NCBI RefSeq assembly: GCF_008000775.2
Contig: NZ_CP042905.2
Span: 480,001-512,000 of the forward strand
From: Promethearchaeum syntrophicum
GTDB lineage: Archaea; Asgardarchaeota; Lokiarchaeia; Sigyniarchaeales; Promethearchaeaceae
Direction of reading: 5' to 3'
DNA length: 32,000 nt
Shown: one piece after another, positions 1 to 32,000 of the stretch
How the letters are laid out: the number at the start of each line of letters is the position of its first letter
Numbering within the stretch: the stretch's first letter is position 1
Made by a program: the position numbers and the translations under genes
Notes under the pieces: model-generated
The model's database searches: none
What the model was told of the DNA's origin: nothing
Seen by the model: the letters and a program-made list of their open reading frames with translations, nothing else

Positions 1-2648
1 ATCATTTATATGAATTTTTCTCACAATTTTTCCTAAGGAATAATCATATAATATTTCAAGAATCTGATTACCTTTCTCGGAATTTAGAAAGTTCTCATAA
101 TGCACTAATCAAAGATAAATATTATTATAATAAGTCCGCATTTATTGAGAATTTGGTTATTGAATTAGAAGATGGGTTCATACTTGAATTTAAATTGACT
201 TTTAAAGAATCTAAAAAAGAAGGAAAAGCCAAACGAAATTTCTTTTTTATTCTTGAAAAAGACCTAAATCCCGTTAATTACAATTCTCGAGAGAAAAAAC
301 TTACTGTATATTTCCAATATCGACAATTGCAAGAAGAAGAGGTGAAGGGTTCTAAACGTTCAATTCGAAAAACCTTGAAAAAACTCTGCTATAATTCCAT
401 TTGCAACAGTATTAAAGATCCTACCCTTCTCGATATTCTTAAAAAAAACCACAGATCTGACGAATCTGACAATCTAACATTTTATTTGGACTTCTATTAT
501 TTAGAAAACGATTCGGACAGGTTCTTATATAAAGATTTAGGAAAATTTATGAAATTAAATCTTAAAAATTATATTCACAAGCAAATATTACCCAATATGT
601 TTAGTACCGTAGAAAATGGAAGAAATTTTGAAATTTTAAGGAAGAATATTAAATCTTTTGAATATGTTAGCAATGAGATAATTGATCTTTTGGCAAAAAT
701 TGAAGAAATCAAAAAGAAATTGTTTCTCAAGAAGAAATTTGTATCGAATACTAATTATGGAATAAGCCTGAAGAAAATTCCCGTCAAATATTACAGAGAA
801 ATCATAGAAAATGGAGATCAAATTACTCAATGGGATGAAATATTAAACTTTAATTCTTTAAACAAAGACGGGGCAAGCCTAAACTTGGAAGTTTTAAAAT
901 CGTATCCATTTTTAGTCGTTGACACCAAAAATTTCTCTAGGGATTTCAAATTCAGGTTAATTTCAGATATTCCCGATTTACACGCTTCAATCCAAGGGAT
1001 ATTAATTAAAAGTGAGAATTTTCAAGCAATGAACTTACTTTTAAAAAACCTGAAGGACTCAATTAAGTGCGTATATATTGATCCTCCATATAATACAGGT
1101 CAAAAATTTCTCTATAATGATAGTTTTGAAAGAGAAGCATGGCTTACGATGATGAAAAATAGATTAGAATTAGCAAAAAATCTTTTAAGTAGCGATGGTA
1201 TCTTTTTTTCCAGCATAGATGATAATGAATTGGCATATTACTCCATATTGATTGAGAAAATATTCAAAAAGCGATTAAACACCATAATATGGCATAAGAA
1301 AACTCAACCTTCATTTTTATCTAAAGAATTAATTTCTGTTACGGAATATATCGTTGTGGCAAAAAAGAAAAATGAACCTGTTAAATTGATGGGGGGGTAT
1401 GGAAATTTAAAAAAATTAACTGAATTAATTAATATTGGTAATTCTGTATGTGAAAGAACCTTAAACAATGAAAATTTATTAATTAATTCAGGAAATTGGT
1501 CTGGAACATTGACAAATGGTTTATATGGAAAAGAAAAATTGAAAGTTGAACTGCTAAATGGACCTATTCATGTCAAAGATGGTATCCCCAATAAAAATCT
1601 AAAATTAAAAACTAGATTTAAATGGTCTCAAGATCGAATCAATCTTGAAATTGGAAAAGGAGGGTTAATCCATATCAAGAATATTAAATCTTTACGACCC
1701 ACTATTCAACGGTTTTATGATAAACCAATTATTAAAGCTCCAACCACTTTGCTTTCAAAAAAGATAAATTCTCTACCCACTAATACAGATGCTAATGCGG
1801 AACTAAAAAACCTGTTCAAAATTTCAACTTTCGACTATTCTAAACCATCAGAATTGATAAAATATTTAATCCGTGCAGTTTCATATTTTGAAAAGGAGGG
1901 AACAATCTTAGATTTTTTTGCTGGAACTGGAACAACCGCTCAATCGACTTTAGAACTTAATTCTTCTGATAATGGAACTCGAAAATACGTTTTAATTGAA
2001 AAAGAAGAATATTTCGAAAAATTACTTATACCAAGAATCCAGAAAATTATGTTTTCATCAAAATGGAAAGATGGATTTCCAGTTTCTAAGGAAGGGTATA
2101 ATCATATATATAAATCTGTACGTTTGGAGCAATTTAGCGATTGTTTTTGGAATTTACGACTTAAGGGAAAACCAAATTCATATCCCGAAAGGTCTGATAG
2201 AAAAATTAAGTACATCATCGATTGGGATAATAAGGAATTTCCAATATCACTAAATTTTAAAAAATTTGATAGTCCATTTGAGTATAAAATAAATCTAAAT
2301 GAAAATGGAGTTTTACAAGAGAAAAATATCGATTTGATTGAAACGTTCAATTTACTTTTAGGACTGACAGTCATAGATTCAAAAATATTTTCGCATCAAG
2401 ATAGAAATTATTATATTATTTATGGAAATTTAAATAAAACGGAAATTATTAAAGTTTTAGTTATTTGGCGTGTTACTATTGAGCTAAACTTAGACCAAGA
2501 TCTAAAATATTTGGCAGAAAAAATTATTCCTCAATTTAACGCGGACGAAATTTATTTAAACGGAGAATTCTCGCTTAAAAACGCAAAATCCATCGGTCTT
2601 TCTTTTAATAAACTGATGTTTCAAATTGATCAAATCGAAAATACCTAA
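1..2648 (+). CDS. Type III R-M Mod-like (beta-class) DNA N6-adenine/N4-cytosine methyltransferase, 5' end outside the window
   Basis: Frame 3 is open from nt 3 to the TAA at 2646-2648. Fifty sense codons precede the TTG at 153 used in the ORF track, so the gene very likely starts upstream of the window. Motif IV 'VYIDPPYNTGQKFLYNDSF' (DPPY = nt 1080-1091) is followed by 'W..MM..RL.LAK.LL..DG.FF.SIDDNE', a ~280-aa variable (target-recognition-like) region, and SAM-binding motif I 'DFFAGTGTTAQS' (nt 1911-1946). This is the IV-TRD-I order and wording of type III Mod subunits. Confidence 0.8.
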   Translation, partial: HLYEFFSQFFLRNNHIIFQESDYLSRNLESSHNALIKDKYYYNKSAFIENLVIELEDGFILEFKLTFKESKKEGKAKRNFFFILEKDLNPVNYNSREKKLTVYFQYRQLQEEEVKGSKRSIRKTLKKLCYNSICNSIKDPTLLDILKKNHRSDESDNLTFYLDFYYLENDSDRFLYKDLGKFMKLNLKNYIHKQILPNMFSTVENGRNFEILRKNIKSFEYVSNEIIDLLAKIEEIKKKLFLKKKFVSNTNYGISLKKIPVKYYREIIENGDQITQWDEILNFNSLNKDGASLNLEVLKSYPFLVVDTKNFSRDFKFRLISDIPDLHASIQGILIKSENFQAMNLLLKNLKDSIKCVYIDPPYNTGQKFLYNDSFEREAWLTMMKNRLELAKNLLSSDGIFFSSIDDNELAYYSILIEKIFKKRLNTIIWHKKTQPSFLSKELISVTEYIVVAKKKNEPVKLMGGYGNLKKLTELINIGNSVCERTLNNENLLINSGNWSGTLTNGLYGKEKLKVELLNGPIHVKDGIPNKNLKLKTRFKWSQDRINLEIGKGGLIHIKNIKSLRPTIQRFYDKPIIKAPTTLLSKKINSLPTNTDANAELKNLFKISTFDYSKPSELIKYLIRAVSYFEKEGTILDFFAGTGTTAQSTLELNSSDNGTRKYVLIEKEEYFEKLLIPRIQKIMFSSKWKDGFPVSKEGYNHIYKSVRLEQFSDCFWNLRLKGKPNSYPERSDRKIKYIIDWDNKEFPISLNFKKFDSPFEYKINLNENGVLQEKNIDLIETFNLLLGLTVIDSKIFSHQDRNYYIIYGNLNKTEIIKVLVIWRVTIELNLDQDLKYLAEKIIPQFNADEIYLNGEFSLKNAKSIGLSFNKLMFQIDQIENT

Positions 2649-2696
2649 AAGGGATAAAAAATAAACAATATTGACTTTGAATGAGAGAGGAGACCT

Positions 2697-3716
2697 ATGA
2701 AGTTTACATACTACATTTTATCAGATATTGTTCAAAATCGCCCAAATATAGAACAATTTGAATTAAGTTTAGATGATTTAGGAGAAAAATACAATCCAGA
2801 CGAATTAAAAAAAACATGTAAGTGCTGCTTTTTAGATGTAAATTTAGATCCTTCAGAAATCCTCGATTATAATCAAAATCAAGAAATCCTCGATTTATTA
2901 ACCATTTTGGATATTAGCTTAGATACTTTTGAAGAAATTATAGAAGACAGTCGCCCTCGGTTAGATGATTATGGTGATTATATGTTTATCTTGTTTAAAT
3001 CAGTTGAAAAACATCCGACTGATGTTGAAGGAAAGAAAGAATATCAGTGTGGATTAATTGCTTTTGAGAATGTTGTAATTTCTATTCATAGTGGGGTTCC
3101 TGTAGAATTAAATCGTTTGTTTCGAATGTTTTCTAGAAATCCTCAGATGTTAATACAAGGAGGGATTACCTATTTAATAACTCGCTATATCGATACATTG
3201 ATTGATCCAATATATTTAGTTCTTGATGGTTGGCGAAAAGTTTCTGATGATATAGAATGGAAAATTTTAACAGATCAAACCCTTGAGAAAAAGATAATAT
3301 TGAATACATTAATCGGAGTTAGAGAATCTCTCTTTGACATGGTTAAAATCCTTCAAGCAAATCGAGAAGTTGTTAATCGGATGAAATCTGTAAAATTTCC
3401 GCAAATTAAAAATGATTTCATCCCTCCTGAATTAGATGATCATATAAAACATCTCTTAGACGAATCAGATATTATGAGATCGGTTATTTCAGATTTAATG
3501 AATATGTATTTCAATGCCGAGTCAAGTAAATTAAATAAAAACTTATCCAGGTTTACCTTTGCAACCGCTATTTTATTACTTCCTAATCTCATTGCTGGAA
3601 TTTTTGGTATGAACAATAAATTTTTTCCAGATTTTTCTTTTTGGTGGGCTATCGTAATTATGGTTGCAAGTATGGGTGTTGTGTGGATAATATTCAAAAA
3701 ATGGAGATTAATTTAA
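2697..3716 (+). CDS. corA: CorA-family Mg2+/Co2+ transporter
   Basis: 339 aa with an acidic soluble N-terminal domain and two C-terminal TM helices. The first TM ends in the CorA signature 'IAGIFGMNNKFFPDF' (GMN motif). A purine-rich SD-like 'GAGAGGAGA' (nt 2685-2693) lies 3 nt before the ATG. Confidence 0.85.
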   Translation: MKFTYYILSDIVQNRPNIEQFELSLDDLGEKYNPDELKKTCKCCFLDVNLDPSEILDYNQNQEILDLLTILDISLDTFEEIIEDSRPRLDDYGDYMFILFKSVEKHPTDVEGKKEYQCGLIAFENVVISIHSGVPVELNRLFRMFSRNPQMLIQGGITYLITRYIDTLIDPIYLVLDGWRKVSDDIEWKILTDQTLEKKIILNTLIGVRESLFDMVKILQANREVVNRMKSVKFPQIKNDFIPPELDDHIKHLLDESDIMRSVISDLMNMYFNAESSKLNKNLSRFTFATAILLLPNLIAGIFGMNNKFFPDFSFWWAIVIMVASMGVVWIIFKKWRLI

Positions 3717-3791
3717 ACAGAATTTTGAATACAATTGATCTCAAATTTTTTAAATGGAAAATTTTATTGATTTTGCTACATTCTTTTTAAT

Positions 3792-4883
3792 ATGGAAGAA
3801 AGGTCGATCACTATCGGCTTGCTTGGTGCAAACCACAATATAACCAAATTAATCGGAGAATCCCTTGGAACTCCAGGAACTCAGTCAGATTTACAATTTT
3901 ACAATCGTCTGGATTCAAATTTAAACATTGTATTAACCGGGGTTGCACCGATTGGATATCCTGAAAAGATTAAATCTTTATTGCAGACTTGTGCTGAAAC
4001 ATCAATTCATGTAATGATTATCGATGCTGAAACAGGAATAACTCCAGAAATAGGTGAAATTATGGTAGCTATGAATTTGTATGGTGAACATTTTAGTTCA
4101 ACAACAAAACCGATTGCTGCTATTGGAGGAATTACAACAGCAAATGAATGGAGAATTGAAGAAATTAAAAAGCAACTACCAAAATTAACTGCAAATACGG
4201 TTTTAAAAGATATGTCCCTCTATACTCTTAAAACTCGCGAGGATTATCAACATTTAAAGCAAGCAATAGTTGATTTGGATAAAACTATTGTCAGAACAGA
4301 TCCTAATGATGTTCCCTATAGCAAAGTGTTAATTGATCATGTGTTCCCAGTAAAAGGTGTCGGAACTGTTGCATTAGGTTTAGTTTTCCAAGGGCAAATT
4401 AAAGCAGGTGAAATGTATGATCTTATCCCTGTTCAAAAAAAAGTCATTCTTAGGTCTATTCAAAAGTTTGATCGAGATTTTAAAACCGCTGAACAAGGTG
4501 ATCGTGTTGGATTAGCTTTAAAGGGTGTAAAATCTGAAAAAATTGACCGAAATACCATTTTTTGCACCATGGGAGCATTAGAAACCACAGATCAGTTCAA
4601 ATCAAAATTTTATGTGTCCCCTTATTACCGCCCTCAAAATATAAATGGAAAAATTTCTCCAAATGATCCAAAAACCTATCATTTGATTGCAGATTTGGGT
4701 ATTAGTCCTATTAAATTAATAGATGGGGATGATATTAATCCTGGAAAAAATGGAATCATTACTTTGAAATTAGAAAAAGCGCTGGCACATGATTCTGAAG
4801 GATTAAAAGGGATAATTGCTGATTTTGGACCATTTGAAAATAAACTAAGAATTGTCGGTTACGTTGAATCGATTGGTGATTAG
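3792..4883 (+). CDS. EF-Tu/EF1A/SelB-family protein with degenerate G domain (predicted pseudo-GTPase)
   Basis: A clear EF-Tu domain-II beta-barrel block is present: 'VLIDHVFPVKGVGTVALGLVFQGQIKAGEMYDLIPVQKKVILRSIQKFDRDFKTAEQGDRVGLALKGV'. It is preceded by 'VMIIDAETGITPEIGEIMVAMNLYG', which resembles '[15 protein letters not shown]'. The P-loop position reads 'GLLGANHNITK' (nt 3816-3848), with no GxxxxGK[ST]. I can find no DxPGH or NKxD motifs. Confidence 0.6.
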   Translation: MEERSITIGLLGANHNITKLIGESLGTPGTQSDLQFYNRLDSNLNIVLTGVAPIGYPEKIKSLLQTCAETSIHVMIIDAETGITPEIGEIMVAMNLYGEHFSSTTKPIAAIGGITTANEWRIEEIKKQLPKLTANTVLKDMSLYTLKTREDYQHLKQAIVDLDKTIVRTDPNDVPYSKVLIDHVFPVKGVGTVALGLVFQGQIKAGEMYDLIPVQKKVILRSIQKFDRDFKTAEQGDRVGLALKGVKSEKIDRNTIFCTMGALETTDQFKSKFYVSPYYRPQNINGKISPNDPKTYHLIADLGISPIKLIDGDDINPGKNGIITLKLEKALAHDSEGLKGIIADFGPFENKLRIVGYVESIGD

Positions 4884-4899
4884 GGTCAATCCAATCATA

Positions 4900-5532
4900 T
4901 CATTTATACATATATGCGGGATAAATTTTCTCTTTCTTTTTCTCATATTTGAAGTTAAATCTCATAGAATCTCCTCTGTCTGTATAATTACATAGAAAAT
5001 CTAAATTCTTTAGCGATTTAATAAAAGAAGAAACGTCTTGCTTATTTTCTGCAAAATTTAGTCTAATTTCGAGATTTTGGGCATCAACGACAATAATATC
5101 TGACATTTTTTGACCTATATTTAAGATGGAAGTGATCATATCTTTCATCGCTGTGGCTATTAATTGTATTTTGGACGAATGCTTGATTATCGCGAATAAT
5201 TGCATTTCATTTGCATCATATTGGAATTTCAGACCGATTAGAGCACTTTTTCCTTGGATCGAACGAAAAATAAGATTAAACGGGGATACATGTAGTTTTA
5301 TGAATTTTTTATCTTGAATGGTAAAGGTTGCAGGAAAATCGTAGTTTTGCCATTTTTCTACTAGATCGTAAAGAATGTCAACATCTTTTCCAATGGATTT
5401 TATAATTATCTTATCGGATTTACAAATTATTATGTCAAAAATAAAGTCGGAGGGATACAAAAGAAGATCAATTATGAATTTGAGGAATATATTCGTGTTT
5501 TGATTAAACTCAAAATTATCGATTGTTGACAT
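4900..5532 (-). CDS. Hypothetical soluble protein (alpha/beta; family not recognised)
   Basis: A long ORF fills the gap between convergent and divergent neighbours. The ORF-track start at 5541 is a TTG; the first ATG is 3 codons in, at 5532. No diagnostic motif was found; see the finding on a weak profilin/Roadblock-like pattern. Confidence 0.5.
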   Translation of the reverse strand: MSTIDNFEFNQNTNIFLKFIIDLLLYPSDFIFDIIICKSDKIIIKSIGKDVDILYDLVEKWQNYDFPATFTIQDKKFIKLHVSPFNLIFRSIQGKSALIGLKFQYDANEMQLFAIIKHSSKIQLIATAMKDMITSILNIGQKMSDIIVVDAQNLEIRLNFAENKQDVSSFIKSLKNLDFLCNYTDRGDSMRFNFKYEKKKEKIYPAYMYK

Positions 5533-5713
5533 ATCATTCAACTATATACTACTCTCATAGAATTTTAAAGATTTGTAAAATATTTCCCGAAATTATGCAT
5601 AAGTTAATTAAATCTTTGTTCGTTGGAACAGAAACCCTCACAATAAATAGATTACTCCTTATGAGTTCATCAAGGTAAAGTTTTATTAATCGTGTTTATA
5701 TTAGGAATTCAAA

Positions 5714-6685
5714 GTGGCGTCTGAACTTAATATACCAAATAGAGTACTTAATTGGTTGTTAGAACCTTCAAATCCTTCAGTGCGCTATAGAACATTAATT
5801 GAATTACTTGATGGTTCTTCTAACGATTCCGAAATTCAACAAACTTATAACGAGATACTGAACTGGAAGCCCGTAGTGAAAATTAAAAAAGCGATGCATC
5901 CAGATGGTTATTGGGAAGTTAAGGTCGATAAGGGAAAAATAGTGGGTAAGGGTACGGAATATCGAACTTTTAATACAACTCATTGGGTATTGGGGTACCT
6001 TGCAGAATATGGACTCACACGAAAAGAGAAATTTATCGATCTTGCTAGTAACCGCTATTTAAATCTTCAAAAAAAAGATGGGGATTTCTGGCAACACTTA
6101 TCCTGTCTGTATGGGTTAAATCTTCATACATTTTCAAAACTTGGCTTCGAATCAGACCCTCGAATCCAAAAAACCCTTGATTTGGTAGCGTCATCAATTA
6201 GATATGATAACGGTTATTTATGTGATCTTCATGAAGGTAAAAAGAGGAAAGGGAGAGATGTCAAGAGCTGTTTTAGGGGAACTTTAAAAATTTTATTTGG
6301 ACTCAGTGAATATCCCTCAACTTGGACACATTCAAAGGTAAAGTTGCTTCTCGACTATTTCCTAAACCGTGAACTCTTATTTAAGAAGAATAAACCATAC
6401 GAATTAGTCGTAAAAAATGCAGGACTTTTGGTTTTTCCCTTTACATATCGAGCCAGTTTATTGGAAAGCCTCTACCCTCTTCTCAAAATGGGTTATGGTA
6501 GTCATCCCAAAGTTATAAGAGCATGGAAACTCTTTGAATCAAAAAAACTGCTTAACGGCAGGTTTCCATTAGAGTGGAATCCCCCTAATAAATACCTTAA
6601 ACCCGGTAATAAAGGAGACGTAAATAAATGGGTTACATTTTATGCATATCTTCTCTATAAATTGAAAAATACAGAGAATAGTTGA
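5714..6685 (+). CDS. Alpha/alpha-toroid (prenyltransferase / terpene-cyclase-like repeat) protein
   Basis: GTG start. There are spaced [D/N]G-aromatic repeats typical of prenyltransferase/squalene-cyclase-type toroids: 'HPDGYWE', 'KKDGDFWQ', 'RYDNGYL', 'LLNGRFP'. The N-terminal 'WLLEPSNPSVRYRTLIELL' resembles uncharacterised prokaryotic toroid proteins. Family call by recall only. Confidence 0.45.
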   Translation: MASELNIPNRVLNWLLEPSNPSVRYRTLIELLDGSSNDSEIQQTYNEILNWKPVVKIKKAMHPDGYWEVKVDKGKIVGKGTEYRTFNTTHWVLGYLAEYGLTRKEKFIDLASNRYLNLQKKDGDFWQHLSCLYGLNLHTFSKLGFESDPRIQKTLDLVASSIRYDNGYLCDLHEGKKRKGRDVKSCFRGTLKILFGLSEYPSTWTHSKVKLLLDYFLNRELLFKKNKPYELVVKNAGLLVFPFTYRASLLESLYPLLKMGYGSHPKVIRAWKLFESKKLLNGRFPLEWNPPNKYLKPGNKGDVNKWVTFYAYLLYKLKNTENS

Positions 6686-6800
6686 TATTTCAAATTTTTT
6701 CTCTTTATAGTTTTACGGTTGTCGGGAAGTAATAAATTATATTTCATCCTTGAAATCCGAGCTCGTAAACTATATATTCTCTCACTCAGATTTCTAATCC

Positions 6801-7166
6801 ATGGGAAAAGTCACAAAAGTTCTCCTATTACTAAAAAATATGGTGTATGAATCCACTAGTCCTTTGGAGACTCTCCGTTTTGCCCGATATTACAAAAAAA
6901 AAGGGTTACTTGTTGATGTGGTGCTTTGGGGACCAATGGGCATCATTTTAGGAAAAAAGAATAAGATTGGGCGCGATCGATATGAAGAAGAAATGATTGA
7001 ATGTTTAGAAATGGGGGTTAAGTTTACTTGTTGTGATCTGGCTGCCCGGTTGATCGGCATGGATAAATCCGAATTAATGGAAGGAATAGAAATGGTTCCA
7101 TCCAATCGCGTTGCGGAAATGCTTTTACAATATCAAGAACAGGATCAGCTTATCATCTCTCTGTAA
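6801..7166 (+). CDS. DsrE/DsrF-like family small protein
   Basis: 121 aa. It has a Rossmann-like 'KVLLLL...' start, the central stretch 'GLLVDVVLWGPMGIIL', and 'GVKFTCCDLAARLIGM...L..GIE.V' with a conserved-position Cys pair. This layout is typical of DsrE/F-like proteins. Confidence 0.5.
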   Translation: MGKVTKVLLLLKNMVYESTSPLETLRFARYYKKKGLLVDVVLWGPMGIILGKKNKIGRDRYEEEMIECLEMGVKFTCCDLAARLIGMDKSELMEGIEMVPSNRVAEMLLQYQEQDQLIISL

Positions 7167-7230
7167 ATTTTTCCTTTCCAATGAATAGTTTTTTTTTACT
7201 TGATTGTACTATAATCCATAGGTAATCTAA

Positions 7231-7626
7231 ATGGTAAAAGAAATAATTAGTACATCTAATGCTCCTAAAGCTTTAGGCCCATATTCACAAGCTGTCAAAA
7301 TAGATAAATCCTTATATATTTCGGGACAGATCGCTATTGATCCCAAAACAGGTGATATTCCAGAAGGTATCGAGGCTCAAACCCATCAGATATTCTCAAA
7401 TATTAAAGCAATATTAGATTCAGTGGGATTTTCTTTAAGCGATGTAGTGAGTTGTGATGTTTATATGAAAAATCTAAAGGACTTTCCCTTAATGAATAAA
7501 ATTTATGCAGAAATATTCGATCCTTTCTGTAATAAAAGCGGATACCCCTCAAGAGCCACAGTTGAAGTTTCTAATATCCCAAAGGGTGCTCTTCTGGAAA
7601 TAAAAACTATTGCAATAAAAAAATAA
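7231..7626 (+). CDS. ridA: RidA/YjgF/TdcF-family reactive-intermediate (enamine/imine) deaminase
   Basis: 'APKALGPYSQAVKIDKSLYISGQIAIDPKTGDI..GIEAQTHQIFSNIKAIL...G.SLSDVV...VYM.....F..MN..Y...F....PSRATVEVS.IPKGALLEI' matches the family consensus over the full length. Confidence 0.9.
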   Translation: MVKEIISTSNAPKALGPYSQAVKIDKSLYISGQIAIDPKTGDIPEGIEAQTHQIFSNIKAILDSVGFSLSDVVSCDVYMKNLKDFPLMNKIYAEIFDPFCNKSGYPSRATVEVSNIPKGALLEIKTIAIKK

Positions 7627-7637
7627 TTTTTTTTTTT
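7627..7637 (+). terminator. Oligo-T (T11) archaeal-type terminator candidate after ridA-like gene
   Basis: The T11 run begins immediately after the TAA at 7624-7626. Archaeal RNA polymerase is known to terminate at oligo-T tracts. Confidence 0.4.
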
Positions 7638-7697
7638 CAAATTCTTTTTGGCATCTAAAAATTTTATAACTTCAAACTTCATTTTCTAATTAAGATA

Positions 7698-8759
7698 ATG
7701 AAAATCAGCAGAATTTTTGTGATGATTTTTGGAATTTCAATTCCGATATATATTTTGTATTTATTTTATTTTCGTGAAGATATTGAATTTTTATTAACAT
7801 GGCTTCCAAGTGATTGGGGGTATAATAGTGTAATCATCTGGACATCGGCTAATGTGGTTGCCCCTATATTATATTGTTTTGGTTGGCTATATTTTAACTT
7901 CATTTTAGCTAAAAGATTTGCTTCAACCTTTGAATTAATGCAAGAAACATCTAGTATGATATCTGCTCATTATATTTTATTTTATGGTGTTTGTGCACTT
8001 GCAATGCTTGTTTCTTTCCTAATTCCAATTTTAACACCAATTGTTGGAATCCTTGCTTTTTCATCACTTGCATTTAATCTTTCAACTAGAAAATCTAATT
8101 GGGAAGATTTTGATAAGAAAAAGAAAAGTTGGGTAAAAGTTTTTATATTCATTGTTGATATTCCTGTAATTTTTTGCTCAATTCTCGTTATTCCGGAAAT
8201 AATTTCGATTTCTGTTACTTTTTTCTTAGCATTTATGAATGTGATGATAGAACCTCTTTATACATCCATTAGAGCACTGGGTGTAGCTCTCCCGATAGGA
8301 AATTTCATTTTACTTTATCAAAATGCCACTCAAAGTAGTAATGTCGGAAAACGGCTTGATCTTTCTGGTAAGAAAAATTTAAATATTGCTATGGTTGAAA
8401 TCTTGATCGCCGCATCTTTTATATTTTTAGAATATAGATTAGTTCCAACAAGTACTGGATATCAATTCTTCCAATATCTTTACTATATTGGTATTATTTT
8501 CTGGATTTTATCATTTATTGCAAATATCGTTCAAGGAAGAAACAAAAAAGGGACCTTTAATCAAGAAGGAGTTCCACCACAAAGTCCACTTTCTCTCGTA
8601 ATGTATGGAATATTTTGGGTTGCTACAATGGTATTTGGAAATAAAACTTTAGTAATAGATGAATGGGTACGTTATTTAGTGGTTAGCTTAGGTGGTTTCA
8701 TCTTTATTGCGATATTTCTTCTCATTTTCATAGGGCATCCCGATATTGAAGACACTTAA
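7698..8759 (+). CDS. Polytopic membrane protein (about 9-10 predicted TM helices), function unknown
   Basis: 353 aa with uninterrupted hydrophobic segments throughout. Flanked by oligo-T runs on both sides. No catalytic motif recognised. Confidence 0.6.
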   Translation: MKISRIFVMIFGISIPIYILYLFYFREDIEFLLTWLPSDWGYNSVIIWTSANVVAPILYCFGWLYFNFILAKRFASTFELMQETSSMISAHYILFYGVCALAMLVSFLIPILTPIVGILAFSSLAFNLSTRKSNWEDFDKKKKSWVKVFIFIVDIPVIFCSILVIPEIISISVTFFLAFMNVMIEPLYTSIRALGVALPIGNFILLYQNATQSSNVGKRLDLSGKKNLNIAMVEILIAASFIFLEYRLVPTSTGYQFFQYLYYIGIIFWILSFIANIVQGRNKKGTFNQEGVPPQSPLSLVMYGIFWVATMVFGNKTLVIDEWVRYLVVSLGGFIFIAIFLLIFIGHPDIEDT

Positions 8760-8760
8760 A

Positions 8761-8769
8761 TTTTTTTTT
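8761..8769 (+). terminator. Oligo-T (T9) terminator candidate after membrane-protein gene
   Basis: The T9 run starts 2 nt after the TAA at 8757-8759, in the 15-nt gap to the convergent HAD gene. Confidence 0.35.
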
Positions 8770-8774
8770 CTCAC

Positions 8775-9395
8775 CTATGATAAGAAATTTTGAAGATTTT
8801 CTACATTGATAAAGTCAACCTGGGCATTTTGTGCAGCTTGCTCATCCACAACTGAATCTCCAATAAAAAGAACATTTTCACGTTTTAAATTATATGCGTT
8901 AATTACTCGAAGGATACCTTCTGGATTGGGTTTGGCATTTTCAACATCGTCTCGTCCAATGATTATCTTAAACTTATGAACCATTCCGCGTTGAATTAAT
9001 ATTTCCATAATAGTTTCATGGAAATTTGAGCTTATTATTCCAAAAAACGTATCATAGTGGATTATTTCTCCGATTTTATCTAATCCTTGATTAGCCAGCC
9101 ACATTGGAGAGTATTTTTTCTCATTTGCCGCGTCTACTTCACGATTTTCTAAATAATTATAGTAAAATTGTTTTTCATCTTCTCCCTTTTCTTTCTTAAT
9201 ATAGTCAAACATTGCATAAAATCGATTGAAATGAGTAATTTCTTCTCCAAATTTCGACTTGTAATGATTCAAAATATAATCTTTAATTTCTCCCCAAGAA
9301 ATATGTAAATCAAATAACGTGCCATCGAAATCAAAAAGAATTGAAGAACAAGTTTTAAGTATAGATTCTAATTTTTCCTTGGAATTAACAATCAT
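8775..9395 (-). CDS. HAD-superfamily hydrolase (phosphoglycolate-phosphatase-like subfamily IA)
   Basis: Four HAD motifs are present: motif I 'ILFDFDGTLFD', motif II 'IISSN', motif III Lys in 'AKPNPEG', and motif IV 'FIGDSVVDEQAA'. Confidence 0.85.
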   Translation of the reverse strand: MIVNSKEKLESILKTCSSILFDFDGTLFDLHISWGEIKDYILNHYKSKFGEEITHFNRFYAMFDYIKKEKGEDEKQFYYNYLENREVDAANEKKYSPMWLANQGLDKIGEIIHYDTFFGIISSNFHETIMEILIQRGMVHKFKIIIGRDDVENAKPNPEGILRVINAYNLKRENVLFIGDSVVDEQAAQNAQVDFINVENLQNFLS

Positions 9396-9452
9396 TTTTT
9401 GCTTCTACGGTAAAATTAGATTCAAGAGTTAAAAAATATTAGTTATTAGTTT

Positions 9453-10772
9453 TTAATATAGAAAATTCCGACGATCCGAGTGATCTTTCTTTGATTTATT
9501 TTTATTTGGATTATAACTCGATCTTCTAGGTTGAGATTTTTGATCTGTTCTTCTATATCCTTGCTTTTGAGAACTTTGTTTATTTGATCCTCTATTCCAA
9601 TTTTCATTTCCTTGTCTTTTAGGTAGTGGTCTTTTTTCAATTTCCTTATTCATGAATCCTTCAATTCGTGTTAACGTTCTATATTGATCTGATTGAACCA
9701 ATGAAATAGCAGTACCTTTCTCGACTTTTCCTGAAGTTCCAGTAACTCGCGCAGTTCGTCCAATTCTGTGAACATAGTTTTCTTCGAATTCAGGCAGGTC
9801 ATAATTAAAGACATGGCTGACTTTTTCAATATCAAGACCGCGAGCGGCGACATCAGTAGCTATCAAACAATTTATTTTCCTTTTTCTGAATTTGTCTAAT
9901 ACTACTTCTCTTTTTCGTTGAGTTAGATTTCCTGATATGAGTTCTGGTTTCAAATTAAGGTTTTTCTCGTCAATTATTCTACCAAAAAGCCAATCTCCAG
10001 TTCTTTTTGTGTTCACGAATATCATACAATGTTTTGGGTGTTCCTTTCGAATTATTCTGATGAAATGGTAATATTTATCGCGTTTATCATCAAACATGTA
10101 ATAAAATTGATGGCAATTTCCCACCGTTAAGGAATCCTTGGAAACATCGATTTCAATAATGTTTTTTCCATGAGTAAACCGCTTAGCTAGAGATTTTACC
10201 TGCTCTAACATGGTTGCTGAAAAAAGCATCATCCTTGGAGTTAAATTTTTCATCGCTTGTAAAAGAAGAAATTCAATGTCAGGCATAAAGCCCATATCTA
10301 ACATCCGATCTGCTTCGTCTAAAACTACGAATTTCACTTCTCGAAAATTAATTCTATTACGATTGTATAAATCAATTAAACGCCCCGGTGTTGCTACGAC
10401 GATTTGTGAACCGTCTTGGATCGTTCTTATTTGTCGTTCTATAGAGACTCCACCATATACTTGGACAATATTTAACTTTGAAAATTGTGTCAGAGAAACG
10501 AAAACTTCTGCAACCTGTTTACATAATTCTCGCGTTGGAACTAGAATAATTGCTTGTATTTTTTTTTGATTATTATCTATATTTTGCGCTATTGGAATTG
10601 CAAATGCTAATGTTTTTCCTGAACCCGTTCTTGCTTGAGCCATGATATGGCTCTTTGGATTGTCTAACGCTTGTGGAATTGTTTGTTTTTGGATTGGGGT
10701 TGGATTAAAAATCTCCATTTCCTCCAATCCTTGAAAAATCGCTTGTTTTAAATTCATATCTTGAAAATTCAT
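9453..10772 (-). CDS. DEAD-box ATP-dependent RNA helicase with basic low-complexity C-terminal tail
   Basis: Helicase motifs present: Q-motif 'FNPTPIQ', motif I 'AQARTGSGKTLAF', Ia 'PTRELC', II 'VLDEADRMLDMGF', III 'SAT', and VI 'HRIGRTAR'. The ORF track starts at TTG 10799; I prefer the ATG at 10772 ('MNFQDMNLKQ'). Confidence 0.9.
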   Translation of the reverse strand: MNFQDMNLKQAIFQGLEEMEIFNPTPIQKQTIPQALDNPKSHIMAQARTGSGKTLAFAIPIAQNIDNNQKKIQAIILVPTRELCKQVAEVFVSLTQFSKLNIVQVYGGVSIERQIRTIQDGSQIVVATPGRLIDLYNRNRINFREVKFVVLDEADRMLDMGFMPDIEFLLLQAMKNLTPRMMLFSATMLEQVKSLAKRFTHGKNIIEIDVSKDSLTVGNCHQFYYMFDDKRDKYYHFIRIIRKEHPKHCMIFVNTKRTGDWLFGRIIDEKNLNLKPELISGNLTQRKREVVLDKFRKRKINCLIATDVAARGLDIEKVSHVFNYDLPEFEENYVHRIGRTARVTGTSGKVEKGTAISLVQSDQYRTLTRIEGFMNKEIEKRPLPKRQGNENWNRGSNKQSSQKQGYRRTDQKSQPRRSSYNPNKNKSKKDHSDRRNFLY

Positions 10773-11009
10773 GTGCTTTACCTTGAAAAAAAGTATCAAA
10801 TACTCAAATAATTAAATGATTTATTGATAAAGAAATTTTTGGTTGATGAATTCAAAATTTTAGACGACAAAAAAAATATAGAGGTTTATTTGGAATTTTC
10901 CTTAAAAAAACAATATAAATAGATGGATTTTTATTTTATTTATAACTGCGTTAGATTGAAATTTACAACCAAAACATAAACAAAAACAAAGTTACAAGAA
11001 GATAATAGG

Positions 11010-11174
11010 ATGATTCCCTTGACAGTAGAGGTTAAAACAATGAAAGATTCGATGATATGTAGTAAATGCGGATCTCTAATGGCATATCGAAGGAGAATTA
11101 CATTTCGAGGGACCACTATTAAGATAAAGCAGTGTACTGTTTGTAAACATTATGAATCATTGAACAATATCTAA
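11010..11174 (+). CDS. Small zinc-ribbon protein (54 aa; not in supplied ORF track)
   Basis: My own translation is MIPLTVEVKTMKDSMICSKCGSLMAYRRRITFRGTTIKIKQCTVCKHYESLNNI*, with the pattern CxxC-x21-CxxC. It lies in an otherwise empty ~410-nt gap, on the same strand as and 37 to 79 nt upstream of the next gene. An alternative start is the ATG at 11040. Confidence 0.45.
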   Translation: MIPLTVEVKTMKDSMICSKCGSLMAYRRRITFRGTTIKIKQCTVCKHYESLNNI

Positions 11175-11253
11175 TTATATTGAATAATGATGTTTTTTTC
11201 GATAATTTTTATTGAAAATTCTTTATATCTCGCTAATCCATTTGTATCTTAGT

Positions 11254-13071
11254 ATGATTTTGAACGAATTTTCACCGACACATCATGCAATTTTATTTGG
11301 ATATATAGCCAAAGAAATTATTTCATCTTATGACCAAAAAGGTATTTATGCATTAAAGCAAGCAATTAGAAGATATGGAAAGGAACGCGGTCAACGAATG
11401 GCTCAAAGAGCGATTTTTAATGGAGATGAACTTTCAATGGAAAATTTCTTAGCCTATGGAGAATGGATTCCTGGGTCTGAACCTATGGTTAGTACAGTTG
11501 TGAAAACGACTCCAAATTTAATAACTCATATCCAACGATGTCCATGGGTAGATGCGTGGAATCAAGAAAATCTTCTAGAATTTGGAAAGATTTATTGTTC
11601 AGTGATTGATGAAGCTCTTGTAAATGGATTTAATTCGGATTTAACACTGAAAATCCATTCTACTCTCTCTTTCGGAGATAATAATTGTGAGTTTGAATAC
11701 TGCAACGTTGCCCTTACTCCTGAAGTTCAAAAATCAATTGATGAAAAAAAAATTCAATTGGGAAAATCGAGATTAAAATCTTGGGAATATCATACGGCAC
11801 ACCTTTATTTTACATTGCTTAATGAACTGCAAAAAGAATTTGGGGAAGATGTAAAAACCATAGTTATTAATGCATTAGCTAAATTTGCTAAAAATTTTGG
11901 TCAAAACCTTCAAAATGTTGTCTTATCATACAATAATATCGATTTTACAACTATTCACTATCCAACAACCAAAATCACTATTATAGGATTCGGACATCTA
12001 ATGCAATCTTTGTTTTCAAGTATTAGAGAATTTATCGGGCAAGAAAATATCGGTGTTAATGTAAATGCGACTACAGCAGACCAGAATATTAATACAAGAC
12101 AAAATTTAGAAAAAGATTTCGGAATCAAATTATATTTTCAAAATAATTTACTAGCACTTCAAAACCTTCATCCTGATATAATTTTTTTCGCTCCCCCCCC
12201 TAACATCGCTCCTTCTCTCATTGAATCGGATTTAAAAGATTATATACAACATTTAAGAAAACAGAACCTTCCTTTACCTGATATTGTAGCATTTCCTCCT
12301 ATTCCTCCTAATCCTTTTTATCAAGAAATTCTTGGAGAAGATATTCGAATATGTACAGTGTTGCCAAATGACATAAGGGAAATTGAAAGCATTCCTCTCT
12401 ACCATGAAGGGCATCATTTTTGTTCGTTCTCTTCTAATTGGCCAATTAAAAATTATGAACGAATCTATCAACTTTTTATTAGGTTTGGAGAAATGATTGA
12501 TATACCCCTAAATGAAGTTTTACCATTGCTCATAACGAGAGTAGTTGTTAGTGGTTTAGCTTATTTCGCCATTTCCCTCCAAAATTTAGAGATTCCAATA
12601 CTAATAATTGATAAAAAGATATCAATCCAATCAATTTCAAAAATATGGGATATTCAATTTAAATTAATAACCAGAAATTACTCTAAAGAAAATAAATTTG
12701 AAAATTTTGCCTCGAAAATCGCCCTAGAAAAGATCTTTTCCAGTTTTTATGATGGTCTGGTTGGATATATGAAATCTCAATCCCTTAACAATGCAAAGTA
12801 TCAAACCATTGTAAATAAAATGATAGATCTGATTTTTCGTTTAATGAAAAACTCTCATAAGAAAGAACTTAACCAAAACATAATAACTGCAGCGACCAAA
12901 GGAGGATTATTAGAGCTTTGCATGAGATTTTATGATAGAAACATATTTCCAAGATTAAATAAGTTGGAGCTTGATGAAAATGTTAACCAAATCGTTTATA
13001 ACGAGTTATCGGTGGAATTCACGCAGATGTGTAATGCAATTTTGAATCATGGAAAAAATTTGTTAAAATAA
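11254..13071 (+). CDS. Fusion protein: N-terminal L-2-amino-thiazoline-4-carboxylate (ATC) hydrolase-like domain + C-terminal pyrroline-5-carboxylate-reductase (ProC)-like domain
   Basis: The N-terminal ~230 aa resemble the ATC-hydrolase family: 'RRYGKERGQRMAQRA', 'CPWVDAW', 'GKIYCSVIDEALVNGFN', 'GDNNCEF'. The C-terminal half aligns by eye with ProC: 'ITIIGFGHLMQSLF' with IGFIGCGNMG, 'PDIIFFAPPPN' with ADIIFAAVKP, 'ICTVLPN' with IRAMPN, 'FIRFGE' with FRCFGE, and 'ITAATKGGLLEL' with VCSPGGTTIEA. The track start is TTG 11212; I prefer the ATG at 11254. Confidence 0.5.
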   Translation: MILNEFSPTHHAILFGYIAKEIISSYDQKGIYALKQAIRRYGKERGQRMAQRAIFNGDELSMENFLAYGEWIPGSEPMVSTVVKTTPNLITHIQRCPWVDAWNQENLLEFGKIYCSVIDEALVNGFNSDLTLKIHSTLSFGDNNCEFEYCNVALTPEVQKSIDEKKIQLGKSRLKSWEYHTAHLYFTLLNELQKEFGEDVKTIVINALAKFAKNFGQNLQNVVLSYNNIDFTTIHYPTTKITIIGFGHLMQSLFSSIREFIGQENIGVNVNATTADQNINTRQNLEKDFGIKLYFQNNLLALQNLHPDIIFFAPPPNIAPSLIESDLKDYIQHLRKQNLPLPDIVAFPPIPPNPFYQEILGEDIRICTVLPNDIREIESIPLYHEGHHFCSFSSNWPIKNYERIYQLFIRFGEMIDIPLNEVLPLLITRVVVSGLAYFAISLQNLEIPILIIDKKISIQSISKIWDIQFKLITRNYSKENKFENFASKIALEKIFSSFYDGLVGYMKSQSLNNAKYQTIVNKMIDLIFRLMKNSHKKELNQNIITAATKGGLLELCMRFYDRNIFPRLNKLELDENVNQIVYNELSVEFTQMCNAILNHGKNLLK

Positions 13072-13103
13072 TGAACGAAAAATAAAAATTGATAAAAACT
13101 TTC

Positions 13104-13424
13104 TTAATTTTCTAAATCAAGTTTATCAATAACTTGTTGAATCGTCATATCGGGAGCTTTAATGAGAAATATTTTTGTATGAGAAGTGTGACCTCTAATT
13201 ATAGAAATACTAGATTTAGAAATACCTATTGTTTTACTCAATAGTTTAATAATTGAATTATTAGCTTTCCCTTTAACGGGGGGACTATTAATATCAACCC
13301 GAAGCATTTCACCATCTTGATAAATTCTGTTCCGTTTAGAGTTTGTTTTAACATTAATCTTAACAATGTAGCTGCCTAGATGGTTCGGATCTACAGTAAC
13401 TGATTTATTTCCTTTTTCTCTCAT
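13104..13424 (-). CDS. DUF167 / YggU-family protein
   Basis: 'LRVDINSPPVKGKANNSIIKLLSKTIGISKSSISIIRGHTSHTKIFLI' matches the YggU core '.A.P..G.AN..L...L.......KS.V.I..G..SR.K...I'. Confidence 0.75.
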   Translation of the reverse strand: MREKGNKSVTVDPNHLGSYIVKINVKTNSKRNRIYQDGEMLRVDINSPPVKGKANNSIIKLLSKTIGISKSSISIIRGHTSHTKIFLIKAPDMTIQQVIDKLDLEN

Positions 13425-13437
13425 GATTATTTACACG

Positions 13438-14604
13438 TTATTTTATTTTTCGAATATATTCATTTCCAAAAGTTTCCTGTCCTCCAACCAAAATCTGGTA
13501 TGTTTTGATCGGTTTCAAATCATTAAAGCCTGGAACATTAATGCATTCCTGTAAGAGTCCTCGGATCTCTACATCATCCCCATTATTATAATATCCCACA
13601 AGTTCATGCTCATAGACAATTAAGCGAGTAATATCTTGTGGACTAGCTTTTGTTTCATCTTTGATAGTTTCGCATGAGATCTTAAATAAGCTAGGATAAT
13701 AATAACCAAATTCACATGATTCGATTTTAGCTTGAATGGTGATATTTTTAATAGATTTAAAAATAGTTTCAGGAGAAAATAAGGGATATCTCAATAATTC
13801 CTGAAGATTTGGGGCAAAAGTAATGGATACTTTCCTATTATTGAAGAATATAAGATAGTTTTTTTTATAGATATACTCAAAACACTCTTCCATCGGGAGC
13901 CCAGTTTTAATTGCCATTTTCTCCGCTAGAGGAAGAATCTCGATTTTTTTGAACCTACGTAGTCCTTTGCTTTCAGATGATAAATTTTTTGAGTTATTAA
14001 CTATTTTAGTAAATTCTGTACCATATATCATAATATCAATATCAGAATTTTCGTGATGAGCTCTCCATAGTATTGATCCAGTGATTCCAATTTTTGAAAT
14101 ATTGATTTTAAAAAAGGATTCCAATGTAGTACCAACTTCAATTGATTCTCTTTCTAAATTATCAAGTTTTTGTTTTTCACTGAAATCTTTGGATATAAAC
14201 GTTGATAATAATTCTTTGAATCGTTGTTGTGGTTTCCAATGTTTTTGAATCTGGCTATGAGGGATCATTATCATTGGCATTTGAAATATTGTTGAAAAAG
14301 ATTTGTAAGCATTATATTCAATATTTGCATTGGCTGATTTTGAAGAGTAATTTGGTAATATTCTAACGAAGAGATCATTTGAATCTCTTTGTTTCCAATA
14401 TCTAAAGTCATGATTTTTTATTTTACTAATCGGATCGTTAGAAGGAATGAAATTCTGATGGGTATTTTTAGATTCTACAGGTGAGACTTTTTTATATTTT
14501 TGTAATGCAAAGATTCCTTTTTTAGTGTGGATTGAACCTATAACTTGGTAAATATCACCCTTCTCATCTTGTATATAATCTCGATCTTGAAAGATTTCGT
14601 TCAT
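13438..14604 (-). CDS. Pol-beta-superfamily nucleotidyltransferase-domain protein (archaeal COG1665-like)
   Basis: It carries the NTase signature hG[GS]-x10-DhDh in 'IGITGSILWRAHHENSDIDIMIYG'. Conserved N- and C-terminal extensions flank it. It starts 37 nt after the RecJ-like gene stop and is followed 13 nt later by the DUF167 gene. Confidence 0.6.
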   Translation of the reverse strand: MNEIFQDRDYIQDEKGDIYQVIGSIHTKKGIFALQKYKKVSPVESKNTHQNFIPSNDPISKIKNHDFRYWKQRDSNDLFVRILPNYSSKSANANIEYNAYKSFSTIFQMPMIMIPHSQIQKHWKPQQRFKELLSTFISKDFSEKQKLDNLERESIEVGTTLESFFKINISKIGITGSILWRAHHENSDIDIMIYGTEFTKIVNNSKNLSSESKGLRRFKKIEILPLAEKMAIKTGLPMEECFEYIYKKNYLIFFNNRKVSITFAPNLQELLRYPLFSPETIFKSIKNITIQAKIESCEFGYYYPSLFKISCETIKDETKASPQDITRLIVYEHELVGYYNNGDDVEIRGLLQECINVPGFNDLKPIKTYQILVGGQETFGNEYIRKIK

Positions 14605-14641
14605 TTTTATTCCATTTAATCTTTTAATTTGAATTTTTCAT

Positions 14642-16024
14642 CTAATTATTATTAATTGAATTAATTATATCATCAATTTCGTTCGTGAGTAAAGGGTAAT
14701 TTTCAGGATCAATTCTCATCCCTCCGGCTAACCCATGTCCTCCTCCAGATCCTCCAAACCGATTAGTGATTTCTTTAATGATTGCATTTGTTCCTTTTCC
14801 ATTGTGATTCTTAATAAATAATTGAGAACATCTTACTGAAAATTTCATATTTCCTTCTTTCGCCATACCTCCGATAAAAAGAGCTTTTTCTTCATCATAA
14901 ATCTTATTGATTGTAGCAAAACTACCAATATTAGACCATCTACTAACATCAATTTTATTTGTTAGATCAACAAATATTGCCGATTTTGTTACAATTTTCT
15001 TCAATTTAAGAAATGTCGTTAAATTTGAAACAATTGCATTATTATGTTTATAATATTTAATTTTGAGATTTTTTGGTACATTATTTAGAGTTAACAATTT
15101 AAATGCTTCAGAAGGGTTATCATGACCAACAATGGAGATTAGAGCGGCATATTCAAAAACATGATGGAGTATCCCCTTTTTTTTGGGAAATGTTATATAT
15201 TCGCCCTTAAGTTCTGGAAGATTTAGTTCATTAACTACATTATTGATTTGGGCAGAATTTAAATCCGTAATTTTTAATTTGGGATCAATATTTAATTTTT
15301 GAAGAAGAATCCTCGCTTTATCTCGATCTCCCTCTAAACTGGGAATGTATGGTAAAATTGACATAGATAAAGCTTTATCTAATCTTTCAAATTGTCCTCC
15401 AAACGCGCAAATTCCTTTATGAAGTTCAATTTGTCCTAATTCGAGAGCTTCTTCAATCACAAGTTTATTATAAGATTTGTAGTTGTTGATATGATCTAAT
15501 GTGTCTCCACCCATTCCAATAGCTGCTAACCAAGCTAAATCTTTATTTCGTTCATCAATTTCCCTGGCAAATAAATAATTTAATGTAACTCCCACAATTT
15601 CTTTTAGACCATTTAATCCAAAGAGGGTAGGATTACAATTATATACATTTTCAGGAAATTCTCTCAGTGGATCTTTCTTGAATAAGTGGTGATCTATAAT
15701 GTATATATCAAAATTAGGATATTTTTCTAATAAATCGCAAATAATTGCTCCTGATGGTTCCAAATCTGAAAATATTATCGCGCAAGGGCTTTTAAATGAT
15801 TTTCCTAAGTTAAATATATAATTTTTCCAAGAAACATCAAGATTAAATGCATATTGTTTAAATTTAAGACCTAGTCTCTCGAGCATTTTTTTAATTATAG
15901 CACCTGAGCTAATTCCGTCTGCATCTGTGTGGTGAATAGATATGATTTCTTTATATTTTGCTTTATTTTCTAAAAATTCTAATGCTGTCGTTTCTAAATA
16001 ATTTTCAAATTTCTGGTTAATCAT
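14642..16024 (-). CDS. DHH/DHHA1 phosphoesterase, archaeal RecJ/Cdc45 (GAN)-like
   Basis: DHH motif I 'IHHTDADGISS', motif III 'YIIDHH' and DHHA1 'GGSGGGHGLAGG' are present. The size (~460 aa) fits archaeal RecJ/GAN homologues. The track start is TTG 16054; I prefer the ATG at 16024 ('MINQKFENY'). Confidence 0.8.
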   Translation of the reverse strand: MINQKFENYLETTALEFLENKAKYKEIISIHHTDADGISSGAIIKKMLERLGLKFKQYAFNLDVSWKNYIFNLGKSFKSPCAIIFSDLEPSGAIICDLLEKYPNFDIYIIDHHLFKKDPLREFPENVYNCNPTLFGLNGLKEIVGVTLNYLFAREIDERNKDLAWLAAIGMGGDTLDHINNYKSYNKLVIEEALELGQIELHKGICAFGGQFERLDKALSMSILPYIPSLEGDRDKARILLQKLNIDPKLKITDLNSAQINNVVNELNLPELKGEYITFPKKKGILHHVFEYAALISIVGHDNPSEAFKLLTLNNVPKNLKIKYYKHNNAIVSNLTTFLKLKKIVTKSAIFVDLTNKIDVSRWSNIGSFATINKIYDEEKALFIGGMAKEGNMKFSVRCSQLFIKNHNGKGTNAIIKEITNRFGGSGGGHGLAGGMRIDPENYPLLTNEIDDIINSINNN

Positions 16025-16222
16025 CTTATACAAATGATATAACACATTACCCAAAATAAAAACACCAATTTTTTTTTATTCGATTCAAATCTTCATAAAT
16101 GTGATACAAGAAAACATCAAACCGAAGAAAATTTATGATAAAAAATGATGTTTATTAAATCTCTGTTAAAAATCTCTATAATCCTAAAAAAAAATTTAAA
16201 ATTTAGTAAAGTGTAAATTAAA

Positions 16223-17956
16223 ATGGTAAAATTACGCCCTATTTCCTGGTTCATCATATGTTTATTCCTATTTTCATTCGCATTCCAAATCAATTATAAT
16301 GGTCAAATGCAAACTAATTTCCAAAATTCACTTGATTCATACGAGCAAGGTCCTATGTCTTCACAAGATGATGACGATATAATGGTTTGGGGAGAGGAGG
16401 GAGAAGGACCACAAGCAATATTGGATTATCCATTAAATTCACTAGGTGAAATTGAAATTGTCTCTTTATATCTAAATGAAGATCCAACTCAAGATAATTT
16501 TTATCCAATAAGTTCTAATTTTCTTAATTATACTCATCACGATCCCAATTTTGAGGGCACAATTGCAAATGCTAGCGCTGAAAGAGCAATTGGGGAAGAA
16601 GATCCCAGAACTAGCGATGTTATCATTCAAATTTCAGAATCCGTGATCTGGTCATATAATGAATCTGTTACCGAATTTATTGTTGGTTTTTCACCAGTTC
16701 TTCAAACAGCATTTCTTGAAACAATGTATTTGGATGGAGATGAATTAAATTCTTCAGAATATTTCGTAAATTCTACTGGGACTGGTGTTGATGAGACTTA
16801 TAATTTTTATTATGATTTTGAAGATATTTTTGAGAATACTAAGGATGAATTTAATTTAACATACGTCTATAACCTAATATTCCCAATTACTGAATGGTCA
16901 GTATCTAATACAGAACCTACCAATTATATTTCAGAAACTAATCAAACATTTACCCAAGAATTCTCATATCATGTATCTTTTGGCGAAAATAATTCCCAAA
17001 TTAACACTCTGGCTTTTTTAAAGTTTTATTTACCCAACTATCAAGATATTTATGAACCTGTTCTAGAAAATTATAATAATCTAACATTACCCTCAGACCA
17101 ATATTCTCTAACGGACAACATTTTAACCTTCACTAATAGAATTTATTTAAATGAAACTAATTCTTTAGATTTAACCTTTAAAGCAAATTTTACAGTAGAA
17201 ATGCTTGAAGTCGTTGATGGTTTATGGTCCGAAGATCGGTTGGTTGAAGGTTTAAATATTCGAGAACGAGATTATAAAATCACAATTACTGATGGACCTG
17301 CTAATTTAATTCTTAAAAATATCGGAATTAATGATACAGGAATACATTTTGATCACCTATATGATGGGAAAGATAGCGCAAGAAGTGCTCTAAATAGATA
17401 TGTAGTCATTGAAAATATGAATATATCAACTGGACAAGGACTCCTCCCAAATGATACCGATGCTATAACTGAGTTTGTTGAGGGAATCTTCTTTTTACAC
17501 AATGTTGAATCTAGCGAATATGAACCATATTGGCTATTAAAAAATGAAATAGATATAATAACCATCAAATATGCTCCAGCATTCGATCTTTCAATAATTT
17601 TATTGGATAGAATTAGTACTCCGGTTGAGGGATATAGTGTTAAATTATTTATTGGCGACATTTTATACGGAACAAGCATTAATAATTTCACAAATATGCC
17701 ATATCCTATGTTGAGTTCTGATGAAAATGGTGAAATTGTTTTTCACTCCGTTCCAATTGCAAATTATACAATTGAAATCTATGATAGAAACGGAAATTAT
17801 CTTGAAAACGCGACAGTCACTCCTTTGGAAGAAGTCAATAATGTTTTAACTGGAATTCTACATTATCCTTTAGTAATATTATTCTTTACAGGAATAGGTT
17901 CCGCATTCATTGTAATTGGATATATAATTTTTAAGAAAAATTCCCTAGTCAAATGA
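16223..17956 (+). CDS. Secreted, C-terminally membrane-anchored surface (glyco)protein with carboxypeptidase-regulatory-like (prealbumin-fold) domain
   Basis: There is an N-terminal signal/TM segment 'ISWFIICLFLFSFAF' and a C-terminal TM 'LVILFFTGIGSAFIVIGYIIF' followed by 'KKN'. By my count there are 17 N-x-S/T sequons. The C-proximal stretch 'PVEGYSVKLF...SSDENGEIVFHSVPIANYTIEIYD' resembles CarboxypepD_reg domains. Confidence 0.6.
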   Translation: MVKLRPISWFIICLFLFSFAFQINYNGQMQTNFQNSLDSYEQGPMSSQDDDDIMVWGEEGEGPQAILDYPLNSLGEIEIVSLYLNEDPTQDNFYPISSNFLNYTHHDPNFEGTIANASAERAIGEEDPRTSDVIIQISESVIWSYNESVTEFIVGFSPVLQTAFLETMYLDGDELNSSEYFVNSTGTGVDETYNFYYDFEDIFENTKDEFNLTYVYNLIFPITEWSVSNTEPTNYISETNQTFTQEFSYHVSFGENNSQINTLAFLKFYLPNYQDIYEPVLENYNNLTLPSDQYSLTDNILTFTNRIYLNETNSLDLTFKANFTVEMLEVVDGLWSEDRLVEGLNIRERDYKITITDGPANLILKNIGINDTGIHFDHLYDGKDSARSALNRYVVIENMNISTGQGLLPNDTDAITEFVEGIFFLHNVESSEYEPYWLLKNEIDIITIKYAPAFDLSIILLDRISTPVEGYSVKLFIGDILYGTSINNFTNMPYPMLSSDENGEIVFHSVPIANYTIEIYDRNGNYLENATVTPLEEVNNVLTGILHYPLVILFFTGIGSAFIVIGYIIFKKNSLVK

Positions 17957-18017
17957 TTTCAAACATCTGAAATCAAAATCTTTTTTCATTTCTTCTTCTT
18001 ATTTTTCAAGGTAGATC

Positions 18018-18341
18018 ATGATAGTATATAATTATGAAAATCTTGAAGATTTTCTCAAAGCATTATCCAAACGTATCAATAATGAAGTTTTTTCCCAATA
18101 TATCGAGTCAAAAAGCACCCCTGATATTACCTCTGGTGATTTTAAATTAATTTTGCAATTCTTAGGAAAACCTGATATCAATAACACGACATTAATTGCA
18201 CTATATCAGTGTGTAATAAGAATTAAAACAATTAAAGAAAGAAATGACACAATAGAAGAGTTGAAAAAAGCTTTTGAAGCTGCAGGGGCAATTTCATTAA
18301 TTCAAGGGTGGATTAAAGAAATTTTCCAATCAATTTCTTAA
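18018..18341 (+). CDS. Hypothetical small protein (predicted helical)
   Basis: A 107-aa ORF, non-overlapping, with an ATG start 61 nt after the previous gene. No motif recognised. Confidence 0.45.
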   Translation: MIVYNYENLEDFLKALSKRINNEVFSQYIESKSTPDITSGDFKLILQFLGKPDINNTTLIALYQCVIRIKTIKERNDTIEELKKAFEAAGAISLIQGWIKEIFQSIS

Positions 18342-18344
18342 TCT

Positions 18345-18674
18345 TTAATCGCAATTCACTTTATCCTTGGGAAGATATCTTTCCTTAATAAAAAGAAGTT
18401 TGGCTTGGGAATCTGTCTTATTTTTTAATCCATGAGTTTCAAATGCCTCCAATCGGATTGCAGTTCCTTTGGGTGCGTTAAATTCCTTATCTTTTAATAC
18501 AAAGGTCATGGTTCCTTCAGTGATATAAAATGTTTCTCCCATTTTTTCATGATAATGAGGGGGTTTTTCTTGGCCTGGTTGAAGTGTGATAAGTCCCCAA
18601 TCAATATCTGGACCTCGATTCATATATTTAACACCATTATCATCTATCAATTTATCCTCAAAAATTATTTTCAT
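18345..18674 (-). CDS. Cupin-domain protein
   Basis: Cupin motif 1 is 'PGQEKPPHYHEKMGETFYITEG' (HxH...E...G). Motif 2 is 'G..IRLEAFETHGLKN'. Confidence 0.8.
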   Translation of the reverse strand: MKIIFEDKLIDDNGVKYMNRGPDIDWGLITLQPGQEKPPHYHEKMGETFYITEGTMTFVLKDKEFNAPKGTAIRLEAFETHGLKNKTDSQAKLLFIKERYLPKDKVNCD

Positions 18675-18729
18675 CTTTTTCTCCTTCTATTTTAATTTTC
18701 TATTTTTTTTTCAATGGTTTCCTTAGCAA

Positions 18730-20130
18730 TTACCATGCTTTTTCTAATAATTCCCTCAATGATTCTGGATCCGGTTTTCGTGGATTGGAATTTACCGAAC
18801 CTCCTTTTGTATTCTCAATTATCCAATCGAAATCTTCTTTTAAAACGCCTAAATCCCTTAATTTAAGAGGTATCTGAATTTGTGAAAATAATTCTTTAAT
18901 CATTGATGCCAGTCTCTGAGAATTTTTCTCATCTGTTGCTTCTGGCTCATACTTTGTAAATAAATCCAATTGACTAAAAATTCGACCGATTCTGGCATAT
19001 TTATCAGCGCGATACTCTAAATTATATTCAATAACATAAGGTAAAAGCGCTCCACAAACTTTTCCATGTGGTAAATTGTATTTATAACCAATTGGATGGG
19101 CTAAACCATGAACCAATCCTAAACCAACATTAGAAAGTGCAATCCCTGCAAAAAATGATCCCAATAACATCTCCGAACGCGCAGCATAATCTTCCCCATT
19201 ATCAAAAACTGTCCTTAAATTCGGTAGGATCAGAAATATTGCTTCTAATGCATAAATATCAGCAAGAGGATGGCTTTTTATTGACACATAACTTTCAATT
19301 GCTTGAACTAGTGCATCAGCACCACTAGAAGCTGTGATTTCTGGTGGACATTTTAGCGATAATTCAGGATCTAGCAATATATACTTAGACATCAAATTGC
19401 TTCCTCGAATACTTTTCTTATGTCCCCTCGTTTTATCAATTAGAACTGCATTATTTGTGATCTCAGTACCAGTTCCCGCTGTTGTCGGGATTGCAATAAA
19501 AGGCAATCCTGGTAATTCAAAAGGTTTTCCTTCATGATAATCCTCAGCTAAACCACCATTTGTAACAATTCCAGCTGTTGCTTTTGCTACATCCATCACC
19601 GATCCGCCACCAATCCCCACGATGAAATGAACTTTTTCTTCAAGAGCCATTTCAACAGCTTCATTTACCATGGTGACATCTGCTTCACCCTTTCCACATG
19701 AAAAAACTATTGTTTCTATGTTGTTATTTTCACAAGATTGTAATATTTTATCCAAAGATCCTGATTTTTTTACTGATTCATGACCAATAATAATCAATAT
19801 TTTTGGACGCTTAATTTCTGCTTTCTTTATATGCAATAGCGTAGGATCCAGCAGATTAAAAATAGCTTTTGGAACATTTTTTACAACGCCCTTCCCAAAT
19901 TCGATTTTTGGTTGTGGGAATGAAAAAACAACATCTTCCCATCGTATATGCGGTAAAGGGAGTTTTTCTAATTCTTCGGATTTTTCTTGCTTAATTTGTA
20001 TTTTTTCTGTTAAAATTTTCTCTTGCTTCTCAATTTCTTTCTCAGAATTCTCTAAATCCAAGTCTGTGTCTTTTTGGTTATCGGGTTCTTTATTAATTTC
20101 TTCATTCATTTTCTTGCCAGATTCTTCCAT
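18730..20130 (-). CDS. Iron-containing (group III) alcohol dehydrogenase with ~65-aa Glu/Lys-rich N-terminal extension
   Basis: Family motifs present: 'GIGGGSVMDVAKA', 'AIPTTAGTGTE', and the metal-site histidines in 'GLVHGLAHPIG'. The ATG at 20130 is followed by 'EESGKKMNEEINKEPDNQKDTDLDLENSEKEIEKQEKILTEKIQIKQEKSEELEK' before the conserved domain begins. Confidence 0.9.
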   Translation of the reverse strand: MEESGKKMNEEINKEPDNQKDTDLDLENSEKEIEKQEKILTEKIQIKQEKSEELEKLPLPHIRWEDVVFSFPQPKIEFGKGVVKNVPKAIFNLLDPTLLHIKKAEIKRPKILIIIGHESVKKSGSLDKILQSCENNNIETIVFSCGKGEADVTMVNEAVEMALEEKVHFIVGIGGGSVMDVAKATAGIVTNGGLAEDYHEGKPFELPGLPFIAIPTTAGTGTEITNNAVLIDKTRGHKKSIRGSNLMSKYILLDPELSLKCPPEITASSGADALVQAIESYVSIKSHPLADIYALEAIFLILPNLRTVFDNGEDYAARSEMLLGSFFAGIALSNVGLGLVHGLAHPIGYKYNLPHGKVCGALLPYVIEYNLEYRADKYARIGRIFSQLDLFTKYEPEATDEKNSQRLASMIKELFSQIQIPLKLRDLGVLKEDFDWIIENTKGGSVNSNPRKPDPESLRELLEKAW

Positions 20131-20158
20131 ATTTCTCTCTTAGAAATAAAATTTCCTT

Positions 20159-20175
20159 AATAGTTTAAAACTATT
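20159..20175. promoter_or_regulatory. 17-nt palindrome AATAGTTT-A-AAACTATT upstream of the Fe-ADH gene / downstream of the E2 gene
   Basis: The 8-nt arms are perfect. The centre lies 37 nt upstream of the ADH ATG (20130) and 53-69 nt downstream of the E2 stop (20228). The TTTAAA core is TATA-like on both strands. Confidence 0.2.
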
Positions 20176-20227
20176 GCGAAAATGAAAAATGATTCTAATT
20201 ATAAAAATTCATGCTATGAAAAGAAAT

Positions 20228-20737
20228 TTAATTCATAGCATATTTTTTTGTCCATTCTTTAGCCTTATTATCAAATTTCCTGTAATTATTCAAGGCTTGA
20301 TCTCCCGCTTCAAAATTAAGCGGATCTGCAGGATTAAAGAATGGAGGTTCGCAATGAATTTGACCCTTTAATGCCTCTATAACATTTGTTAGTGTCTTAC
20401 TAGGGGTCCAACCGCTTGCCCCGGTTTTTATATCTACTTTCCCTACAAGTTCTGGGTTAATTAAATCCAAGCATATATTTATCTTACCTGGGGGTATCGA
20501 CGAATCTATATTCGGATGCCATAATAAAGTATGCTCATATACGTAAGGTGGGCTGAATGGGTAATTATCTCCCATTTTAATTTCAAACATGAATTTTCCT
20601 CCAGCGTAAGGCGTTCCTTCTCTGCCTGTAATAGTTAATCGTAAATGATCAACATTCATGCCCCATGGTTCTAAACGGACCAAATTTTCATCTTTAAATG
20701 TTTCAACAGCTTCAGTATAATCGACTTCTTCACGCAT
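20228..20737 (-). CDS. E2 ubiquitin-conjugating enzyme (UBC-fold) homologue
   Basis: The UBC core is 'ITGREGTPYAGGKFMFEIKMGDNYPFSPPYVYEHTLLWHPNI'. The HPN triad is at nt 20510-20518 and the active-site-type Cys in 'GKINICLDL' is the codon at nt 20471-20473. This is followed by 'GWTPSKTLTNVIEAL'. The track start is GTG 20746; the first ATG is at 20737. Confidence 0.85.
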   Translation of the reverse strand: MREEVDYTEAVETFKDENLVRLEPWGMNVDHLRLTITGREGTPYAGGKFMFEIKMGDNYPFSPPYVYEHTLLWHPNIDSSIPPGKINICLDLINPELVGKVDIKTGASGWTPSKTLTNVIEALKGQIHCEPPFFNPADPLNFEAGDQALNNYRKFDNKAKEWTKKYAMN

Positions 20738-20973
20738 ATTATTCACGATATTGTTTAATCCGCTTTCTTTTTGCCTTTATAAGTAAAATGGTTTTGAATA
20801 TTTCCGATAGTTAATCTTGTCTGGCAAAATTGGCGGGAAAATCTTGATAATTTTTATATAACTTATTATTTAATAGGATGTTAGAACTTAAAAAAAGTTT
20901 CAATTATATATTTAAATAAGAAGGGAAATCAAGCCTTTTAATAGTCGGGCAATCATTTTATTTGAATTTTACC

Positions 20974-20983
20974 AAAAAAAAAA
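20974..20983 (-). terminator. Oligo-T (T10 on minus strand) terminator candidate downstream of the flavodoxin-ferredoxin gene
   Basis: An A10 run on the plus strand lies 52 nt beyond the stop at 21036. It would separate this gene from the E2 gene transcription unit. Confidence 0.3.
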
Positions 20984-21035
20984 GCTAAATTCTATATCTA
21001 ATTCAAAAAATTGTATTAGGATTTGTTTCCCAACT

Positions 21036-21905
21036 TTATAATCCAAAATAATCAGCATAATGTTTGAAAAAACCCTTAGTATTACTTGAAAGATAATTTC
21101 CTTTAATATTTGGGTTATATAGAATAGTATTTATATTATATCCTTGCTTAATTTCAAAGAATCGGAAATATTTGAAATGAATTGCATTAGTTGGGCATTC
21201 ATAGATACATCTCATACAGAGATTACACGTACAATTGAATTTAATAGTATCTTTAGCCTCCCCAAATAGTAAAATATTTCCGGTTGGACAATTTCTAACG
21301 CACTTAAAACATTTTATGCATGAATCAGATATAATGATTCGTTTTCCTAACCATTTAGCTCCAGTTGTTTCCATAAAACTGAATATTTTTGATACTAGAG
21401 TTAAGATGAAATTATTTCTTTCGAGCGATACTTTTCTTTTCATGATATCTTGGGCTAATTTCTTTATCCTAATCTGAGCAAGTTGATATAATTGTTTATT
21501 TAAATTATCATTGAATTTAAGTAGAACATTTGTTGGCATAATCGACAAATTTTCATTGAATACATTAAATCCTTTTTTTTCTAATTGATTTCTCAGTAAT
21601 TTGGTAGATCCACCATGTAAGAAAGGATCTCCCGATGATCTAAAAGTAAAAAGTTTCTTCCCTTTATCATTATGAAGCTGTTGAATAAAAGTATAAACTA
21701 TTTTCGGTGCATTAAAAGCGTGGATTGGATAACCTATCCCAATAAGATCATATTTTTCCGTATTTACCATGGTTTTCTTTTTGATCATATTTTCGATTTT
21801 CTTTTCAATTACCTCTGCATCGAGATTGATTAATTCTTTTTGAAGTAGATGTGCAATGATCTCAGTATTTCCCGTTCCAGAAAAATAAAATATGCAAATT
21901 TTCAC
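21036..21905 (-). CDS. Flavodoxin-like domain fused to 2x[4Fe-4S] ferredoxin domain (EFR1-type ferredoxin)
   Basis: The N-terminus 'MKICIFYFSGTGNTEIIA' is a flavodoxin-like FMN loop. Two CxxCxxCxxxCP clusters follow: 'CIKCFKCVRNCPTGN' and 'CNLCMRCIYECPTNA'. GTG start at 21905. Confidence 0.8.
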   Translation of the reverse strand: MKICIFYFSGTGNTEIIAHLLQKELINLDAEVIEKKIENMIKKKTMVNTEKYDLIGIGYPIHAFNAPKIVYTFIQQLHNDKGKKLFTFRSSGDPFLHGGSTKLLRNQLEKKGFNVFNENLSIMPTNVLLKFNDNLNKQLYQLAQIRIKKLAQDIMKRKVSLERNNFILTLVSKIFSFMETTGAKWLGKRIIISDSCIKCFKCVRNCPTGNILLFGEAKDTIKFNCTCNLCMRCIYECPTNAIHFKYFRFFEIKQGYNINTILYNPNIKGNYLSSNTKGFFKHYADYFGL

Positions 21906-22045
21906 AATATTTTCACAAAATAATAATGTAAAAAAAGATCTTATAATACTTACGATAATTAATTGCGAATATATGGATTAAGTCCAAAACTGATCTTATT
22001 TTAATAAAGCCGAGGATTTTAATCAAAGGGAATTTTGTAATAATC

Positions 22046-22843
22046 ATGAATATTGTAATAACGGGGAGTACAAGAGGGATTGGAAAAGCACTTGCAAATA
22101 AGTTCTTGGAATTTGGAGATATTGTAGTAATAACATCGAGATCAAATGATGCTGTCAAAAAAGCTATTGATGAATTCGGTAAAAAATATGGAGCTGAAAA
22201 TGTTTTTGGCTTTGAATGCGATGTTACTGATGCCCAACAAGTAGATGCTTTGTTAAATTTTGCAATTGATAAATTGGGTAAGATTGATATCTGGATAAAT
22301 AATGCAGGAACGGCCGGAGATAAGCGTCGACTTTTAGTTGAAGTGGAAACTTCGCAAATAAAGCGAGTTATTGAAACAAATATACTTGGAACTTTATATT
22401 GTTGTAGAGCAGTATTAAAAACAATGATTTCTCAAGGTTCTGGGCATATTTTCAATATGGAGGGTATGGGATCGGATGGAAGGACTTATGCCAAATCATT
22501 AGTCTATGCTACATCAAAATCTGCTATACCGATGATACAGAAAACCTTACTATTAGAAACTAAGGGTTTACCTGTGGGCATTCATGACTTATCTCCTGGT
22601 ATGGTATTAACCGATTTATTACTTAAGGATGAACCTGACCTTCAAACTAAGAAAGTGTATAATATTTTAGCAGAAAAACCAGAAACAGTTGCTGAGTATT
22701 TAGTTCCGAAAATTAGAAATATTAAGGGAACAGGAAAAAAAATTAAATTTCTGAGTGGACCAAAAGTAATGTGGCGATTTTTAACAGCTGGAAAATTTAA
22801 GAATAAGTATTTTGATGACCATGGAAATCCAACGAATCTCTAG
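22046..22843 (+). CDS. Classical short-chain dehydrogenase/reductase, NOL/NYC1 (chlorophyll b reductase-like) subfamily
   Basis: SDR motifs present: 'VITGSTRGIGKALA' (TGxxxGxG), 'IWINNAG', and catalytic 'YATSKSA' (YxxxK). 'GHIFNMEGMGSDGR', 'HDLSPGMVLTDLL' and 'NILAEKPETVAEYLVPKIRNI' closely recall plant NOL as I remember it. Confidence 0.85.
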   Translation: MNIVITGSTRGIGKALANKFLEFGDIVVITSRSNDAVKKAIDEFGKKYGAENVFGFECDVTDAQQVDALLNFAIDKLGKIDIWINNAGTAGDKRRLLVEVETSQIKRVIETNILGTLYCCRAVLKTMISQGSGHIFNMEGMGSDGRTYAKSLVYATSKSAIPMIQKTLLLETKGLPVGIHDLSPGMVLTDLLLKDEPDLQTKKVYNILAEKPETVAEYLVPKIRNIKGTGKKIKFLSGPKVMWRFLTAGKFKNKYFDDHGNPTNL

Positions 22844-22918
22844 TTAAGAAACACTGCTCAGAGTAAGATAGTGTTTTTTTACTTTTTATTTTTTAACTAT
22901 TGTGTTTTATTTAAGAAT

Positions 22919-23533
22919 ATGATCGAAGATAATAAAAAATTAAATCCCTTTATAGGCATCGCATTTGGTTTTGTTTTAATCTTTTTTGGGATTTTTGGAA
23001 TTCTTTTTCTTTTTGGTGATAAACTGACTGAATTTTTTTATATATTAGCAATAATACCGTTTGTTATTCCCGGAGTATTTTTCTTAGTTTTAAATGCAAG
23101 TTACCTAGGGATTCGGAGGTTGGCAACTAAAATAGATGAAAGTGCAGAACTGATGAATCCTAAAACATCTCTTCACGGTACATGTGCTATAACGAAAGTA
23201 AGAGATCTATACATACTCAAATTTAGTGATAATTATTTGCATGTCATAAGGATGAATGATAGAATAAATGTTTCTGCATCTTGGTCTAGAAGGACTTTCG
23301 GGCCAAAATTACCTACGAGTTTGCCAATTAAATGTCCAGTATTGACAGAATTCAATGGTTTTAAAATAAGGAAGTGCGAGGGAAAAGCTGTATTATATGA
23401 TGTTGATGAAAATCAATGGGTTTCAGGGCAAGCTACAATGTTTTCCATCTTTTTCTTTTCAAAGTCGATAACTCCTTTACTATATCCAGACGTATTTCAA
23501 AATTTAATTAATTTAATCGATCAATATAATTAG
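22919..23533 (+). CDS. Membrane-anchored hypothetical protein (2 N-terminal TM helices + ~130-aa soluble domain)
   Basis: TM segments are 'IGIAFGFVLIFFGIFGILFLF' and 'FFYILAIIPFVIPGVFFLVL'. The track start is GTG 22871; I prefer the ATG at 22919 ('MIEDNKK'). A T9 run follows the stop. Confidence 0.5.
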   Translation: MIEDNKKLNPFIGIAFGFVLIFFGIFGILFLFGDKLTEFFYILAIIPFVIPGVFFLVLNASYLGIRRLATKIDESAELMNPKTSLHGTCAITKVRDLYILKFSDNYLHVIRMNDRINVSASWSRRTFGPKLPTSLPIKCPVLTEFNGFKIRKCEGKAVLYDVDENQWVSGQATMFSIFFFSKSITPLLYPDVFQNLINLIDQYN

Positions 23534-23534
23534 C

Positions 23535-23543
23535 TTTTTTTTT
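23535..23543 (+). terminator. Oligo-T (T9) terminator candidate
   Basis: The T9 run starts 2 nt after the TAG at 23531-23533, in the 13-nt gap to the convergent gene. Confidence 0.35.
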
Positions 23544-23546
23544 ATT

Positions 23547-24662
23547 TTATTTCATTTTTGTTTGATTTACTATGAATGAAATTAGATATTCAATTGAGTA
23601 TGTTCCATTTTCATAACGATTTAGAAAATAAATAACCAACCAAATAGTAAGAATGAGCAAAATTATTGGGAACCATATTAAAACTGGTGAACATTCCAAT
23701 TGTATAATAAAAAATAGATAATGACTTAGATAAATTGATAAGGAATATTTTCCGAAAAGTACTAACATGTGTGGTTTTTCTTCTAAAACTTTTTTTTTTC
23801 TTTTATTTTCAACGATATAGAAGACAAAAACTAATATTATAATCTCCCATCCGATACTATAAAGGCACCATACATATGATCCTCTAATTAGAAAAAGCGG
23901 CAATTCTTGAACCATCCAGTTGGGATTCCTATTTAATTTTTGAATATAATAAGTTCCTAATTCAGAATCACTATATTGCAGACATCCGATGATTATTCCA
24001 GACAATAACATTAAAAATCCCAAGATAAACCATTTCTTTAACTTAATATTAATTGTATCTTCTGAAAATTCAAAAATATCCTGACCGAATATTGTTCCTA
24101 TTAAAAAAAATGGAAGAAAAATCATAATACTATTTGCGTTTATTTGATTAAAAAGAATAAAATAAATTATATTCGCAGCAGTATTGCTATCTCTTGTCAT
24201 TAGCAGCCCGTTTAATAACAATGGTGTAAATAATATTAGAAATAATAGAAATAAGAATCGAGTTCTTTTAGGGATTTTAATTAATAGTAATCCCAATAAT
24301 CTTGAGAATGCAATTGTTTGTAAAATATACCAATACCATAGGTTATTCCAACCATAATCATTGATAAAAACTGCTATTATGTTATAAAAAAGGCTTAAGA
24401 TAAGGATTATAAGGGTTCTGATTAATGATCTTCGATATATTTCTTTTTTTGAAGTTCCCTTTTCTAATTGATGATTCCAAGAAAATCCAAAACCGAGTCC
24501 TGATACGAAAATAAAACCATTAACAAGAAAAGTATTCGAAATAAAACGATAAATGATTAATATGTAAGCATCTTGAGGATCCAACCAGTATAGTAGCCCA
24601 TGGGTAATTAACATAAATAAAATTGAGATTCCTCTAAGAATATCAAAAGTCTTTATTCTCAT
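23547..24662 (-). CDS. DUF1624 / HGSNAT-like transmembrane acyltransferase-family protein (paralogue A)
   Basis: The N-terminal 'RIKTFDILRGISILFMLITHGLLYWL' is the family's R..s.D.lRG...l.M...H signature. The protein is polytopic. The C-proximal 'FGKYSLSIYLSHYLF' is shared with the neighbouring paralogue. Confidence 0.7.
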   Translation of the reverse strand: MRIKTFDILRGISILFMLITHGLLYWLDPQDAYILIIYRFISNTFLVNGFIFVSGLGFGFSWNHQLEKGTSKKEIYRRSLIRTLIILILSLFYNIIAVFINDYGWNNLWYWYILQTIAFSRLLGLLLIKIPKRTRFLFLLFLILFTPLLLNGLLMTRDSNTAANIIYFILFNQINANSIMIFLPFFLIGTIFGQDIFEFSEDTINIKLKKWFILGFLMLLSGIIIGCLQYSDSELGTYYIQKLNRNPNWMVQELPLFLIRGSYVWCLYSIGWEIIILVFVFYIVENKRKKKVLEEKPHMLVLFGKYSLSIYLSHYLFFIIQLECSPVLIWFPIILLILTIWLVIYFLNRYENGTYSIEYLISFIVNQTKMK

Positions 24663-24678
24663 CCAAATTCATCATCAG

Positions 24679-24710
24679 TTAAATATTAAATGAAATAGAT
24701 AAATATTTAA
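24679..24710. promoter_or_regulatory. AT-rich inverted repeat (9-nt arms, 14-nt spacer) centred in the 64-nt gap between the divergent DUF1624 paralogues; possible paired TATA/BRE elements
   Basis: TTAAATATT at 24679-24687 and AATATTTAA at 24702-24710. The arms lie 17 nt from each start codon (24662 and 24727). Composition is pure A/T, so a chance occurrence is quite possible. Confidence 0.2.
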
Positions 24711-24726
24711 TGAGTGGAAAAATTTT

Positions 24727-25938
24727 ATGTCAAGTGAAATCCGCCAAAAAAGAGTAATTACTATTGATCTTCTTCGTGGAATATCTATATTTTTAATGGT
24801 CATGGCTCACGTAGAAACTTATTGGTTAGATCCAGAGTCCTTTTGGGTGATTGGCTTAAAATTTTTAATAGTTCAAATTATGGGTACGAGTAATTTCACT
24901 TTCGTTGCTGGAATTGGGTTTGCCTTCTCCTTTCAGAATAATTTGAAAAAAAGCACATCCCGCAATATAACAATAAGAAAGTCCCTTTCTCACACAATTA
25001 TTTTGATAATTCTGTCTTTTATATTTAATGGTTTACAAGTTTTAATAGGTGGATTAGGGATAAGTGGACTCTGGGCATGGAATATTTTGCAATGTATCGC
25101 ATTCTGCCGTTTATTTGGGATTCTTATTATTTCAATGTCCAAATATTATCGGTTTATAATTGCTATTATTTGGATATTTTTAACCGAATTTATTATCTCT
25201 TGGATGCTACCCAGTTATCAAGTGGAGTCTTTCGCAAGATCGGTCTTTTTAATCTTCTTTAATCCTCTTCATGGAGATGGAATACTTATTTTTATTCCAT
25301 TTTTTATTTTCGGAACCATATTTGGGGAATTTATTCACTTTATTATCAATCAAGACAAAACCTCTGGAATTGATAAAGAATCTACAAAAAATATATCAAA
25401 TACAATAAAGAAGTGGTTCGGAATTGGTTTAGGAATGTTAATTTTTGGTTTAGCTATTGGATTAAAACCTGTGGGTGCTGAAAGAGATTATTATGAGTTA
25501 ATAAAGTGGATAAATACCCATCCAAAAATTGATATTTCCACTTTACCTTCCTTCATAATGCCAAATTTCTATGCGTGGGTCTTTTTTTGTGCAGGATGGC
25601 AAATAATGTTTGCCATAGTTACGTTTTATATTATTGATCTAAAGAGCCACTTTCCAAAACCTTCGAACATTTTTAATATCTTTGGAAAATATTCGTTAAG
25701 CATCTATTTTAGCCATTATATACTTCTATACTTCCCATTTTTCATTAATCCCAACTTTTCTCTAAATTATTTTACGATATGGTTTTATTTTATCGGGTTT
25801 GAAGCAATTATTTGGTTGATTTTTTATTTATTAGATAAAAAAGGGGATTATAAAATCTCGTTAGAATATATTATTTTAATATTTTCAAGAAAACTCAATT
25901 CTATTCTAAATAGCAAAGAAAAAAACCTTAATCAATAG
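24727..25938 (+). CDS. DUF1624 / HGSNAT-like transmembrane acyltransferase-family protein (paralogue B)
   Basis: 'RVITIDLLRGISIFLMVMAHVETYWLD' and 'FGKYSLSIYFSHYIL' are collinear with paralogue A along the whole length (roughly one third identity by eye). Confidence 0.7.
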   Translation: MSSEIRQKRVITIDLLRGISIFLMVMAHVETYWLDPESFWVIGLKFLIVQIMGTSNFTFVAGIGFAFSFQNNLKKSTSRNITIRKSLSHTIILIILSFIFNGLQVLIGGLGISGLWAWNILQCIAFCRLFGILIISMSKYYRFIIAIIWIFLTEFIISWMLPSYQVESFARSVFLIFFNPLHGDGILIFIPFFIFGTIFGEFIHFIINQDKTSGIDKESTKNISNTIKKWFGIGLGMLIFGLAIGLKPVGAERDYYELIKWINTHPKIDISTLPSFIMPNFYAWVFFCAGWQIMFAIVTFYIIDLKSHFPKPSNIFNIFGKYSLSIYFSHYILLYFPFFINPNFSLNYFTIWFYFIGFEAIIWLIFYLLDKKGDYKISLEYIILIFSRKLNSILNSKEKNLNQ

Positions 25939-26638
25939 TAATTGCCTTTTCAGTATTTTTGGGTATGAATAAAAACAAATTTAATATTAAAAGTAGAAGA
26001 ATAGTGAAATAGAACCATTCCCATGGAGGATAAGTAAGCCATGGTGAATTCAATGAAATATCTGGAAAGAAATAGTCTAAATTTGGTAATATAATAGATA
26101 TTAAGAAGATTATATTCAGTAAAATATAATGAATCAAAATAACTCTAAAATGAACCTTATTAGCGAATTCAGATTTCCTATTACAAATAATAACAAAATC
26201 TAGATCCAAAGTAATTAACAATCCAATAAACGCAATAGAAGCAGTAATAAAATGGGCAGTGATAAAATCTTCACGAAAAACACCCACTAAGCTCCATCCT
26301 ATAGAAGAAATTATTCCCAAAGAATAATTCAGAATATTTAATCTTGGAGATAAGGAAATAAAGTAATTATGGATATAAATCATATGTGGAATGAAAAGCA
26401 ATCCAAGAATTACAGTTCCAATATTCCATAATAGATATCCATTTGGATTAGCGGATTTACTACCTAAATTACTGATATGGTTAAAAAGTGAGTAAGGTTC
26501 AGGATATAAACAGATTGAAATAACTGTGATAATGAAATAGAACATCAATATAGAAAAAATATAGTAGGCATGAATTTTCTTCGGAGCCTTTCCCAATAAT
26601 ATTTTAAATAGAATATTTTTATTTTTTTTAATATTCAA
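25928..26638 (-). CDS. Polytopic membrane protein (DUF998/Frag1-like pattern, tentative)
   Basis: About 6 TM helices. 'FNHISNLGSKSANPNGYLLWNIGTVILGLLF' resembles the 'iS.lG......lfn.g..l.G' opening of DUF998-type proteins. TTG start 5 nt after the stop of the upstream small gene. The 3' end overlaps the convergent gene by 11 nt. Confidence 0.5.
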   Translation of the reverse strand: MNIKKNKNILFKILLGKAPKKIHAYYIFSILMFYFIITVISICLYPEPYSLFNHISNLGSKSANPNGYLLWNIGTVILGLLFIPHMIYIHNYFISLSPRLNILNYSLGIISSIGWSLVGVFREDFITAHFITASIAFIGLLITLDLDFVIICNRKSEFANKVHFRVILIHYILLNIIFLISIILPNLDYFFPDISLNSPWLTYPPWEWFYFTILLLLILNLFLFIPKNTEKAITID

Positions 26639-26643
26639 TCACG

Positions 26644-26904
26644 TTATTGAATTTGTTTCTCTAATTTTTCAATTTCGTTTAGAATTTTTTGTTCTTCCTT
26701 TTCTTCAAGACTTCCTTCCATTACTTTTCTCTCAAGTTGTTCGATACGCTTTTGAGTCTTATTTTTATCTACAGAATAAGATTTTTTATACGAATTACTT
26801 GTGTTTTTTTTTGAGTATTTACTGCTTTTTTTAGGTCGTTCTGATTTATCTGAAAAAAGAGCCCGAGCTTCTTCAAGCGATAATTTTTTCTTCTTCTGAG
26901 GCAT
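26644..26904 (-). CDS. Small Lys/Ser/Glu-rich protein (disordered basic N-half, coiled-coil C-half)
   Basis: 86 aa: 'MPQKKKKLSLEEARALF...KKSSKYSKKNTSNSYKKSYS...RIEQLERKVMEGSLEEKEEQKILNEIEKLEKQIQ'. ATG start. Coding status is supported mainly by its tight 5-nt spacing to the downstream gene. Confidence 0.45.
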   Translation of the reverse strand: MPQKKKKLSLEEARALFSDKSERPKKSSKYSKKNTSNSYKKSYSVDKNKTQKRIEQLERKVMEGSLEEKEEQKILNEIEKLEKQIQ

Positions 26905-26986
26905 TTTTAAGTTTCCCTTATATATTTTTAAAAGCTCGAAAATTTAAAAAAAATGTGATTTTTTACAAAGAAAATTTATTTTAATA

Positions 26987-28132
26987 TCAATATTTTTGGC
27001 TTATTTTTTTCTTAAAAATTGAAATAAATTCAGAAATTTTCGATTTTTTCTCTTTCTTGTCTTTTCTCTTCAATTTTATGTTTGCTTTTACCATTGTCCT
27101 ATTAGGATCCATTTCCAGTAAAGCAGATGTAATTGCTTCATTGATTGAAGTCTTAAATTCAAACCCCAAATTTTGAATTTTTTCTGTGCTATACGTAATT
27201 GTCCTACCTAAATAATTGAGAGCTGCTTCAGAGAAAATAGTTTGAATCAATACATTCCGTTTTGCAATTTTTCTGATAACAATTAGGAATGGGATGAATA
27301 ATTTAAACAACCAATATGGCATTGATATTTTCGGAGGTTTTCTATAATAATATGCACAAAAATATTCAAATATTTCTTTATATGACACCGGAGCTCCAAC
27401 AATATTAAATACTTCACCTGAGATATTATCAAATTTTGTTAAGAACACTACAGCTCGAGCAATATCACGTGAGGCTGTTAAAGAAAATGTATCTTTTCCC
27501 TTATCAATTAATTTCGGAACGGGTAATGGTAAAACTTTAACTAATGAAGGAATTATTATGCGATCTCTTGGACCACCAATTGGACCTAAGCGAGTAACAA
27601 CAAAATTCTTCTTCAAATATTTTTTAGAAAATTTCCTCACACAATTTTCAGCAATTCTCTTTGTAACTGCGTAATAATTGTCTTTCTGTGGATTAATATC
27701 TCCGATAGGCGAAGTTTCATCGAATACTTGAATTTTCTCTTTATTTAGATACCCTTTATATACACTAATCGAGCTAGCATAAAAAAACCATTGTGCTTTT
27801 GAGGAAACAAATGCATCGAGCATATTATCTGTTCCTGTGCAATTTGGGGGGAATAATTCTTGAAAGGTGCTATATTGATTTACGTTGGCTGCAAAATGAA
27901 ACACATACATTATTTCATAATTTTTCATAATATTCTGTATCGTTTCAAAATCGAGAAGATCCCCTTCTTCAATCTGGACCCCGAGTTTTTTAAGAAATTC
28001 TGCTTTTTTTAAATCCCTAACCAAACAAATTATATCTGATGGTTTAGAAACTCCCAATTGATGGGTTTCAATTAGATATTCGGCGAGCTGACTGCCCGTT
28101 TGACCCGTAGCTCCCGTAATAAAAATTGACAT
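26987..28132 (-). CDS. Extended SDR: NAD(P)-dependent epimerase/dehydratase / 3-beta-hydroxysteroid-dehydrogenase-like protein with C-terminal hydrophobic segment
   Basis: Rossmann 'IFITGATGQTGSQLAEYL', catalytic 'YYAVTKRIAE' (YxxxK), the late hydrophobic stretch 'YWLFKLFIPFLIVIRKI', and a Lys-rich tail. The track start is TTG 28153; I prefer the ATG at 28132 ('MSIFITGATG'). Confidence 0.8.
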   Translation of the reverse strand: MSIFITGATGQTGSQLAEYLIETHQLGVSKPSDIICLVRDLKKAEFLKKLGVQIEEGDLLDFETIQNIMKNYEIMYVFHFAANVNQYSTFQELFPPNCTGTDNMLDAFVSSKAQWFFYASSISVYKGYLNKEKIQVFDETSPIGDINPQKDNYYAVTKRIAENCVRKFSKKYLKKNFVVTRLGPIGGPRDRIIIPSLVKVLPLPVPKLIDKGKDTFSLTASRDIARAVVFLTKFDNISGEVFNIVGAPVSYKEIFEYFCAYYYRKPPKISMPYWLFKLFIPFLIVIRKIAKRNVLIQTIFSEAALNYLGRTITYSTEKIQNLGFEFKTSINEAITSALLEMDPNRTMVKANIKLKRKDKKEKKSKISEFISIFKKKISQKY

Positions 28133-28168
28133 TTCAGTAAGATCCTTTCTCAAAACTATTTGTTCTCT

Positions 28169-28205
28169 TTATGTAGAGTTCATAATCTTATGTAGGTCTA
28201 CATAA
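28169..28205. promoter_or_regulatory. Candidate operator: three copies of TTATGTAG (one half-site + perfect 8-2-8 palindrome) in the divergent promoter of the 3-beta-HSD-like and SRD5A-like genes
   Basis: The sites are TTATGTAG at 28169-28176, TTATGTAG at 28188-28195, a GT spacer, and CTACATAA at 28198-28205 (the exact reverse complement). The region lies between the starts at 28132 (-) and 28296 (+). Confidence 0.35.
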
Positions 28206-28295
28206 ATTGAAGATAATTTCAAATGTATTTATCTAATATATTATTTAATAATTAATTGTATTCTTTTTTCTATTAAATTAGAATAAGTGAGAAAA

Positions 28296-29063
28296 ATGAT
28301 TAATTTCAGTGAAAATATCTTCTGGAATATTTTGTGGTACGTTTTAATTTCAATAGGAGTAATTGTCTTTATTATTCTCTTTTTTGTTAGTGCGGGATAC
28401 GGACGATATAATACTAAAAAATGGGGGCCACAAATCGATAACACCCTAGGATGGGTGATTATGGAATGTGTTCCTCCAATTATTTTCTTAACTTTCTTTA
28501 TCATTGGTGACAGACAATCAAATATGCCTGCACGTATTTTCCTACTTATTTGGGAAATTCATTATATTCACCGGGCGTTTATTTATCCATTTAAAATAAA
28601 AGGAAAAAAGCAAATCCCTATTTTAATTGTGATAATGGGTATGGTATTTAATGGTTTTAACGGATATATTCAAGGAAGATTTTTATTTCAATTATCTCCA
28701 ATATATTCGAATAATTGGTTTCTCACTCCGATGTTTATTACAGGAACTTTGATTTTCCTGTTTGGATTTATAATTAACTTGAATTCTGATCATATTTTGC
28801 GAAATTTACGAAAACCCGGAGAAGTAGGATATAAAATTCCCTATAATAGCTTTTTTAAATGGGTTTCATGCCCAAATTACTTAGGAGAATTGCTTGAATG
28901 GATAGGTTGGGCAATCCTCACTTGGTCCTTCGCAGGTTTATTCTTTTTCCTGTGGACAGCAGCGAATTTAGTTCCTAGAGCCTATTCCCATCATAAATGG
29001 TATCTAGCAAAATTTCCTGATTACCCAAAAAATCGCAAAGCTATTTTCCCTTATGTATTTTAA
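28296..29063 (+). CDS. 3-oxo-5-alpha-steroid 4-dehydrogenase (steroid 5-alpha-reductase, SRD5A/DET2) family membrane protein
   Basis: The C-terminal block 'FFKWVSCPNYLGELLEWIGWAILTWSFAGLFFFLWTAANLVPRAYSHHKWYLAKFPDYPKNRKAIFPYVF' matches the SRD5A catalytic region nearly position for position. 'GYGRY' lies near the N-terminus. ~255 aa, polytopic. The track start is GTG 28287; the ATG is at 28296. Confidence 0.9.
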   Translation: MINFSENIFWNILWYVLISIGVIVFIILFFVSAGYGRYNTKKWGPQIDNTLGWVIMECVPPIIFLTFFIIGDRQSNMPARIFLLIWEIHYIHRAFIYPFKIKGKKQIPILIVIMGMVFNGFNGYIQGRFLFQLSPIYSNNWFLTPMFITGTLIFLFGFIINLNSDHILRNLRKPGEVGYKIPYNSFFKWVSCPNYLGELLEWIGWAILTWSFAGLFFFLWTAANLVPRAYSHHKWYLAKFPDYPKNRKAIFPYVF

Positions 29064-29071
29064 ATAACTAT

Positions 29072-30412
29072 ATGGGAAAACAAGGAAATCCAATTGAGTA
29101 TCGCGTTCTTTTATGTCGATACAATGAAATCGGATTAAAATCACTCCCGTATCAGAAGAAATTGTTAACTTTTCTTGTTGAAGACATTAAAAAAATATGT
29201 TTACGTGAAGATTTAACATTACAATCAGTGTTAACGTTATCAGGTCGGTTAATATTCTTTTTTCCCTCAAATCAAATTCCCAAAGCCATCACCGTATTTC
29301 GTCATATTATTGGTGTTCAATCGATTTCCCCTGCATTAAGTGTAGAGAGGAAATATGAAAAATTGAAACACAAATTCGTTTCTTATGCATTATCCCTACT
29401 GAAAGATGGAGATTCTTTTAAAATCAACTTTAAAACTGCTGTTTCATATGCAATTAAGGAGTCTGACCTAAAATATGATTTATCTCATGAAATTATAAAA
29501 AGTATGAAACAATCTGGACGTTTTGTTAAAATTGTCCAAAAAAACCCGCAATATCAATTCAGTATCGAAATTCGTGAAAAGGGAGTTTATATTTACGCAT
29601 TTTCAATACCCACCCTTTTTGCTGGATTTCCAATTGAAACAAAAAATTCTTTATTATGTTTATGGAACAACGTAGAATATGATTTAATTGCAGCTATGAT
29701 GTTAGTTAGACGGGGTTCGATTGTAAGTCCGGTCATTTTTCATAGAGATATTTCATCCGATTCTTATAAAATACCCTCTAATTCAAGAAATTCTTTAGAA
29801 ATTATTGCACGTTATTATTCTCATCCGATTCCAATCCATATTTTCTCCCTTCTAGAAATTGAAGAGGAAATTTCTGGATTATTAAAACCAAATCAGGATA
29901 TTGAACAATATATTGAGTTTGCAACTATGAAAATATTAGATATTTTGATGCTTCAAAGTAGGAAAGAGAGTGTTTATACTTACAATAATCGAAATTTACA
30001 TTATAGGGGATTAATATCTTCAAATTCTTTATTGGATTCAAACTTCTTTTCAAATATAAAAAAATTTCAAATTTTACTTTTTACTCCGTTATCTGGTTTA
30101 ACCCCTAAATTCATTCAGAAAATTTCAGACCAATTATTCAAATCAAATGAGATTTTTGATATGAATTCACTGATACAAGGAAATACGAATTATTTCTCAT
30201 TCAATGAGGAGATAATCAAGTCAATTTCAATTAATATATCCAATATTTTAGAAGAAAATGAATCTTACCAACAAAAAATTACTAAAGATATCTCAAACTA
30301 TGCAGAATTACAAGAATTCTTCAAGAATTCAGAAAATCAGAAATTTTTAATTAAAATGATCGAAAATCATAACGTTGAATATATTTCTGGTAGATTTTTT
30401 TCAAAATTTTAG
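29072..30412 (+). CDS. ThiI-like THUMP-domain protein lacking the PP-loop ATP-pyrophosphatase motif
   Basis: The N-terminal 'YRVLLCRYNEIGLKSLPYQKKLLTFLVEDIKK' is a ThiI-type opening (vl.rygEi.LKg.nr..Fe..L). The THUMP-length middle region ends in 'FAGFPIETKNSLLCL'. Where ThiI has 'SGGIDS', this protein reads 'WNNVEYD' (nt 29663-29683). 'AAMMLVRRGSIVSPVIF' then retains the following helix and strand. Confidence 0.6.
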   Translation: MGKQGNPIEYRVLLCRYNEIGLKSLPYQKKLLTFLVEDIKKICLREDLTLQSVLTLSGRLIFFFPSNQIPKAITVFRHIIGVQSISPALSVERKYEKLKHKFVSYALSLLKDGDSFKINFKTAVSYAIKESDLKYDLSHEIIKSMKQSGRFVKIVQKNPQYQFSIEIREKGVYIYAFSIPTLFAGFPIETKNSLLCLWNNVEYDLIAAMMLVRRGSIVSPVIFHRDISSDSYKIPSNSRNSLEIIARYYSHPIPIHIFSLLEIEEEISGLLKPNQDIEQYIEFATMKILDILMLQSRKESVYTYNNRNLHYRGLISSNSLLDSNFFSNIKKFQILLFTPLSGLTPKFIQKISDQLFKSNEIFDMNSLIQGNTNYFSFNEEIIKSISINISNILEENESYQQKITKDISNYAELQEFFKNSENQKFLIKMIENHNVEYISGRFFSKF

Positions 30413-30634
30413 CTTCAAAAGGGATTTCCATCAATTTTTTGGATGCAAGTTTATTTTAATAGTAAAAAACAGTAAATAAAACAATTATTTATTAAGACAA
30501 TTATAGTACCAGTTTACTACACGCACTATAAAAAAAATATAGGAAGATTTAATGAACCTCTTTCAAAAATAAGTAAATACCTATATAATAAATACCCTCT
30601 TGGAGGATCAATATGAACCAAGGAAGTGGAACCA

Positions 30635-31615
30635 ATGAAATATAGAAAAATGGGAAAAACAGGGTTAAAATTAAGTGAAGTTGCTTTAGGCTCTTGGCTA
30701 ACTTTAGGAGGTAGTGTAGAGCGCGAAAAATCGAAGAAATGCATTCAAACTGCCATTGAAAATGGCGTTAACTATATCGATACAGCCGATGTGTATTCTG
30801 GGGGAGAGGCTGAAAAATTAATTGGAGAATTTCTGGCTGAAGAAACCGTAGATCGCAAAAATCTGGTAATTGCCTCCAAAGTCTATTGGCCGATGGGAGA
30901 AGGACCTAATAATAGAGGATTATCCAGAAAACACATAATGGAATCCATCCAAGGAACATTAGAACGATTAAATACAGATTATATTGATATTTACTTTTGT
31001 CACCGTTTTGATGTCAATACACCGATCAAGGAAATTATTGGGGCAATGGATGATATCGTTAAGTCAGGTCGATCTAATTATTGGGGAACTTCAGTATGGA
31101 CTGCCGCGAAATTGGAAAGAGCCGTAGCGGTTGCTAAAAGTATGAACGCACATCCTCCTCGTGTAGAACAACCCCAATATAATATGCTATCAAGATATAT
31201 TGAAACCGAAGTATTAGAAACAGTGAATCACTTAGGAATGGGGGTAGTAACGTTTTCTCCACTTGCACAAGGGATCCTCACAGGAAAATATAATGATGGT
31301 GTGCCGGAGGGCAGTAGAGGCGGGAGAACTGACTGGCTTAAATGGGACCTAAATGAACCAAATTTAGAAAAAGTTAGAAATCTTATTCCAATAGCAAAAG
31401 AATTAGATATTTCTATGGCTAATTTATCTTTAGCATGGATATTACGATGCAAAGAAATCACGAGTGTCATTACTGGTGCCTCTAAACCTGAACATGTTCT
31501 AGATAATGTAAAAACTACTGAAATTGAGCTCTCACAAGACATAATAGAACGAATTGAAAAAATTTTGGGTAATAAACCTGAGTTACCGGGTATGTATCAA
31601 CCTCCCGATATATAG
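30635..31615 (+). CDS. Aldo-keto reductase, Kv-beta (AKR6)-like subfamily
   Basis: 'MKYRKMGKTGLKLSEVALGSW', 'NYIDTADVYSGGEAEKLIG', 'NRGLSRKHIMESIQGTLERLNTDYIDIYFCHR.D.NTPI.E', 'YWGTS.W' and 'VEQPQYNML' are collinear with K+-channel beta-subunit-type AKRs. The track start is GTG 30626; the ATG is at 30635. Confidence 0.9.
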   Translation: MKYRKMGKTGLKLSEVALGSWLTLGGSVEREKSKKCIQTAIENGVNYIDTADVYSGGEAEKLIGEFLAEETVDRKNLVIASKVYWPMGEGPNNRGLSRKHIMESIQGTLERLNTDYIDIYFCHRFDVNTPIKEIIGAMDDIVKSGRSNYWGTSVWTAAKLERAVAVAKSMNAHPPRVEQPQYNMLSRYIETEVLETVNHLGMGVVTFSPLAQGILTGKYNDGVPEGSRGGRTDWLKWDLNEPNLEKVRNLIPIAKELDISMANLSLAWILRCKEITSVITGASKPEHVLDNVKTTEIELSQDIIERIEKILGNKPELPGMYQPPDI

Positions 31616-31741
31616 CAAAAGTAAGATTCGTCATTTTCCTTTTTTTGTAATTGTTAATATTTTAAAAGAAGTTCTTCATTATTAGCCATTATACAACTAG
31701 AATCACAGAAAAATTTTGGAAGAAAAAAGGAAAAAAAACCT

Positions 31742-31752
31742 AAAAAAAAAAA
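31742..31752 (-). terminator. Oligo-T (T11 on minus strand) terminator candidate after the partial coiled-coil gene
   Basis: An A11 run on the plus strand lies 14 nt beyond the stop at 31766-31768. A second A8 run is at 31731-31738. Confidence 0.35.
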
Positions 31753-31765
31753 GCAAAAATAACTT

Positions 31766-32000
31766 TTAAATTGCCATGGCTTTCTCAATTGCTTTTGTTT
31801 CTTGCTTAATTTGCTTTTCAAGCCCTTTAATTATTGAATTCTGTTCTTTCACCATCTTTTTTAATTCGGAATCCACTGCTTTCAATTTATTTGCTTTTTC
31901 TTTATCATGGATTTTAATATCCTTCTGGTACATAGAATTCTCTGTTTTAAAGGTTGTCTTTGCAAGCTTTAATTCTTCTTTAGCTTTGGCAAGGGCTGCG
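31766..32000 (-). CDS. C-terminal 78 codons of a coiled-coil protein (gene continues beyond window end)
   Basis: My own translation of the minus strand from nt 31999 is AALAKAKEELKLAKTTFKTENSMYQKDIKIHDKEKANKLKAVDSELKKMVKEQNSIIKGLEKQIKQETKAIEKAMAI*. The frame is open to the window edge with a TAA at 31766-31768. It has heptad-like K/E/A composition. A T11 run on the coding strand lies 14 nt downstream. Confidence 0.5.
   Translation of the reverse strand, partial: AALAKAKEELKLAKTTFKTENSMYQKDIKIHDKEKANKLKAVDSELKKMVKEQNSIIKGLEKQIKQETKAIEKAMAI

Follow-up and report, generated by a model that had tools for sequence, protein, structure and literature searches.

A solitary UBC-fold E2 with enlarged active-site loops in Promethearchaeum syntrophicum and the E1-linked organization of its orthologues in relatives

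The window analysed in this work, a 32,000-nucleotide stretch of the Promethearchaeum syntrophicum genome, has a G+C content of 30.5%, while 31.1% was reported for the species (PMC11316595). On its minus strand, a coding sequence at positions 20228..20737 specifies a UBC-fold ubiquitin-conjugating enzyme (E2) of 169 aa followed by a TAA stop codon, as supported by the list of open reading frames, by Pfam and by the starts of orthologues. The preliminary description of this locus had placed the ORF at 20228-20746 on the same strand, and the ORF list contains it in that extent. The in-frame GTG at 20746 represents an alternative upstream start that is not used by the orthologues, and because all of these begin with MREE, the ATG at 20737 is more likely the true start. 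The exact 169-aa product is also recorded on a 23-kb Logan contig (run DRR199588). The neighbours are those named in the preliminary description, a flavodoxin/4Fe-4S (Fer4) gene upstream of the E2, and an Fe-ADH gene followed by a cupin gene downstream of it.

In regard to transcription signals, the upstream intergenic region (20738..21035, minus strand) holds 298 nt when counted from the ATG, or 289 nt, the length given before, when counted from the GTG. A T10 run at 20974-20983 is located 53-62 nt past the stop codon of the upstream flavodoxin/Fer4 gene, and a TTATAAA box at 20776-20782 is found about 40 nt before the E2 ATG. Judged by what is generally known of transcription signals in archaea, the T10 run would fit an oligo-T terminator of the upstream gene and the TTATAAA box a separate promoter of the E2. 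The downstream intergenic region of 97 nt (20131..20227, minus strand) contains T5 runs and an A/T-rich box before Fe-ADH as presumed signals. The E2 gene probably forms its own transcription unit, as had been proposed from the gap and the T10 run.

Partners of the conjugation pathway were looked for in the entire 32-kb window, around an E2 for which none had been recognisable at first reading. Among the 29 window ORFs scanned, no Pfam match to ThiF, ubiquitin, RING/U-box or JAB was obtained, five of the seven Pfam-negative ORFs gave no NCBIfam match, and none of the small ORFs resembled a beta-grasp protein with a GG end or a Cys/His-rich (zinc) finger. Thus, no gene for an E1, ubiquitin, RING or JAB protein is recognisable in the window by any of these approaches. 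An 86-aa protein encoded at 26644-26904 was rejected as a candidate modifier, being a Lys-rich coiled coil without a GG tail. Within the clade of the window, this protein stays near the E2. A 95-aa ORF upstream of the E2 in Lokiarchaeum ossiferum was also set aside, since it looks spurious.

The E2 product matches the Pfam profile UQ_con (PF00179) with E=5.9e-24 and 84.7 bits, above the cut-off of 27, over residues 26-165. The match starts at profile position 20, and the N-terminal helix, which is the usual E1/E3 contact of E2s, is too divergent for the profile. Searching the PDB sequences by HMMER yielded 285 E2 chains at E<=0.01, with UBE2E1, UBE2F and UBE2D2 as the best matches (~1e-16 to 1e-15). 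The AlphaFold2 model, built with 30 homologues, is confident (pLDDT 93.8, pTM 0.90) and comprises a helix at residues 2-13, four strands and three C-terminal helices, which corresponds to the UBC alpha/beta fold. When this model was compared by Foldseek, 435 PDB matches were found at E<=0.001, the top ones all being E2s, and UbcH5/UBE2D and UBE2E were the nearest (E ~3e-12, ~30% identity), with TM-scores of 0.77 by query length and 0.87 by target length against UbcH5/UBE2E. Both the profile search and the structure comparison, proposed as checks in the preliminary description, therefore returned an E2.

The catalytic residues were verified at the level of codons. The HPN motif (His74-Pro75-Asn76) occupies 20510..20518 and the catalytic cysteine codon, Cys89, occupies 20471..20473, exactly as read before, and the codon of Trp110 is located at 20408..20410 (all on the minus strand). 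The HPN motif is aligned with the HPN of UBE2E1, UBE2F and UBE2G2, while Cys89 falls on the active-site Cys in the alignments with UBE2E1 and UBE2F and on C89 in that with UBE2G2, and both are invariant in 80 species orthologues. A cysteine lying off the active-site position had been considered a sign of a UEV/RWD-like pseudo-E2; Cys89 lies on it, and since it is present in the E2 and invariant across the orthologues, the pseudo-E2 identity was rejected. By sequence and by model, the gene is an intact and genuine UBC-fold E2 with the residues needed for catalysis.

The most distinctive parts of the protein are two loops adjoining the active site, and both of the expansions described for them proved to be real. 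Loop 1 (residues 77-88, IDSSIPPGKINI; 20474..20509, minus strand) places 12 residues between HPN and Cys, compared to 7 in UbcH5-type E2s, which makes it five residues longer than in UBE2E1, UBE2F and UBE2G2. Loop 2 (residues 90-109, LDLINPELVGKVDIKTGASG; 20411..20470, minus strand) places 20 residues between Cys89 and Trp110, compared to 7 in UbcH5, and is 13 residues longer than in UBE2E1 in the HMMER alignment. In the model, a short helical turn and a hairpin-like segment are predicted for loop 2 at pLDDT 78-90. Conservation of the insertions in orthologues had been named as a point to be examined, and in the 80 full-length species orthologues both loops are gap-free and represent the most conserved segments of the E2, with a mean column entropy of 0.07 bits in loop 1 and 0.12 in loop 2, compared to 0.44 in the whole protein.

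A search of 1.84 billion cluster representatives extended the comparison to a wider clade. The 12-residue loop 1 recurs there in about 30 related representatives, mostly with a loop 2 of 14-20 residues, while eukaryote-type E2s, located lower in the list, have loop spacings of 7/7, 8/7 or 7/11. This recurrence argues that the enlarged loops are no peculiarity of a single gene; judged from the sequences, they are ancestral marks of a wider E2/UEV-like clade whose named members are Asgard. The same clade also includes paralogues that carry the 12-residue loop 1 but in which the Cys is replaced by S, F, L, N, Y or H, and which can be regarded as pseudo-E2 paralogues on account of that replacement. 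In regard to function, a loop of equal length in the same position shapes the active-site gate in eukaryotic UBE2G2/Cdc34. By analogy, the loops of the archaeal E2 probably shape such a gate as well, in recognition of the donor ubiquitin-like protein (UBL), of the acceptor lysine, or of E1/E3.

Comparison with known E2s shows a mixture of features. With UBE2D (UbcH5) and UBE2E, the protein has in common the HPN motif and the catalytic Cys, as well as YPF.PP, W.P and a helix of the EWTKKYAM type at the C-terminus, and it differs from them by the 5-residue HPN-Cys and the 13-residue Cys-Trp insertions and by the divergent N-terminal helix. The second loop had been assigned to the position of the Cdc34/UBE2G insertion, and this assignment was upheld by BLASTP, where the human UBE2G2 query (identical in sequence to PDB 4LAD) aligned without gaps along the loop. 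In comparison with the UBE2G2/Ubc7/Cdc34 (UBE2R) type, loop 2 of UBE2G2 is thus of the same length and in the same position, with C89...W110 in both proteins. However, overall identity is only 23%, the loop sequences are unrelated, and UBE2G2 has no insertion in loop 1. In addition, loop 2 of the archaeal E2 is not acidic (net charge -1 compared to -3 in UBE2G2), and UBE2G2 is absent from its best 60 PDB matches, where UBE2E, UBE2F and UBE2D rank first. Accordingly, of the features of the acidic-loop (UBE2G/UBE2R) family, the E2 has the insertion, but neither the acidity nor the closest kinship. The likeness of loop 2 to UBE2G2/Cdc34 is probably convergent. UBE2F, the tied best PDB match, also has an insertion after the Cys, but its loop is 7 residues shorter, and the N-terminal UBA3-docking extension of UBE2F/UBE2M is missing from the archaeal protein.

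The genomic surroundings of the E2 look different in its relatives. The family comprises 80 close homologues, almost all of 169 aa, with relatives in 147 species genomes, and its members in many Promethearchaeota MAGs already carry the NCBI annotation 'ubiquitin-conjugating enzyme E2'. The closest orthologues (93-95% identity) belong to Promethearchaeum sp. MAGs in which the genes are ordered as in the window. When ORFs were clustered across 88 E2-containing loci, 63 proved to contain a 527-aa ThiF-family E1 gene, located downstream of the E2 with a median separation of 1.35 kb. When the count is restricted to loci that extend 4 kb or more beyond the E2 on its downstream side, the E1 is present in 55 out of 67, about 1-2 kb away, although these counts are inflated by shared ancestry, since many loci come from one clade at ~72% E2 identity. 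The genes of this module, in which the 169-aa E2 with its 12/20 loops and the 527-aa E1 are no more than about 5 kb apart, are usually ordered E2> HAD> <E1, with an S8 peptidase and a ~1650-aa TPR/MIT-repeat protein frequently encoded next to them. The window E2 counts as an orthologue, at 70-96% identity. In the reciprocal test, all six E1 proteins picked regardless of E2 had a UQ_con gene 0.1-5.3 kb away; in these six loci, the E2 is intact at 169 aa in four, truncated to 115 aa in one and split in one. The link between E1 and E2 spans clades from 55% to 100% E1 identity. A Helarchaeote orthologue of the E1 is shorter, an ORF of 424 aa with 61% identity over the adenylation core, and is located 8 kb from its E2. 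Literature searches yielded no description of this subfamily of E2s, of its loops or of an E2-HAD-E1 module.

The linked 527-aa protein is, by sequence and model, a canonical-type, UBA3/Uba1-like E1, and is named 'putative E1-like ubiquitin activating protein' in some records. Its Pfam ThiF match (5e-59) is split by a large insertion, and its best PDB sequence matches are Uba1, UBA6, UBA7, UBA3 and SAE2, ahead of MoeB/ThiF. The segment AACTLKGLPRNRNHC, with the motif AACTLKGLP, is aligned with the UBA6 stretch IPFCTLKSFP, and the aligned UBA6 Cys is replaced by A or S in further entries for UBA6, consistent with engineered mutation of the catalytic Cys. In 26 homologues, C266 and two CxxC pairs (C248, C251; C425, C428) are invariant. 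The AlphaFold model (pLDDT 77) consists of a Rossmann-type core and a helical insertion whose Cys loop is flexible, together with a well predicted C-terminal alpha/beta domain. All top 50 Foldseek matches of this model are canonical E1s, with UBA3 in first place (2.7e-23). A MoeB/ThiF sulfur-transfer enzyme was rejected as an identity, because sequence and fold both match canonical E1s better. By this model, the closest structural relative of the E1 is UBA3 of the NEDD8 pathway, but the archaeal E1 consists of one chain of 527 aa, and no NAE1-like partner was seen in its vicinity.

Further components were sought in the same loci. In tblastn searches with human ubiquitin and NEDD8 against 102 E2/E1 loci (1.5 Mb), only chance matches were obtained. 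A possible E3 was suggested by a 663-aa protein of the P0015 clade (L002), encoded two genes from the E2, with UQ_con-like and RWD matches that pass the cut-offs, and with a Prok-RING_1 match that is weak. An orthologue of this protein, 39% identical (1e-83), is located directly beside the E1 in the Helarchaeote, so that the protein is linked to both E2 and E1 across lineages; a search of all E2 loci detected it only in L002 and L005. Unannotated genes of 408-433 aa between E1 and E2 in two other loci (L095, L098) are unrelated to this RWD/RING-like protein.

The organization of the module also differs from that of operon-type archaeal clusters. In Caldiarchaeum subterraneum, Ub, E1, E2, RING and Rpn11 are encoded in one operon (PMC5654768). 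That archaeon likewise has a eukaryote-like E1-E2 cascade, its E1 bearing an inserted catalytic-Cys domain, but relatives of the present E2 link only E1 and E2, with HAD between them, and the window has no other component: Ub, E1, RING and JAB/Rpn11, which characterise clusters of the Caldiarchaeum/Odin/Heimdall operon type, are all missing from its 32 kb. The E2/UEV proteins associated with Ub-ESCRT in Asgard archaea (PMC9192718; bioRxiv 10.1101/2023.07.25.550441) belong to the same superfamily and occur in the same organisms; however, no ESCRT or ubiquitin gene was present within 10 kb of the E2 family in any locus examined. In Lokiarchaeota, genes of the Ub system are reported to co-locate in a discrete region separate from the ESCRT genes (PMC9192718), and P. 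syntrophicum itself encodes and expresses ubiquitin (PMC11316595; bioRxiv 10.1101/2025.11.01.685982).

The solitary position of the window E2 is shared by its clade. Among loci with sufficient room, the E1 is absent from 12, namely from nine loci of the clade of the window, from L002 and L009 of a second clade, and from L082. The nine comprise the window, three Promethearchaeum loci (L011-L013), Lokiarchaeum ossiferum (L014, a complete chromosome), Harpocratesius (L016), and L017, L018 and L020; all have at least 4 kb downstream, and none has an E1 within +/-10 kb of the E2. The E1s retrieved in two homology searches, in the cluster listing and on six contigs all come from lineages that keep the linkage. 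The window itself lacks the E1 of the module, and its E2 is orthologous to that of the module. In addition, a HAD hydrolase gene of the module HAD subfamily is located in the window at 8775-9395, on the same strand as the E2 and 11 kb downstream of it. It is about 30% identical to the HADs of the module and may be what is left of an old E2-HAD-E1 arrangement. The unlinked E2 evolves under strong purifying selection (dN/dS 0.03-0.05 in comparison with L011-L013 and L018), and in this clade it keeps every catalytic and loop residue. Since most relatives have the same E2 one or two genes from an E1, the most economical reading of the gene orders is that the solitary position is derived, a lineage-specific rearrangement after which the E2 would be charged in trans. 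The preliminary description had proposed a stand-alone E2 working in trans or in a non-canonical role; the first part stands as the best reading, while the second is not supported, in view of the E1 linkage in the majority of loci.

The explanation that we consider likely is that of an ordinary catalytic class-I (core-only) E2, which moved out of the E1 module in this clade and is charged in trans. According to such a model, the E1 would adenylate a ubiquitin-like protein at its C-terminal Gly and load it on a Cys of the E1 itself, followed by transthiolation to Cys89 of the E2. Asn76 of HPN would then assist the attacking lysine of the substrate, whether or not a RING-type E3 takes part. An E1-dependent thioester on the E2 would be in line with the linkage of the E1 gene in relatives. 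On the indirect evidence of this linkage, the natural partner would most likely be the 527-aa canonical-type E1, with its adenylation domain, a helical insertion bearing the invariant catalytic Cys, two CxxC pairs and a C-terminal alpha/beta domain. In the Promethearchaeum/Lokiarchaeum/Harpocratesius clade, the E2 would have left the E2> HAD> <E1 module to reside as a single gene between the flavodoxin/ferredoxin and Fe-ADH genes, and outside the module its product would depend on charging in trans. Within this scheme, what we infer are the partner encoded in this genome, the ubiquitin-like protein and the function of the loops.

It is also conceivable, if unlikely, that the clade lost its dedicated E1, and that the E2 now uses another E1 paralogue and perhaps another ubiquitin-like protein. 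Such a switch or loss of partner would agree with the nine loci devoid of a nearby E1, the complete L. ossiferum chromosome included, and with the fact that none of the 240 best E1 homologues listed could be assigned to the clade. However, these were the best 120 matches per search, almost without taxon names. In its loops and active site, the window E2 is also almost the same as the orthologues linked to an E1, which, together with the strong purifying selection, favours an unchanged biochemical partner. A non-canonical or non-catalytic role, in which the E2 would be a ubiquitin-binding, UEV/RWD-like pseudo-E2 or would act outside protein conjugation, is very improbable. The isolation of the gene in the window speaks for it, as do close relatives in the representative library that keep the 12-residue loop 1 without the Cys; it is opposed by HPN and Cys89, kept by the E2 and by all 80 species orthologues, by the alignment of Cys89 with the catalytic cysteines in three E2s of solved structure, and by the complete UBC core of the fold.

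Bacterial defence systems use E1/E2-like enzymes, and the E1 of relatives matches the PADLOC 'E1-E2' models through its adenylation domain. Nevertheless, there is scarcely any likelihood that the E2 belongs to an anti-phage or mobile E1/E2 system of the Bil or CBASS (Cap2) type whose neighbours are missing here, given that the E2 has no PADLOC match, that it is present in 147 species genomes in conserved, housekeeping-type synteny, and that the E1 is a better match to the canonical E1s of eukaryotes than to any type from prokaryotes. The neighbours in the window are metabolic, with no mobile-element genes flanking the E2, and the orthologues showed neither a patchy distribution in islands nor integrases or defence genes in their surroundings. 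Finally, the window sequence comes from a metagenomic assembly, and a break or chimeric contig could artificially separate the E2 from a Ub cluster. The chance of this is close to negligible, because the order Fld/Fer4 > E2 > Fe-ADH > cupin is shared by three Promethearchaeum MAGs that are independent of one another, and partly by Harpocratesius (L016) and two further MAGs (L017, L018), and synteny common to independent genomes excludes an assembly artefact. The preliminary description had pictured orthologues always residing in a full Ub cluster, with an assembly break at this locus. What was found is the usual E1-HAD-E2 module in relatives, without a full Ub/E3/DUB cluster, and no assembly break at the locus.

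Beyond the likely reading of an ordinary catalytic E2 charged in trans, a more far-reaching proposal can be made, to which we assign a low probability. According to it, the E2, the UBA3-like E1, the PpaX-like HAD and the RWD-RWD-RING-like protein would constitute a second conjugation pathway of Lokiarchaeia and relatives, with a modifier of its own and distinct from ESCRT-linked Ub. The 12/20 loops would be its specificity device, and Promethearchaeum/Lokiarchaeum would be rewired or without the E1.

In regard to significance, Asgard E2s matter for tracing the origin of eukaryotic ubiquitin signalling, to which this gene alone adds little: judged on its sequence, it is an ordinary Asgard member of the UBC family, whose distinctive loops are family-wide. 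The partners missing from the window are explained by the relatives, which show that E1 linkage was lost in this clade. The comparison does single out a definite E1-E2 pair that could be reconstituted, namely the UBA3-like E1 of 527 aa and the E2 of 169 aa. It also shows that constraint on the E2 is strongest in the enlarged loops, which define the wider E2/UEV-like clade. In the cultured Lokiarchaeial genera, Promethearchaeum and Lokiarchaeum, the E1-E2 linkage is broken, which calls for caution when partners are assigned by gene neighbourhood in these organisms.

In regard to the distant relatives of the E2 ubiquitin-conjugating enzyme, four proteins with 46-54% identity to it (P0076, P0071, P0075 and P0264, one of them labelled Thermoplasmata) still have 20 residues in loop 2, between the catalytic Cys and the following Trp, while loop 1, between the Asn of the HPN motif and the Cys, is longer yet, at 17 residues. 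Among the E2-related representatives, P0268, P0269, P0274, P0275, P0278, P0280, P0288 and P0295 lack the catalytic Cys, its position being occupied by S, F, L, N, Y or H, and all of them except P0268 retain the 12-residue loop 1. These Cys-less sequences are probably UEV-like paralogues within the clade of the E2. Damaged copies were also found: in locus L094 the E2 is truncated to 115 aa (7945-8292) and lies next to an IS605 OrfB/TnpB gene, and in locus L100 it is split into ORFs of 98 and 66 aa (8163-8702), which is the result of a frameshift or a sequencing error. Contig DATKTW010000105.1 (locus L075), filed as 'Candidatus Nanopelagicaceae bacterium', is probably mis-binned, since it encodes this Asgard E2 at 72% identity. 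The lokiarchaeial module of E2, HAD hydrolase and E1 was also present in several loci labelled Thor-, Hod- or Hermodarchaeota.

Several other genes of the window are worth describing. In the Fe-dependent alcohol dehydrogenase encoded immediately downstream of the E2 (18730-20130, minus strand), the Pfam domain is preceded by an N-terminal extension, rich in Glu and Lys and about 100 residues long, and the similar length of the enzyme's relatives (458-476 aa) suggests that this extension is conserved. An 86-aa protein without family match (26644-26904, minus strand), considered as a possible modifier, was rejected as such, being a Lys-rich coiled coil that lacks a GG tail and does not resemble ubiquitin; it is kept across the Promethearchaeum/Lokiarchaeum/Harpocratesius clade, and its gene lies immediately upstream of the E2 in locus L015 and close to it in L016 and L017. 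A divergent gene pair (26987-29063) encodes a 3-oxo-5-alpha-steroid 4-dehydrogenase family protein (Steroid_dh match, 2.7e-52) and a 3-beta-HSD/epimerase-type reductase, both families being named after eukaryotic steroid enzymes. The sole Pfam match of a 363-aa protein (3792-4883, plus strand) is EF-Tu domain 2, and no GTPase domain is recognisable in it.

The surroundings of the module in relatives hold further candidate components. RWD/RING-like proteins of 663 aa (L002:11214-13205, minus strand), two genes away from the E2, and of 433 aa (L005:1875-3176, minus strand), immediately adjoining the E1, are orthologous (39% identity, 1e-83). UQ_con- and RWD-type matches exceed the respective cut-offs in the former and are weak in the latter, and the Cys/His-rich C-terminus of both has a weak Prok-RING_1 match. 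Both proteins are E3 candidates. In most loci, 52 altogether, the E1 is bordered by a giant TPR/MIT-like repeat protein with coiled-coil spacers, of about 1650 aa and at most 2127 aa (for example L061:14637-19604, minus strand), and in L098 and L100 by shorter forms of 498-679 aa. In eukaryotes, MIT domains bind ESCRT-III.

In relatives, the E2 and the E1 convergent with it nearly always have a HAD-family hydrolase between them, as typified by L030:10001-13447 and found likewise in L006, L007, L091, L094, L098, L100 and L101. Another member of this PpaX-like HAD hydrolase subfamily is encoded in the window (8775-9395, minus strand), adjoining a DEAD-box helicase, 11 kb downstream of the E2 and on the same strand. 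Its identity to the module HADs is about 30%, and it may be a leftover of the broken E2-HAD-E1 module. The top NCBIfam match of the module HAD is the pyrophosphatase PpaX, with a score under the cut-off. As an idea, the HAD may be a functional component of the E2/E1 module, because removal of pyrophosphate would draw the adenylation step of the E1 forward.
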